Shown here: positions 1 through 64,000 of the stretch, one piece after another
Layout of the letters: each line of letters begins with the position of its first letter
How positions within the stretch are numbered: the first letter of the stretch is position 1
From: Phallusia mammillata
Taxonomy: Eukaryota
Assembly (NCBI GenBank): GCA_965637545.1
Contig: OZ281496.1
Span: 13,454,001-13,518,000 of the forward strand
DNA: 64,000 nucleotides
Direction of reading: 5' to 3'
The notes under the pieces: model-generated
The model's input: the letters and a program-made list of their open reading frames with translations, nothing else
Database searches by the model: none
What the model was told of the DNA's origin: nothing
Program-made: the position numbers and the translations under genes

Positions 1-1149
1 ATAAATGCGCTGCTCTGCCGTATTTACTATGTTCTATTGTTACTCATAAAAACGTAGAAACTTTCATGTATTGTCATTGTTATTTCGGTATACTGCTTGC
101 CATTTGATTGTTTTAGAAGTAACCTGACTTTCAACTGCCATTGTGATCAAAAGCAAGGAACAGTCAAATTCACCATACTGACAGACACAGAATTTCAGCG
201 ATTAACAAAACGTTACGCTCGAAATGCGGATTGTAAATTCGATAATTAGTGTGGTGTAAAAGCGAATGTTTGTTCTTGAACGTATAAGTTGAAATGTTTT
301 AATGCCTAATGCGGACAATCCCGTTATATGCTGTAACTTGTGTATCGTTTTGTAGTTGATACACAAACGTCCAGAAATCAACCAATTTTCAATTGCGTAC
401 TGTTTTCTGTTGTGTGGGGTAATGACCATGTATTGCCCATTGCTCACAAATATGGCGTGGGGTATTTTGTAGCGATTGCGACAGAACTCGTTTTTGACTC
501 GCTAGCTCAAAGCTTGCGAGGAAGTTAAAATGTGTAGCACCAAATCTCACTGTATTGACAAATCATTTTCGGACTTTGTAATATTTCCTGTCGCAGTTAA
601 TTAGGATGCAGATGCGTCTTTGTGATCTGGTGTTTATGTGCTTTCCGTATGCTTTGTCCTGTGCTGTGATTGGACGCTGCTTTGCGTGGGAATTGTGCAA
701 GAGCCAATGACAAGAGCACATGTGTACGATTTAACGCTTTTTTCCGGGTTATATATAAAACCGCAATCGTTTAATTCGATCTCTTTTCTTCCTGTTTGCC
801 TTCTTGTGCCTTTCAGAAGTAATAAACAAACGAACCGAAGTGCAATACACCTGTGTGAAGTTTCCAGGACTCCGTCGTGACAAGCCCAGGAGCTTAGGAT
901 GTTAAGGACTGTGGTATACCTCTCTAATTTGTAGTGACGTGGTTGTAACCTTGAGACTCATCAGCGAACATTAACATAAAAATCGAACACTACACATATA
1001 ACCGCGAAACAGTTTTGTTGTACGGCGAAAATCGGACGCCTTTCAGACAACGCTTTAATTTTTGTTTAGAATTGTTTAAAATGCGAAAATATAACACACA
1101 CAAAATACTGAAAAATTCTCCAGTGTAAGCATGACGAGGCATTGTAATT

Positions 1150-1800
1150 TGTAATTAGGTGTTTCTGCGCCAACAAACTCTTTTTTGCACCGTGGAGCAG
1201 AATATAAAAGTTTATAAACGGCTGCTACTTGCATTAACTTGTTGTTCAAGCTACTGTGTCTAATGCGCCAGAAACCGTTTCAGCTTCAAACGAATACAAA
1301 AAATCGCCATTATGAGACGCACCATGAATGGGCTTGCAATATGTCCTGGCTTAGCCTGGAGAGTCCGGATTTAAAGCTCTGTCCCAGTGTTCAGCCCGGA
1401 ATGCTTAAATGTCTAAATGCTACATAGTTTGCGTTCTGGACGTTATGTAGAATAGATGCTCCTCCAAAATTCTGAAGTTTCGGAAAATAGTCAGATGAGG
1501 AGGCGTGTGAGCAGTTACTGAGCAAATGTACTTTAAACTTGGACTTACTTTTTATAATTGATACGATTAATTCGTGCAGTGCATTCCGGTATAAAAACAC
1601 ACACTTTATATAATTGTTCATTTATCCGTCTTGCTTCAATGCAATTTAAAACAACAAAGAAACTTGTCATTTTAGCCCATTGTTGTTATTTTGAACTGAT
1701 GGTTTTCTTTTCCATTATGCCTCACTTCTTGATGAGTCTACAGCGATTAATCAATTTCTATAATACGTTTTCGTCGAAGGCGCTTCCTGGTTTCGGAGAG
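1150..1800 (+). pseudogene. Highly degenerate hAT (Buster/Charlie-like) transposase remnant
   Basis: Broken-frame motifs RHYETHH (about 1310, BED-finger-like) and LLDESTAINQFL (about 1725-1760, like the first catalytic DESTD motif). Many stops and frameshifts; boundaries approximate. Confidence 0.35.
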
Positions 1801-2249
1801 TCGCGCGCCTTCATTGTTTCTCATTCCTGTTTTTGTTGCGACGATCAGGTTTATTGAGAGATTTGAACAAGTTTTTTAACGTGCTTGTGGACGATGTGTA
1901 GAAGAGGCAAGCGGCTAAATGCGCCCAAATTTGTGAACACAAACTGCAAATTATGTCTATACGTTGTAAAAGTCACTAAGAAGTCAATGTACAACCTAGT
2001 ATATAAGCCAGGGGTGTCCAACATGTGGCACGCGTGCCACGTTCTATCATGTTGGCCGAATATTCGGAATTGGCGCGAATCGTTAATAAATTAGCAAGAA
2101 TTTTACAACCTTCTGTTTCGTCCGGGAAAACCTGCAAAGGGTAACAATAGTAGCCTACACGTGAAGAGCTGGGCTACAAACTGTAGTGAAGATTTGGACG
2201 CGTAGGAATGAGCCCAATCATTGTCCAGTAAAATATTCCGTGTTTACAA

Positions 2250-3150
2250 ATAATTTTTATCTTAGTGTTTAATGAGCAATGGCTGCACTCGATCAAACTG
2301 CTTTTTCACAAAGGGAGAATTGGCTTTACAGTTGGTTAAGAATCTAACCCGGAGACTGTTAAAGTGGTAAACATCAGGTTTATGGAAAGGCTTTTAGCAT
2401 TTTTTGGTCGCAAAACTTGTTTACAACTTCTACTGCTGGTTGCCGCTCTTTTCAGATACATCGTAATCCGGGTTTCGAACCCCGTTAAACAAATATTGCG
2501 TTTATTTTTAACATAAACGACTATTCGATAAGAGCCTAGGTTATTTACAAGTAGGCAAAAGAAAATATTGAAATGGTAACATGAATGTTTTAAAATATGA
2601 TTTATTAAATGTAAATGGATCAGAAATATTGCTGCACATTTTTGTCCAAAGAATCCTACAAAAAGGTCTCTTTCAAATTAAATACTCGCGACGACATGGG
2701 TTTGTAAACAATTTTGAGATTAAATATACGACGACAACCAGTGCCTCGAAATGCCTCGATTTCTTTTTCTGTTTTGCTGATGCGACATTCAAATTGCTTT
2801 AAAGTTGTTGAAACATATTTAAAAAAATGTTTGAGTAAGAAGCTGCTGTTGTTCGCTTGCTGAGAAAGAGTTTTATCTGGGACATGTTACGCTGTCGAGT
2901 CAGCTTATAGTTGAGAGAATGAAGCATTGTTGGTGTTGCACAGGCGCCAGCTCGCCAAACTTTACCATCACTGCGGCACCGCCTGTTACGCATACACTTA
3001 ATACTTTGCAGCTGAGTTTTTTTGCCGTTTCATGCAAATTGAAAACTACTCTTCCACTAATAAATTTGAAGCCTTGTGTTACCAGAGCCTTTCTTATAAA
3101 TCAGCTGTTGCCACTTTTGCGAAATGTTAGCCTTTAAACAGCAGCTAACC
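2250..3150 (-). pseudogene. Possible degenerate Ac/ZBED-type hAT transposase remnant
   Basis: Minus-strand fragments KFISGRVVF..ETAKKLSCKVLSVC (BED-like) and ETRITMYLKR (like TRWNSTYxMLKR). Heavily decayed. Confidence 0.3.
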
Positions 3151-4573
3151 TTGCTACTGTCTCTTCAAGTTAAATATTTTCTTTTGATTTAAACATTGAA
3201 TGGATTGAGCTCTGCTTTTTGGAATCGCGATTTCCGGTTCTCCACTGCTCTTTTGTTTGATCTGATGCTTGAATTCCAAATATCTTAGTAAATTGTAGCC
3301 ACCACTCACGATTCTCTCTATTACCACTTGAACTCTGCATGTTGATTTTACAGTAATCTCAGATGTAAACGTGTTGGTTTGACAAGTAACAAGGATATTA
3401 TCATGACAACACAGTCAAATGACAAAACCGCGCTAAAAAATGACCTAAAAACTTTTCGCTTCTTTACTCCCATAACTATTAAACAACGGATTGCACGTCT
3501 CAGAAATTTTCGGTGTTACATCTCCACGTTAAGTTCAAAATGACTTGTCTCACTGTTCCCCCTGTTGTGACGTTACAATCGCAATGTGCGTAACGGTAAA
3601 ACAGAAATACCATTGTCTGCATATTGCAATAATTGGGTTAATTTACTGTACAGCATTAAGTAAATTCTTCTGTGTTGCATTTTTAGACAGGACCGAATAT
3701 TCGGCCATGTAGCTGGCCAACAAATCTAGCAAAAATTCAACAGATAACGTCACTAAATAAATAAATTTGATTAGGGAACAAATTTCACAGACGGCAGTGT
3801 TAAGTATTAACCAGCAAGTTCATGATGATGATGTTCATTATAATGACAAAGAGTACGAACATGTTATTTCAGAAGAATTTGCACCTGGTCTTGGAAACAA
3901 GTATCGCTAGAATGTAAATCGAAACTTAAAAAAATGGTATAACTTTGGAAGTAGGAAATCTTAAAAGAGTAAACCTGGTATAATCTTTAACCACAAATTC
4001 TATGCCTTCATTTGGTTATTTAGTTACAACCACGAAATGCGACATTAGCCGAAAGCAGAGGCTCCTATTTGAAAATAATATTTCGCTAAAGTTCCAATAA
4101 ACGAAAATGTCGGTGCCATCTGAACGCAGATTCAGTGATGGAGTTCCATGGCAAATTAAAGATGGACCAGAGATAGAAAAGAAGGCTCTACCATATTCCA
4201 TGACGTAGCAATTCTCGGGGAAACTACCTACGTATCTATTAATCAAGACATATATTTAATCGATACTTTAATGGTAACGGTAACACAGTATATTCAAACA
4301 AAAACACCGTTACCGCAGTGACGTAATGGAAAAATACTGAGGTAATGGTCACGCACTGTTGTGCAGCTACATGCCGTTACTGTTACCGACAGGGTTGCCA
4401 TCGACTTAAAACCAAAAAAGTTTATTTTCATGCTGACAAAACAAACGTTTTTGAACAAATCTTTGCATTTGTACGAGCCATGACATGTCATATGCAATAT
4501 TTTGGCCAGAAACAATCTTTTGCAACTACTTGTTTGTAGAAAATACTTCGTGAATCTCACAAGAGCTTAGGTC

Positions 4574-4634
4574 TAAGCTGCAGGCAGTGCACACTGTTTC
4601 GACCTATAGTTATACGGTCTCATCAGTGCAGCTG
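4574..4634 (-). ncRNA. Minimal type I hammerhead ribozyme, cleavage triplet changed GUC>GCC
   Basis: Reverse complement reads AGCUGCA-CUGAUGA-GACC(guauaacuaua)GGUC-GAAAC-AGUGUGCACUG-CC-UGCAGCU: full core and stems I-III, but NUH is NCH. Confidence 0.75.
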
Positions 4635-4699
4635 TGCTCCCAACAAACTGGAGTGTCGTTGAATGGCTACACTAGCCAATGCGGCCGATCTCTCGTCAC

Positions 4700-4754
4700 C
4701 AGCTGCACTGATGAGACCTTATAGGTCGAAACAGTGTGCACTGTCTGCAGCTTA
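4700..4754 (+). ncRNA. Minimal type I hammerhead ribozyme (Penelope/retrozyme-type)
   Basis: AGCUGCA (stem I) CUGAUGA GACC-uuaua-GGUC (stem II) GAAAC AGUGUGCACU GUC (near-palindromic stem III; GUC at 4743-4745) UGCAGCU (stem I partner). Confidence 0.85.
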
Positions 4755-4896
4755 TCATTTATTGGATCTATGCTTTTACATACTTTAGGTCTAGGTTTAA
4801 TGTTACTTGTAGCAAGGATTTGACTAGTAGTTGTTAAAAATAAGACAAAAGAAGGACTTAAGTCAAAAATAAGGACATTTCTTAGAAATAAGGACA

Positions 4897-5416
4897 ATGA
4901 ACATTTCTAAGACCCCTTTGACGGGAGCGAAGATAATGCCGGGCAGAAATTTTCTCCAAGCCTGTGCACTCCGCACCCAAACATTCCCAACCCGCGAGGC
5001 AGTCACCAGAAAAAGAAGAAGAGGGGCAACTCCGGAATGCCGCCTTTGCGGATTACCAGGCGGGACGCTGTCTCCTCTCCTGCCGATCTGCCGCCATTAG
5101 ACGAATAAGATCAGAACGCAGTTTCGCAGGTGGTGATTGACCACCTTTGCTGGAAGAGAAGAACTGAGCCAACTAACCCAACTCCTGCGGGCAGCGTCAT
5201 TAAACCCGACGTATATGCCAGATGCCCAGAAGGAGGCATTACATCTAGGATGCCGCCTTCATCTACGAAAGCGATGAGGACTCGTTGGTAAGAGCGCGGA
5301 TCAACGAGTTCAAGAAATACCGCGCTCTTTGCAAGACCATCGCTGATTTCCTTCGAGTCCCATTCAACAACAGTAGGGGCATGAGCTCTCCCACTATCAA
5401 TCCATCAACTAGGTAA
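4897..5416 (+). pseudogene. R2-like (RLE-type) non-LTR retrotransposon, C-terminal part: CCHC knuckle plus restriction-like endonuclease
   Basis: GRNFLQACALRTQTFPTR..CRLCG..TLSPLLPIC (decayed CCHC). TEPTNPTPAGSVIKPDV with KPD at 5202-5210. After a frameshift, DAAFIYESDEDSLVRARINEFKKY; stop at 5414-5416. Confidence 0.75.
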
Positions 5417-5949
5417 GCAGGCGGGTATACCCAAAAGCAGACTCAGGCTATTAAAGGGAGCCTAAAAATCTTTCGATTATTGATGGCCCTGTAGGTAGGT
5501 CATGAATACCATTCGGTATGATGCATTGCGAAGGGGAAGCTGTCCTTTGCGTGGCAGTGAAACCTTCAATTTAAAATATGCGACATGACCCCTCACCGCC
5601 GCGGCTTAAAGTCGAACACTATTTTTGAATAAGTCCAGACCCTCCTCCTAAGGCCATACGAAAGTTCTCTTCGGAGGTAATCATCGGACTGATTCCGGTA
5701 AAAGTTTTAATTATTAGGGCAATTCCCATAGCCCCTACAACAGCGAGGCGTGCCCCACAATATATGGGATGCAAGGCGTACGGCCCAATTCCTTATGTCC
5801 CAAGTTTTTACTGAATTCCCAAAACCATACGAAAAAAAAAACGGTCTGATTTTGTTTATCGGACGGCGATAATCTCACTTTGATTTTCAAACAGGGAACC
5901 GGCTCAAAGCAGCCGGGGATTGAGTACAGGGGTCAACTGCAGTACGGAA

Positions 5950-6975
5950 GGCGATGCACAACTCCACATCCTAAAGTAAGTGCGGTCGTGTTTGGCGACG
6001 CCTTGCTGTTCACTTTTTTGAAGTAGTGGGGTTGTAAGACGTGGAACTGAGCAACCTGGTGATGGTTCTTTCTGTTGTGATCGGCGCCACTTGCTCCACC
6101 AAACGTGGGCCTCATCCACATTGGCTTACAACCAGAGTTTGGAAGAAGTGGATACAACGGGGCGACATGCTTACCAAGTACCAGAACTTCAGGCATTAGC
6201 TCGCGTCGAAAATATTGTCGGGGACAAGGCTCCAGGCGGGCAAGTAAAGTTCAGTTTTGAACTTGCGCGACTTCAGATTGTAAACCGTATTCGCGAGCAA
6301 ATAAAACAGATGAGAAAGACTGGGAATGACGAGATTAAAGAATCGACTCTAGCGGAGATCCAAAGCATGGCAATGAGGTTTATCTCTCTTGCAGTGAAAC
6401 TACAGCAGACCCTCTCGGCAGTTCTCAGGAGGAAGAACTAGCTGTTGGAGGAAATTCCTAGCTTGCGTGGGCGAGCTACAGAGGGCAAATCGGCCTGCAG
6501 GTGCCAAGGGTACCGCTAGACGCGAAAATTCGAATGCACCACCCAAAAGTGTAGAAGGAAGATTTTGCACGAGAAGACGACAGGAGAATTGCATGCTGTA
6601 ATCTCTATGGCGAACGAACAAGCGTAGATTGGGCAAAGTTTTTCTGGACAATGCTCCCATTAATCCAGATAACTTTCCATCAATCTAAAAGATACAGGCC
6701 GAGTTCCGCACTCGCTTCGAGGAGGGCCGAACCAAATCAACATTGCAGGAATACGAAAAGTTGGCGTTTCCACGTTAACTGCTCTCTTCAACTCATTACT
6801 GGAGGCTGGTAGAAGTCCATTGTGGACAAAAAATGTCGGACCACTCTGATTCCAAAGTGCGACGACCACTGGGAACTGGGGCCGATTGCAGTTGGTTCCC
6901 ACTTCATCCGCCTCGATAATCGCGCTGAGCGACATGCTCGCAAAGCTGCAATGTTGCTTGCCAGACCCCAACGCG
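5950..6975 (+). pseudogene. R2-like non-LTR retrotransposon, N-terminal part: zinc finger, Myb-like, start of RT
   Basis: Across frameshifts: C..C..TCSTKRGLIH (ZF), YNQSLEE..PELQALARVE (Myb-like), LWRTNKRRLGKVFLD, TALFNSLL, CRTTLIPK..NWGPIAVGS (RT domain 0/1). Truncated near 6975. Confidence 0.75.
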
Positions 6976-8322
6976 CACAGTCAGCGCTTCTCTACCTGTG
7001 AAGTGTTTTTTTCTGTGTCGTTGGTATTTGCTTGCTGTTGTTTTACCTTTTTATTGTTGTTTTAATGCATGGTATTACAGAAACGATACCAATAGGCAAA
7101 ATATATATTTTCTTAAATATTATGGACTGATTCTGCTTCTTTGAAATATTCTTTCTCAGACAGGTATTTTAATTATAGTGACCTATGTCACGCAAAGGAA
7201 GCCTGAATCGTCTATGACTAAACCTCGTAGGTTGACACCGTGCAAAATAATTCGACATTGCAATGTGACACACCAAAGCGATAAAAATGACATTCTAACC
7301 AACTACACGTGCTAAGGAATGCAGGGGAATGCTATTAACGTAAATGCAACTCGATCCATTGCGCCAAAGTCGCGCCGACGTGTACCGAACGCCAAATTGA
7401 CTCAAATTGAGTTTTATATATACAATGAGCACAGTTCACGAAGCACTACTGCAAACAGTCGCTAGGTCAAATAATGTTTCATTAAGCAACCACAGCGTAA
7501 ACGATGTTGATTGCATAACAATGGCCTTGCCCCGACTGCCAAATTATTAATCTGTTAGGATACACAAAATCACTGTATGACCCACACGTAGGAAGCCAAA
7601 TCAAGGTGCCATTATCGAACCGTAAAAATGCTTGTCACAGTTCTAGAAAGTACGACAGCGTAAATTCTTTAGTTGAGTACGCAAGCATACCAAAAAAAAA
7701 TCTACTATTCGACTTCCGTTGAAGACAACGTTTTGCGACAAATTCACTCTCTTATGACGGCTTTTGCATATTACAAGCAACTTTATCAACAAACACCTTG
7801 TGTCGTGTGATATTCCGGCTACATCTTTTGGGTAGAGATATTGTGTATATCGTGGAATTGGTCACCTTCTACTGTTTGTTTTTATCGTCACAAGGACATC
7901 TTTTTGAAGCGTGTCCGTTCAAGGCATTGCAGTGACCTGCTGTCAATCTACGCCATTCCTTGTTTTTTGTTTGGTTTGCTTGTGCATTGATATCTTTACT
8001 CTTTCACTAGATTTCATTAAACACAATATATCTAAAGTGTGTAGTATTTAAGAGTGTAAGCATAAGTACTGGAAGCGTTTCTTTTCTATTTGAATCCCAC
8101 CATATTTAACCGCTATGCCCCAACCTTACTTTCTAGCGTGTCCACCAATTGTGCCCTTTACTTTTTAACGCCGACATTCGAAAAAAGCTTTCATGGATCT
8201 CAAAATGTATTCACTTCACGATTTGCTGATTGCGGGGCCCATGGACTATGGATTAAAGCCTTTCTCCATTTGATTCATTGTTGTGTATGACAGCGCCTCT
8301 AAAGCGTAGTATAGCCCTTACG

Positions 8323-9069
8323 ATCATCAGTTCGTTTTATCTAAACTTGTTGCATGTGAACATAAACAGCCATCATGTGTTTTTCCTGGTGTTGCCAAAA
8401 AATCAAAAGATTCTGAAAATTGTCCATAAAGTTTGCAGCCGCTTTGTGTTTGGGTATTCATCCAGAAAATGTGTATCACGGTAGCTTCAAAAGACAATGG
8501 CACAATGACAAGTGGTATTTTTTTCCTGTGCTTTACTGTCTCCTCGTGCTTTTTAAAATACTTAACCGTGACCCAAGTACAGTGGCAAACCTTACAATAT
8601 CCGTTTTTACTTTCGCTCGCTGTCGTACGATTGTTTCCATTTTTACATGACATTGTTGAACTTTTTAAACTAAATAAACTCGATGCTACTTGCCGGCGCT
8701 GACACGTTTTTCGGAACACAAATTTTATGATGTCCAATAAGCTCTGCCTAGCCCACAATTAATATTTTTTCTTTTGTTGCAATTGTAGCATTGATTTGTC
8801 AAAAAGGGCTTGTGTAACGTATACGGGAATTCAATGAAACAGAACCCATTGTAATGGCGCAGTTAGCGGATTTAAGCCGTAATTTGTGGTTTCAGAAGCG
8901 CAAACCTTAAAAAAAACAAAAACGCCCAATAAAACCAACTAATTACATAAACCGCCAAATTTTACAAAAGTACCCGCCAAACCACCAGTTGCTATTTTTG
9001 GTGCCAACTACATTCAAAAAAGCCAATTTTGAGGTATTTGGCCGCCAAACCGCCAAATTGGCAACCCTG
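8323..9069 (-). mobile_element. hAT element 5' end with transposase N-terminal fragment
   Basis: TIR TGGCAACCCTG ends at 9069 (= CAGGGTTGCCA). Minus-strand CKVCHC..KKHEETVKH zinc-finger fragment. Confidence 0.55.
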
Positions 9070-9642
9070 TGTCGCGTTTGGTCCTTGGAGAGACATATTA
9101 ACTCATTTAAGATTGCAAAGATGTCAGCCAAGTAAGCAATTCTGTGAAGTTGGATTTTAGATTCAAAAATGTTTTTAGTTTATTACGAAGATCAAAAACA
9201 CGTTTCAAAACTTTGACGGTTAGTCGGTACGGTTCTCAAATGGTCACCTATAATTTGTTAGGAATACAATGACGGATAAACGGGGCAAATCAGAACAATT
9301 ATTTTGTTCAACTCGGTTGATTTTTATGTTAAAGTCGGAAGAAGCGTGCAGTGCTGTAAACACTGACCTATATCCTGTTTCCATGGCTGTGGGTCCGATC
9401 GGACTTTTCTGCTTATATCGTCTCTGATAGGACGCTAAACAAATTTTATTTGCGTTTTAGCGGATCTCGTCAAAAGGGATTAGGAACTTTTGTTTGCTTC
9501 GATAGTTGTTGCCCATGTCTACTTTCAAACAGTTTTACAAAAGTATGGTTATTATGAATACCTTTAAAACGAAGTTATTTGCAATTCAGCTATTTACCCT
9601 ACAAAACAGAATTTTCAGGCGACCCTAGGTTGGGAAACACTG
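9070..9642 (-). mobile_element. Internally deleted Buster/Charlie-like hAT remnant
   Basis: Minus-strand HRIAYLADIFAILNEL motif. TIR GGTTGGGAAACACTG ends at 9642. Confidence 0.45.
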
Positions 9643-10194
9643 GTTTAAACAATAAATACACGAAGTATCTAAAATCGAAGCAAGAGCTGCACCTAACCTG
9701 CAGCTGTCGTGAAATGACTTGGGACCTACCAAAATTTTAAACGCTCAACACACCATATCAACCTAATTATTTCACTTAATGGTTTATGATTGACAGTAAG
9801 TAGACAATGGGCAACAGTACAACAGTAAAAAGTAGGCAGGCTACAAGGTGTGAAATGAAAAGTTTACTGACAGTGCAACCTCTACAACACCACGACAATG
9901 CAGTTTGTAAACAATTTTTGACCTATTATAAAAAATTTGCCAAATTAAAATACCGATCGGTTTTGTCTGTATCTGAGTAACCCAATACTGCAACAATGTT
10001 TCGTATGCTGTATGACAAAAACGGTCTTCCCAAACGACATTTAACAAACGGCATGTTTTTGGGTATGTTTTGTGTCCAGGTAGAGTAAAATCAGAACACT
10101 ATCGCATTTCGCCCAGAAGTTAAAACGTTGCCGTTCCAAAAAGTCTTTAGTTGTTATGATCGAGGCTGGCTAGTGATCACCAATTACGTTAAGC

Positions 10195-11580
10195 CAGCGG
10201 TTCCCAAACTGGGGTCCGCGGTCCTTTAGGGGTCCGTGAGGCAATTTTGGGGGGACCGCGAAGCGGTTGAAGTAATTCTATAATTCTCATTTGTGCCACT
10301 AAATAAGTTTAAATCAAATTAAAATTGAGAATCGACTGTCTCCATTGCCAAACAATAGCCTTTATTGCAGGGGTGGCCAACCCGCGGCTCTTCGCCTGGT
10401 TTTATGCGGCTCTTACGTCGTTGTCGAAGTTTGGGGGCCACTGTGTATATTTTGGTTAGTATGTAGCGATATGGTATTAAAATCGTTAAATGTAAAGTAA
10501 AGCTTTAACAATTTTGCTTTTAAACAAACTTATTATCGGTATGGCCACAGACCATGCCTTAAAACCGCAACCTTATGTGGCAATAATGCCTTGATTATGA
10601 TAGCATATATTCAATTGTTGAACAATGAATGCTTGCTCATTGTTGCGTACAATGCAAATGAGACACAAAGCAACAGCAATATTTACAACAAATGCGTTCC
10701 AAAATAAATAATGCTTCAATCCCTTGTTTTTCAGGTTATGACGAACGTTATATTTTATGGGCAGTTTCTCTTCGGTTTGAATTGAGCGATTGTTGGTGGT
10801 GAATGCATTAGTGACGTCGCAATGAATTTAGTTTCGCCACTTGGCATTTTTGTAAAACTCGGCGCCTAAGTTTAGGGCGCATGTGCGTTAGATGAAAATA
10901 CGCAAAGTTTCTCAGCAGGGAAGATCTTTTGAGTAAACAATTTTTGTTAAGTTAGCCTTTAAAATGGGAGAGAAATAAGGTCTTAGTAATTCATCAGACA
11001 TAAATCTCACCGCACGTTATTGATAGAATGAGAAAAAAGCGCATATTTTAATTCATATGTTTTTGCTTGTGGGTGTTGTTGAAATGGGAGTTTTGTGTGA
11101 ATAACAGTGCAAACCATTTATTGTTGAAAATTACTGGCACGCGGTCTGTACAAGTCAAATTGTGTCGTTAATATGTTGGTGTGCGACATTTAGAATAAAT
11201 CTGGCTAAGTACAGGTCTCTGTGTGTGAGGAAGGGACGAGGCAACGAACATGTGTGCCCGTGTGCATAATGTGGCTCTTTGTGGAAACACAGTAAAGAAT
11301 GTGGCTCTTAGGCTTTGACCGGTTGGCCACCCCTGCTTTATTGCATGACAACTATCAAAAATGCAATTGTTCGCGCACAATCGTAATGCTTTTTGTCTTG
11401 TCTGTGATGTCACAAGCTGTTTTTGGATGATTTTTTCCCGCAATTTTGCATAACTAGCTAAAATCCTGCAATCAACTTTCGTTTTATGAAATACACATTT
11501 AAGCTTAAGGACCGCGAGCACTCGAAATAATGGAAAAAGGACCGTTTTGAACAAAATATGAAAAAGTTTGGGAACCACTG
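10195..11580. mobile_element. hAT MITE (about 410 bp host) carrying a nested MITE
   Basis: Ends CAGCGGTTCCCAAAC / TTTGGGAACCACTG. TSD CGTTAAGC at 10187-10194 and 11581-11588. Empty site in the duplicate near 37500. Uninterrupted inverted copy at 40380-40799. Confidence 0.92.
10368..11335. mobile_element. Nested hAT MITE
   Basis: TIR CAGGGGTGGCCAACC / GGTTGGCCACCCCTG. TSD CTTTATTG at 10360-10367 and 11336-11343. Confidence 0.92.
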
Positions 11581-12059
11581 CGTTAAGCGGTAGTGTAACA
11601 AATAACTTATCGAAACAAAACCGTCTCATTTCGAACATTGTAATTTACGTTTGGCTGCGTGTGTCGCGTTGTTACAGCGTTCAACAGAAAGTGCTAGACA
11701 AATTCTACACCACATCGGCTATAAATCGTCTTGATGTTCTGTGATTGGACCCTGACTTTGTACACAAAGTTTGCGATGAGCCAGTAGTAGGGGAACAGGT
11801 GCAGTTCAGTGCCATATACCGGGTATGGGATTATTACATTTTATTCGTTATTGCCTGGTCGTTTAAAACAATTACGATTTTTTGGTTTGCACACCTAGTT
11901 CCTGAAATCTCATCTTGCTCGATTCTCTTCATAACGTGCGCAGTGTCGTTACATTAGCTGAACAAGATGGCACAAGAACCGTTTTGTTTTAAATGTACAA
12001 AACGAGGCAGGGATACCAACTGTGTGATGCTGCAATACTTGCCAAAAAAGACTTGTAAC

Positions 12060-12748
12060 TTAATAGTGTCTACTTCTCGTGTGTATCAACATGTGTCTTT
12101 TCAAATGTCCTCGATGGCTAAATGGTTTCTCACATATGTCACATCGATAGGGTTTCTCTCTCGTGTAGGTCGTCATGTGCATATTGTTAAATCTCCTCTT
12201 GCACCAAATCTTTTCTCACATACGCAGCATTGGTGTGGTTTCTCTTTTGTGTGAGTTATCATGTGTCTTTTCAATTATTGGTCCTGGCTAAACATTTTTT
12301 CACATACATCACATTGATGTTGTTTTTCATTAGTGTGAGTCAACTTGTGCCTTTTCAAATTTCCACCTTGACTGAACGTTTTCTCACACACATCACATCG
12401 ATAATCTTTCGTGGGGGAGTGAATTGCTATGTGTCTTTTTAAATCTGCGCGAAGACTGAACGTTTTGTGACAAACATAACATCGATGGGGTTTCTCTTTT
12501 GTGTGGGTCAACATGTGTCTTTTTAAGCCTGTGCTGCGGTTGAACTTCTTTTCACATACATCACATTGAAAGGTTGTTTTATTGGTGGGAGTCAATTGTT
12601 TTCGTTTGAAGGTACCTTTCTCAGAAACAGTGCTTTCATTTATTTTAGACAGTTGTTGACGTTTGGATCTCTCAGATAATTTCAGCTGATCACAAGCATC
12701 TGCACATTGCAGATCGGTTTGCTTCAAAATTAATTCCTGGGTCGCCAT
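12060..12748 (-). pseudogene. Tandem C2H2 zinc-finger gene, disrupted
   Basis: CxxC..HxxxH fingers with H-T-x-EKP linkers. In-frame TAA at 12275-12277 inside finger 4 (SQDQ*LKRH); further frameshifted fingers continue to about 12060. Confidence 0.85.
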
Positions 12749-13404
12749 TATTCATTTTTGTTTATCTGCGAAAACGACAAAATGGTTTTTATGTTGTACT
12801 GCTCTCTGAAAACATTTTTTATTTGGGCGTTAAAATCAGTTGATAACAATTTTAACATATAGCAGTCCAAAATCCACAGCCAACAGTCAAAATTACATTG
12901 CAAAAGCGAACTGAACTTGTTTCATTATCATTATTATCAACTAAAACCCTCAATCAGTATATTTTAACCTGTGATGTTAAGTAAAGTTGATGACTACTAT
13001 AGAAACCGGCAATATCTTAATTCGATATGTCCTGTAATTGTAAACTTTGGGGCAAACTTCGAAAATATGTTAAACACTTCCTTCCTAGCTACAGTTGGGC
13101 ACACAAGGCTTTAGACAAGTGCAACAAGAAAAACTATGTGACAATTGAGGATGAAGCGAGTTACTTTGTCTGTTCGCTGATAGTCTTATTATTTACCATC
13201 ATTTTAAACCAGTTCTACGCTTACCAGCAATTCGTCTGGATTTTGCAAAAGATTACATAGAAATAGCCGAAATCTCCCGTACCTGCAATCATATAACACT
13301 GTTCGCAAACTCAGAAGATCTATTCTTAGCGAAGCTTTTAGTTAACTATTCGAATGTTCTGACAATTGCCTTAATAATGCTACACTGATTTAACACCTTA
13401 AAAA

Positions 13405-13915
13405 CAGTGTTTCATACCGGAACGGAACGGAACGTTATACCGGAACGAAATAAATATTTTTTGACTGAAATACCGAAACGAAATACCGAAATAAAAAATA
13501 TTCAAAATACCGGAACGGAACGAAATACCGTTATAATTTATTCCGGTATTTCGTTCTGGACATTTGACATGAAACAATTGCTGAAAATTTCGCGCCGTTA
13601 AGATATAATAAAACTTGAGGCTCCTACAATTAACATCCGTTTGACCATTATTGACAAATGTTTATGTGACGTAACATCTACCGACAATAATTTTTGTGTG
13701 TTGCAACTTTCTTTCTTTTTTCGCTTAATAGTTGTAAAGGCCACAAATAAATGTTCTTTTTTAAGACCGAAATACCGAAAAATACCGTCATAATTTTATT
13801 TCGGTCAGACCGGAACGAAATGAAAATATCGGTCCAGAACGAAATAACGAAATAAATAATTTGCTCAGAACGAATAACGTTATTTGGTTTCGTTCCGTTC
13901 CGGTATGAAACACTG
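13405..13915. mobile_element. hAT-type MITE with CCGGAACG/CCGAAA subterminal repeats
   Basis: TIR CAGTGTTTCATACCGGAACGGAACG at both ends. TSD CTTAAAAA at 13397-13404 and 13916-13923. Empty site CTTGAAAA near 38957. Confidence 0.92.
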
Positions 13916-14424
13916 CTTAAAAATATCCCCTTGGTACAGCATACAACAGAAGGTTGAAACTAAAAAGAACTATCAACGTCTAAATCTAAAAGAACGAAAC
14001 ACTGCGGGTTGTCACAAACGGAAAACTGAATTGCTTCCGACTATAGTCGCAGCTGCACAAACGCCACACGGCAAAGTACATCTAGTAGAAAGAACATGTT
14101 TCACAAATCGTTTATTTTTCAATATAGTTGCTGCAGACCAAAGTTAATGAAGTCTGTACGTTATTCTTTTCTATTACAGTAAAACTTTAAACACGTGGGT
14201 GACTACAACACAATTCCTAGTGGACGAATACATATTTGTTTTGTTAAACACTATTCTACAAACCGAGCACTCTAATACAACTGCGTAAGCTTCGCGCATA
14301 GCATCTGGCACATCCAGCGCACAAACGTAACATTGAATATCTTGAGATGGCCTAAAATTTACACCTGCAGTAGAATTAAAAAATATTTTAAAGTAAAAGC
14401 ACTGCAACTTATTTAAGTCGCCCA

Positions 14425-14524
14425 ACAACGCATCAGTAAACACAAGTGCATTGACCTGTAACCGAAAGAAAAAAGGGCAGCTCGTTGAGCGCTGGGTCCA
14501 TTGTATGATGTAGACCAGGGGTGT
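14425..14524. promoter_or_regulatory. Conserved non-coding block upstream of zinc-finger genes (putative shared promoter)
   Basis: AACGCAT(C/T)AGTAAACAC(A/G)AGTGCA(T/C)TGACCTGTAACCGAAAGAAAAAAGGGCAG recurs at about 22739, 22958 and 39430. Regulatory role is inferred from position only. Confidence 0.4.
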
Positions 14525-16917
14525 CAGGGTTGCCAGATGGCCTAAAAATCGGACAAAAAACGATAAATTGTCCTAATTTCACATGCTGTGTCCGACAAGT
14601 AAAAAATCATTAGGACACTTAGTTTTGTGTCCTAATTTGTCCGATTCTCACTTATACTCAAAACAAAGTTTTTCGTCGCTGTTTATTCGGTCGAGGAGAC
14701 ATCACCGCTTAATAAATAACACTTTTTGTCAAAGATTGTAGATAAACTGATGAATCACTACCCCCCATTGTCTGTCACAACAAACATTGTCTTAAAACAA
14801 TTATTATTTACAATGAAAAGAAATGCAAAAACAAAGAACTTACACCTCAGGAAAATAAAGTTACAACTAGTTATCTAAATATTCTGGAAAAATACTTTCG
14901 GTGTTGGCGGATATAGTCATTGTAGTCCCATGCAAAAGAAAGGTAGCAAAGCTTAGTGGGAAACATCGTTGGTGGCTTTCATTGAGAGTAAATGATGATT
15001 ATAAATATTTGGTCTGTCACCTATCATTTAACAGTTTGCACAAACCCATAAGTGCGATGTATTTCTTTTGAAATGTAAATGCTAGTTTAAGACGACTTGA
15101 GTTGTTATCAATGTAATACTTTTTTAAGTAGAAAAATTACCAATAATATTTACAAAAAACACGCAGTCTAGGCTATTTAAGAAAATAGTTATGGGTCGTC
15201 CAAAAAAAGATTCAGCATCCAAAGGTCCAGCGCGAAAATATAATACAACCTGGGCAGGTCGTTACAAAAGTCCAGTGATGGCAGTGAGAACGCTTGGTGC
15301 AATTTGTGCCATAAGTCTCTTCAACCGAAACTAAGCACCTTTGCCGATCACGAAAAGTCTGATCAACACAAGGAACAAACATCGTCCATAAATCAAGTTA
15401 AACCTCTGCATAATTTTTTCAAGAGGGCTCGTGTTGACAACAGTGTGAAAGAGGCTGAATTACAGCTTGCTGCATGTATGGCGTGTCACGGGGCGATCAG
15501 CACAATCGACCATATTTCAGCTGTAATTTCCGCTCATGGAAAAGGTTCCCCTTTAGAAGATCTCCAGCTCCACCACACGAAATGCACAGCTTTAATTACT
15601 AAAGTAATTGCCCCAGCACTGAAAACAGAACTGAAAGAAGATATATCTGGTTGCAAATACTCACTTTTAATTGACGAATCAACAGATGTAAGTGTCAATA
15701 AGCTCCTCGTGATTCTAATCAGGTACTGCAGTCCATCACAAAGAAAACTGGTCACAGCTTTGGTTTCCGTTGTTTGCATCGTTCAAGGCACAGGAGAAGC
15801 AATATATAATGCAGTAAAGGAAGCAGTAGATTCTTTGGACATGACACTTTCCAACTGCATTGGTTTGAGCTGTGATGGAGCTAGTGCCAACGTCGGGGAA
15901 CACAATTCCGTATGGAGTCGACTGAAACAAGAATCCCCTTCTGCAGTCCTTCTCAAATGCACCTGTCACTCTTTGCAGCTGTGTGTCCAAGCTGCATTCG
16001 AAGTTTTACCAGCTAATGTTGGCTACCTGATGTCAAAAATTCCAGCATGGTTTTCAAAATCCACTCTTCGCCGAGAAAAATACAAAGAGCTCTTTAAGGT
16101 AATGACGGTAGGAAATGAAGACTATGCCATTTGCGAAGTATGCCAAAACAAGGTGGTTGTGTCGTAAAACAGTAATTAAAAATATCATTGATCATTGGTT
16201 TGAGTTGAAGTTGTACTTTAAAATGGAGGAGAATGTGGTCAGGAAGGAAAGTGTGAGGCGAGAATGATTGAAGATATTTTGAACAAAAATGAAACCAGGC
16301 TTTACTTTTTATTTTTGTATCCGGTCGTATTAGAAATGGAACGGGTAGATACTGCATTTCAAGCGGATTATTGCAATCCCGAAAAATTGAGTGATATCTT
16401 GCATCAACTGCACCACGGCATCCGTGCCCGTGTACACGACAGGATGGGCAATGACTTGCCGAACTGTCAAGTAACATATGGTGCCAATTTTACGTCCGAG
16501 TTCATATCCTACTTGGAAAAATTCAAAAGGGGCGAATCAGGAGGAAGTTCGAGCGCCCAGGTAGATAGTGTCAAATCAAGATGCCGGGACTTCTTGCTTA
16601 GGCTTTTAAACGAGCTTGACAAAAGAATTACAAGCTCTACAAATGTTTTTCAAGGCCTATCTCATCTTTCACCGGAAAAGGTGCTGTCTCAAATCAGCCG
16701 TGTTGGCTTCGAAAAGTTGCCATTTATACAGCAGCAATGCCACCAGGATGCAATTCAAACGCAATACCTGAAAATTTTGTTTGTTGACTGGAAATGCCAA
16801 AGTGGTTTCGACGGGGAAATTCCGTCCGATGTCGTCCAGTTTTGGCACAAAGTTCTGTTGTACAAAGATGCTACTGGAAACAGAGAGTTCCAAGAACTGG
16901 CAGAATACGCTCTAAAC
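14525..16917 (+). mobile_element. Truncated hAT element with frameshifted transposase
   Basis: Left TIR CAGGGTTGCCAGATGGCC at 14525. ATG at 15190. Motifs LIDESTDVS, CDGASANVG, CTCHSLQL, TRWLCR. Cut at 16917 by the next hAT; 3' end absent. Confidence 0.85.
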
Positions 16918-19319
16918 CAGTGATTCCCAACCGCGGCTCCTAGAGCCGCATGCGGCTCCCAGCTAGCCTTCTTGCGGCTCTCATTGACGTTTGAAAATCC
17001 CACAAAAATATTTAAAAAAATCTATTTATAACAAAAAAATAAAAATCATATTCAAAAATTACCCTTGCTTGGCTTGGAGTCTGGAGTTTATAATTAAGAT
17101 GAGAGGAAAGTTGTGAATAGACTGCTATTGTTACGTCACTGTTGTTTCAAAGCAATGTGTCATAACTTTCCATTTGAACGAGCAGCAGCTATAGTTAAGG
17201 CAAAACCCAGCAGCAGCTGTCCAGTTCTTCTCGATTTTACTCTATTTTTGTGAACTTTTTATTGAACTTGATCTAAAGTAGTCACAACCGCTATAAAACT
17301 GCAGTAGGATAATCAGTCATTTACTTAAGTTTTAGGTATATTCAAGCTTTAAATTATGTCAGAACAGCCTTCAAAGAAAGCACGTACACTTCAGCAGGAA
17401 AATCGTGTTTTTCAAAGTGATTGGGAAGCAAAGTATTTTCAAATTGAGGTAGACACCAAAGCCCATTGCCTTCTTTGTCCTGTGGTGATAAGTAGCGTAA
17501 AATCTTTTAACATTGAGAGGCACTACAAAACTCATTCTTCAGAATATGATTGCTACCAAGGAGAATCAAGGAAAAGGAAGTTGGAATCTCTTAAGTCGGC
17601 ACGGCATAAGCAAACAAATATGTTCAAGGCTAGTAATGAATCTGAAGATATTACCAAAACATCATACAAGGTGAGCAGCCATCTAATTGCTCGCAATATG
17701 AAGCCATACTCGGATGGTGAAATTATGAAGCAGGCTATAGTTACGTTTGCAACAGAATGCTGTTCAAGTTCCGTAAAAGAAAAGGCAAAAAAGTTGCAGC
17801 TGAGTAATACTACAGTAACACGGCGCATTGAATGTATAGCAAACGACCAACATGATCAGCTTCTTGAGAAATCAAAAAATTGTGTGTGCTACTCTGCCGC
17901 GCTAGACAGCTCAAAAGATGTCACCGACACAGAGCAATTAGCTGTGTTTATTAGGGGATTCATGCCGTATTTTACGATTTGTGAAGAATATCTCACTTTG
18001 CGTTCTATTCATGGCTCAACTAAAGGAACAGATATGTTTCGTGAATTTCATGCTACTCTTGAAGAAGCACATTTGGACCCATCAAAGTTGGTTGGAGTGG
18101 CAACGGATGGCTGTCCTTCCATGCTTGGAGCAAATCAAGGGCTTCAAGGGCTCATCAATAAATGGCGAGACGAGTATTATCTTGCTCCGGTGACATGGCA
18201 TCATTGTATTTTACACCAAGAAAGTCTGGTTGCTAAGTCACTCAACATGTCTAATGTGATGGATGTGGTAATAACAACAGTAAACTGGATTAGAGCAAAC
18301 GCACTTAAGCATCGGAAGTTCAAAAAGTTTTTAGCAGATACTGACGCTGAGTATGGTGACGTAGCCATGTTCACAGCCGTACGATGGCTAAGCCGCGCTT
18401 CATGTATCAAAAGATTTTATGATCTTCTTCCAGAGATTAAAATGTTTGCTGAAGGAAAGAAAGATATTCCTCAGCTTGGCGACGAAGATTGGGTTGCTGA
18501 TTTGGCGTTTTTTGTGGATATCACCGCACACCTTTCTTCTCTAAATCGCACTCTACAAGGCAATAACAAGCTTTGTCATGATTTGTATAGCACAGCAACT
18601 GCTTTTATTAACAAACTTTGTCTTTGGAAAACGCAGCTTGCAGGTGGTGTTACAACACATTTTCCAACGCTATCTGACCATCAAACCAATGGATCATTTG
18701 ATGCATACAACAGGCTTATCAGCAACTTGATTTATGAGTTCAACCGCCGCATTGACGGAATGAATGCTTTTTTGCCCATGATGAAAATGTTTTCCAGTCC
18801 TATTGCAATTAATGTGGCCACTGCCCCTGACAATTTTCAATTGGAGTTGCTAGACATGCAGTCAGATATCGAGCTCAAGCAATTATTTAAAAGTGAAGAC
18901 TTACTTGAATTTTGGAGTCAAGTTCCAGAGGGAAAGTATCCCAACTTGATAACCAATGCCCAGAAAAACACCTCTCTATTTGGATCAACTTATGTGTGTG
19001 AAGCACTTTTCAGCAAAATGGTCAAAATCAAAAATCAATATCGCAATCGATTGACCGATGACCACCTCAAGCAGCTACTGCGTACTGCATCCTCTGCAAT
19101 TACGCCTCGCTTTGACACACTTCTTAAAGCTCAAAGCCAATGCCAAGTTGGACATTAAATTGATTTGTGTTTTTTTTTCTTGTTAGTGTTGCTATTCGTT
19201 GGTACGTGCTTTCATGCTTTATAATTTTTGTTATACTTAATGAGTATATTCGTGCGGCTCCAAACGTACTCTGAAATTTGAAATTCGGCCCTGACACCAA
19301 AAAAGGTTGGGAACCACTG
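16918..19319 (+). mobile_element. Full-length hAT (SPIN/Charlie/GTF2IRD2-like) DNA transposon
   Basis: TIR CAGTG(A/G)TTCCCAACC at both ends. Flanking 8-mers differ (CTCTAAAC vs GTTTACAA), so no TSD. Confidence 0.9.
17356..19158 (+). CDS. hAT transposase, 600 aa, uninterrupted
   Basis: BED-like CLLC..RHYKTH, LDSSKD (D1), TDGCPSM (D2), HCILH, VRWLS, STYVCEALFS (E). Confidence 0.93.
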   Translation: MSEQPSKKARTLQQENRVFQSDWEAKYFQIEVDTKAHCLLCPVVISSVKSFNIERHYKTHSSEYDCYQGESRKRKLESLKSARHKQTNMFKASNESEDITKTSYKVSSHLIARNMKPYSDGEIMKQAIVTFATECCSSSVKEKAKKLQLSNTTVTRRIECIANDQHDQLLEKSKNCVCYSAALDSSKDVTDTEQLAVFIRGFMPYFTICEEYLTLRSIHGSTKGTDMFREFHATLEEAHLDPSKLVGVATDGCPSMLGANQGLQGLINKWRDEYYLAPVTWHHCILHQESLVAKSLNMSNVMDVVITTVNWIRANALKHRKFKKFLADTDAEYGDVAMFTAVRWLSRASCIKRFYDLLPEIKMFAEGKKDIPQLGDEDWVADLAFFVDITAHLSSLNRTLQGNNKLCHDLYSTATAFINKLCLWKTQLAGGVTTHFPTLSDHQTNGSFDAYNRLISNLIYEFNRRIDGMNAFLPMMKMFSSPIAINVATAPDNFQLELLDMQSDIELKQLFKSEDLLEFWSQVPEGKYPNLITNAQKNTSLFGSTYVCEALFSKMVKIKNQYRNRLTDDHLKQLLRTASSAITPRFDTLLKAQSQCQVGH

Positions 19320-20043
19320 GTTTACAACATGCTTTGCCGCAATACAGCAACCATGGGAGAAATCAGAGGAGAAATCAACGCAGCAAATACAGGGCAACAA
19401 AATGATGAGTTCACCAACTTTGGACAACTCGTGGCATCAAGCCTTAGAAAGTTGCCTGAAGAAAAAGCTTATGCTTCCATTGCCTTCATTTCCGAACATC
19501 TGCGAACACAACGGTTAAGTTCGCAGTAACAAGCAATTTTTTTTAGTGTCTTGCCCTTTTTGTATGCTTTTTTGCACTTTTCTACAGTCTAGTTGTTTTC
19601 AATTGCATATCCTCCTGGTGTTGTGTTACCTCTTCATACTTTCTCTTCTGTATCCTGTGTCAAAAAAATTTTGTGCAATGTATAGTGTCTTGTATTTTTA
19701 TATGCAAGTTTTTACTTTTTTTATATTCCAAGTGTTAATTGTGTGTACTCACGGTGTTCTGTTACCTCATTACATTTTTTGTTCTGTATTATTAGCCAAT
19801 GTTTTTGCTGTTTCTGGATTTTCAAACACGAAAATGTGCAAAAGCTTTGTTTGTTTTATTGAAGATGTACAAAAACAAATTTAACAAAACAGTGAATGAA
19901 AAGAACTAGGTTCATATTTAGCAAAGGTAAGGCAGAACAAGAATAATATAACACAAACCTAATGCATCATTTACATTCTGTGGATAACAGCATTTTGCCA
20001 TGGCAGTGCACCATTGTCAGAATTAAAATAGTCTTTGTATTGG

Positions 20044-21194
20044 TCACGAATAAGCAGCACCTCTGGTATATGTATTTGTTCCCATTCTACCAATAGATTG
20101 GAAATTTAAATAGCTCTCAATTTCTGATCTCCACTCTCCTAAAACCACATTACCCATTCGATCTTCCCTATCAACAAATGAAGGTGTACAATATGCATTA
20201 CGAACATTTTGTCTGCTTTTGATCTGCAAAAAAATGTGCAAACAACATGCAGCTTTTGTAAATGCAACCACTCTTTCTGGCTTAGCGATAATGGGTCTTC
20301 GAAATATCCGCCACCGAGTAGCCAAAATGCCAAAAGTGTTTTCAATAACACGTCTAGCCCGAGAAAGTCTGTAATTAAAAATACTTTTGTCAGCAGGTAA
20401 ATTTTTTCCAGGATACGGTCGCATTAAGTTTTGGCGCAGTGGAAAGGCAGCATCACCGACAATACAATATGGTACACATACACTGGTGTTGGGCAAACAT
20501 GCCTGACTGGGAACGTTTAAATCCCCACTCATAAATCTTTTACCAAATTCTGAATTGGCAAACACCCCACCATCACTATGTCTTCCTGAATCACCAATAT
20601 CAATCATAGTAAAACAATATTGTGCATCACATACTGCAAGCAAACCAATGCTATGTGAGCCTTTATAGTTAAAGAACTCAGATCCGGCACCTGCAGGTGC
20701 TTGAATGACAACATGTTTGCCATCAATTGCACCTAAGCACATCGGAAAGTCCCACATCTCATTAAATTCTTGAGAATTTTTTTTCCACTTCCGGCATCAA
20801 CACATCCCAAAGTGCTTCACAGGTCTCCAAAATAATGTTGTTGACTGTTGAGTGCCCGGCCCGGAAACTTAAAGAAATGGTGGACTGAGAATCACCTGTA
20901 GCAACTCATAAAAAGTTGCTACATCCATGCGAAAGTATTTGGGAAAACTCTGCTCATCTGCATGCATATCTTCAACCAAGTTAAATTCTCCCAATATTTC
21001 TCGGTCCTGAAATATAGGCCGAACCCATTCCCTGCACAAGGTACACTTACGTCATGCAAATAACATGTATGTTTGGGGGCATTAAATGGCAAACTGTATT
21101 ACCTTCTTCGGCGACGGATCCTCATCCACATTACAACCAGCAGTATCATTTGCTGATTCAAAAGCAGTAGCAAAAGTAGGTCTAAATTGTTCAT
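20044..21194 (-). pseudogene. Harbinger (DDE_Tnp_4 / HARBI1-like) transposase
   Basis: GAIDGKHVVI, FNYKG, SDGGVF, VGDAAFPL, NYRLSRARRVIENTFGIL. Upstream pieces EWVRPIF..YFRM and MNNLDLLLL..RRRRR, with a probable intron at about 21040-21100 and an internal deletion. Confidence 0.88.
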
Positions 21195-21229
21195 GTTGTT
21201 GAGATATTTGTCTTAATAAATAAAAAACA

Positions 21230-21537
21230 GCTGATCCCAGTATGAATATGTTTCATCTTAGCTGATACGGTCGAACTGGCGATCCCCTAGCACGAAGCTG
21301 ACATGTGCAGCATACGAGGCAGGCAACGGTGCTTGTGATTCGACTTTCGGCGGATTCTCCACTGAGCCTGTGTAGCTCAGTTGGTAGAGCGCGAGTCCCG
21401 GAAAGACTACTGTCGTGGGTTCGAATCCCACCGCAGGCTAGATTTTTCTAGTCTATGCCTTGCCATATGGGAATGCTTGGGAGACCAGCTGATTCAGTAT
21501 AACGCCTTGAACAGGCCTGGCGTACTATGATTGATTG
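21230..21537 (+). mobile_element. 308-bp retroposed SINE-like insert with an internal tRNA-like module
   Basis: 14-bp TSD ATAAATAAAAAACA at 21216-21229 and 21538-21551. 3' hairpin CGCC..GGCG and a (TGAT)n tail. Confidence 0.75.
21366..21439 (+). ncRNA. tRNA-like sequence (A and B boxes; non-canonical anticodon arm)
   Basis: Acceptor GCCTGTG/CGCAGGC, D arm TAGCTCAGTTGGTAGAGC, T arm GTGGG-TTCGAAT-CCCAC. Anticodon loop CCGGAAA lacks U33 and its stem has a mismatch. TTTTT at 21443-21447. Confidence 0.75.
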
Positions 21538-22738
21538 ATAAATAAAAAACATTCATGATTTTTTACTGGGGTTTATTGTCCATATTGCTAAGACATTTGT
21601 CTTAATAAATAAAAAACATTCATGATTTTTTACTGGGGTTTAATAACAAATTGTCCATGTTCCTGAGATATTTGTCTTAATACATAAATAAACATGCATG
21701 CATGATTGTTTGATTCTTTACTGGGGTGGAGTTTAATATACTCTTTCTGTCAAGCACTGTCTGTCTGTCTGTCTGTCCAGCACACTGACCCACTTTGTTT
21801 GGCTATAAGCGTCCAACAGCGCAAATAACAATGAACACATAAGTTATGAGCCGTTACTTTTCGTGCCCTTTTGACTTTGGCAAAGCCTTTGTTCAGTACA
21901 AGATCGATTTCCTATCCCGCTGTGTTTGCAAGACAAAAACACTTCGTCGCCGCGTTGGCGCCAAACGCACAGCTGGTGTGAATGCCGTTTTTGCGTCAGA
22001 CGTTGCGCGGAAAAAACGCGATCAGCCGTTGCCGCCGCTAATCGCCAGCCGCCACCGTCAACCGCGTCTGGTGTGCAGAGCCCTTAAGAATACCTGTTTG
22101 TTATTGGTTGTCTAACAATACACGTGAAATACCGAATAAAAATCCGCGTCTGACGAAAACATAGCATTCTACGTGGAAAGTTTACTTTGCTTTCAGTGCT
22201 GACGAAAATGGTTTGCCAAGGAACTAACTAACTACAGACATGGGGTGAGACATTAAAAAGTTTTTACAGTGGCATTTTGTTTTAAATTAAAAAAGGTCTT
22301 TGTGGCTCCCAGTGGCTTTTTTACTATGTGAAATTGGTCCAAATGGCTCTTAGAGTGGCAAATATTGGCGCCTCCAGAAGTATGTGCTTCTAGTTTCATG
22401 GGTAGAGAGTGTATTGAGCTTATTCTCTAATATAGTCAACTAAACAGAAGTCTACGCAGTAAGTTAATTGACAAGGATCGGTATATCGTATCTAACATTT
22501 TCTAGTGTCGCCCGTCCGTATGACTTTCGAATATTCTAAATTTATTCCGTAATAGAAGTGTTCGGATCGCAAAAAAAGGTTAACGCAACTGAAACAAAGT
22601 TGTCAGGGTTGTCAATATGGTAACCCTAATCTAGCGCCCAAACAAAACATGAAATACCTTTGGAATGCTATAATTCACTGTGCTCGGCCTATAATACCGA
22701 CGTCTAAAACCCCAGAAAACCTTGTGTAACCATTCGAT

Positions 22739-23185
22739 AACGCATTAGTAAACACGAGTGCACTGACCTGTAACCGAAAGAAAAAAAGGGCAGTCGTAGA
22801 CAAGGGAGTGTTTACCAAACTAGATCACCTAAAAAAAACGTTATCACAGCAGGTTATTTTTTTTTATGTTATCGCCATGGATTAGTTATGTGCGAACATT
22901 TGTCATGAGCTTAGGAAAAAAGGAAAACCGGATACTTCGGTCGTAAATTTACCTTGTAACGCGTTAGTAAACACGAGTGCACTGACCTGTAACCGAAAGA
23001 AAAAAGGGCAGTCCTACAGCTCGTCGAGTATCAGATTTTACTGTGTGAAGTAGACAAGGGAGTGTTTAACAAACTAGATCACCTAAAAAAACGTTATCAC
23101 AGCAGGTTAGTTTTTTTTATCTTATCGCCATGGATTAGTTGTGTGCGAACATTTGTCATGAGCTTAGGAAAAAAGGAAAACCGGT
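22739..23185 (+). repeat. Tandem duplication (about 200-220 bp x2) of the zinc-finger upstream block
   Basis: Two near-identical units AACGC(A/G)TTAGTAAACACGAG...GGAAAAAAGGAAAACCGG. Confidence 0.85.
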
Positions 23186-24235
23186 TGCTTCGTCAGTACT
23201 CGCATGACGGAAACGACTAGGGTCATGCTTTGTGGACATAGTGCGTCTGTCAAACTTATCCAAGCGGCATGTGGAAGTTTGTTACATCACAGTGTTCAAC
23301 GAGTTGTAGCTGGCTATTCACCAGTAACGCGACCGTTTCAAAAGGAAAAAAGCAGTGGTAATTGTATGTTTAATGCCACAACTTTCGTGGCTGAAGTAAG
23401 TTTTACAGCATATCAGACTTTTAGTCCTGAGCAATGTTTGCTGATGGCAAAAAAAACGAAAGGTAGATGTTGAATGCAAAATTTTCGCTGAAAGATTAAG
23501 TAATGCACAATTTTTACTGAATTTCGAGGTAAAGCGGCGGAGTATTTAGTTATCTGCACATTAAAGGAGTAGTTGACATTATAAGACGAAATATAAATTT
23601 GGTTTAATCAAGAAAAGGTGCAGATATCAGAAGTTTGCTAGCTCAGATACAAAAGTATTAGGATGCTGCAACCAACACTAGCTTTGTGATATCTAAAAAC
23701 ATAAGCTTTTATGAGAGGAAAAGTTAGCAAAGAATGTTTGATGGTCTGTGCAGAACTATCGCTCCTTTAATAAGAATCCTAACAATTCCCACTGTCCGCA
23801 CGACAAACAAAAATGAGAAGACTGTCCGGACAGGAATTGGATTACAGATTTCGAATTTGCTGTAAAGGTTATGTTTTGCAAATACGAATCAGCTACACGC
23901 TAATCGACAAGACAAAGTCATTTGCGTTTATGAATCCCTTTATGAGAGCAACAAGCTTACTCAAGTGCATATTTTATAAGAATGTCGACTGAAATTGACG
24001 AGATTAGAAACGTGCTCAAAGCTTTACTTGCTAGTTTAATTGATTCATAATGGAACTTAAATTGCAAATATGTATCAAGAAATTTTTTTGCGTGTAGTTG
24101 TGTTTTAAACTGGACGCTTGTTTCTTCCGTTGTCAGCTCAGATTTGTGTTGTCGCTTTTATAAAATGTTATTTAAGTTTTCTCGGAGCCAACGACATTCT
24201 GATTGAATTGACAATTTTATTTAATAGTTGATTAG

Positions 24236-25383
24236 TTGGATGCAAAGAAAGACGATTCGGAGTATTTGTTTATCTTACCTTTTAAAAGGAACAACCTTAT
24301 CAATGCGGCTGATGTGGAAAATACTTCAGTCGTAAATTTACCTTTTAAACGTCACATGATGAATCACACTGGAAAGAAACCACACCGATGCGCTGTTTGC
24401 GACAAAGGGTATAGTCGAGTTGGATATTTGAAACTACACATGATGAATCACACTGGAGAAAAACCACATCACTGCGTTGTGTGTGAAAAGAGGTTTATTC
24501 AACTTGGACATTTGAAAAGACACATGCTGATTCACACTGGCGAGAAACCACATCGATGTAATGTTTGTGAAAAGAGGTTCAATAATGTTGGACATTTGAA
24601 AAGGCACATGCTGATTCACACTGGCGAGAAACCGCATCGATGTAATGTTTGTAAAAAAGGGTTTCGTCAGGCTGGATATTTAAAAACACACATGCTGATT
24701 CACACTGGCGAGAAACCACATCGATGTAATGTTTGTGAAAAGAGGTTCAATAATGTTGGACATTTGAAAAGGCACATGCTGATTCACACTGGTGATAAAC
24801 CACATCGATGTGATGTGTGTGAAAAAAGGTTTTGTCGGGCTGGATATTTGAAAACACACATGCTGGTTCACACTGGAGAGAAACCACATCGATGTGAAGT
24901 TTGTGAAAAACGATTTAGTAACGTTGGAAATTTGAATGCACACATATTGATTCACACTGGTGATAAACTTCATCGATGCAACATTTGTAACAAAAGTTTT
25001 AGACAAAGAGTAGGCGTAAAAATGCACATGAGGATTCACACTAACGAGAAACCTCATCAATGTAATGTTTGTAACAAAAGATTTCGCCAAGGCGTACATT
25101 TGAAATCACACATGATAACTCACACTGTTGAGAAACTTTATCCATGCAATGTTTGCGAACAAAAATTTAGCCGAATGGCAGTATTAAAAAGACACATGTT
25201 GACTCACATTAAAGAGAAACCACATCAATGTAATGCTTGTGGCAAAAGATTTGGTCTTAATGGAAGTGTGAAAAGACACATGTTGACGCACACAAATGAG
25301 AAAACTCATGGATGTGACACTTGTGAAAAGTCAGTTTAACGTGGCGAACAACTGAAAAAACACATGTTGATTCATACTAAATA
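24236..25383 (+). CDS. Tandem C2H2 zinc-finger protein, last coding exon (11 intact fingers plus 1 frameshifted)
   Basis: HTGEKPHRCNVC repeats. The track start is TTG, not ATG, just after a possible acceptor TTAG. The 12th finger is broken at about 25330-25340 and resumes ..LKKHMLIHTK*. Confidence 0.85.
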
Positions 25384-26576
25384 AAAAAGGAAAAGTAACG
25401 AAGTTACAAGGAAATAAAGAAAAACTTACAAGGAAAGTTAAAAAGTGTGCAGTGTTGGGTAAATAACCAAACGCATTCGACGGCTCCACATTAAAATTCA
25501 AGTGCGCTTTCGACACACCCACAAATTGAATTCTGTAAAACGCATTGATTTTTGTAGTGAGTCCTTTTTTACGATTTCGCCTTTCTTTACCAAATTGATG
25601 AGGACTGTTGACGAATCCACTGAGGAAAATAAACAAGCTAACTGATCATGAAACTAATGACATTGATTTAGGAATTGTATTTCAAACCCCAGTCGACGTT
25701 TGAGATAATAGGGGAAAGTCGCTTGAAACTTGCTTAATTTGCGAAATTGTCGCCAGGTGGCAGAATATCTTTTAGATAGCTAAAAGATAGCTTAAAAGCC
25801 TACCTAGTTCCAAGCTTGACGCTGTGCTTTCCGTTCGTTACCGACGGAAAAACAAAATTTGCAATTTTATTATTTTTTTCCGGGATCAAAGTATTTTTTG
25901 TACAAGGTACCTGAAGGTATTAAGGCCCCACCAATTATATTTTTAAATATGGGAGAAAAAAAACTACCGCTCTCATCGGATTTTAAACTTTACACGTATT
26001 TAGAACCTTGTGCGAAGTTAAAAATAGTTGTTACAACCAGTCAAAATCTTTATCCTGTGCATTCGCGACTTTTTATCGGTCCCCTTCCCTGAAGGGGACA
26101 CATCTTGATTTCACTGTTTTTATTTATTTATTTTTTCCCTGCACTTTTGGCATGAAATCTTTGATGGATTTGGATTAAACTTTTACAGGTGGTAGATATG
26201 GTCATGTAGATGTGCCCTTTGGTTCGTTCAAATTGATAGCCCCAGTGGTACCCCACTAGCCCCAAAAACCTAAAACGATTTTGTATGTTGCTGCGCACCA
26301 CAAACGAAAGATTTCTGTGGTGTCACAGTATAATATAGGCAACAGAACATATGGTACTTATGTTTGCACAAAACTTGCTGGACGGTTCTGCACCTGTCAG
26401 TTATAGCGAAGAACCCCCTAAAACGAGGAAACTAGTGTGTGTTCTTTTATTACGTTTTCCTTCGTCACGCTTGAATGACACTTTATTAAACTTACTGGGC
26501 TTACATTAAACTGTACAGTAACTTGCAGCTAATGTGACACTATCGTTTTTTTGCAGAACTTCGAACAAATTAATGA

Positions 26577-27095
26577 AAATGTTTGTGGTGATGTCTAATT
26601 TAATGTTGTAATGGTACCACTAATGACACTATTGTGTTTTAATAGAATGCAGAAAATAAAAATGTTAAGTTTTTGGTGATGTCTAATTTAATTTAATGTT
26701 GTAATTGTACCACTAATGCACTATTGTGTTTTTATAGAATGTAGAAAAAGAAACTGTAAGTTTGTGTTGATGTCTAATTTAATGTTGTAATGGTACCACT
26801 AATGACATTATTGTGTTTTTATAGAATGCAGAAAATGTAAGTTTGTGGTGATGTCTAGTTTAATTTAATGTTGTAATGGTACCACTAATAACACTATTGT
26901 GTTTTTTATAGAATGCAGAAAATGTAAGTTTGTGGTGATGTCTAATTTAATTTAATGTGGTAATGGTACCACTAATAACACTATTGTGTTTTTTATAGAA
27001 TGCAGAAAATGTAAGTTTGTGGTGATGTCTAATTTAATTTAATGTTGTAAAGGTACCACTAATGACACTATTGTGTTTTTGTAGAATGCTGAACA
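26577..27095 (+). repeat. Tandem repeat, about 87-bp unit, about 6 copies
   Basis: Unit GTAAGTTTGTGGTGATGTCTAATTTAATTTAATGTTGTAATGGTACCACTAATAACACTATTGTGTTTTTTATAGAATGCAGAAAAT. Confidence 0.92.
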
Positions 27096-27433
27096 GTAAA
27101 AAATTTGTAAGTATGCATAGTACATGCACCATATTACAAATGTAATTTTGTTATTGCCCTTTTTTGTGTTTCGCAGAAAAAAGAAATACAAGTTTTGGAA
27201 ATTGCTTATGGTGTTATTCTTTTAGGTTCATGCGAAAGAATTAACACTTATTAGCACAAAACTACATGGCAGTTGATGACAGTTTAGGGCAGGAATAGTT
27301 AACTTTTTTTGCTATTGCTAATGAAATAATATGAGAATTCCAACCACACCCATGAGGCTCTCATTTGTGGTCGTTGGCATTTTTGTTAACCCAGACGCCT
27401 CGCCAGTAGCCCTATGAAACTGGGAGTTTGTAG

Positions 27434-27612
27434 TACAACCACACCTGTTGAGCGTTCAAGCCTTTAGACCTTATTACCAGCCTAGGCTTTTGGTTAACCA
27501 CACCATTGGAGCGTTCAAGACTGCAGCAGACTTCTTGGTTAACCACACCGATAAGGCGTTCAAGCAAAAATGCTTATTGGTTAACCACACTCAGGCGTTC
27601 AAGCAAAAATGC
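27434..27612 (+). repeat. Four bipartite motifs TTGGTTAACCACAC-N4-7-GCGTTCAAG with variable spacers
   Basis: Read directly at about 27434, 27490, 27535 and 27577; the first copy has a shorter left half. Confidence 0.7.
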
Positions 27613-27819
27613 GTATTAAATAAAAATTTAACAACTACATTTTGTTTCTATCTGCTAATGTTAGTTAAAGCAACTTCACTTTGTTCTAATGTTTGTACAT
27701 CAAGTATTTTGTTTCAGTTTCTTAAGCTCAATTAAAGAACTTATCTACATGACAAAACTCCTCATCCTAAAATTTACAACATTCCTACTTACATTTAAAG
27801 CATACTTTTGAACTTTGCT

Positions 27820-30800
27820 TTCTTTTACACCCGAATAAAAGCCATTCTTCTGGATTTAATTTGGGCAAAATGATCAATAACTTTCTACTTGATATCTAAA
27901 TGACTACTAAGAAACTGTTTTTCTATTGCAAGCAAAAGCATGAAGTCTTTCTGAATTCATTGTGTTTCTTAGAACAGTTTTATTCTCTTTAGTGTTGAAA
28001 AGCATCGTTCAGCCTGTGAAGTAGTCATAGGGATTGTCAAAAGGATTTTTATCAGTTTTGTAATTTCACTCAATATATCATCTAGATTATTTTCCATGAT
28101 AAATTTCAATATCTCGGGTAATTTGCACACATTTAGTTCAGTTGCCAGCTTTTCTGTGTCAATGAAGGGATAAGTTTCCGGTCAAACAATCTAGCAGCTA
28201 CTATGTGTTCAGTGGAAGAGTATCTGTCCGTAATATCAACACATATACAGTCACATACTTCCCTAGCTTCTGCCTTGAGTGTCTTAAAGGGTTTTCACAG
28301 TACTTTGAATTTCTTATTTTAGAAATAGCACACTTAAAATTTGTCCACATATTCACTGACCTTAAAAGCTTCAATATCTCGAGATTGCATTTGATTGTAA
28401 ATCAGGGGTGCAAAAACTTTTTCAGAATCTGGTAGCGCGCCGAAAATTTTAGTAGCACATACGTTTTTGTGTGTGTGTCTTTTTCCACCTAATGCACACC
28501 TATTTTGTTACTAAAAGTTGTATCACAGGTTCCTATTTTACAAACGGCTACCAAATGTCTCAAATTGTTTAGAATCTAAAGAATTTTGATTTATCTCACA
28601 ATATATCCCAGTTGCTTGTGTCTGAAAGTTTATTCCTAAACTTTTGAACTGAACAGTTTGATGATCGGTCTTAATTGTTAATGACGTCACTATCTAAATT
28701 GTTACGTTGTTTGTTGCCTGTCATTTCGCATTGTTTGCACATAACAGCGTACAAAAAGTCTGTCATGTATTGCTACCGAGATCTCGTCAGTAGCCCCGCA
28801 AAATCTATTTATACCAGTTTTACTGTATACCCTAAAAAAATAAGTTATAGCCTACATCCATACAGTTTCGCGGCCACACCAATTTGTCTCTGAGTACGCA
28901 CATGGCAGCGTGAAGTGACTGTTCGCAAAATTGTAGAAATAGCAGGCTAAAGCACGTTGTACTTGTTTATAAATGTATCGGAAATTTGTTCCGATGCCGC
29001 TTAAGTGTAGGATGAGTAGCGATGCCACACATAGCATCAGGTAAGACAGTATTTTTGGGCCAACCATAAATACAACATGTAATGATTTATCAAGTTTGTA
29101 GAGCTCTTCTGGCAAATGTAATTTTATTTCGACGTTTCGACGTCCTATATACGCTACAGGTGTAGACTGTAAATTAAGACCTCAGTTTATTTTTGTAAAA
29201 ATCTTTATTTTGCCAAAATATTGTGTCGCTACAAAGCTGTTGTAAATGTTTGTGCGACGTGAGTGTAGTTGAGTGCATGTGCGTTACAAATTCTTTTTGA
29301 GACACGAACGTGTGCTTGCCTCATACGTTCGACGATTAGCATGTGCCTTCACATTCGGTCCCAACGTGTAAGAATACTGATAATGAGAGTGATGTTCTTT
29401 TTAGGTTATAAAAGAGTATGCAGAAACCACTACTTCAATTGATGACAGTCATAGTTATGTCATATCAATTGATGAAGGCACCTTTTACACAGTTACCGTA
29501 GCTTCGCGATAGTGCCTCATAAAAATATGCGACTAACGTAATTCGGTCGCGGCTTGATCCAAGCGTGTTTTTCGCCAAAACAATATTGGTAGATCGTTGC
29601 CTAATCTTTATTTTTAGCTAGTTGTGCTACTGCATTATTACTTTATTATTATTATTATTCTGAGAAAATTATTTAAAAAAATATAGACCACCTATAAGCG
29701 TGACCACAAATTGCAGTCGCGCACGCAAGTTTGTTGGTCGCGCGGCGCAACCGTGCGACCGCATTTTTGCACCCCTGTTGTAAATAATTTCGACATAGGG
29801 CATAATCTGATAAAATAGCCCCAATCAAAACTTGAAATTATCGTCAGTCAAGTATTTTAAAATGCCTGTTGCTTCTGCAGTTGTTTGGTCTGCATTTGCC
29901 TGAATTTCAGTGAGGCATTTTTTTAAAGGTGACAAGTTTTCATAAACTCTGATTATGGTCCGAATATTGAAGTTCCACCTTGTAGCAGATGGACGTGGAA
30001 TTTTGGCATCCATATGTTTTTTTAAAATGGTAACAGGTTGTGGTGATCTTGAGAAAAATGTTGGAATAGCCAAAACGTTAGAAAAAAATATTCTTGCATT
30101 TCGACTAATACTTGCTGCATTTTTCATGATCAAATTGAGTTGATGTGCATAACAGTAAATAAAATGTGCATTACTAAACACTGCTTTTACTTTTTTCTGA
30201 ACTCCTGATTTTCTGCCTCTCAAAACATTTGCACCATCATATGTCTGAGCTATTAATTTTTGTCCATTTCCTTGAAGGATGATGTCCAATTGTTCAAAAA
30301 TAAGATTTGATATGCCATCAGCTGCTTGATTTTCTGGAGTAAAAAAAACCCAAAAGCGCTCGTATATTTCTCCATACAAAAAGTAACGCAGAATAAGGAC
30401 CATTTGTGTAGTTTCCGAAACATCAGTTCCACCAACTCTCGAAATGACCGATAGCGAACAATTACATGACATAGCCACTTGTGGTTCCCACGTTATAAGT
30501 CACGTAGCATATGAAAGTTACGTAATGGAAAAGTTACAAGTCATGGCAGCTCTACCCATGACGTCAATGCGAATATTACATCATTTATGTTACAATACCC
30601 ATGGATTAAGAGCATCATCTTTTTCATCACGCAAGTTTCAAAGTTTTCACAGAACAAAATGCAGTCTATAATCTTCACAACTTTTTTTGTTGTGTTCAAT
30701 AATTGAAAGTCTATAAGCCTCACTAAGTTTTTCCTTAATATTTACAGTTCCCAAAAGTGAAAGTGAAACATCATTGTCCACATGCTTCTTTGACTTTTCA

Positions 30801-31600
30801 TGTTTTTCTGCTTTCTCACCTATTTTGGCTACATTTGTAAAACCATCTTTTGTCCAGCATTTTTCATCACCTCCAAACAGCAAACATGGAAAACAGAACA
30901 GTGCATTTTTAACTTCACAACCACAAAACCATCTTTTTTCATTTGATACCATTCAGAATTAAAACTGCGTATATATTTCTTGTTGTGGCTCATTCCTGGC
31001 TGACAAAGTTGAATATCAGGCGTTGAACGCCCTTTTTTCATTATACTTACCTTTTCAGAACTTGATAACTGCGAAAACTTAAGTTGCTAAAGCTCACTTA
31101 CAGTCACCGAATGAGAATCTTTAAAAGCCATGATTAACCTTTCCATCAAAAACTGTAAAAATGATTAAAAAAGAATAACTGTCGTACTGTACTCATTGTC
31201 GAACCTGATGGTACACTTGATTTGCTTTGGCACACAATAAACGCGGAACAGACAACTACTTTCGGGTGCCCATGTCACACGCTACTAGATTGGTGGAGCT
31301 GCGCGAGCCGCAGCACCCTGGCTCCTATTTCGCCCAGCATGTAGCTTTTTAAAGTGCGCATGCGCAGAACCGCAAAACGTCATGAAACGTCAGAAAACTG
31401 GAGCTGCAGTTCCAGCATAGGTAAACATTAGTGTTTCAAAAAAAAAAAATTGTTAATGTAAAAAAAGGTGATAAGGGCGAAAATTATGGAATAAAAAATA
31501 AAAATAATGAAAGTTATTTGTAATATTATGATAGGGGTATTAATTAAAAATATCTAGGGGGTGCTGCAGCTCCGCAGCACCCTAGCACGAGCCGCCCCTG
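27820..31600 (-). mobile_element. Decayed hAT (TTF-finger/ZMYM1-like) element, transposase pseudogene 27820-31131
   Basis: 5' TIR ..AGCCGCCCCTG ends at 31600. FNSEWY..LFCFPCLLF, DVSETTQM, QTYDGANV, CYAHQLNL, TRWN, PMTTSQAERCFSTLKRIK in broken frames. Confidence 0.85.
28403..29777. mobile_element. Non-autonomous hAT nested in the transposase pseudogene
   Basis: TIR CAGGGGTGCAAAAA / TTTTTGCACCCCTG. TSD TTGTAAAT at 28395-28402 and 29778-29785. Confidence 0.92.
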
Positions 31601-32092
31601 ATCTTAAAACATAAACCATAAAACAAAAGTAAGCAGGTAAATGGCGGTCGTTTGTGAAATAAGAATCTGCGATGCAGCCGTCCAAGCAAAAAGGTTGTGC
31701 ACCACTGCACTAAGGTTTTATTTTCTATTTTTGACGTAACAAAGAGCATTGTGTGAGTTGTTAGGAGGCAGAAAAACAACGAAATTTTGTTGGCAGCAAA
31801 AACATGTCTTTTTCATGTTTGTGTGCAGATGCTAAAAATACAATGCTTCATTTTGGTAAAAACTAAAAATTGCCGGAATTAAAGTAATCCTGAAACAAGT
31901 TGCTTGTATTATTATGTGAGAATTTAACAAAATGACAAACAGTAACAGTGGCCACTATGTTTGAAAAAACTAATTATGACTCACCAAACAAAATGCGTTA
32001 AAACCTAGGATGTTATTTGGGGTTCGACCAAATGCTGAAGAATATCGTAGGGGTTCGGCCGTTATAAAAAGGTTAAGTGATAGATCGCGAAG

Positions 32093-32108
32093 ATTCTATT
32101 TGAATAAG
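32093..32108 (+). other. Ascidian (Ciona-type) spliced-leader sequence ATTCTATTTGAATAAG at the head of a LINE
   Basis: Exact 16/16 match to the Ciona SL exon as recalled from the literature; about 80 nt upstream of the LINE ORF1 ATG. Confidence 0.8.
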
Positions 32109-32188
32109 GTTGCTTAGGTAACACTATTTAAATATAAAAAAATCTGATTTGCTGAGAAATTGTGTGAAAACTTGGGGATTATTGGAAA

Positions 32189-32902
32189 GATGTCTCAATT
32201 GAGGAAAAAAGGGTCGAACAATCTGTGGTTCTTGAAAGGATAGAATCCCTGAGGGATGAGGTTCGGGAGAGTAAAATCTCCACCGACTTAACCCTAAAAG
32301 AACTAATCAATGAGCTCAGGGAGATCCGCAAGAGCCAAACTTTCTTGCAGGAACAATATGATACGGTACAGACTCAGCTGGTAAACAACGAGGCTGAGAT
32401 GAAACTTCTAAAAACTGAAAACAGGGAACTCAAAAAGGCTGTAAAAGAACTACAAGTGCAAACAATCTCCAATGTCGAGAGCTTAAATGATCTCGAGCAA
32501 TATGGTCGAAGACCATGCTTGGAGTTCAAAGGCCTGCCCTATTCGGAAACGGAGCCTGAGATCAGTATCTCTCACCGACTTAGGCGAGTCTCTAAAGATC
32601 ATCCCCGTCCGGTAATCATTGCTAAATTTATGAGCCGCAAAGTGAGAGATGCCATTTACTCCAACCGGTATAGGCTGAAACAATCCAACAAAGGCGTAGC
32701 CCCTGGGAACCAAATTTTCATCAACGAGAGCCTGACAAAGAAGAACCGTGAGCGATTTAACAACTGTCTCCGGTTTAAGAGGGAGCACCAGTACCATCAC
32801 ATCTGGATTAGGAACGGAGCGACATTTCTGAAGAAGAATGGCAACAGCAACATTATTGCCACCCACAGTGACAAAGACTTGGTGAGGCATAAGATTTGTT
32901 AA
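32189..32902 (+). pseudogene. LINE ORF1 (coiled coil plus RRM/CTD-like)
   Basis: ATG near 32189 then a frameshift. LNDLEQYGRRPCLEFKGLP, SHRL, PVIIAKF, IFINESLT, HIWIRNG. Confidence 0.82.
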
Positions 32903-32999
32903 TACTTGTTGTATTTTAACCCACAAACTTTTACAACTTCTCTTCCACATGAAATGCAACAAATGCGCAAGTAATCTTCACAATAACACCCCATACTTT

Positions 33000-35158
33000 T
33001 GTACCATGCCTACTATCCTATTTACCATTCAGCAATGTCAGTAACTCAGAGCTAGAAAGTGCTATTTCACCAGTAAAATCACCATTTTCACCCTGTTTAC
33101 TGGCCAACATTGATCACACTCATTCATGTTACTATGATTGTGCATCCATGAACTATGCCCTAAAGAAACTTAGCAACAAAGATATGTTAATATTGCACAT
33201 AAACATTCGAAGTCTGAGAAAAAAACAAACCTGCTTTAGAACAACTTCTGTCTGATATGGTAAGATCCCCTGACATTGTTATGATATCTGAGACTAGAAT
33301 AACCCTAAATGGCATAACCACTGCTACTGATATAATGGGATATAATTTCCATCATACTGATACTTCACACAGTGCAGGAGGAGTAGGAGTTTATATAAAA
33401 TCACACATTTTTTATAGCATAAGATCTGATATTAAATTTACTGCTCCAGATACTGAAAGTCATTGGTTGCAACTTAAATTGAAACAAAAAAATGTAAAAT
33501 TGGGAGTAACATACAGACATCCCAAACATTCATTTGAAGTGTTCCAGGATGCACTATCATCAGTATTGCATAAGCTCAGTGATACCAACCATCCTGTATA
33601 TATATGTGGTGACTTTGACATAGATCTCATGCAATACAAGGATGTAAAAAGTCTTCAAAACTTTTTTATGATCTCTCACCATTAATATGTCAACCAACTC
33701 GTTTAACGAACCACAGCCAAACTCTTATTGACCACTTTTACACAAACAATGTACATATTACCTGCAAATCAGGAATACTGACTGCAGACATTTCTGACCA
33801 CTTGCCAACTTTTGTGTTAAAAATTCCTGAAAAGAAATTAGACCCGAATATAAAAGATGCTGTTATGAAAATACCACTGTTACCTGAAACTATATTACAT
33901 CAATTTTCTTCATTTAACCATGTATTTAACAAAATACTGCAACACCATGCACCACTGACCACAGTGAGTAGAAGAAGAAAATTGGCCAAGAAACCTTGGA
34001 TAAGCAAGAGTATTTATAAATCAATCACAGTAAAAAATAAAATGTATCATGCTTTATGTAGGTCAGGATTTTCAAGTACAAGTAAACATAACCAATATAA
34101 ACAGTATCGTACCAAGCTAAACCGCATTCTGAGAGAAGCTAAACATAAATACATCGAAAACGAACTGACAGATCACAGAAATGATGTTGGTGGAATGTGG
34201 AAAATTATTAATAGTTTGTTGTCACGAAAACAAACTTTACACAACGCTCCTGCCGGACTACAACTAGATGGAATATCACAATGCACTAAAGACCCAGTTT
34301 TAATTGCTAGCAATTTTAATCAGTTCTTTGCTAACATACAAGCAAATATGGCATTATCCATTCCACAGCCAGTTATGCCACCACTTGATAGTTCCTCCAT
34401 CATCCTTCTTCTTCTATGACACTACCCCAGATGAGGTGGAAATGTATATATCCACTCTTGACAGTCAAAAATCTGTGCCCAGTTATGAAATTCCTATTAA
34501 ATACATCAAAATGGTTAAAAGCATTATTTCACCTTTGCTCTCCGAGACTTTCAACTGGTGTATACAACATTGGGAATATTACCCCACTGAACTGAAAATT
34601 GCGGAAGTAATACCCATTCATAAATCAGACTCACAAGTTGAATGCACTAACTACAGACCAATTTCACTGCTATTCCCTTTTGCTAAGATTTTTGAAAAAA
34701 TTATGTATGATCGTTTGTATGACTACGTTGAAAAAAATGGAATGTTAACAACTCACCAGTATGGTTTTCGATGCAATCGATCCACCTTCCTGGCAAGTTA
34801 CGATATCCACGAAAAAGTGTTACCATACTGAGTTAGAGCATCAGTATGGAAAACGGGGAAGTCCCTCAGAACTGTTCCGTAGCTACTTAAGTCACCGCAA
34901 ACAATGCACACGCATAGCCAATGTAACATCACAACTGCTAAACGTTACCTGTGGTTGCCTTCAAGGTTCGTCACTGGCTCCTTTACTCTTCTCGCTTTGC
35001 ATTAACGATTTACCAACGGCATCTAAATTCACAACGAAACTCTTTGCGGATGACACGTGTTTAAGCATGCCATCAGAGTCGCTGACTGATCTACAGGCAA
35101 ACGTAAACAAGGAACTCGTTTATATTGACAACTTGATGCGCCACAACAATCTTTCGCT
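33000..35158 (+). pseudogene. LINE ORF2 (APE endonuclease plus reverse transcriptase), frameshifted
   Basis: NIRSL, SETR, GGVGVYIK, YRHP, CGDFDIDL, SDHLP; YRPISLL, QYGFR, QGSSLAPLLF..INDLP, FADDT. Confidence 0.9.
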
Positions 35159-38100
35159 TGTTCACTTTTTTGAAGTAGTGGGGTTGTAAGACGTGGAACT
35201 GAGCAACCTTGTGATGGTTCTTTCTGTTGTGATCGGCGCCACTTGCTCCACCAAACGTGGGCCTCATCCACATTGGCTTACAACCAGAGTTTGGAAGAAG
35301 TGGATACAACGGGGCGACATGCTTACCAAGTACCAGAACTTCAGGCATTAACTCGTGCCGAAAGCAATATTGTCGGGGACACAAGGCTTCAGGCGGGCAA
35401 GTAAAGTTCAGTTTTGAACTTGCGCGACTTCAGATTGTGAACCGTATTCGCGAGCAAATAAAACAGATGAGAAAGACTGGGAATGTATTGCACGAGATTA
35501 AAGAATCGACTCCAGCGGAGACCCAAAGCATGGCAATGAGGTTTATCTCTCTTGCAGTGAAACTACAGCAGACCCTCTCGGCGATCATCAGTTCGTTTTA
35601 TCTAAACTTGTTGCATGTGAACATAAACAGCCATCATGTGTTTTTCCTGGTGTTGCCAAAAAATCAAGATTCTGAAAATTGTCCATTTTTAATAAAGTTT
35701 GCAGCCGCTTTGTGTTTGGGTATTCATCCAGAAAATGTGTATCACGGTAGCTTCAAAAGACAATGGCACAATGACAAGTGGTATTTTTTTTCCTGTGCTT
35801 TACTGTCTCCTCGTGCTTTTTAAAATGCTTAACCGTGACCCAATAGTACAGTGGCAAACCTTACAATATCCGTTTTTACTTTCGCTCGCTGTCGTACGAT
35901 TGTTTCCATTTTTATATGACATTGTTGAACTTTTTAAACTAAATAAACTCGATGCTACTTGCCGGCGCTGACACGTTTTTCGGAACACAAATTTTATGAT
36001 TTCCAATAAGCTCTGCCTAGCCCACAATTAATATTTTTTCCTTTAGTGCAATTGTAGCATTGATTTGTCGAAAAGGGCTTGTGTGACGTATACGGGAATT
36101 CAATGAAACAGAGCATACCCATTGTAATGGCGCAGTTAGCGGATTTAAGCCGTAATTTGTGGTTTCAGAAGCGCAAACCTTAAAAAAAGCAAAAACGCCC
36201 AAAATAAACAGGGCTAAAAAAGCCAACCAACTACATAAACCGCCAAATTTTACAAAAGTTTTCGCCAAACCACCAGTTGCTATTTTTGGTGCCAACTACA
36301 TTCAAAAAAGCCAATTTTGAGGTTTTTGGCCGCCAAATTGGCAACCCTGTGTCGCGTTTGGTCCTTGGAGAGACATATTAACTCATTTAAGATTGCAAAG
36401 ATGTCAGCCAAGTAAGCAATTCTGTGAAGTTGGTTTTTGTCGCCGAACAGTGCGCAAAACTGTGCTTTGGATTTTAGATTCAAAATTGTTTTTAGTTTAT
36501 TACGAAGATCAAAAACACGTTTCAAAACTTTGACGGTGAGTCGGTACGGTTCTCAAATGGTCACCTATCATTTGTTAGGAATACAATGACGGATAAACGG
36601 GGCAAATCAGAACAATTATTTTGTTCAACTCGGTTGATTTTTATGTTAAAGTCGGAAGAAGCGTGCAGTGCTGTAAACACTGACCTATATCCTGTTTCCA
36701 TGGCTGTGGGTCCGATCGGACTTTTTTGCTTATATCGTCTCTGATAGGACGCTAAACAAATTTTATTTGCGTTTTAGCGGATCTCGTCAAAAGGGATTAG
36801 GAACTTTTGTTTGCTTCGATAGTTGTTGCCCATGTCTACTTTCAAACAGTTTTACAAAAGTATGGTTATTATGAATACCTTTAAAACGAAGTTATTTGCA
36901 ATTCAGCTATTTACCCTACAAAACAGAATTTTCAGGCGACCCTAGGTTGGGAAACACTGGTTTAAACAATAAATACACGAAGTATCTAAAACCGAAGCAA
37001 GAGCTGCACCTAACCTGCAGCTGTCGTGAAATGACTTGGGACCTACCAAAATTTTAAACGCTCAACACACCATATCAACCTAATTATTTCACTTAATGGT
37101 TTATGATTGACAGTAAGTAGACAATGTGTAACAGTACAACAGTAAAAAGTAGGCTACAAGGTGTGAAATGAAAAGTTTACTGACAGTGCAACCTCTACAA
37201 CACCACGACAATGCAGTTTGTAAACAATTTTTGACCTATTATAAAAATTTTGCCAAATTAAAATACCGATCGGTTTTGTCTGTATCTGAGTAACCCAATA
37301 CCGCAACAATGTTTAGTATGCTGTATGACAAAAACGGTCTTCCCAAACGACATTTAACAAACGGCATGTTTTTGGGTATGTTTTGTGTCCAGGTAGAGTA
37401 AAATCAGAACACTATCGCCTTTCACCCAGAAGTTAAAACGTTGCCGTTCCAAAAAGTCTTTAGTTGTTATCATCGAGGCTGGCTAGTGATCACCAATTAC
37501 GTTAAGCGGTAGTGTAACAAATAACTTATCGAAACAAAACCGTCTCATTTCGAACATTGTAATTCACGTTTGGCTGCGTGTGTCGCGTTGTTACACAACA
37601 GAAATTGCTAGACAAATTCTACACCAGATCGGCTATAAATCGTCTTGATGTTCTGTGATTGGACCCTGACTTTGTACACAAAGTTTGCGATGAGCCAGTA
37701 GTAGGGGAACAGGTGCAGTTCAGTGCCATATACCGGGTATGGGATTATTACATTTTATTCGTTATTGCCTGGTCGTTTAAAACAATTACGATTTTTTGGT
37801 TTGCACACCTAGTTCCTGAAATCTCATCTTGCTTGATTCTCTTCATAACGTGCGCAGTGTCGTTACATTAGCTGAACAAGATGGCACAAGAACCGTTTTG
37901 TTTTAAATGTACAAAACGAGGCAGGGATACCAACTGTGTGATGCTGCAATACTTGCCAAAAAGGACTTGTAACTTAATAGTGTCTACTTCTCGTGTGTAT
38001 CAACATGTGTCTTTTCAAATGTCCTCGATGGCTAAATGGTTTCTCACATATGTCACATCGATAGGGTTTCTCTCTCGTGTGGGTCGTCATGTGCATTGTT

Positions 38101-39516
38101 AAATCTCCAACTTCTTTTCACATACATCACATTGAAAGGTTGTTTTATTGGTGGGAGTCAATTGTTTTCGTTTGAAGGTACCTTTCTCAGAAACAGTGCT
38201 TACATTTTTTTTGGACAGTTGTTGACGTTTGGATGTCTCAGATAATTTCTGCTGATCACAAGCATCTGCACATTGCAGATCGGTTTGCTTCAAAATTAAT
38301 TCCTGGGTCGCCATTGTTCATTTTTGTTTATCTGCGAAAACGACAAAATGGTTTTTATGTTGTACTGCTCTCTGAAAACATTTTTTATTTGGGCGTTAAA
38401 ATCAGTTGATAACAATTTTAACATATAGCAGTTCAAAATCCACAGCCAACAGTCAAAATTACATTGCAAAAGCGAACTTGTTTCATTATCATTATTATCA
38501 ACTAAAACCCTCAATCAGTATATTTTAACCTCTGATGTTAAGTAAAGTTGATGACTACTATAGAAACCGGCAATATCTTAATTCGATATGTCCTGTAATT
38601 GTAAACTTTGGGGCAAACTTCGAAAATATGTTAAACACTTCCTTCCTAGCTACAGTTGGGCATACAAGGCTTTAAACAAGTGCAACAAGAAAAACTATGT
38701 GACAATTGAGGATGAAGCGAGTTACTTTGTCTGTTCGCTGATAGTCTATTATTTACCATCATTTTAAACCAGTTCTACGCTTACCAGTAATTCGTCTGGA
38801 TTTTGCAAAAGATTACATAGAAATAGCCGAAATCTCCCGTACCTGCAATCATATAACACTGTTCGCAAACTCAGAAGATCTATTCTTAGCGAAGCTTTTA
38901 GTTAAATATTCGAATGTTCTGACAATTGCCTTAATAATGTTACACTGATTTAACACCTTGAAAATATCCCCTTGGTACAGCATACAACAGAAGGTTGAAA
39001 CTAAAAAGAACGAAACACTGCGGGTTGTCTTAAACGGAAAACTGAATTATAGTCGCAGCTGCACAAACGCCACACGGCAAAGTACATCTAGTAGAAAGAA
39101 CATGTTTCACAAATCGTTTATTTTTCAATATAGTTGCTGCAGACCAAAGTTTATGAAGTCTGTACGTTATTCTTTTCTATTACAGTAAAACTTTAAACAC
39201 GTGGGTGACTACAACACAATTCCTAGAGTGGACGAATACATATTTGTTTTGTTAAACATTATTCTACAAACCGAGCACTCTAATACCCCTGCGTAAGCTT
39301 CGCGCATAGCATCTGGCACATCCAGCGCACAAACATAACATTGAATATCTTGAGATGGCCTAAAATTTACACCTGCAGTAGAATTAAATATTTTAAAATA
39401 AAAGCACTGGAACTTATTTTAGACGCCCAACAACGCATCAGTAAACACGAGTGCATTGACCTGTAACCGAAAGAAAAAAGGGCAGCTCGTTGAGCGCCAG
39501 GTCCACTGTATGATGT
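35159..39516 (+). repeat. Segmental duplication, copy 2 (R2-like fragment, hAT remnants, deleted zinc-finger pseudogene)
   Basis: Matches 6007-6419 joined to 8321-14511. Lacks the MITEs at 10195-11580 and 13405-13915. Confidence 0.9.
37975..38314 (-). pseudogene. C2H2 zinc-finger pseudogene, duplicate with about 350 bp internal deletion
   Basis: Same N-terminus MATQELILKQTDLQC as 12748. Sequence equivalent to about 12193-12541 is missing. Confidence 0.85.
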
Positions 39517-40379
39517 GTACTTTTACAAAAGCAATTTAACTTTTATAAAAGCAATTTAAAATGTGATCAGTGCATGGATGAAACTTTTCCGTTATCGTCA
39601 TAGTTAAGCTAAGTAATTTTACAACGATAATATTTGTCTTGTGTTGTGGGAAAAATAAAACACGCCCTTTGCTTGGTTAGTACGCTAACAATTTGACGAA
39701 AACGAGATGGGTTATCTTTTAGCGCAATCCAGGGTTTATGGAGATCAGTGGGAAAAAGCGACAAATCTGTTAACGATTTATATATCGATTTTCGATCCAC
39801 TTTCAACTTGGGACTTCGATTTGCTTAAGGATTTCAAAGCACTCTGGGACCCGTTTTCCAATACGTATCTCATGAACATACAAGGAGTTTTAAACCAAAG
39901 GAGATACTATATAAGGGTATTGTACGAAACAACTTCATCGGACAATGTGTAGAGAAAAATATGACTCATTATTTTTTATTAGAATTAATTGCGTTGAAAA
40001 AACAGATTTGTTAACCACTAGACGTGCCTTGAAAACTCACCCAAGATGCCACGGTCCATTTAGCGACCGCTGCTTTAATCCGTCCCACATTGCATGCTCT
40101 GGTTTGCAACAGGAAATTGAATTGCTTCCTGTCTGACAAGAACGCCTGCATTCGCCGCACAACAATTGACTTATTATGTGTGAAAAAGCAAAGGAAGGTT
40201 TCGGGTTGTATGTGACATTAAACGTAAAGTGTGATGTTGGGCTGCGCACTGAAAGCATATTTCCAAAATGTTTCCGAATTCGAACCACAGGCTTTTTCAG
40301 CCAATCACAAGAGCGGAATTCTGCGGGTTGTAGTTACGTCACGTCTAGGTTGCTAAGCGGTTACTTTAACTTCTTAGAT

Positions 40380-40799
40380 CAGTGGTTCCCAAACTTTTTC
40401 ATATTTTTTTCAAAACGGTCCCTTTGCCATTATTTCGAGGGCTCGCGGTCCTGAAGCCTAAATGTGTATTAAATAAATACGAAAGTTGATTGCACTATTT
40501 TAGCTAGTTATGCCAAATTTGCGTATAACAATCATCCAAAGACAGCATGTGACATCACAAACAGGACAAAAACATTACTATTGTGCGCGAACAATTGCCT
40601 TTCTGATAGTTTTCATTTAATAAAGGCCATTGTTTAGCAATAGAGACAGTCGATTCTCAATTCTACTTTGTATAAACTTATTTAGTGGCACAAACTGACG
40701 CCAAATAAGATCATAGAATTGCTTCAACCGCTTCGCGGTCCCCAAAAAATTGCCTCACGGACCTCTAAAGGACCGCGGACCCCAGTTTGGGAACCGCTG
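40380..40799. mobile_element. hAT MITE, 420 bp
   Basis: CAGTGGTTCCCAAAC / GTTTGGGAACCGCTG. TSD TCTTAGAT at 40372-40379 and 40800-40807. Inverted copy of the host MITE at 10195. Confidence 0.92.
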
Positions 40800-41734
40800 T
40801 CTTAGATGGACAAGACATTATTAACAAATTTACCTGGTTTGCACTTCAACTTGATGCCTCTGACGTAAATATGCACAAGGAATGATCACGAGAAACTTAC
40901 ACATAATATGGTACAGCACTAGTAGACAGATTAAAAGATTAACGTATAAACAGCAAGTCGAACGAGTTTATTTGTTCGAACAATGCCTTAGTTTAAAACG
41001 TCTACAAGTGTTACTTTTTCACGGCATTCGAAGCCGTACAATCCAAGGACGAATCCCATTTTTTTTCAGATTATAGTCTTTTTCAGCAATGGTGGCACAA
41101 AACTCTTTAAAACAAGAAAAATTCTCCTTTTCCGATTGTGCCTCGAACAATGACAGCTTTCTCCGAAACGATTTGCTAATTCTGTGAAGGTCACAGACGA
41201 GGTTCAATACCTATCCTGAAGTTAAATTTAAAATCAGTTCGATTTAAAATCAGTTCATTCATATAAAATGTGATATCGACCATGAATGCTAACTTTGACA
41301 GCCAAGTAGGATCGGAAAACTACGAATTGGCTCTGCCTTTTTCAGACAAGGAACGATATTGTTGGACTTGTGTATAGTAAGTTTCTTTTTTATCGGGAAA
41401 AACTTTTTATAAAAAACACATAATTAATATGTGTTTGTATACACAACTGGTTTCAACAACGTTGTAAACAGTCATTATTACGTCGTTTGCGTCATAATAA
41501 AGGCAATTATTACGTGCATTCTGCTGAAAGCTTCTTTTAGAGTACCGTAGTCTTCTCTGCAAGTATTGGTAGTTGACATGTTGCTGAAATAACTAATAGA
41601 CATTGTGTTGCTTACAGTTAATGTAGTAAATTATATGTTTTATGAATTGAAATTTACTAATGTTATCGGCTTATATCTTATCATTAGACGTCTTGGTATT
41701 GCTTATTTCATAATTTTTGAACCTTAAATTTATT

Positions 41735-44401
41735 ATGAGTAAAAGATTTGAAAGTGGAGCTAGCAAGCGCAAGAAAAAGAAATTTGAAAATGATATGCTA
41801 AAGAAGATAAAATCAATCACTGCTTTCATGCATCAACCTCTGACAGAAGCAACAGGTGCTGGCAGTGAAGTAGGTGCCTTGACGCTATCACAAGAAAATC
41901 AGTGTAGCGAAGCTGATCAGCCAACTACTAGCATTCGACCAGAAGAAAGTTTTACAGAAAAAGCAATGCAGGACGTTGAACAGCAACCTGGTAATGAGGA
42001 AGGAGACATTCCCAGTGAAAATGAAGTTACAAGTATATTTCAAAACTCAGTTGCTGCAAAGGGAGGGGAAAAAGAAACACATCAAAGTAGTGGGGATAGT
42101 CAAAATTTTCAATTCACACCTAGTGAAGTAGATCAGTCCCAAAGTATTACAGATACTTATGCAGATGATGCCGAACATAGATCTACACATACACTGAGTT
42201 TAGAGGACGTTGGTTTGTGGAAAAAATTATCAAATGAAGAAATAGCCTACTGGATAGAGAGAGGCCCTTCTGAAGTTCAGCACAGTAGTGGTCCATTTTC
42301 TAGTTCCAAACGAGTGTACAAAAAGCAATCCAGGTTTTGCACAAAAACTCTGTTTTTTGCAACGAAAGTCAATGGTGAAACATATAGCAGAGAGTGGCTT
42401 GTATATTCCCCCGCAAAAGGACGCGTATATTGCTTTGTTTGTAAACTCTTTCCAAATCATGCATCTTCTTCGGCTTTAGCAGCTGATGGTTTTGACGACT
42501 GGCACAACTCTCATCTTATCCAAGCTCATGAAAACTCAGAAAAACACACAAATGCCATGTTAACCTACCTAACAAGGAGGCGAGGATATACGCTTACTTC
42601 AAAGCTGGAGGAGCAAATAAAAGCAGAACAGCAGTATTGGTGGCATGTAATGGAAAGAATCACCGCTGTAATTTGTACTCTTGCAGAACGAGGCCTACCT
42701 TTTGGAGGGGACAATGAACGATTTGGATCTCCTAATAACGGCAATTATCTTGGTCTTTTAGAACTAGTGGCTAAGTTTGATCCATTTTTACTTGCTCATA
42801 TCAATCGCTATGGAAATTCAGGATCAGGAAATCCCTCTTATTTGTCAAAAACTATTTGCGAAGAGATGATTCAGCTCATGGCCAAAAAAGTTAAAGAGTC
42901 AATTGTGGCTGACGTAAAAAAATCGGGATATTTCAGCTTTTCTGTGGATTCTACTCCCGATATTTCACATACCGATCAGTTAACTTTGATTATCAGATAC
43001 GTGTCTCCTGTAAACGGTTTACCAAGTGAGAGATTCATAACTTTTCTTGAGCTGAAAGACCACTCTGGGGTAGGCATGGCAGATTTAGTGCATAAATATC
43101 TCACTACTGAGCTTCAGCTTGATTTTAATAAATGCCGAGGGCAGTCTTACGACAATGCTGCAAACATGGCTGGTAGATACAACGGTATGCAGCAAAAAAT
43201 CCTAGAAAGAAATAAATTTGCAAAATTTATTCCATGCGCAGGTCACTCCTTAAATTTAGTAGGCCGCTCAGCTGTTGATTGCTGCCTTGATGCAGTGAAC
43301 TGTTTTGGTATTATCAATGAAATTTACACTTTTTTTTCGGGTTCCACAAAGAGGTGGGCAGTTCTAAAATCATTTTTGCAACCTCATTCTAAAGTGCCAA
43401 AACATTTGTCAGATACTAGGTGGGATGCACATGCAAAAGCCACGGAAGCTATTTTGGAAAGTTACAGTGCCATCACTAATGCTCTCAGTCATTTGCACTC
43501 CAATGTAAGTGAGAAGGGTGATACCAGACTTCATGCTAACAACCTTTTACAAAAAATGGAAAAATTGGAATTTGTGTTTATGTTGCATTTTTGGTCCAGA
43601 GTACTAGGTCGTTTTCACAGGGTTAGCAAAGCCCTTCAGAAATCTGTATTGTTATTAAGTACTTGTGCCGAATTGTACAGTTCATCTGTAGACTTTCTAA
43701 GCGAAATTAGAGATGAGTTTGACGAGTTTGATCAGAAAGCAAAAGCAACCTTGCCGAATATTAACTACAGAGCTGCCACTAGGAGACAAAGAAATGCACC
43801 TGACGCTTTAAGTGAACTCTCTTCAAAGGAGAGGTTTAAAATAAATTCCTTTATCCCTATGCTCGACGCACTTGAAACCAATTTAAAAAGAAGAGCTAGT
43901 GTATACAGTGACATTGCAGAAATGTTCCTCTTTCTTGCTAATCTGAAAGCAACTAAGGTAGAAATTGTACGAGGCGTAAAACTTTTAAAGGAAGCGTATC
44001 CGGAAGATGTTGACCTGAAACTTACTGATGAACTTCTACATTTTCATTTGTACGTGAAACAAACACAAAACCAAGGGCTTACCGGTACAGAAGAGCGATC
44101 TGTTTGCTTGTCTCATGCAGACCTCTATGAAATTATGTGCAAGGAAAAAATTAACACTGCCTTTCCTAATGTGGAAGCAATATTAAGACTGTTTCTTAGC
44201 CTAATGGTCACTAACTGCTCAGGAGAGAGATCTTTCTCAAGGCTCAAAACCATCAAAAATAAACTGAGATCGACAATGTCCCAAGAAAGGTTGTCCGCAC
44301 TGAGCATTTTGTGCATTGAGAGTGACAAACTTAAACAGATAAATTTTAATGAACTTTTGCATGATTTTGCTTTGACAAAAGCTAGAAAAATTTTTGTTTA
44401 G
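41735..44401 (+). CDS. hAT transposase (TTF-finger/DUF4371/ZMYM1-like), 888 aa from ATG, uninterrupted
   Basis: REWLVYS..YCFVC, VDSTPDISH (D1), SYDNAANM (D2), CAGHSLNL, DTRW, VTNCSGERSFSRLK (E). Right TIR ATCCGGCCCTG ends at 45832; no left TIR found. Confidence 0.92.
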   Translation: MSKRFESGASKRKKKKFENDMLKKIKSITAFMHQPLTEATGAGSEVGALTLSQENQCSEADQPTTSIRPEESFTEKAMQDVEQQPGNEEGDIPSENEVTSIFQNSVAAKGGEKETHQSSGDSQNFQFTPSEVDQSQSITDTYADDAEHRSTHTLSLEDVGLWKKLSNEEIAYWIERGPSEVQHSSGPFSSSKRVYKKQSRFCTKTLFFATKVNGETYSREWLVYSPAKGRVYCFVCKLFPNHASSSALAADGFDDWHNSHLIQAHENSEKHTNAMLTYLTRRRGYTLTSKLEEQIKAEQQYWWHVMERITAVICTLAERGLPFGGDNERFGSPNNGNYLGLLELVAKFDPFLLAHINRYGNSGSGNPSYLSKTICEEMIQLMAKKVKESIVADVKKSGYFSFSVDSTPDISHTDQLTLIIRYVSPVNGLPSERFITFLELKDHSGVGMADLVHKYLTTELQLDFNKCRGQSYDNAANMAGRYNGMQQKILERNKFAKFIPCAGHSLNLVGRSAVDCCLDAVNCFGIINEIYTFFSGSTKRWAVLKSFLQPHSKVPKHLSDTRWDAHAKATEAILESYSAITNALSHLHSNVSEKGDTRLHANNLLQKMEKLEFVFMLHFWSRVLGRFHRVSKALQKSVLLLSTCAELYSSSVDFLSEIRDEFDEFDQKAKATLPNINYRAATRRQRNAPDALSELSSKERFKINSFIPMLDALETNLKRRASVYSDIAEMFLFLANLKATKVEIVRGVKLLKEAYPEDVDLKLTDELLHFHLYVKQTQNQGLTGTEERSVCLSHADLYEIMCKEKINTAFPNVEAILRLFLSLMVTNCSGERSFSRLKTIKNKLRSTMSQERLSALSILCIESDKLKQINFNELLHDFALTKARKIFV

Positions 44402-44419
44402 CCTATTCTTACTCTATTT

Positions 44420-45593
44420 CAGGGGTTCCCAAACTTTTTTAGTCTGTGGCCCAAACAGGCCCCACGAGAGGGGGTGCAGCCGGTGCGCCGCACCGGAGCC
44501 CATGAGAGTCTAGACTGTCAAATGTGTACGTGTTTTATTATCGTTTTAAAACCGAAAAAAGTTAAAGCTAATTGTCGAATGTGGATTTGTTTTAGTGCAA
44601 CTCTATGCTACACGCTTCGTTGCGCATTGCACAACAATTTTTTGATCGTTACGTCGGCGCACACGCGAATTGTATAGTGATCTCTTTTCGGTGCCGTTCC
44701 AAGTTTTTTTGTGTGTCACAGCTGTGTTCGTTATTTAGTAAGGATTTGCAATGTCTGACACATTGGTCTATTCTGAACACTTGGTTAGCTTAAGTTCATG
44801 GTACTGTGCATTTTGAAGGTCAAGATTTTGTCTCTTACTAATGTATGTTGTTTGTCCGTCGTCTTGATACTTTGCTTTGCTGTCTTGTGCATAGCCATCC
44901 TATATGTGCTTAGTGTATATCTGATTGCGACTATGTAACAGATGATTGTGTTGGCTGTACAGGGCAAGTGTTTCTGCACATTCCAGGTCTTTATAATGGC
45001 ATATGCTACACGTATTTGATTGGGTCACATCTTTGCTCAGGGGTGTGCATCATGCGGCCACAAAGACTAGTGTGGCCGTGAAAATGATTTTGTGGTACTG
45101 AAAATAGTAGCCATATGCGTCAGACTTTTTGCATATCTATTGTGTGTGAACAATGCGAAAAAAACAAACACCACAAGCGTCACAATAGAGAAGATGACGT
45201 CTTAAACAGTTACGACTGGTCTTCACACTATGGAGCTCATATCTGATCTTTTGGGGAAAATAAGGTTTTGCGTTTTCCATTTTGCTAAAGTTTAAACAAC
45301 GACAATTAGTGTTCAAAAGGGGGCCCGTAAATTGACTTTCACCAGCATATTCTTTTTCTCTCAAGGGCCCTGGCCCCAAATGTCTATATAGTAGTGATTC
45401 GTGGCTCACCACGTGCAGATAATTTGGGCACAAACAAAAGAAAATTAAATAAAAAACAGGCGAAATGGTTTCTAGCAATTTAATTTCTACAGTTTAACAA
45501 ACCAGTAGAATCTGTTCAAATGACTCTGTGGCCCATTGCAAATGTCTTGGTGGCCTAGTACTGGGTCATGTGCCCACAGTTTTGGAACCACTG
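44420..45593. mobile_element. hAT MITE inserted in the 3' end of the ZMYM1-like element
   Basis: CAGGGGTTCCCAAAC / TTTGGAACCACTG. TSD CTCTATTT at 44412-44419 and 45594-45601. Confidence 0.9.
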
Positions 45594-45839
45594 CTCTATT
45601 TGATGGCTATAACTATTTCTTAAGTCCTCGTAACTAAACTTTACAATTATTGTAACGATTGTTTGATCAAAGAAATTAAAAGCAAAACTGTCTAAATTTT
45701 TATTTTTTTAATTAAAAATTTGCACCCACGGATGTGGAAAATGCTGTATAGAGAGAAATTCTGAGCTCAAAAAAGGGAGGGGCCTCACAAATGGAATAGC
45801 CTAGGGCCTCTCATGGTCTAAATCCGGCCCTGCTCAGTA

Positions 45840-46917
45840 TCCAGGAACTAAAAAAAATTGGCAAAAAATAAACGCAATTAATAAAAGAAAGCAAGCAGCC
45901 AGAGAAGCAGCTCAGTCCCAACAAACAGGCGATGAAGAAGGACCTTAAAAAAACAGAAGAACGACGAAAAACAGAAGAATCAGAACGAGAAACTGAATCT
46001 GAAAGTGGAAATAATAACGAAGACAATAGCAACGATATGCAAGCTGATACTACCGCAGAAGACATGGGGAAAGTGGGTGTTCATAGGAGAACAACTAGTG
46101 GAGGTGGTAGCGGTGGGCCTGGAATATTGGAGCATAAAGTAGTAGCAAACTGTTTAAGCTCTGGATATAACAGCATCACCCAGAAAATTTATCAAAGAGA
46201 TCATTTAGCAATTAAATCACACCAATGGGTACAACCAGAAGGTGCATCATCACCAGTAGCAGAACCAGGACCTTGGAGAGACTCATACGGGAGTGGACAA
46301 ATATATGAATGTCCAATACATGACTTCGGACTAAAATTACCAACAGCATCAACAGACAGAAATGGAAGAACCAAAATGATGCCATGGCAAGACTACAACC
46401 CACTTCAATACTTCAGAGTGAGATCATTGAACATGAAATTATTACATCCGGGACAGTTTACAGCACCAGGATCAGCAAGTCATCTGCCCATCATACGGTT
46501 AAATATATGGCAAAATAAGCATCAAACAAACGCTGGAGTACCAGGAGTTCGGCATTGGGATTGAACTCCACAACAATCAATGACAATATTAACAGAACCA
46601 GGAGCTATGAGTCACAGACTTGGAATTCATGGATTTAATATAAAAATACAGCAGAAACAATCCCATCAAGTAGATGTAGGAGAAGATGGCAGTGCAGGGT
46701 AAACATCAGAACTGATGCAGATAGATAATAATAACATACCGTGGTACAGAACAGAAGTAAATGGTGTAATTGTGAAGTCATGTTGAATTTAGAAGTATTT
46801 AGACATACAGTGCCTAATGAAACATTAACCAGTGCTACAGGTATGACATTTAACTTTCCAGTTGAATATACCTGGATAATAGACTTTAAAACGCCTAAAC
46901 CATATGCACGTGAATAA
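45840..46917 (+). pseudogene. Putative ssDNA-virus capsid-like gene
   Basis: A-rich frame with a Gly-rich SGGGSGG, PWQDYNPLQYFRVRSLNMKLLHP (like the YRIxxVxxK..P strand of jelly-roll capsids) and terminal VEYTWIIDFKTP..*. In-frame stops and one frameshift; AATAAA at 46939. Confidence 0.55.
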
Positions 46918-47039
46918 CAATGTATATAATATTGTATTAATAAAAATTGTAATCAGTTAACAAAAAGTGTCATTATGTTCACAGCTAAGAGATTGTTTAA
47001 TCCTAAAATAACATTTATACTGAAAATAAAGGAAAGGAT

Positions 47040-48880
47040 CCGAAGAAGGGCTTACAGAATCTGGCAAGAAAGCCAAGCAGAGTATAGAAGAGAAAAAGCT
47101 TTACGAGCAGGGTTGCCAGGTGGCCTAAAATTCGGACAAAAAACGATAAATTGGCCTAATTTCACCTGCTGTATCCGACGCCTAAAAATCATTAGGACAT
47201 TTAGTTTTTTGTCCTAATATGTCCGAATTTTGCTATATGTCCGAAAATCCTATTTTTTGAAGGTTGCAAACCTTTTTTACGACAAAACGTGTCTTAAAAC
47301 TGCAACTTGTTTTGGTTAGTGCCTTGTTTATGACGTTAAACACATAATTGTCTGCCATTGTTGTGTACAATGCTATTGTATAAATGGTTATCTAAGGTGA
47401 TATGAAGCAACAACTTGACGAAACAGTTTTTAACGTTGCTAAACCAATGATAAACGCTACAGCAACGTGTTTCAATTACCGACTAAATATTATTTTAAAC
47501 ATGTCATTTTTTTGTCAAACATAGGAAGTTTGTTATGTTTTACGTCCGCCACATTGTATGTTTGTAAAACTCGCTCTTATGAGTGTGGGGAACGTAAGCG
47601 CACAGAAATGGCAGTTGGCACCTCGATATTGATACCTTGTTTGCAATTATACGCTCTAGTTTTTTTTTCCTAAAATGTCCGATTTTCAGACAAATATTGT
47701 CCGAATCCAGTCGACACTATCTGGCAACCCTGTTTACGAGAATGTAAATATAATCTCAGAGATACGATCCAGAGTATGGGCCTTTACGACAAAGAGCAGA
47801 GAGAATATTGCAACACATGGACATAAAAACAGAATATCTTCAACCAGTAAAAAACAAAGTAGAGTATGTGAACTATATGTGGAAACAACAAAGAGATGAA
47901 TTACCAGAAAGTCTGAAAAGATGGATACAACACTGGGGAGAAAAAGGATCAAGCTTCAGTAACGAAGATCAGTTCATACAAAATGGATATAAAAAGTTCG
48001 GAAGTAAACCAACAAAAAACGAATGGTCCAAATATTTAACTGATAAATTTGGTCTAGGATATTCTCAAATCAAAATAAACAGAAGTTACATTAGTTGGCC
48101 AAAAACTTCAAGTAATAATCTACAAAGTATATTAGGAAGACTAAAAAAAGACAAGCAAAGCCAATGTCAGGACAGATAGCCATGAAAGTGTTCAATGACA
48201 TCTTAAACAACATCAAAATCGGAAAAACAGAGAACTCCATACTAAACCGTGATGAAATAGAACTAGCACTGATATATGCAGCCCTAGAAGGACGCACTGA
48301 AGATATAGAACTCAGTAAACACCTGTTAATGGAAGGAGATGCTGGAGCAGGCAAAACTACATTAGTCAAAATATTATTCCCAGATAATATAGCATCTACG
48401 ATGCCAAATGATGCAAAAGGCGTCGGTCAAATGAAAATGGCAACAGGGCATAGAGTTCTAAAAGTTGATGACGCAAGTGATGCCTTCTGGCAAAATTTAG
48501 AAATACTAAGCGCAATCTATACAATGCACCAAAACAGTTGGGAAGCCAAAATCCATTCGTCGAAACAGAAAAATGCAGCAACAATGGCAGTAATTACATC
48601 CAACAATATTCATAACTTAACAAGGATTGCAGAAGTCTGCGACTTAAAAGATGCCAAACGAAGATTCACAGTATTAGAATTTCACGGAAAATTGAAGATG
48701 GAACAACGTTACAAAATTGGAGCATATACAGGCGAAGAATTCCATGAAACATGGCTTAGTTCATTTAAATTTAGAAAATTCAACATCAATTGTCCACATA
48801 TTAAAGATATATATATGAGAGTATGCAAGCCATTACATCAGAAGAAGAAGATGACGTCAATGGTAACGATGAAATATTAG
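47040..48880 (+). pseudogene. HUH endonuclease plus SF3 helicase Rep/NS1-like gene, interrupted by a MITE and frameshifts
   Basis: HGH at 47816-47824 (motif II-like), YVNYMWK at 47865-47885 (motif III-like), Walker A GDAGAGKT at 48335-48358, Walker B VDDA at about 48464, motif C VITSNN at about 48590, RRF at about 48660. Confidence 0.8.
47108..47732. mobile_element. hAT MITE (same ends as the 14525 element) inserted in the viral-like Rep region
   Basis: TIR CAGGGTTGCCAG / CTGGCAACCCTG. TSD TTTACGAG at 47100-47107 and 47733-47740. Confidence 0.93.
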
Positions 48881-49269
48881 AAGAAGATCCCGTTACCGAA
48901 GACAAAGAAGAATGCGTTACCGTTACCACAAGTCTATTGGAAAATTTAGAAAACGCAATGAAAGATAATGTGATCAACCATCAACATCGATAGAGCAACA
49001 AGCACAAGAACAAGAACTTGACGATAAGAGCAACAAGAACAAGAACTTGACGATATATTAGCAGCAGCATGCATAGAGTTAGAAGACGGTTGGACTTCGG
49101 TCAATCCAACATACTTGAATCAAGTGACGAAGGATACGAAACAGATCCCGATAGTGACGGAGAATACGAAGAACATCAACACAGAATCGCAAGTTATCAA
49201 CTCAGCTGTGCAGTGCAACCATACGACGACAGAGCAGAGCCCTCATTTAGTGGAGCAGTACCCCTACAA

Positions 49270-51883
49270 CAGGGTTGTCCAAACTTTATGGGACGCGGGA
49301 CGCATTCGGCAAGGAAATTAGATCGCGGGCCGCAGTTTACATTTTTCCTCTTATACACTGTCTCACCGTACCAGATGTAAAGTAAAACACGTACATGTGT
49401 AAATGAATCTTTATATTTATCATAAAAACATATTGGGGAATAGATTAAAGAAGCTAAGATGTGAATACTACGAATAAGAGAGTTTTGGAAATTTTGAGCA
49501 ACGTCAGTAGACCAGGAAACCTTAAAAATAACTGACAAGTATGAATAAGAAATTTATTCGTAAAAAATATTTAAGGAAGTACGTAAAACGGTACAGTTTA
49601 CTTAAAATTCAGTGAGATGGGTGTGCCTGTATTTTGGAAGCCAGCTCCTTTGTGTCAATGTCAACTGAGGTTAAGGCTAAACGAAGGGAGGCTTCGAGAG
49701 ATGTTTGTTTAAGTAGATTCCTCTCTTTGGATTTAATCGACTTCATTGCGGAAAATGCTGCTTCACAAAGGTAGGTACTGCCAAACATTGACAGCAAGTG
49801 CAATCCAAAACGGCGTAAATTAGGATAATGCTCTTCAGAAAGAAGAGGCCAAAATTGAGTGTTTGGCAGTGTAGCTTTGCTTAATAAAAACTGGTCACTT
49901 TGCAAGTCACACAATTCAAGCTGCAAATCGTCATCGGCTTCTGATATAGTTATAGTCAGCGGAGCATTGAATACATTGAAGTTTTTCTCAAGGTGCCGGA
50001 AATCTTGAAATCGCTTGTTGAAGTCTTCAATTAGGGTATCAAGAGTTTCAACAAAGCAGCAGAAGTTATTGTCCTCTATTTCTTCAGAAATAACGTCACA
50101 ACTTGGAAAGTGAATCAGAATGTTACTTTGCAGATTACTTTTGAAGAGACATAATTTTTTGCGGAAGCCATCTATGAAACCATACAGAGAAGCAATTGTT
50201 TGATTCCTACCCTGTAAACTTAAATTGAGCTTATTCAGATGCTGAGTAATATCCGTGAAAAATGCTAGACCTTTCAGAAAGTTGACGTCTTGCAATAAAC
50301 CTTTAAACCCATCAGTGTCTGCATTCAGTTCTTCTAAAAAGTTTAGAATCTCATTACGCAGACTGAAGAACTGCTGCAAACATTTCCCAGCACTAAGCCA
50401 ACGAATAGTAGAATGGAGTGAAACGTCAGAAAATTCTGTATCCAAATCTTTCAAGAAATCAACAAATAGACGATGTCTCAGCGCTTTATTACCGCCTCTA
50501 ATGAAATTAATAATTTTCATTACATGCTGCATCACATCAGATAAACGTATACAGCGACTAGATAACGATTCTTGATGAATAATGCAATGAAGCATTGGGC
50601 AGTCGACTCCAGCATCTCTCAAGTACCCTATAACCCCTCTTTTAGCTCCAGTCATTGATTTGGCACCATCTGTAACGATACAAGAGCATTTCTGAAATCC
50701 ACCATACTTGCTCACTAAAGAATTCAGCGCTTCATAAATATCAGATCCTTTCGTAGTGGTAAAAAGTGGGAGTAAGCCGAGTAACTCCTCACTGACATTA
50801 AACTGTGAGTCAATACTTCTAATAAAGACAAGCAACTGGCTGACATCCCTTATATCTGTGCTTTCATCAAGAGCGAGAGAAAAATAAACACACTGCTGAA
50901 TTTGATTCATGACCTTCTCCTGAACGAAATTGCTAAGCTCTTCAACACGTCTAGCAACAGTTTGATGCGAGAGTGGAATTTTTTCAAACCCACGAGCTGC
51001 ATCGTTAAAGCCCATGGCCTTTCCCATAGCTATTGCACATCGCTTAATGAGATCACCGTCAGAGAATGCCTTTTTGGATTTAGCCATCAAAAGTGATACA
51101 TCATAAGAAGCAATGGTTGTAGAAGACAAAGGCTTCACTAATTGAAACATGTTTTCTTGACGCTTACGCAGGTTTGATTTGAGATCATTGAGTAGGGCTC
51201 GCCGCGCCTCACCAGTGTATTTATAGCCAGTGACATGAAGAGTGCTGTAGTGTCGTTGTACATTGTACTCTTTCATAACAGATATCATTTCATTACAAAT
51301 TAAACATAAAACTCGACCACTTTGTTCTTTCACCAGGAATCTCAATTCCCAACTATCCTTGAATTTACGTTTTTCATCAGAGATTTTTCTTTTCTGAGCC
51401 ATCGTAAAAAATGTGGCACTTAGTCTGAAAAGAAAGAATAAAACAGAATGTAATGGAGGATTAAGTAAAACTGAAATTATAAAGAATATTCTCAGCATAA
51501 AGCACACAGCCAATATTGCAGAAAACATTTTATTTAGAAATGCCTGACGTTGGGAGATAAACTTTTCTCATTTTCAAAGGCTACATTGTACCGGTTAGGG
51601 TTGGGCTAAACTGTTGAAAACTAGCATAAGACGTACGAGGCAGAAATTTAAGTTACGTAATAAACAATAACAATGCCTCTTTACCATTGTATTCATACTT
51701 GGTTGTTATGTCACTTATATGCGGATTTTTATAAATTTACCATTTTAAGGTTGTTTTTCTAGGGTCGGCTTATATGCGAGGATATACGGTAATTTTTAAA
51801 AGTTTTCTAGAAGAGGCGGCGGGCCGCATTGAAGGAGGTCGCGGGCCGCATGCGGCCCGCGGGCCAGGCTTTGGACAACCCTG
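49270..51883 (-). mobile_element. Full-length hAT (GTF2IRD2/EPM2AIP1-like) DNA transposon
   Basis: TIR CAGGGTTGTCCAAA at both ends. TSD CCCTACAA (49262-49269) / CTCTACAA (51884-51891), one mismatch. Confidence 0.93.
49609..51402 (-). CDS. hAT transposase, 597 aa from MAQKRK, uninterrupted
   Basis: CLIC..RHYSTLH, ALDESTDIRD, VTDGAKSM, HCIIHQ, IRWLS, STYLCEAAFS. Confidence 0.93.
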   Translation of the reverse strand: MAQKRKISDEKRKFKDSWELRFLVKEQSGRVLCLICNEMISVMKEYNVQRHYSTLHVTGYKYTGEARRALLNDLKSNLRKRQENMFQLVKPLSSTTIASYDVSLLMAKSKKAFSDGDLIKRCAIAMGKAMGFNDAARGFEKIPLSHQTVARRVEELSNFVQEKVMNQIQQCVYFSLALDESTDIRDVSQLLVFIRSIDSQFNVSEELLGLLPLFTTTKGSDIYEALNSLVSKYGGFQKCSCIVTDGAKSMTGAKRGVIGYLRDAGVDCPMLHCIIHQESLSSRCIRLSDVMQHVMKIINFIRGGNKALRHRLFVDFLKDLDTEFSDVSLHSTIRWLSAGKCLQQFFSLRNEILNFLEELNADTDGFKGLLQDVNFLKGLAFFTDITQHLNKLNLSLQGRNQTIASLYGFIDGFRKKLCLFKSNLQSNILIHFPSCDVISEEIEDNNFCCFVETLDTLIEDFNKRFQDFRHLEKNFNVFNAPLTITISEADDDLQLELCDLQSDQFLLSKATLPNTQFWPLLSEEHYPNLRRFGLHLLSMFGSTYLCEAAFSAMKSIKSKERNLLKQTSLEASLRLALTSVDIDTKELASKIQAHPSH

Positions 51884-52130
51884 CTCTACAACAATGGAAT
51901 GGACGAGGACTCACAATTGTATTTTGCATGCGAATAATAATAACAGTGACATTTACCTGTACATGTGGCAATGAATATGGTCACAATTATATAATGTTCT
52001 GTGAATGTAAATATATTAATGGCGTTGTATCAATTGAAACTATATATGATCCTTTATAATTAATTTATATTTGTCGTTACCGTTATAATATAATCACATT
52101 TCCAAATATTTAAATTACAAAAGAATATAA

Positions 52131-52400
52131 TCAGTTTTTATAAATTACAAAAGAATATAATAAGTTTTTCAAATATTTACAGAAGATGGGAGTAATAGAA
52201 ATTGGCAGAAAGTCAGAACATGTGGTCGGATTTTTATTTTTGGGCATTGGTGTGATGTGGCTAATTTTTAAACATTTAGGAATATGTGACAACATTATGC
52301 ACTCATTATACAAGTCTGTTAAATATGGTGTGATGACTTCTTTTGCCATTTTTATAAACTGAATTGGCATTTGGTGCGGACCTTGTGATTTTTTTCCACT
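52131..52400 (-). pseudogene. Short LINE RT fragment (diverged from the main LINE family)
   Basis: PYLTDLYNEC..IPKCLKISHITPMPK..DFLPISITPIF. Confidence 0.65.
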
Positions 52401-52499
52401 AAAAGTTGAATTTGTCTTTGTACATCAATATTTATTATGGGTGGCAGAAAAAAAGAATTTGGACATGGCTGTTTTAAATTTTTTGTAAAAGGTTCTTGT

Positions 52500-55400
52500 G
52501 TGGGGGTGATTTTCTGTGCTAGGTGAAAATCAAAGGTGAAATAATGCTTTTGACCATTTTGATGTATTTAATAGGAATTTCATGACTGGACACAGATTTA
52601 TGACTGTCAAGTGTGGATATATACATTTCCACCTCATCCGGGGTAGTGTCATAGAAGAAGAAGGATGATGGCTTGTGGTGGGGGATTACACTGGGCAACA
52701 AAAAAATATTTTTTTACTGGTGTCTATAATTTTTTACATGATTTTGACTATTTCCAGTGCCCTGATTTGAAAAATGCAATCGCTTTATCTGTATCACGTC
52801 TAGTTTTCCTGTTATGGTACATCCACGTTTGAAAAACAATGTATATGTATATGCTATAGTGAAACTGGTTTTGAGTATTTTATTTGAAATTACCGTTATT
52901 GCAAGAACAAAATTTTGAATTTAATTGTAAATGTTACAGGTGGACACTCCTAACCAACAAAATTCAACATATAAAACAAAAAAATGTTTCAAATTTGTAA
53001 GATTTTAGGTATATCGGGTATAGGCCTACACATTTACTTCTGTAACTTTCAGAAATGACTGGCAGCATTATCGTCCCGTTTAATTGACCAACAGCAGTTA
53101 GCCAGGACCACATTATTTAGACACGTCTCGTTTTACTGATATCCTGTTGGAAGCTTTCAGCTTAATTCTCATCATTTATATCCCTTACGTTTTAAGGGAA
53201 GTGTAGCTTTATGCTTATTTTCGTACCGAATTTTTCAGATCGCTTAATAACTTAGTTATGTACTCTTTTCTAATAATTTCAGTCCCTTTCTACTATTTTT
53301 TTTCATTACTGCAATATTCCAGTCAACATTAGGTAAGTGGAGCCCATTGCTTGCCCTAAACCCCTAAAGTAACATCGAAGTGTACAAGATATGCACATTT
53401 GAAACAGATCTTTTTTTTTTCTTTTTAGTTGTGTTGTATGGATATTCACCAGTAAGGTAGCATAAAACATCTTGTTAATTCATGCAACACCTTATAGATG
53501 ACCTAGCCACTATTAATTTTAGCTTTACCACCTTGCTTTACAAGTCTGAAAATCACTCCATAAAACACGTATAGTTTAAAGTTACCACTAACTTGTACCA
53601 ACCATTTTTAGGCAGAGCATAAGCATAGAACACATATTCATGCTATGAAACTGACTGCACTGTAGGAAATTGATGTGTATAATGTAACAAAGCTTTAACA
53701 AACACATAAAAGCATGATTTTAATGTCATTGAATCAATATGGTCATAAATTTTGATTTTGTAAATAACTTAAAAAGTTGATCTGATTGAAGAAAACCGTA
53801 ATGATTTTTGAAATCAGCACCCCAAAATTAGTCAATATCAGTTTTAACATTAAAGACACCAAAAATTGTGTTGGCCAGTGTTATCAGGTGGTGGCATGAT
53901 TGGCTGTGGAATAGATGATGCCATATTTGCTCTTATGTTGGCAAAGAACTGGTTAAAATTTGTTGGCAACAGTGATTGGGTCAGTAGTGCAATGTGCAGT
54001 ACCATCTAGTTTTAGTTCACAAACTTTTGTAAAGTTTGTTTTCGGGACAACAATCTATTAATGATTTTGCACATTTCACCAATATCGTTTCTGTGATCTG
54101 TTAGTTCTTTTTCAATGTACCTGTGCTTAGCATCTCTTAAAATGTGATTGAGCTTGTTACGGTACTGTTTATATTGGTGGTATTTGCTTGTACTTGAAAA
54201 GCCCGACTTACATAATGCATGATACATTTTTTTTTTGGATTGACTTATAAATTCCCTTGCTTATCCAAGGTTTTTTGGCCAATTTCCTTCTTCTGCTAGT
54301 CATTGTCGTTAATGGTATTTTGTGGAATAAATGATTAAATGAAGTGAATTTGTGTAATATGGTTTCAGTTGACAGTGGTAAGTTCATAACAGCATCTTTT
54401 ATGTCAGAAATCAAATTTTCACTCTGAAATAGGGTCTCATTTCTTCTCAGATTTTTTTCTGTTTTATCACAGCAAGTTGATTGCAATAACACAAAAGTTG
54501 GCAGGTGGTCAGAAATGTCTGCAGTCAGTATTCCTGATTTGCAGGTAATATTTACATTGTTTGTGTAAAAATGAGCAATAAGAGTTTGGCTATTGTTCGT
54601 TAAACGTGTCGGTTGACATATTAATGGTGATAGATCATAAATTTGCAAAGAATCTAAAAAGTTTTGAATGCTTTTTACTTCCTTGTATTGCATGAGATCT
54701 ATGTTAAAGTCACCACATATATAAACAGGATGATTGGTATCACTAAGCCTATGTAAAACTGATGATAGTGCATCCTGGAACCCTTCAAATGAATGTTTGG
54801 GGTGTCTGTATATTACTCCCAATATAACATTTTTTTTGTTTCAATTTAAGTTGCAACCAAAGACTTTCAGTATCTGGGGAAACAAGTTCAATATCTGATC
54901 TTATACTATATGAAATGTGTGATTTTATATAAACTCCTACTCCTCCTGAACTATTTGAGGTATCAGTATGATGGAAGTTATATCCCATGATATCAGTAGC
55001 AGTGGTTATGCTGTTAAGGGTATTTCTGGTCTCAGATATCATAACAATGTCAGGGGATCTTACCATATCAGACAGGAATTGTTCTAAAGCAGGTTTGTTT
55101 TTTCTTAGGCTTCGAATGTTTGTGTGCATTATAAACATGTCTTTGTTACTGAGTTTGTTCAGGGCATAGTTCAAGGATGCACAATCATAATAATCAGAAT
55201 GGGTGTGATCAATGTTTGCCAGTAAATAGGGTGCATATGGAGTTTTTACTGGTGAAATGGCATTTATTATCTCGGAGTTACTGACATTGCTAAATGGTAA
55301 ATACGTCAATAGGCATAACTATGGGGTGTTATTGTGGAGATTTACTGTATATTTGTTGCATTTCATGTGGAAAAGAAGTGGTAATCAGTACTGGGGTTTG

Positions 55401-55690
55401 CATACTACAAGTATTAACAAATCTTATGTCTTACCAAATCTTTGTCGCTGCAGATGGCAATGATGTTGCTGTTGTCATCCTTCTTCAGAAATGTCACTCT
55501 GTTCCTTGTCCAGATGTGATGATGCTCCCTCTTAAACCGGAGACAGCTATTAAATCTCTCACGGTTCTTCTTGGTCAAGCTCTCATTAATAAAAATTTGA
55601 TTCCCATGGGCTACGCCTTTGTTCGATTGTTTTAGTTTGTACCGGTTGGAGTAAATGGCATCTCTCATCTTCCGATTGATGTAATTTCAA
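52500..55690 (-). mobile_element. Second copy of the CR1/L2-group LINE family (ORF1 C-terminus, APE, start of RT)
   Basis: Peptides near-identical to the 32.2-34.5 kb copy (IFINESLTKKNRERFN, CGDFNIDL, SDHLPTFV, YDTTPDEVEMY). Interrupted at 52689-53880. Confidence 0.88.
52689..53880. mobile_element. Non-autonomous DNA transposon with CACTG...CAGTG ends (EnSpm/CACTA-like)
   Basis: CACTGGGCAACAAAAAA / TTGTGTTGGCCAGTG; TTA on both sides. The LINE sequence rejoins across it when compared with about 34370-34420. Confidence 0.7.
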
Positions 55691-57879
55691 GTTGTCCTTG
55701 AATTTGTAAGTAATATTTGTTGTTGTTTATAAAGGTAAAGAGTTATTCTACTGATATGTGCAGTCCACATGAAAGCACATTCAAACCACTAAGTAAGAAA
55801 AAAATCCTCAAATCTATATTAGTTCATACATTTTTTTCATAATGTATAGAAGAAGAATAGGTTTCTTTGTTCAAACATATTGCTTTACAAATCTTTCTAG
55901 GATATGGTGTGGTTGATTGTCGTAAAAATTTAGTTGTGAAAACACACTTTCTTTTCTTGAAAACAAATCGGACTCCGGTTTTCCGAAATTGTTGCCACTC
56001 AAACTAAAAATTTCATCTGCGCAAGATTTGATGACTGTTTGTTGCAAAATATTTTGCTAAAAAGCAGGTAAATGCGTACCATCAGCATATTGGTAAAAAA
56101 AGAACTTGGGGCAGAACGTCTGGGCCAACATCTTTAAGTCTGTTTGCATGTGGCTTCAGCCGATAATACTCTTTCAAGATCTGGTTGAATAATTTACAAT
56201 ATTGTTTGCACGTTTGAAAGCTAGACACGCAAGACAAACTTACCAATTCACCCTTACCATCATCGATAAAATATGGGTATTTGTGCAAAATTTGCGAAAC
56301 ATATGATGTTACGACTAATCAACTAAATAACTTGATTTAAGTTTGTTTCTTTTCTCAACTGATAGCACGCGAAACTGCAACTCATGATAACACAATGATG
56401 GCTTAAACACAAAATACACCAACATCTGGTAAACTTACTCTTCACTAACAATTCATGGTCCTGTTAAATACCCAACCACCTTTAATCAAACGCTCCATTC
56501 ATGGCACTGTGTATGAGTGGGGGTGTTTTCTAGTTATGGTAGGATTTGCTGAAGTCAAACAATCTGAATAATACAGATTCATGCAAACACTAGTCTGTTT
56601 AAAGGAGGTTTATATCGATTCGCGTTTTGCACAATTTTTTCATAAAAATACGTCTTTATTGCTTTTGCGCTAGCATCGGACGACATACACATACACGTGC
56701 TTTACATTTAAATGAAAAATAGTTCATAAAGATTTGAAAACCGGATGCCAAACTGCACAACTGCCATATGAGTTATGTAAAAGAGAGAAAACCAACAACA
56801 ATAATAATATTTCATTTAGGGTGTTATGTAGATTTTTCTTGTTGGCTGGTCCTGATAACAACACTGCGAAAATCATGTACAGTGAATTATTGATTACTGT
56901 TGAACATATTCTGTTGAAAGTGATGTGACTGCCAATTTCATACAAAGTGTTATACAGAAACCCGTGTAGCAAAGAGCAAGATAAGATCACATAATAAAAC
57001 GAAAAAATAGAGTGCAAATGATCATGATGAAAAGAAAAAATAGAATGGCAAATGATCATGATGAAAAGAAAAATACTAAATGCTTCAACTGGAATAGAAA
57101 ATCAAACTAATCAAATACCACATGTAATTTGGTATGTGACATGCAACCTATTTACAGTTTGCTTTATCCTTCAAATGTGCACGTTAGCAGTCATCACGTC
57201 CCTTTTTTGCTTTTCGTTTTTTCAGCATGCTGGGCCATCATGCGACTTACCTGTTAAAATACAAAAATAGCATTATTATGATGACCACCTCAAAATGTAT
57301 GTTTTCCAAGTATTTGGGATATCATTGATTATGACATGAAATACCTGACAAGTGCACTCCTGCCATGTCTAGTTTTCGTGAGGCAAATGTTTTGGATATA
57401 TCGGGAAGCAAACCACAAGATTATAAAATGTTGGCTTGTTAAGATATTTTTACCAAAACAATTACTTCTGTTAAGTTAATGTATAGTATCTTTGAAGTTA
57501 CTTCGGTCCTCTGCTTGCAACATTGTAAATTTTGGCTGTTGCTGTTTGGGGTGTGTGGCACATTTGTCTGACCAGAGGCACAACCAAATCCGGTTGCTTT
57601 GAGTGAACTTATGAGAAATAGTGTTTCAAACTTTGAAATGTAAAATACCAGTAAAAACAGTGTTTGGTTGTAAAATGTGCTTGTGTTGAGAAGGTCATAA
57701 CTTACAATAACAACATCACATAAATTACGAATCAGTTGACCAAGCTAAAATATTTCCAATAAAATAATTTCAGAAAAAAAAAACCATTAATAAATATTTA
57801 AAGTGTTTCAGTACCACCCTGGACTTTTAAACAAAAATCAAGTAGCAATTGATTTGTTTTAAATGTCATTAATCTGTTG

Positions 57880-58141
57880 TGAATCTGTGTATTTCAGACA
57901 CGCTATTATACTTCTTGCCTTTGAAAGAAGAAAATTCTCCGGGACAATTTGCTGTTGTCCAAACTTCTTTGATATCCTTGTTGATTGCACCACTGTCCAG
58001 ATGCTTTGCGCCCTTTGTACTAAATACATAAGGACTTGACTTCCTTCTTGAGGGAATTAAGTTGTCCACAAGTTCGTAGACCTCTTTTTCAAAAGAAAGG
58101 GTGGCAAACCCTGAAGTTGCCATGGTTTTGTGGTGCAGCAC
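57880..58141 (-). pseudogene. Possible tyrosine-recombinase (Crypton-like) fragment
   Basis: PYVFST..LDSGAINKDIKEVWTTA..FSSF..KKYNSVSEIH resembles the region leading to the RK/HxxR box of YR proteins in invertebrate elements. Recalled similarity only. Confidence 0.35.
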
Positions 58142-59149
58142 CTACAAGCATAGGCGTTGATTCCCGGGATGGCAGGGGTGGTGTGTCTCCCCACTAAAAA
58201 TCTCTGGGGTGGCAGCCATTATAAAAACCTATGTAGCTCACTGCACTGCCACTCCAGAGATCGCCTGGCTGTATTCATATTCGTGCATTAGATATGCGTT
58301 TCATTCACATGCGATCTTTGCAATGGTCTGTATATTCCGACCATGTGCAAAGCAAGTTTCACGAAATCCCTTTTGTTTTTAACAACGCATGGGGAAACCC
58401 ATTTTGCGCTACTCACTTCAGCGACTCGCGTTTTCGTTTGCTCCTCCAGAGCAAGTCTAAACAAGGCTTAATGACATAACAATGGCAATTTTCACGTTTT
58501 TATGTATTCTGGATGTTAAATGGCAGTTGGGGGATTGTATTGTTACATATAGAGTGTCTTATTTCCATGCACGGGAAATATAATTGCAGCAGCCACTCAT
58601 GTGCGAAATTAATTTGCAGATCTCTATTTAAGGTTTTGTGCGTTATGTTACCTTTTGAACCACGCTACTTCTTACGGATTATTAACGCTACCCAGCACGA
58701 GATATACTTTTCCTGCCAGTAACCAATGCCCTACTGTGATTACATCACTAAAGCATTGTGACATCATAACTACAAAACTAGATAGACGATTTGTGACATG
58801 ACTTTCAGGTGTTGCGTCCAAGTCAAACAAGACTGCATAACCGCGAAATACCATCTACAAACCTTAACGTATATCGCAGTGTGGTTTGACCACGTAAGCC
58901 ATAAGGAACCACATGATCAAGTTTTGCCACCCCACGAAAGAAAATTTATGCTAAAAAATCGAAGCCTATGCCTACAAGTGAAAAAAAATCTTAGTAATGT
59001 GGTCTGTTAAAGGTTTTAATTGCAGAATATTACCTTTATAACAATGTTTCCTTGTTGATCCTGCGCCTTAACAAATTCGTCAACCAACATATTTATGTCT
59101 TTTATTTGGTTAAGGGCAAAAGTGCTCTGCAGAACAAATTCCTGGCTTT

Positions 59150-59340
59150 AAAATGCGAGATTCACACCAGACGCGGTTGGCGGATAACGGCGCGTTTTTC
59201 GCGTTTGACGGCAAGCGACGGGGTATTCACACCAGACAGCGACTTACCGTGACGGCGTGATTTTCTCGGTTGAAACGGCTGACGGCAAAGTTAAATCGGA
59301 TTTAACTTTTCCGTCAGCCGCGCTACACTGCTGGATAAAA
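59150..59340 (+). mobile_element. Harbinger-like terminal/subterminal segment
   Basis: TCACACCAGACGCGGTTGGCGG matches the reverse complement of the 22083 end (GCACACCAGACGCGGTTGACGG). A second TCACACCAGAC at about 59226. Confidence 0.5.
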
Positions 59341-59785
59341 AACTTGGAATTTGGCTAGTGCTCGACTTGTTTATGATACATTTCTGCTTGATTTAGGTAT
59401 TTTTGTTGCTGTTTTTAGCAAATTAATTTGAAATGGTCGTTTAATATTTTTGTAAACAATTTGAAATTAAATACTAAACTCAAACATACTAAAATTTTCT
59501 TACGAGGGGTATAAAGATACATTTTACCTTGCTGTAGGCCTGTAGCCAGTCACCCCCTACCAACCCCAATCTGTTATTTCAAAGGATTAATTAGTTCATA
59601 CGCACCAATACCATGAACCCTGAATGCACAGAGCGTGTTTTATTGCCAAATTTGCAATGTGACCCACAAAGCAACAACAAAAACAAAAATATAACACAAA
59701 TTGTCACAGCGTTTGAAAACACAGTGTACGTTTTAATTAATAACCAAATGACAGTAAACTGGCCATAAAAATTGGATAAAACTTT

Positions 59786-61480
59786 CTAAAGATCATTTTC
59801 CGCACGAAGAAAGTGACGCAGTTTTGGCCTGTGCTCTTTCAGCCCTTCGTTCGTTAAACCACTGCTCTCGGGGAATCTGACCTTCCACGTTCGGGCAGTA
59901 ATTGTTTCCATAGTATTGCGAATGGCCGTCCCCTTTGTGGCAGGCTGCCCGCACTTCCTGCAACTATATGGCTGCCGAGATGTTGCTGCAACTTTGACGG
60001 GCGGCACAACAGTGGATAAACCTTGCGCCTCCAGCAAAGCTTGTTGTTTCTTCCTTCTTCGGTACAGAGTTGTCCTGGACACGCCCGCTGTACCTAGAAC
60101 ACGATAGCACTTGTTACCGAATTGCCAATTAACCTACCCGAGGTGGAAGGTGTATCCGACTTCTTCCACGCCCAAGTTGCCCCGCCAACTGTACCTGAAG
60201 GGTCGGACTGCTCCATTTCTTCGTGTTGTCTTGCTGGTGGCCCTTTGGGTAGTGTTTGGTAGGAAGGCAAGGCAGTTGTTGCCATGGCCGTTACTACTTC
60301 AGAAATGCCCTGAAGCAACGTCGTTTGTGTTTGTTTCCTCACCTTTTCCTTGTACCTGAAATACTAAAATATAGGTTATTTCCTTGCAAAGAATATACCG
60401 CCTTAGTTTAGCACAAAACAGGACTAACATACAAAACGTACCATTTAGTGACGCTTGTTTCGTTTACTGGTAATAGCTGAATACCAGTCAGCCCCGGCAA
60501 TAGACTGTTGTCCAGACTTTGGCGCAGTTGATTGTACTTTAGTACAGCGATCTTCCAACGTAAAGCAGACCGCTGGTCCGTGGAGGCCTTTGCCGGGTTT
60601 AGGGTTTGGTCACAAAGTCTCGTAAATATCGCCTCCGTCAGTCGGCACTGAGTGGGACCAAAACCGGGTTCTGGACCGCTGACAAAGGCTCTGCGCAAAA
60701 AAAACGCCACAATTTAAAAAGCGTCCACAAACGTGGATAAGAGGTTAATTACATTTACCTGGCTGCAGAATCAGAACCAGCGTGTGTTTTGTCTGGTTGT
60801 CTAACTCTGTGGAAACGCCCGGTAGTTTTTTTTTTCTGGCCTCTTGTCGAAATCTTCAACGTTGTTCAACAGGGATTGAATGTTTTGCACGTCACTCTGT
60901 CCCACTGCTGCACCCTGTAGGTGGACCAAAGCTTTGGCCAAGCTATCCACTTTATCCCAGCCTGGCAAACCAGAGGCATCAACGGACTCTTCTGAAAGTA
61001 TCTCCTAGAAAATGCTGCTAATTTAGCTGTCGCCAACATTGAAGGCTGCCAATAAAAAATGCATACCTCAAACTTTTTTTCCACTTCGCTGGGCAGATCC
61101 ACATAATCCAAGTTGATCTCCAGAGGGCTGTCTTCTTGCATCTCATCCAGGTCCGAAGCAAATCCTTCATTATTTTCCCTGCTTAGGTCCAGTTGGCATA
61201 GAAAATTTAGACTGTGCGCACAAATATTCCATACCAATCAGTTCCTGAGTATAAACCCCACTCGGTGACAAGGTAGTAATAGTCTGTCATATCCAAAACC
61301 AAGGGAATGGTCTTGTACAGGCCTTTGGATGTCAGGTTATGCAATTTGCAAGAGATGCATTTGAGGCTTAACCCCACATCCTGCAGGGCATCAACAAGAA
61401 GTCTCCTCAAAAAATACTTGACTGGATTCGGCTTGGCAAGATCTGTTGGTTTGGGTGCAGGTGGTGGAAAATTCATGTGG
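59786..61480 (-). pseudogene. Internally deleted DUF6729-like putative transposon protein
   Basis: YFLRRL..LTSKGLY..VLD..YYLVTE, YTQELIGMEYLCAQ, GLPGWDKVDSLA, RWKIAVLKYNQLR..QLLPVNETSVTKWY, RTTLYRRRK..YSCRKCGQP. Resembles a multi-exon invertebrate/fish family as recalled. Confidence 0.55.
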
Positions 61481-62449
61481 GTAGATCATTTGATAGGACA
61501 CCCTTGCTAGAAAACAATGACTTGCCAATCCACCTTGCATCCTCCTTTGCTGCAAACCTGACCACCAAGTGCTCTTGCCAAGATTTTTGAAGGCGAAGTG
61601 AATAGTCAGTGGGCTGCTATGAACCCTTAACCAAAATTAAGATAATATATATTACACACTTCTCAAACAAAATTTATAATGCAATTTCTTACTTTGACTA
61701 AGCCTGTGGCAGTGGTGACAACTTCCTGAGGTGAAGTGGAAAAAAGCTGAAAAACGTCAGTAATTATTGTGTTGTAGTGTATAGTGGTAACTGTAGGCTT
61801 TAAAACAGTTTCATACAGCTTGTCACAAAGGTCACAAACCTCAACATTGCCAGCAGATGTTTTCTTTGTGGTCACTGACTAAGCCAATACAACATCACTT
61901 TCACCAGTAGTGACAGGTGTGGTGGTAACAGGCAATTGTATGATAACAGCACAAGGTAAATTCAGTGATGACTGATGATTGTAAGTCCATAAATAGTGTA
62001 ATAAAGAGAATGAGTGCATAGCTCCATTAAATAATGCACTTACTGATGTTGAGGTTGACCCAGTGTCAGTATCTGCCAACACAGATTCAGGCATGAAAGA
62101 TTTTTTTTTCACCTGAAACACTAAAAAAATGTCAAACAATTATAAACCAGCCAGCTATTTAAACATATGAAAAAGTTTCAATACCTGTCCATGGTATCCG
62201 CAATTGCATTTAACCAAAGAACCAAACAAATCTTTACCAGACACATTTGTCAATCTTTTCTAACACCTTTGCCCATTTAGAGCCAGGTTTCGGCCTTTGG
62301 CCACGCTGAAACTTGAATGAGCCATTGATATAGTGCTCTATACGCACATTCCATTGCTTGTCAGATGGTCCTGATTTAGGCATGTCTATTGTAAATTTGT
62401 AAGTCTATAATGCAAACCCAAGGTGTTCAGTAAAAAGTAACACAACTTT

Positions 62450-62853
62450 AGCACATATACCAAAACAACTTTTGCTGGCACTGGCAGTTAACATTTGTAG
62501 AAAATTTCTCTAACAAACTTGACAAAAACTAATGCACAGAGAAAACTTTGTAGAACTCGAGCACATACCAAAACACTTTTCCTGCCCTTGTCTGTAATAG
62601 CACCTCACATTTGTCAAAAGAACTTAAAAAATAAAGGATTACAGTAAAAGCTTTGATTGTTGGCACTGGCAGTTAACATTTAAAAAAAAATTCTCTAACA
62701 AACTTGACATAAATTAATGCACACAGACTAACAGAGAAAACTTTAAAGAACTCGAGCACACACCAAAACACTATTCCTGCCCTTGTCTATAATAGAACCT
62801 CACATTTGTCAAGAGAACTTAAAAAATAAAGGGTTACAGTAAAAGCTTTGAAC
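62450..62853. repeat. Tandem duplication, about 190-200 bp x2
   Basis: TGGCACTGGCAGTTAACATTT...CAGTAAAAGCTTTGA occurs twice. Confidence 0.85.
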
Positions 62854-64000
62854 AATTATGGCAGCAGCACAAACCATTCTGGTTTAACCAGCAGAACAAC
62901 TATTTCTGTCAAAGCATAAAGCAGTTTGCAGCACATAAACTTGAAATGTGAATGAAGCTATTCTAAGCTGTCTTTTCAAACATCTCAAGTCTTTTTTTGT
63001 TAATTAAGAGGCCAGGAAGTTGTAGTACATCAAGCTACGGGAGATCACACTATTTTACACAAGCTTCCCGCCTTTCTGTCTACAAGCTTAATTACTCTGA
63101 GCGCAAAACTACAGGGAAAAGAGCATGACGTCAGTTAAACTACTCTCCATCATGTAATAACCTTAAACAAAGCGATTTCACACCCTAAAAAGCCGCGACG
63201 GCCTAGTTCTGCGGCGTTGCCAAGGTCGCACCGGCTTCGCGTAACGACAATTCCCAAATTCCCAATACTGTTTCAGTCACGTGATATTTGGACCAATCAG
63301 ATCGCGAATCCCAATATTCCCAATTTTGTTTCAATATTGGAGACGAACGGTCGCGCACGTCTAACTCAATTGCAAACCACTTTGACTTGTTAGATGCCAT
63401 CTTGTGTAACAGGTCGCTGACACAACCGCAAGTATTGGAATCTGGCTCAGTCCAAGGTTGTTAGACTAGGGCTTCGATGTTACAGTGTGTATTTGTTTTT
63501 GTTAGATTATGTTCTGGAGGCATGCGAGGAAGATATTTTTGTGACTGGTAGTGTAGATGAAGCACAAAGATCTTTTACTGATAGTGAAAAAGAAAACCAG
63601 GGACCTCCATCTAAACGAAAGAAATGTGGGTTTCTGGCTAAAATGTTTTTAAGCTAACTTTCTTTTTTTAAAAACCCTTTTTTGCAGTAATTAAACAAAA
63701 AAAAAATGAGCAAATACTACAGAATGTGTGTGGAATGATGAAAGGATTTTTAGAAGAACAGAAAAAAAATCATGATGAAAGGCTTAAGATGTGAATGAAC
63801 TTTCAGGTTTAAAATTTTTCAAATCTTAATGTTTTATTTATATTGTTTTAAAGCAAAAATATGTTAAAACAGATTTAAGGAAAGACAGCTTCAAAAGGAA
63901 AGAGACCATGATTATCGAATGATGCAGCTTATGAGGTATGGTATATTGCATTTCAACTAAACAACTAGTACCTTCAAGTAAAACTCTAAAAACGCATGCT

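Follow-up and report, generated by a model that had tools for sequence, protein, structure and literature searches.

A decayed LINE in the ascidian Phallusia mammillata begins exactly with the host spliced leader

Why should a decayed retrotransposon in a sea-squirt genome begin with the 16-nt spliced leader (SL) that the host splices onto its own messenger RNAs? The question is raised by a 64,000-nt stretch of Phallusia mammillata DNA (GenBank assembly GCA_965637545.1, contig OZ281496.1, positions 13,454,001 to 13,518,000 of the forward strand), referred to here as the window. An initial annotation, made from the sequence alone, described a LINE copy in the window that starts with the Ciona SL, continues through a leader of about 80 nt into ORF1 and ORF2, lies behind unrelated hAT-like debris, and is not an SL RNA gene because no Sm-site-like sequence follows. 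It inferred that the LINE RNA had acquired the SL before reverse transcription, and suggested that the family might use trans-splicing for capping and 5'-end definition, for example by launching from host read-through transcripts. We find that the locus is as described. The interpretation is supported only in part: its core, that the LINE RNA carried the SL at its 5' end before reverse transcription, holds, whereas the route by which the SL arrived remains inferred.

Results

Structure of the locus

The features of the window, together with related loci elsewhere in the genome, are collected in Table 1. The 16-mer ATTCTATTTGAATAAG is the only match in the window even when two mismatches are allowed, and the LINE that follows it is decayed, with ORF1 frameshifted after 17 codons and ORF2 broken into pieces in several frames. 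Pfam searches identified a Baculo_FP_2nd-like domain in ORF1, and Exo_endo_phos and RVT_1 in ORF2. The same ORF2 domains are found in the intact relative L076 and in 539 homologues at E<=1e-10, and the nearest Atlas cluster is named 'mobile element jockey'. The element is thus an APE-type LINE, jockey-like by cluster name rather than by a tree. Intact relatives encode an ORF1 of 258 aa, and the full-length element is about 4.7 kb, so that the window copy, in which homology to relatives stops at element nt 3278 of about 4700, lacks its last ~1.4 kb and the (TTGAC)n tail.

The upstream sequence is unrelated to the LINE. It comprises the end of a very abundant repeat, many copies of which, at 96% identity, end in ...GGTTAAGAACCACTG, followed by a short unique spacer. 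This repeat, also represented by loci L022-L030, looks like the terminal inverted repeat of a cut-and-paste transposon; its attribution to hAT rests on the initial annotation alone.

Table 1. Features of the window (first six rows) and loci outside it (C1, C2, C3 and C6 are contigs of the same genome; C3 includes the window).
Feature	Location	Strand	Description
5' flank	32000..32092	+	Not part of the LINE; end of a very abundant cut-and-paste-like repeat (32000-32077) and a 15-nt unique spacer ending in G at 32092, the candidate cap-derived base
SL	32093..32108	+	Exact host spliced-leader exon (16 nt), forming the 5' terminus of the LINE
5' leader	32109..32190	+	82 nt; starts with the family-conserved GTTGCTTAGGT; the GT at +17/+18 is invariant in all related families
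ORF1	32191..32902	+	ATG at 32191; coiled coil and Baculo_FP_2nd-like C-terminal domain; open frame 32225-32902
ORF2 remnant	32949..35159	+	ATG at 32949; APE endonuclease at 33257-33685, reverse transcriptase at about 34616-35105; homology to relatives breaks at 35159
Second LINE copy	52527..55674	-	5'-truncated and rearranged copy of the same family (element nt ~590-2580), without a head
SL RNA gene array (L084)	C3:11190562-11265051		Tandem units of 555 bp
Element in SL RNA genes	C3:11206000, 11214224, 11221949 (L090-L092); C2:7309948 (L089); C6:13621027 and C6:13665589		About 6.6-7.7 kb; L089 is a dispersed copy
Intact young LINE copy (L076)	C1:2615100-2622600		Insertion polymorphism
ORF1 copy	C3:7354365-7355075	-	100% identical to L076 from residue 22 onward, in a 324-aa open frame, so its N-terminus is replaced by other sequence
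ORF1 cluster	C3:11.4-17.7 Mb		Includes the window
Tandem repeat (L038-L043)	C1:2628824-2690753		Unit of about 5937 bp, each with an SL followed by a decayed copy of the 45-nt unit described in the text
Repeat with internal SL (L034-L036)	C1:1154677, C1:1550020, C1:2181258		Conserved upstream sequence (...tttctaacga..tgtttc..aaac), then the SL, then one or two decayed or truncated SL relics in tandem

The 16-mer is the spliced leader of this species

The 16-mer is the published Ciona SL (PMC1488885 Table 1; PMC7986045), and it occurs 3860 times in this 240-Mb genome, against 0 for the reversed control. A search with a Ciona SL RNA pattern, SL+GT+N(2-25)+AGCTTTGG, gave 0 matches, but a search for SL+GT revealed a tandem array of SL RNA genes on the same chromosome, 2.2 Mb from the window. 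Each unit reads ...acaacggc|SL|GTAAGCATCAGCACATCTTTTTGTGCCATTTTTTCG, that is, an SL exon, a consensus GTAAGC donor and a short U-rich intron. The SL RNA intron thus differs from that of Ciona, whose unit is 264 bp with the Sm motif AGCTTTGG, which is absent here. The window locus, which reads SL|GTTGCTTAGG and continues into ORF1, has no similarity to the array unit, is present in the window as a single copy, and is not an SL RNA gene.

The SL is the 5' end of the element

A search with window positions 32000-32400 found about 20 copies whose similarity begins at the SL, and their flanks show that these represent 15 independent insertions. Thirteen have a complete or nearly complete SL and two keep only its last 9-10 nt; all have the junction SL|GTTGC(T/C)TAGG, and all have unrelated upstream DNA. 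The window copy (L001) and three others (L002-L004) share a 27-nt unique spacer and are segmental duplicates of one insertion. The subfamilies differ by up to 27% in the next 300 nt. Every SL variant is private to one insertion (L008, L009, L010, L013 and L021 are examples of copies with a mutated or truncated genomic SL), whereas the neighbouring leader carries subfamily-specific changes. Loci with a mutated or truncated genomic SL include C3:13156795, C6:22905627, C3:16657520, C3:12450196 and C3:26645267.

Young copies give the same boundary. L076 and L077 are 99.8% identical from SL nt 1 to a (TTGAC)n tail, about 4690 nt, and L080 and L083 are 99.4% identical over the same span, with the alignment starting one base inside the SL; both ORFs are open in L076 and L080. 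The (TTGAC)n tail is present in four copies, in two of which, L077 and L083, target-site duplications (AAAGT and CTATGG, respectively) enclose SL plus LINE. When public sequencing runs were compared with L076, a contig from a DNA-like run (X7) was found to join position 240 to position 4977 with ATGC between, representing an empty allele that lacks both SL and LINE. It also lacks the junction filler of the filled allele, which has 32 nt (with an internal 12-nt duplication) between the old flank and the SL and 14 nt (GTGCTA twice) after the tail. Contigs from other copies diverge exactly at SL nt 1. The initial annotation had named two findings that would overturn it, use of a different SL by the species and conserved element sequence upstream of the 16-mer, and neither was found: no copy shows element sequence upstream of the SL, and no copy with an outron and AG acceptor was found.

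The base immediately before the SL is G in 9 of 13 LINE insertions (p 9e-5) and in 20 of 34 non-redundant SL sites sampled on contig C1 (p 2e-7), against a background of 0.185 for G, whereas the SL RNA gene has C at this position. An untemplated G at the 5' end of full-length L1 insertions and retrocopies is the recognised trace of reverse transcriptase copying the cap (PMC4038843 and papers cited there); here it precedes the SL, and SL nt 1 was therefore the capped end of the RNA template.

SL-bearing sequences elsewhere in the genome

Of the 3860 SL sites only 12 are followed by GTTGCTTAGG; all 12 were inspected and none lies in the array. About 490 are followed by GT, and these are mostly the gene array. 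Roughly 3300 are dispersed and head unrelated sequences, and in a sample of 40 such sites (L031-L070, on C1) both flanks are mostly unrelated from site to site, implying that many different SL-bearing RNAs have been copied into this genome.

About 30% of the sampled sites read SL + 3 nt + CTGATGATGCC..(loop)..GGCGAAATATAT, with similarity ending about 45 nt after the SL, and one of them, L037, holds two such units head to head as a palindrome. The core resembles the hammerhead CUGAUGA...GAAA, but Rfam gave no hammerhead match at E<=1 and there is an extra U before helix II, so that a hammerhead identity is no more than a possibility. The idea that this unit ends in the (TTGAC)n tail of the LINE was not supported, such a tail being seen in 4/12 cases against 4/22 in controls.

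A further element is inserted in SL RNA genes of the array after SL+GTAAGCAT, with the junction ...GCAT|ATACCTGACTT, and its dispersed copy L089 starts exactly at SL nt 1 behind unrelated flank. This indicates co-transcription from the SL gene promoter followed by retrotransposition. No ORF1 similarity to the LINE studied here appears in its first 1.5 kb.

Related LINE families carry the same head

A search with ORF1 found 127 matches in this genome, 73 of them on C3, which makes up 13% of the genome; most of these lie in the 6 Mb next to the SL RNA gene array, and several are segmental duplicates. For a further five ORF1 loci, 29-41% identical to this family, an exact SL could be placed upstream, about 40-75 nt before the inferred ORF1 start in four and nearly 700 nt before it in one. 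Outside this genome, an ENA assembly contig (L087; ORF2 44% identical) has the exact SL 78 nt before ORF1, and a JGI metagenome contig (L096; ORF1 53% identical) has a 15/16 SL 48 nt before ORF1. Non-ascidian relatives (L088, L093, L094, L095, L097 and L098) have no SL. In an alignment of seven heads the invariant block is G(-1) + SL + GT, the SL being 16/16 in six heads and 15/16 in L096.

Two lineages of the family have double heads. L018/19, which are 98% identical to L076 over the first ~1.8 kb of the element, read SL+GAACTATTTGAATAAG+LINE, and L020 reads SL-like + 13 nt + SL + LINE. Searches for the parents of these copies found only the copies themselves. Probable RNA-seq contigs (runs X1-X3) match ORF1 and ORF2 with 0 mismatches at depth 3-5, but they do not cover nt 273-600 of L076 and so do not show the 5' end of the RNA.

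Discussion

How did the SL come to head this LINE? What the data establish is that the SL belongs to the inserted DNA and marks nucleotide 1 of the RNA template, and that reverse transcription ran to the cap and often added one G; that leader-capped LINE RNA was retrotransposed is well supported. The source of the leader is a matter of inference. We consider trans-splicing the most likely source, with a probability of about 0.6. It is the normal way in which RNAs acquire this sequence, and trans-spliced RNAs are commonly retrocopied in this genome; it explains the sharp boundary of perfect identity and the private nature of all SL variants. In this view, LINE-containing transcripts, probably read-through transcripts from upstream of a genomic copy, would be trans-spliced at the AG that ends the resident SL (AAG|GTTGC), which would cut off the flank, supply a cap and a defined 5' end, and regenerate the same head in every generation. 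Use of an upstream AG in the flank would instead give a double head, as in L018/19 and L020, and these two lineages are the only support for launching from read-through transcripts. Some observations fit less well. On present evidence there is no RNA that spans the 5' end, and no parental copy with an outron; AAG|G is a weak 3' splice site, and the branch point would have to lie in variable flank. Trans-splicing does not renew the invariant GT at +17/+18, so that selection or another origin is needed to explain these two bases, and the 32 nt of filler in the L076 insertion lies between the old flank and the SL.

Could the head simply be inherited? The SL may have been captured once in the ancestor of these families and may now be no more than the first 16 nt of a 5' UTR transcribed from an internal promoter that starts at SL nt 1, with no trans-splicing in the present life cycle. 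The block G(-1)+SL+GT, and a TA(A)GG motif a few bases later, are shared by families whose ORF1s are only 28-53% identical, including two other assemblies, which points to inheritance from a common ancestor. SL nt 1-5 (ATTCT) fit the A-N-W-Y-Y part of an initiator on our reading of the sequence, many LINEs have internal promoters that start at nt 1, and the conserved 11 nt after the SL show that selection acts on the head in any case. Against this, 16/16 conservation (15/16 in L096) across such divergent families, with a sharp drop two bases after the splice junction, is unusual for a promoter element, no shared derived SL variants are seen, and an internal promoter cannot produce the double heads, which occur in 2 of about 13 lineages, one of them in the young subfamily. 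We regard this alternative as doubtful, although the present data do not distinguish renewal of the SL in each generation from inheritance from the parent copy.

An origin inside an SL RNA gene, just after SL+GT(A)(A), with co-transcription from the SL gene promoter, seems less likely still but cannot be excluded. The SL+GT head would then be a relic of the gene, not of a spliced exon. The SL is followed by GT in every related family, and by GTA or GTAA in four of them, which matches SL|GTAAGC, whereas only 4 of the 34 SL sites sampled on C1 have GT; the element of L089-L092 takes just such a route, and ORF1 matches cluster next to the array. However, none of the 15 insertions has the SL gene upstream sequence, or the SL intron after its tail, the endonuclease is APE-type with varied targets, and because the GT families share ancestry their GT counts as one event, with a chance of about 0.1. 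Insertion of an SL-less LINE next to pre-existing SLs is very unlikely. Thousands of dispersed SLs exist, and a double head could be read as insertion behind one of them, but this is contradicted for L076, whose empty allele has no SL, and for L077, whose target-site duplication encloses the SL, as does that of L083; the sequences after the tails are unrelated to anything that usually follows an SL.

Several known systems offer comparisons. Relict SLs are reported on dinoflagellate retrogenes (e.g. PMC12014239; Slamovits and Keeling 2008), where a DNA-encoded SL at the 5' end likewise shows that trans-spliced RNAs were reverse-transcribed, and tandem relic SLs arise from repeated rounds; here the tagged RNA is the retrotransposon's own, in a chordate, and the head is fixed at one junction across a whole group of LINE families. 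NeSL-1 of C. elegans (NeSL is discussed in PMC4640811) and SLACS, CZAR and CRE of trypanosomatids are LINEs physically linked to the SL sequence, but they carry a restriction-like endonuclease and sit inside SL RNA genes, whereas the present family has an APE endonuclease, is dispersed, and carries only the SL exon plus GT, with unrelated flanks. In function there is a parallel with R2 and with the Pr77 of L1Tc (PMC8190864, PMC1874656), which solve the same problem of defining a 5' end, and of expression, for a LINE that lacks an upstream promoter and is co-transcribed with host sequence. There, self-cleavage, as by the HDV-like ribozyme of R2, or an internal promoter is used; the device proposed here is the host's SL trans-splicing, which would also supply the cap. 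Literature searches found no report of SL-headed LINEs in tunicates, in a paper collection that is incomplete.

A more far-reaching possibility, which we put forward tentatively, is that SL trans-splicing is a regular step in the life cycle of a whole group of ascidian LINEs. Promoter-less copies would be launched from host read-through transcripts, the host machinery would trim the flank and supply the cap, and the copied SL, with its terminal AG and the conserved GT behind it, would rebuild the acceptor for the next round, giving a self-renewing 5' end borrowed from the host, in a chordate.

LINEs must be transcribed without carrying an upstream promoter and must define their 5' ends, and the known answers are internal promoters and self-cleaving ribozymes. 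The SL head is a built-in marker of full-length, cap-to-tail retrotransposition. A chordate LINE group that uses, or at least once used and has kept, the host's spliced leader would represent a third answer, and would also show that SL trans-splicing shapes genome content in tunicates, not only in dinoflagellates.

Follow-up and report, generated by a model that had tools for sequence, protein, structure and literature searches.

In parvoviruses the order of NS before VP fits early NS1 production, and a PLA2 domain in VP1 is typical of two subfamilies rather than universal. A TATTAC-type nonanucleotide is the origin stem-loop motif of CRESS viruses. According to PMC11357303, NS is the left-hand gene and VP the right-hand one in all parvoviruses, and the parvoviral Walker B is given in PMC9896142 as xxxxEE. 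Parvo-like hybrid virus (NIH-CQV / PHV) is described in PMC4419787 as combining a parvovirus-type capsid with a circo/nanovirus-like Rep; PHVs are mostly reagent contaminants with an unsettled host (PMC13141889). The Saccoglossus parvovirus-like repeat, planarian PIVE/PEVE and Hydra DENSOV_HM are presented in PMC3198968 as multi-copy invertebrate elements that carry a terminal hairpin and ORFs for an NS1-like protein and a capsid with PLA2.

Here we analysed one stretch of DNA of 64,000 nucleotides, referred to below as the window. Our data indicate, with a probability of roughly 0.68, that virus-like capsid and Rep/helicase genes are present in it as a decayed genomic copy split by transposons, whose likely source is a small linear hairpin-ended ssDNA virus with the capsid gene 5' of Rep. 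We take the locus to be a decayed endogenous copy; the parvovirus-like lineage behind it, in which the gene order is reversed, is apparently undescribed. Similar to Parvoviridae, above all to monosense genera whose VP1 has PLA2, the lineage has about 4 kb, two major same-strand genes, overprinted ORFs and nuclease-type motifs together with an SF3 helicase; its sister lineages have a VP1-type PLA2 and a Gly-rich stretch, and flip/flop palindromic ends occur in relatives only. In contrast to Parvoviridae, the 30 other host copies that keep both genes all have capsid before Rep, Walker B is DD rather than EE, no Pfam NS1 model matches, the capsid core comprises just about 270-330 aa, and the window's clade lacks PLA2 and has x-A-H in place of H-x-H. 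The layout of motifs I, II and III with YxxK, the DD Walker B and the Arg finger are what we take to be the Cressdnaviricota-like traits of the family Rep, and CRESS clusters are among the ESM Atlas neighbours of the capsid core. Unlike Cressdnaviricota, the family gives no sign of a circle (in integrated DNA only) or of a nonanucleotide loop, and it has long flip/flop palindromes, a Rep of 550-690 aa and PLA2 in sister capsids. By description, PHV is a precedent for such a mix of capsid and Rep, whereas the present copies sit in an animal germ line. Multi-copy endogenous elements in an invertebrate are also what the Saccoglossus repeat, PIVE/PEVE and DENSOV_HM represent, but the Saccoglossus repeat matches Pfam Parvo_NS1 and the present family does not.

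We found that two hAT insertions split the viral DNA, as the first-pass annotation had proposed. The non-autonomous element at 47108-47732 (47108-47740 with the second TSD copy; no strand assigned) lies between exact 8-bp TSD copies, has a 14-nt TIR with 1 mismatch and is very abundant in the host, with a contig depth several hundred times that of the viral part. The second element, at 49270-51883 on the minus strand (49270-51891 with the second TSD copy), contains an open transposase frame (PF05699, PF18658); its TIR is exact and its TSD has 1 mismatch. Contigs of its other copies are <1% different. At the left border lies another large hAT (transposase 41714-44401, nested MITE 44420-45593), whose right end (45624-45832, plus strand) adjoins the truncated capsid gene. 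Once the two insertions are taken out, the three virus-like pieces together comprise 3023 nt, in agreement with the earlier estimate of about 3 kb. The uniform A-richness ascribed to them applies to the first two pieces, where AT skew on the plus strand is 0.32 and 0.34 (flanks, -0.09 and -0.12), and not to the last (51892-52110), where a skew of -0.03 means no A skew. Since the left end, about 200 capsid codons and internal stretches have been lost, roughly 3.0 of about 4.2 kb remains and the locus is not the near-complete genome that had been supposed.

Contigs of the DNA runs X2, X3 and X4 read across from viral into hAT or host DNA with 0-1 differences, and in two runs contigs join the right-hand remnant to the host flank. 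An empty-site joint for either hAT insertion was not found among the contigs of four runs, which cannot prove absence. A run guessed to be RNA gave two short, low-depth contigs over the capsid, which were left out of the counts. That contaminant viral DNA was mis-assembled into host sequence is barely credible: we found no point in its support, host hAT elements with TSDs lie within viral genes, the contigs that bridge the junctions come from three runs listed under different studies, and the viral frames carry inactivating changes.

The capsid (VP) remnant (45833-46917, plus strand) has lost its 5' part and has 83% nucleotide identity to paralogue L015. It runs from a basic helix through an acidic linker and a Gly-rich stretch to a core of ~270 aa, and is damaged by two internal stops and at least two frameshifts; dN to the paralogue is 0.03-0.04 and dS is 0.6-1.2. 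An AATAAA already noted behind this frame is present at 46939-46944 (plus strand), 3' of the capsid stop, and by its sequence is a candidate polyadenylation signal. Sister-lineage capsids contain a PLA2 domain (PF08398, E 4e-11) and have AAV VP1 as their best PDB match, while PLA2 was not found in the capsid of the window's clade. The profile link between the two groups of capsids is weak (hhalign P 0.009, probability 4%), as is the same comparison otherwise scored (E 0.016, above 200 shuffles). In the ESM Atlas the neighbours of the capsid (0.94-0.96, with a recognition score under the tool's threshold) are clusters in which Cressdnaviricota proteins predominate; circovirus capsid domains occur in some. 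Capsid models contain ten strands and zero helices at very low confidence (pLDDT 30.1 from the single sequence, 31.5 from a 24-row alignment), and they returned nothing from PDB and BFVD at E 0.001 in Foldseek and a best Z of 2.5 in VIA-align. The weak top rows of these fold searches included picornavirus and CRESS capsids, which we did not take as evidence. None of 943 candidates was a homologue of the window-clade capsid core.

The Rep/NS1-like gene starts at 46975-47107 (plus strand), a piece from which about 60 nt have been lost internally, and continues beyond the first hAT as a nuclease and linker remnant (47741-48166, plus strand) with motif I at 47771, motif III at 47865 and a frameshift near 48142. 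The motif II region is deleted near 47806-47810, where ~155 nt are absent compared to the paralogue. The HGH motif read earlier at 47816 does not hold up, being out of frame over the Rep codons for QHMDI; shuffled sequence, moreover, yields an H-x-H in 66% of cases. The YxxYxxK motif at 47865, which by itself turns up in 13.5% of shuffles, is family motif III: at least 90% of the 33 aligned Reps have its Y and K. The family Reps, which form 88 clusters at 50% identity, share a conserved W, GxxE, HG and YxxK, and H-x-H is present in most lineages outside the window's clade. The SF3 helicase domain that had been recognized (48167-48880, plus strand) contains Walker A at 48332, Walker B (VDDA) at 48464, motif C at 48590 and the Arg finger at 48656; these and B' are conserved across the viral family, and substitutions relative to the paralogue number 12/2/71 by codon position. 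Downstream lie the broken acidic Rep tail and an overprinted ORF3 (48881-49269, plus strand). ORF3, the third ORF of the earlier reading, starts at 49069 and is open in both the window copy and the paralogue; in the overlap two frames are stop-free in both copies with 15 stops in the third, and substitutions are 16/10/11 by position. The end of ORF3 and a 3' non-coding remnant follow the second hAT (51892-52099, plus strand; 73-79% nucleotide identity to L015).

We compared the Rep family with known proteins. The nearest Atlas cluster to the helicase is Parvo_NS1/E1 (0.91), and the Atlas neighbours are SF3 families. Parvo_NS1 or Rep_N models match none of 33 Rep members at E 0.05 and none of 17 nuclease domains, and the four weak PF01057 matches across the host genome are not viral loci of this family. 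PF02407 gave no match, PF00910 matches 3 of 33 Reps weakly (best E 0.001), and an NCBIfam search gave nothing useful. PDB sequence searches with the helicase and with the Rep, nuclease and capsid profiles returned no viral relative above noise.

The host genome contains 53 helicase and 37 capsid matches in several clades, as taken from a quick tree without an outgroup; that the locus is one of dozens of copies could not be seen from the window alone. The same genome carries two cellulose-synthase-like genes, consistent with a tunicate. In 40 host stretches, 25 strands hold both genes, and capsid is 5' of Rep on all 25; the same is true of five of five two-gene stretches among eight further ones. 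One of the 25, a partial tandem repeat, has an extra capsid piece downstream. A segmented genome, considered given 16 Rep-only strands, was dropped because 30 other copies have both genes with a short spacer between. Retrocopied mRNA, considered given A-rich 3' tails, was set aside as the general mechanism, since several copies continue past the tail into shared sequence. Between the window copy and its paralogue dN is 0.03-0.05 and dS ranges from 0.6 to saturated, and we infer from such sequence comparisons that many viral strains may have been captured independently. A self-mobilising virus-derived transposon family, spread within the host by its HUH nuclease, would also leave many copies; a Rep frame of 500+ codons persists in 12 of 40 stretches and a capsid frame of 450+ in seven, and a similar acorn worm element of >50 copies was called a transposon in PMC3198968. 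We consider this origin quite improbable, as copy ends are ragged and differ from copy to copy, TSD searches gave only 5-bp chance matches in both copies tested, and copies diverge under strong purifying selection, capsid included. Identical copies have host flanks in common and are therefore segmental duplicates. The helicase is SF3-type and not SF1 as in Helitron, and defined transposon ends were not encountered.

Among 20 loci from public metagenomes, 13 strands hold both genes; capsid lies 5' of Rep on 12 of these, and the remaining one jumps into capsid codons. Palindromes lie 3' of Rep in eight of the 20 loci (six independent). These end palindromes are 100-270 nt long with 53-128 paired columns (z -26 for the single one folded), and their inner bubble and AAA/TTT tip are each found in both orientations, i.e., in flip/flop forms. 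None of six complete right palindromes runs on into the capsid promoter. One host-genome copy retains a ~120-nt palindrome 5' of the capsid (z -6.3), the single left palindrome in the host, which has an inverted Rep piece before it and not the Rep 3' end. Since long flip/flop palindromes behave as genome ends and never enter the capsid promoter, a linear hairpin-ended virus fits better than the linearised unisense circle preferred by the first-pass annotation. The source virus was likely linear and hairpin-ended, as judged from relatives with 35-45% Rep identity. No free virus was seen; in an IMG/VR scan none of 53 candidates proved to be a relative.

Against linearity, the window copy and its own clade retain no long terminal palindrome, the right-hand remnant (51892-52099) also lacking a terminal hairpin, and a separate remnant of the same viral lineage (4120-4389, plus strand) fuses a truncated helicase end to sequence 5' of the capsid gene, an arrangement that a circle or concatemer could give. 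This remnant sits in a segmental duplication common to L040, L043 and L045; it was considered as the displaced left end of the window copy and dropped because it belongs to a separate duplicated remnant. We regard as unlikely a source in a circular unisense Rep virus, either CRESS-like or a circular 'parvovirus', which integration would have opened at the origin hairpin; this too would set capsid before Rep. The style of the Rep motifs (W-x-F-T, YxxK, DD Walker B, Arg finger) resembles that of CRESS viruses or papillomavirus E1. The weak PF00910 matches, the small capsid core near CRESS clusters, a short inverted core common to both ends and a single Rep-to-left-end junction speak for a circle, as do circular parvovirus-like genomes reported in PMC11071296. 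However, palindromes reach 270 nt with inverted bubbles and tips, the complete right palindromes stop short of the capsid promoter, and the lone left palindrome lacks a preceding Rep 3' end. Furthermore, an intact junction of whole Rep with capsid start was found in none of 48 host stretches and 20 metagenome loci (integrated DNA only; one rearranged junction), and no TATTAC-type nonanucleotide was present in the stem-loop loops inspected by eye.

For the linear hairpin-ended virus, we hypothesize that Rep would nick and unwind at terminal hairpins in a parvovirus-like rolling-hairpin replication. Repeated germ-line infection by numerous strains, each captured separately, may have left fragments through non-specific repair, often rearranged at the hairpins. 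The window copy would subsequently have lost its left end, decayed and received hAT insertions; it is now most likely inert and possibly a candidate source of small RNA. From the earlier view we retain that the element is integrated and ssDNA-virus-like, that it carries capsid, Rep/SF3 and a third ORF, that its lineage falls outside described groups and that the host is consistent with a tunicate. We tentatively propose, at somewhat less than even odds, that the copies derive from an undescribed group at family level, whose members would be linear hairpin-ended ssDNA viruses with tunicates, and perhaps other marine invertebrates, as hosts. Such viruses would be capsid-first, with a Rep unlike either parvoviral NS1 or the CRESS Reps (one clade having a single metal-binding His), a small capsid and an optional PLA2.

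The window copy by itself is merely a ruin. If the proposal is true, there would be a group intermediate between parvoviruses and circular Rep-encoding viruses, with hosts in the sister group of vertebrates and possibly still in circulation, and a hairpin-ended lineage with reverse order would show that the NS-before-VP rule is not required for such replication. Because current Pfam models miss the Rep family, screens for viruses and EVEs are blind to it. With its dozens of variously diverged copies, one chordate genome would preserve a fossil record of infections that repeatedly reached the germ line, and these copies make an EVE-derived small-RNA defence in tunicates testable.

The window copy is a real, decayed endogenous viral element. 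As the first-pass annotation had proposed, two hAT elements interrupt it. The element at 47108-47732 is flanked by an exact 8-bp TSD; that at 49270-51883 has a transposase frame and a TSD containing one mismatch. The left border of the virus remnant, at 45832, is where a third and larger hAT has its right end. The virus-like DNA comprises three pieces that sum to 3023 nt, and the A-richness described as uniform holds for the first two (skew 0.32 and 0.34) but not for the last (-0.03). Contigs of sequencing runs X2 and X3 span the MITE end, Rep and hAT start, while those of X2 and X4 run from the hAT end through the viral tail into the host flank, showing 0-1 differences; the three runs belong to three studies, one of which may be the assembly's own source. 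The hAT transposase frames at window 41714-44401 and 49609-51402 are open throughout, with 895 and 652 codons between stops, therefore both families may have been active recently.

We found SF3 motifs A, B and C and the Arg finger in the window Rep, as expected from the earlier reading. The HGH motif, on the other hand, proved to be a shifted-frame reading of QHMDI, and an H-x-H arises in 66% of shuffles. Rep matched neither parvoviral nor CRESS nuclease models. Most family members have DD at Walker B. Motif II reads x-A-H within the window's clade, and approximately 10 outside relatives show x-x-H; in the window Rep itself this region was removed by a deletion of approximately 155 nt. Compared with its closest paralogue, L015, the window copy is also missing its left end and approximately 200 codons of the capsid, and it has internal deletions of approximately 95, 60 and 155 nt, of which the last is the motif II deletion. 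L015 is itself broken and shares 73-84% nucleotide identity with the window copy. Differences between the two are mostly silent (dN 0.03-0.05, dS 0.6 to saturated; helicase substitutions by codon position, 12/2/71), therefore they likely derive from two viral strains rather than from duplication in the host. In the overlap between ORF3 and the Rep tail, both copies keep two frames free of stops, the third contains 15, and substitutions are distributed evenly. ORF3 begins with MHRVRRRLDFG (window 49069-49100; L015 6366-6400), which we take to resemble an RxL cyclin-binding motif, a candidate by sequence, followed by an acidic stretch.

The host genome contains 53 helicase matches, merged by hand into 43 places, and 37 matches to a sister capsid. 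Two regions, both candidate piRNA clusters, account for 36 of the 43 places: C3 11.8-17.7 Mb has 29 and C6 6.6-7.1 Mb has 7. The window, within the C3 cluster, is rich in hAT, LINE and C2H2 zinc-finger sequence. The host genome also carries two cellulose-synthase-like genes with a QRxRW motif (G000 C3:28483830 and C6:17812787; stretches L055 and L056); to our knowledge, tunicates are the only animals with a cellulose synthase gene, so that the host is likely a tunicate. In a quick tree with no outgroup, host copies form several clades and the window's clade joins outside proteins rather than other host copies. Rep frames of at least 500 codons occur in 12 of 40 host stretches and capsid frames of at least 450 codons in 7 of 40, thus suggesting that some captures were recent. 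Copies of different clades adjoin, some tail to tail (L017 2561-8943; L018, L033, L024; L030, L031), which suggests insertion hot spots or homology-aided capture. Overprinted accessory ORFs vary from lineage to lineage, with approximately 200 aa across the Rep 5' end in one host clade (L017 4013-4651) and approximately 250 aa across the Rep 3' end in a metagenome clade (L059 2666-3415).

Gene order is consistent across the family. In the 40 host stretches, each centred on a gene match with approximately 5 kb to either side, the capsid lies upstream of Rep in all 25 two-gene strands (16 further strands carry Rep only), and the same order recurs in the 5 of 8 further host stretches that carry both genes. 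A profile search for Rep relatives gave 88 clusters at an E threshold of 0.001 and 56 clusters at 1e-10; none of 10 clusters looked up had an informative name, and one had an NCBI record. A metagenome scan yielded 20 loci at 35-39% identity, several with non-viral DNA flanks, and capsid precedes Rep in 12 of their 13 two-gene strands; the lone exception passes abruptly from its end palindrome to codons of the capsid.

We consider it most likely that the germ line was infected on repeated occasions by an ssDNA virus with a linear genome and hairpin ends, that pieces of it would have been taken up without fixed ends and frequently rearranged at the hairpins, and that the window copy would then have decayed and been struck by hAT elements. 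We infer from these integrated copies the replication mode, the integration route and any present function of the family. A palindrome of 53-128 paired columns lies downstream of Rep in 8 of the 20 metagenome loci (6 independent), and the single one folded gave z -26. L067, L068 and L074/76 carry the asymmetric bubble in the opposite orientation to L057, L059 and L065/66. The tip is AAA or TTT in either form. Mirror isomers of terminal palindromes are a product of hairpin-end resolution in parvoviruses. Their rolling-hairpin replication is summarised in PMC11357303. None of the 6 independent metagenome palindromes runs on into a capsid promoter. In host copy L091, a palindrome of approximately 120 nt (z -6.3) lies between an inverted Rep fragment and the capsid downstream.

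Other findings count against the linear, parvovirus-like reading, among them the absence of nuclease-model matches, the DD Walker B and the motif II variants given above. Upstream of its capsid, the window's own clade has just a stem-loop of 43 nt, in which strains differ by paired changes. At window 4120-4389, moreover, a second remnant from this viral clade has a truncated helicase fused to the capsid-upstream region, a junction that a circle or a concatemer could produce; segmental duplication copied this remnant to at least four places (window 4120-4389; L040, L043, L045).

The CRE-like palindrome TGACGTCA lies near both ends in distant lineages (L023 7548, L024 7857, L057 2535, L015 2602/2678/2734, L091 6241), and a 13-mer is common to host-copy left ends and metagenome-relative right ends. 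The largest host clade has a 46-nt GTACC-stem hairpin in three places: ahead of the capsid gene, and immediately behind the stop codons of both capsid and Rep (L017 3997-4042 and 5953; L023, L024, L029 and others); these are possibly Rep-binding or termination sites.

Capsids of sister lineages open with the PLA2 domain of parvoviruses (PF08398, E 4e-11), and their best PDB match is AAV VP1. No PLA2 domain was found in the capsid of the window's clade, whose N-terminus (L015 2860-3540) shows, in the place that PLA2 occupies in sister lineages, a run of Gly and a segment that is hydrophobic and possibly amphipathic. Structure modelling and fold comparison gave no assignable fold for the capsid, which also counts against the parvovirus-like reading. 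The window's gene is a putative capsid on the grounds of where it lies, purifying selection, its Atlas neighbours and a weak alignment with PLA2-bearing capsids. PMC13426907, which lists six current parvovirus subfamilies, reports that divergent capsids resist modelling in a similar way.

The family resembles Parvoviridae in a parvovirus-like way of working, deduced here from integrated copies, but it lacks the NS-left, VP-right arrangement, and at present we do not file it there. In the literature searched, where subscription journals were thinly covered, we found no parvovirus-like group described as capsid-first. PMC5013282 includes one tunicate sequence, a Ciona EST resembling a protoparvovirus VP, and PMC3198968 reports a multi-copy element of comparable kind from acorn worm. 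An unsubmitted 'uParvo' contig from Ciona is one of roughly 400 such entries in PMC11071296, whose maps may already include this group. The window element points to a viral lineage that apparently has not been described.
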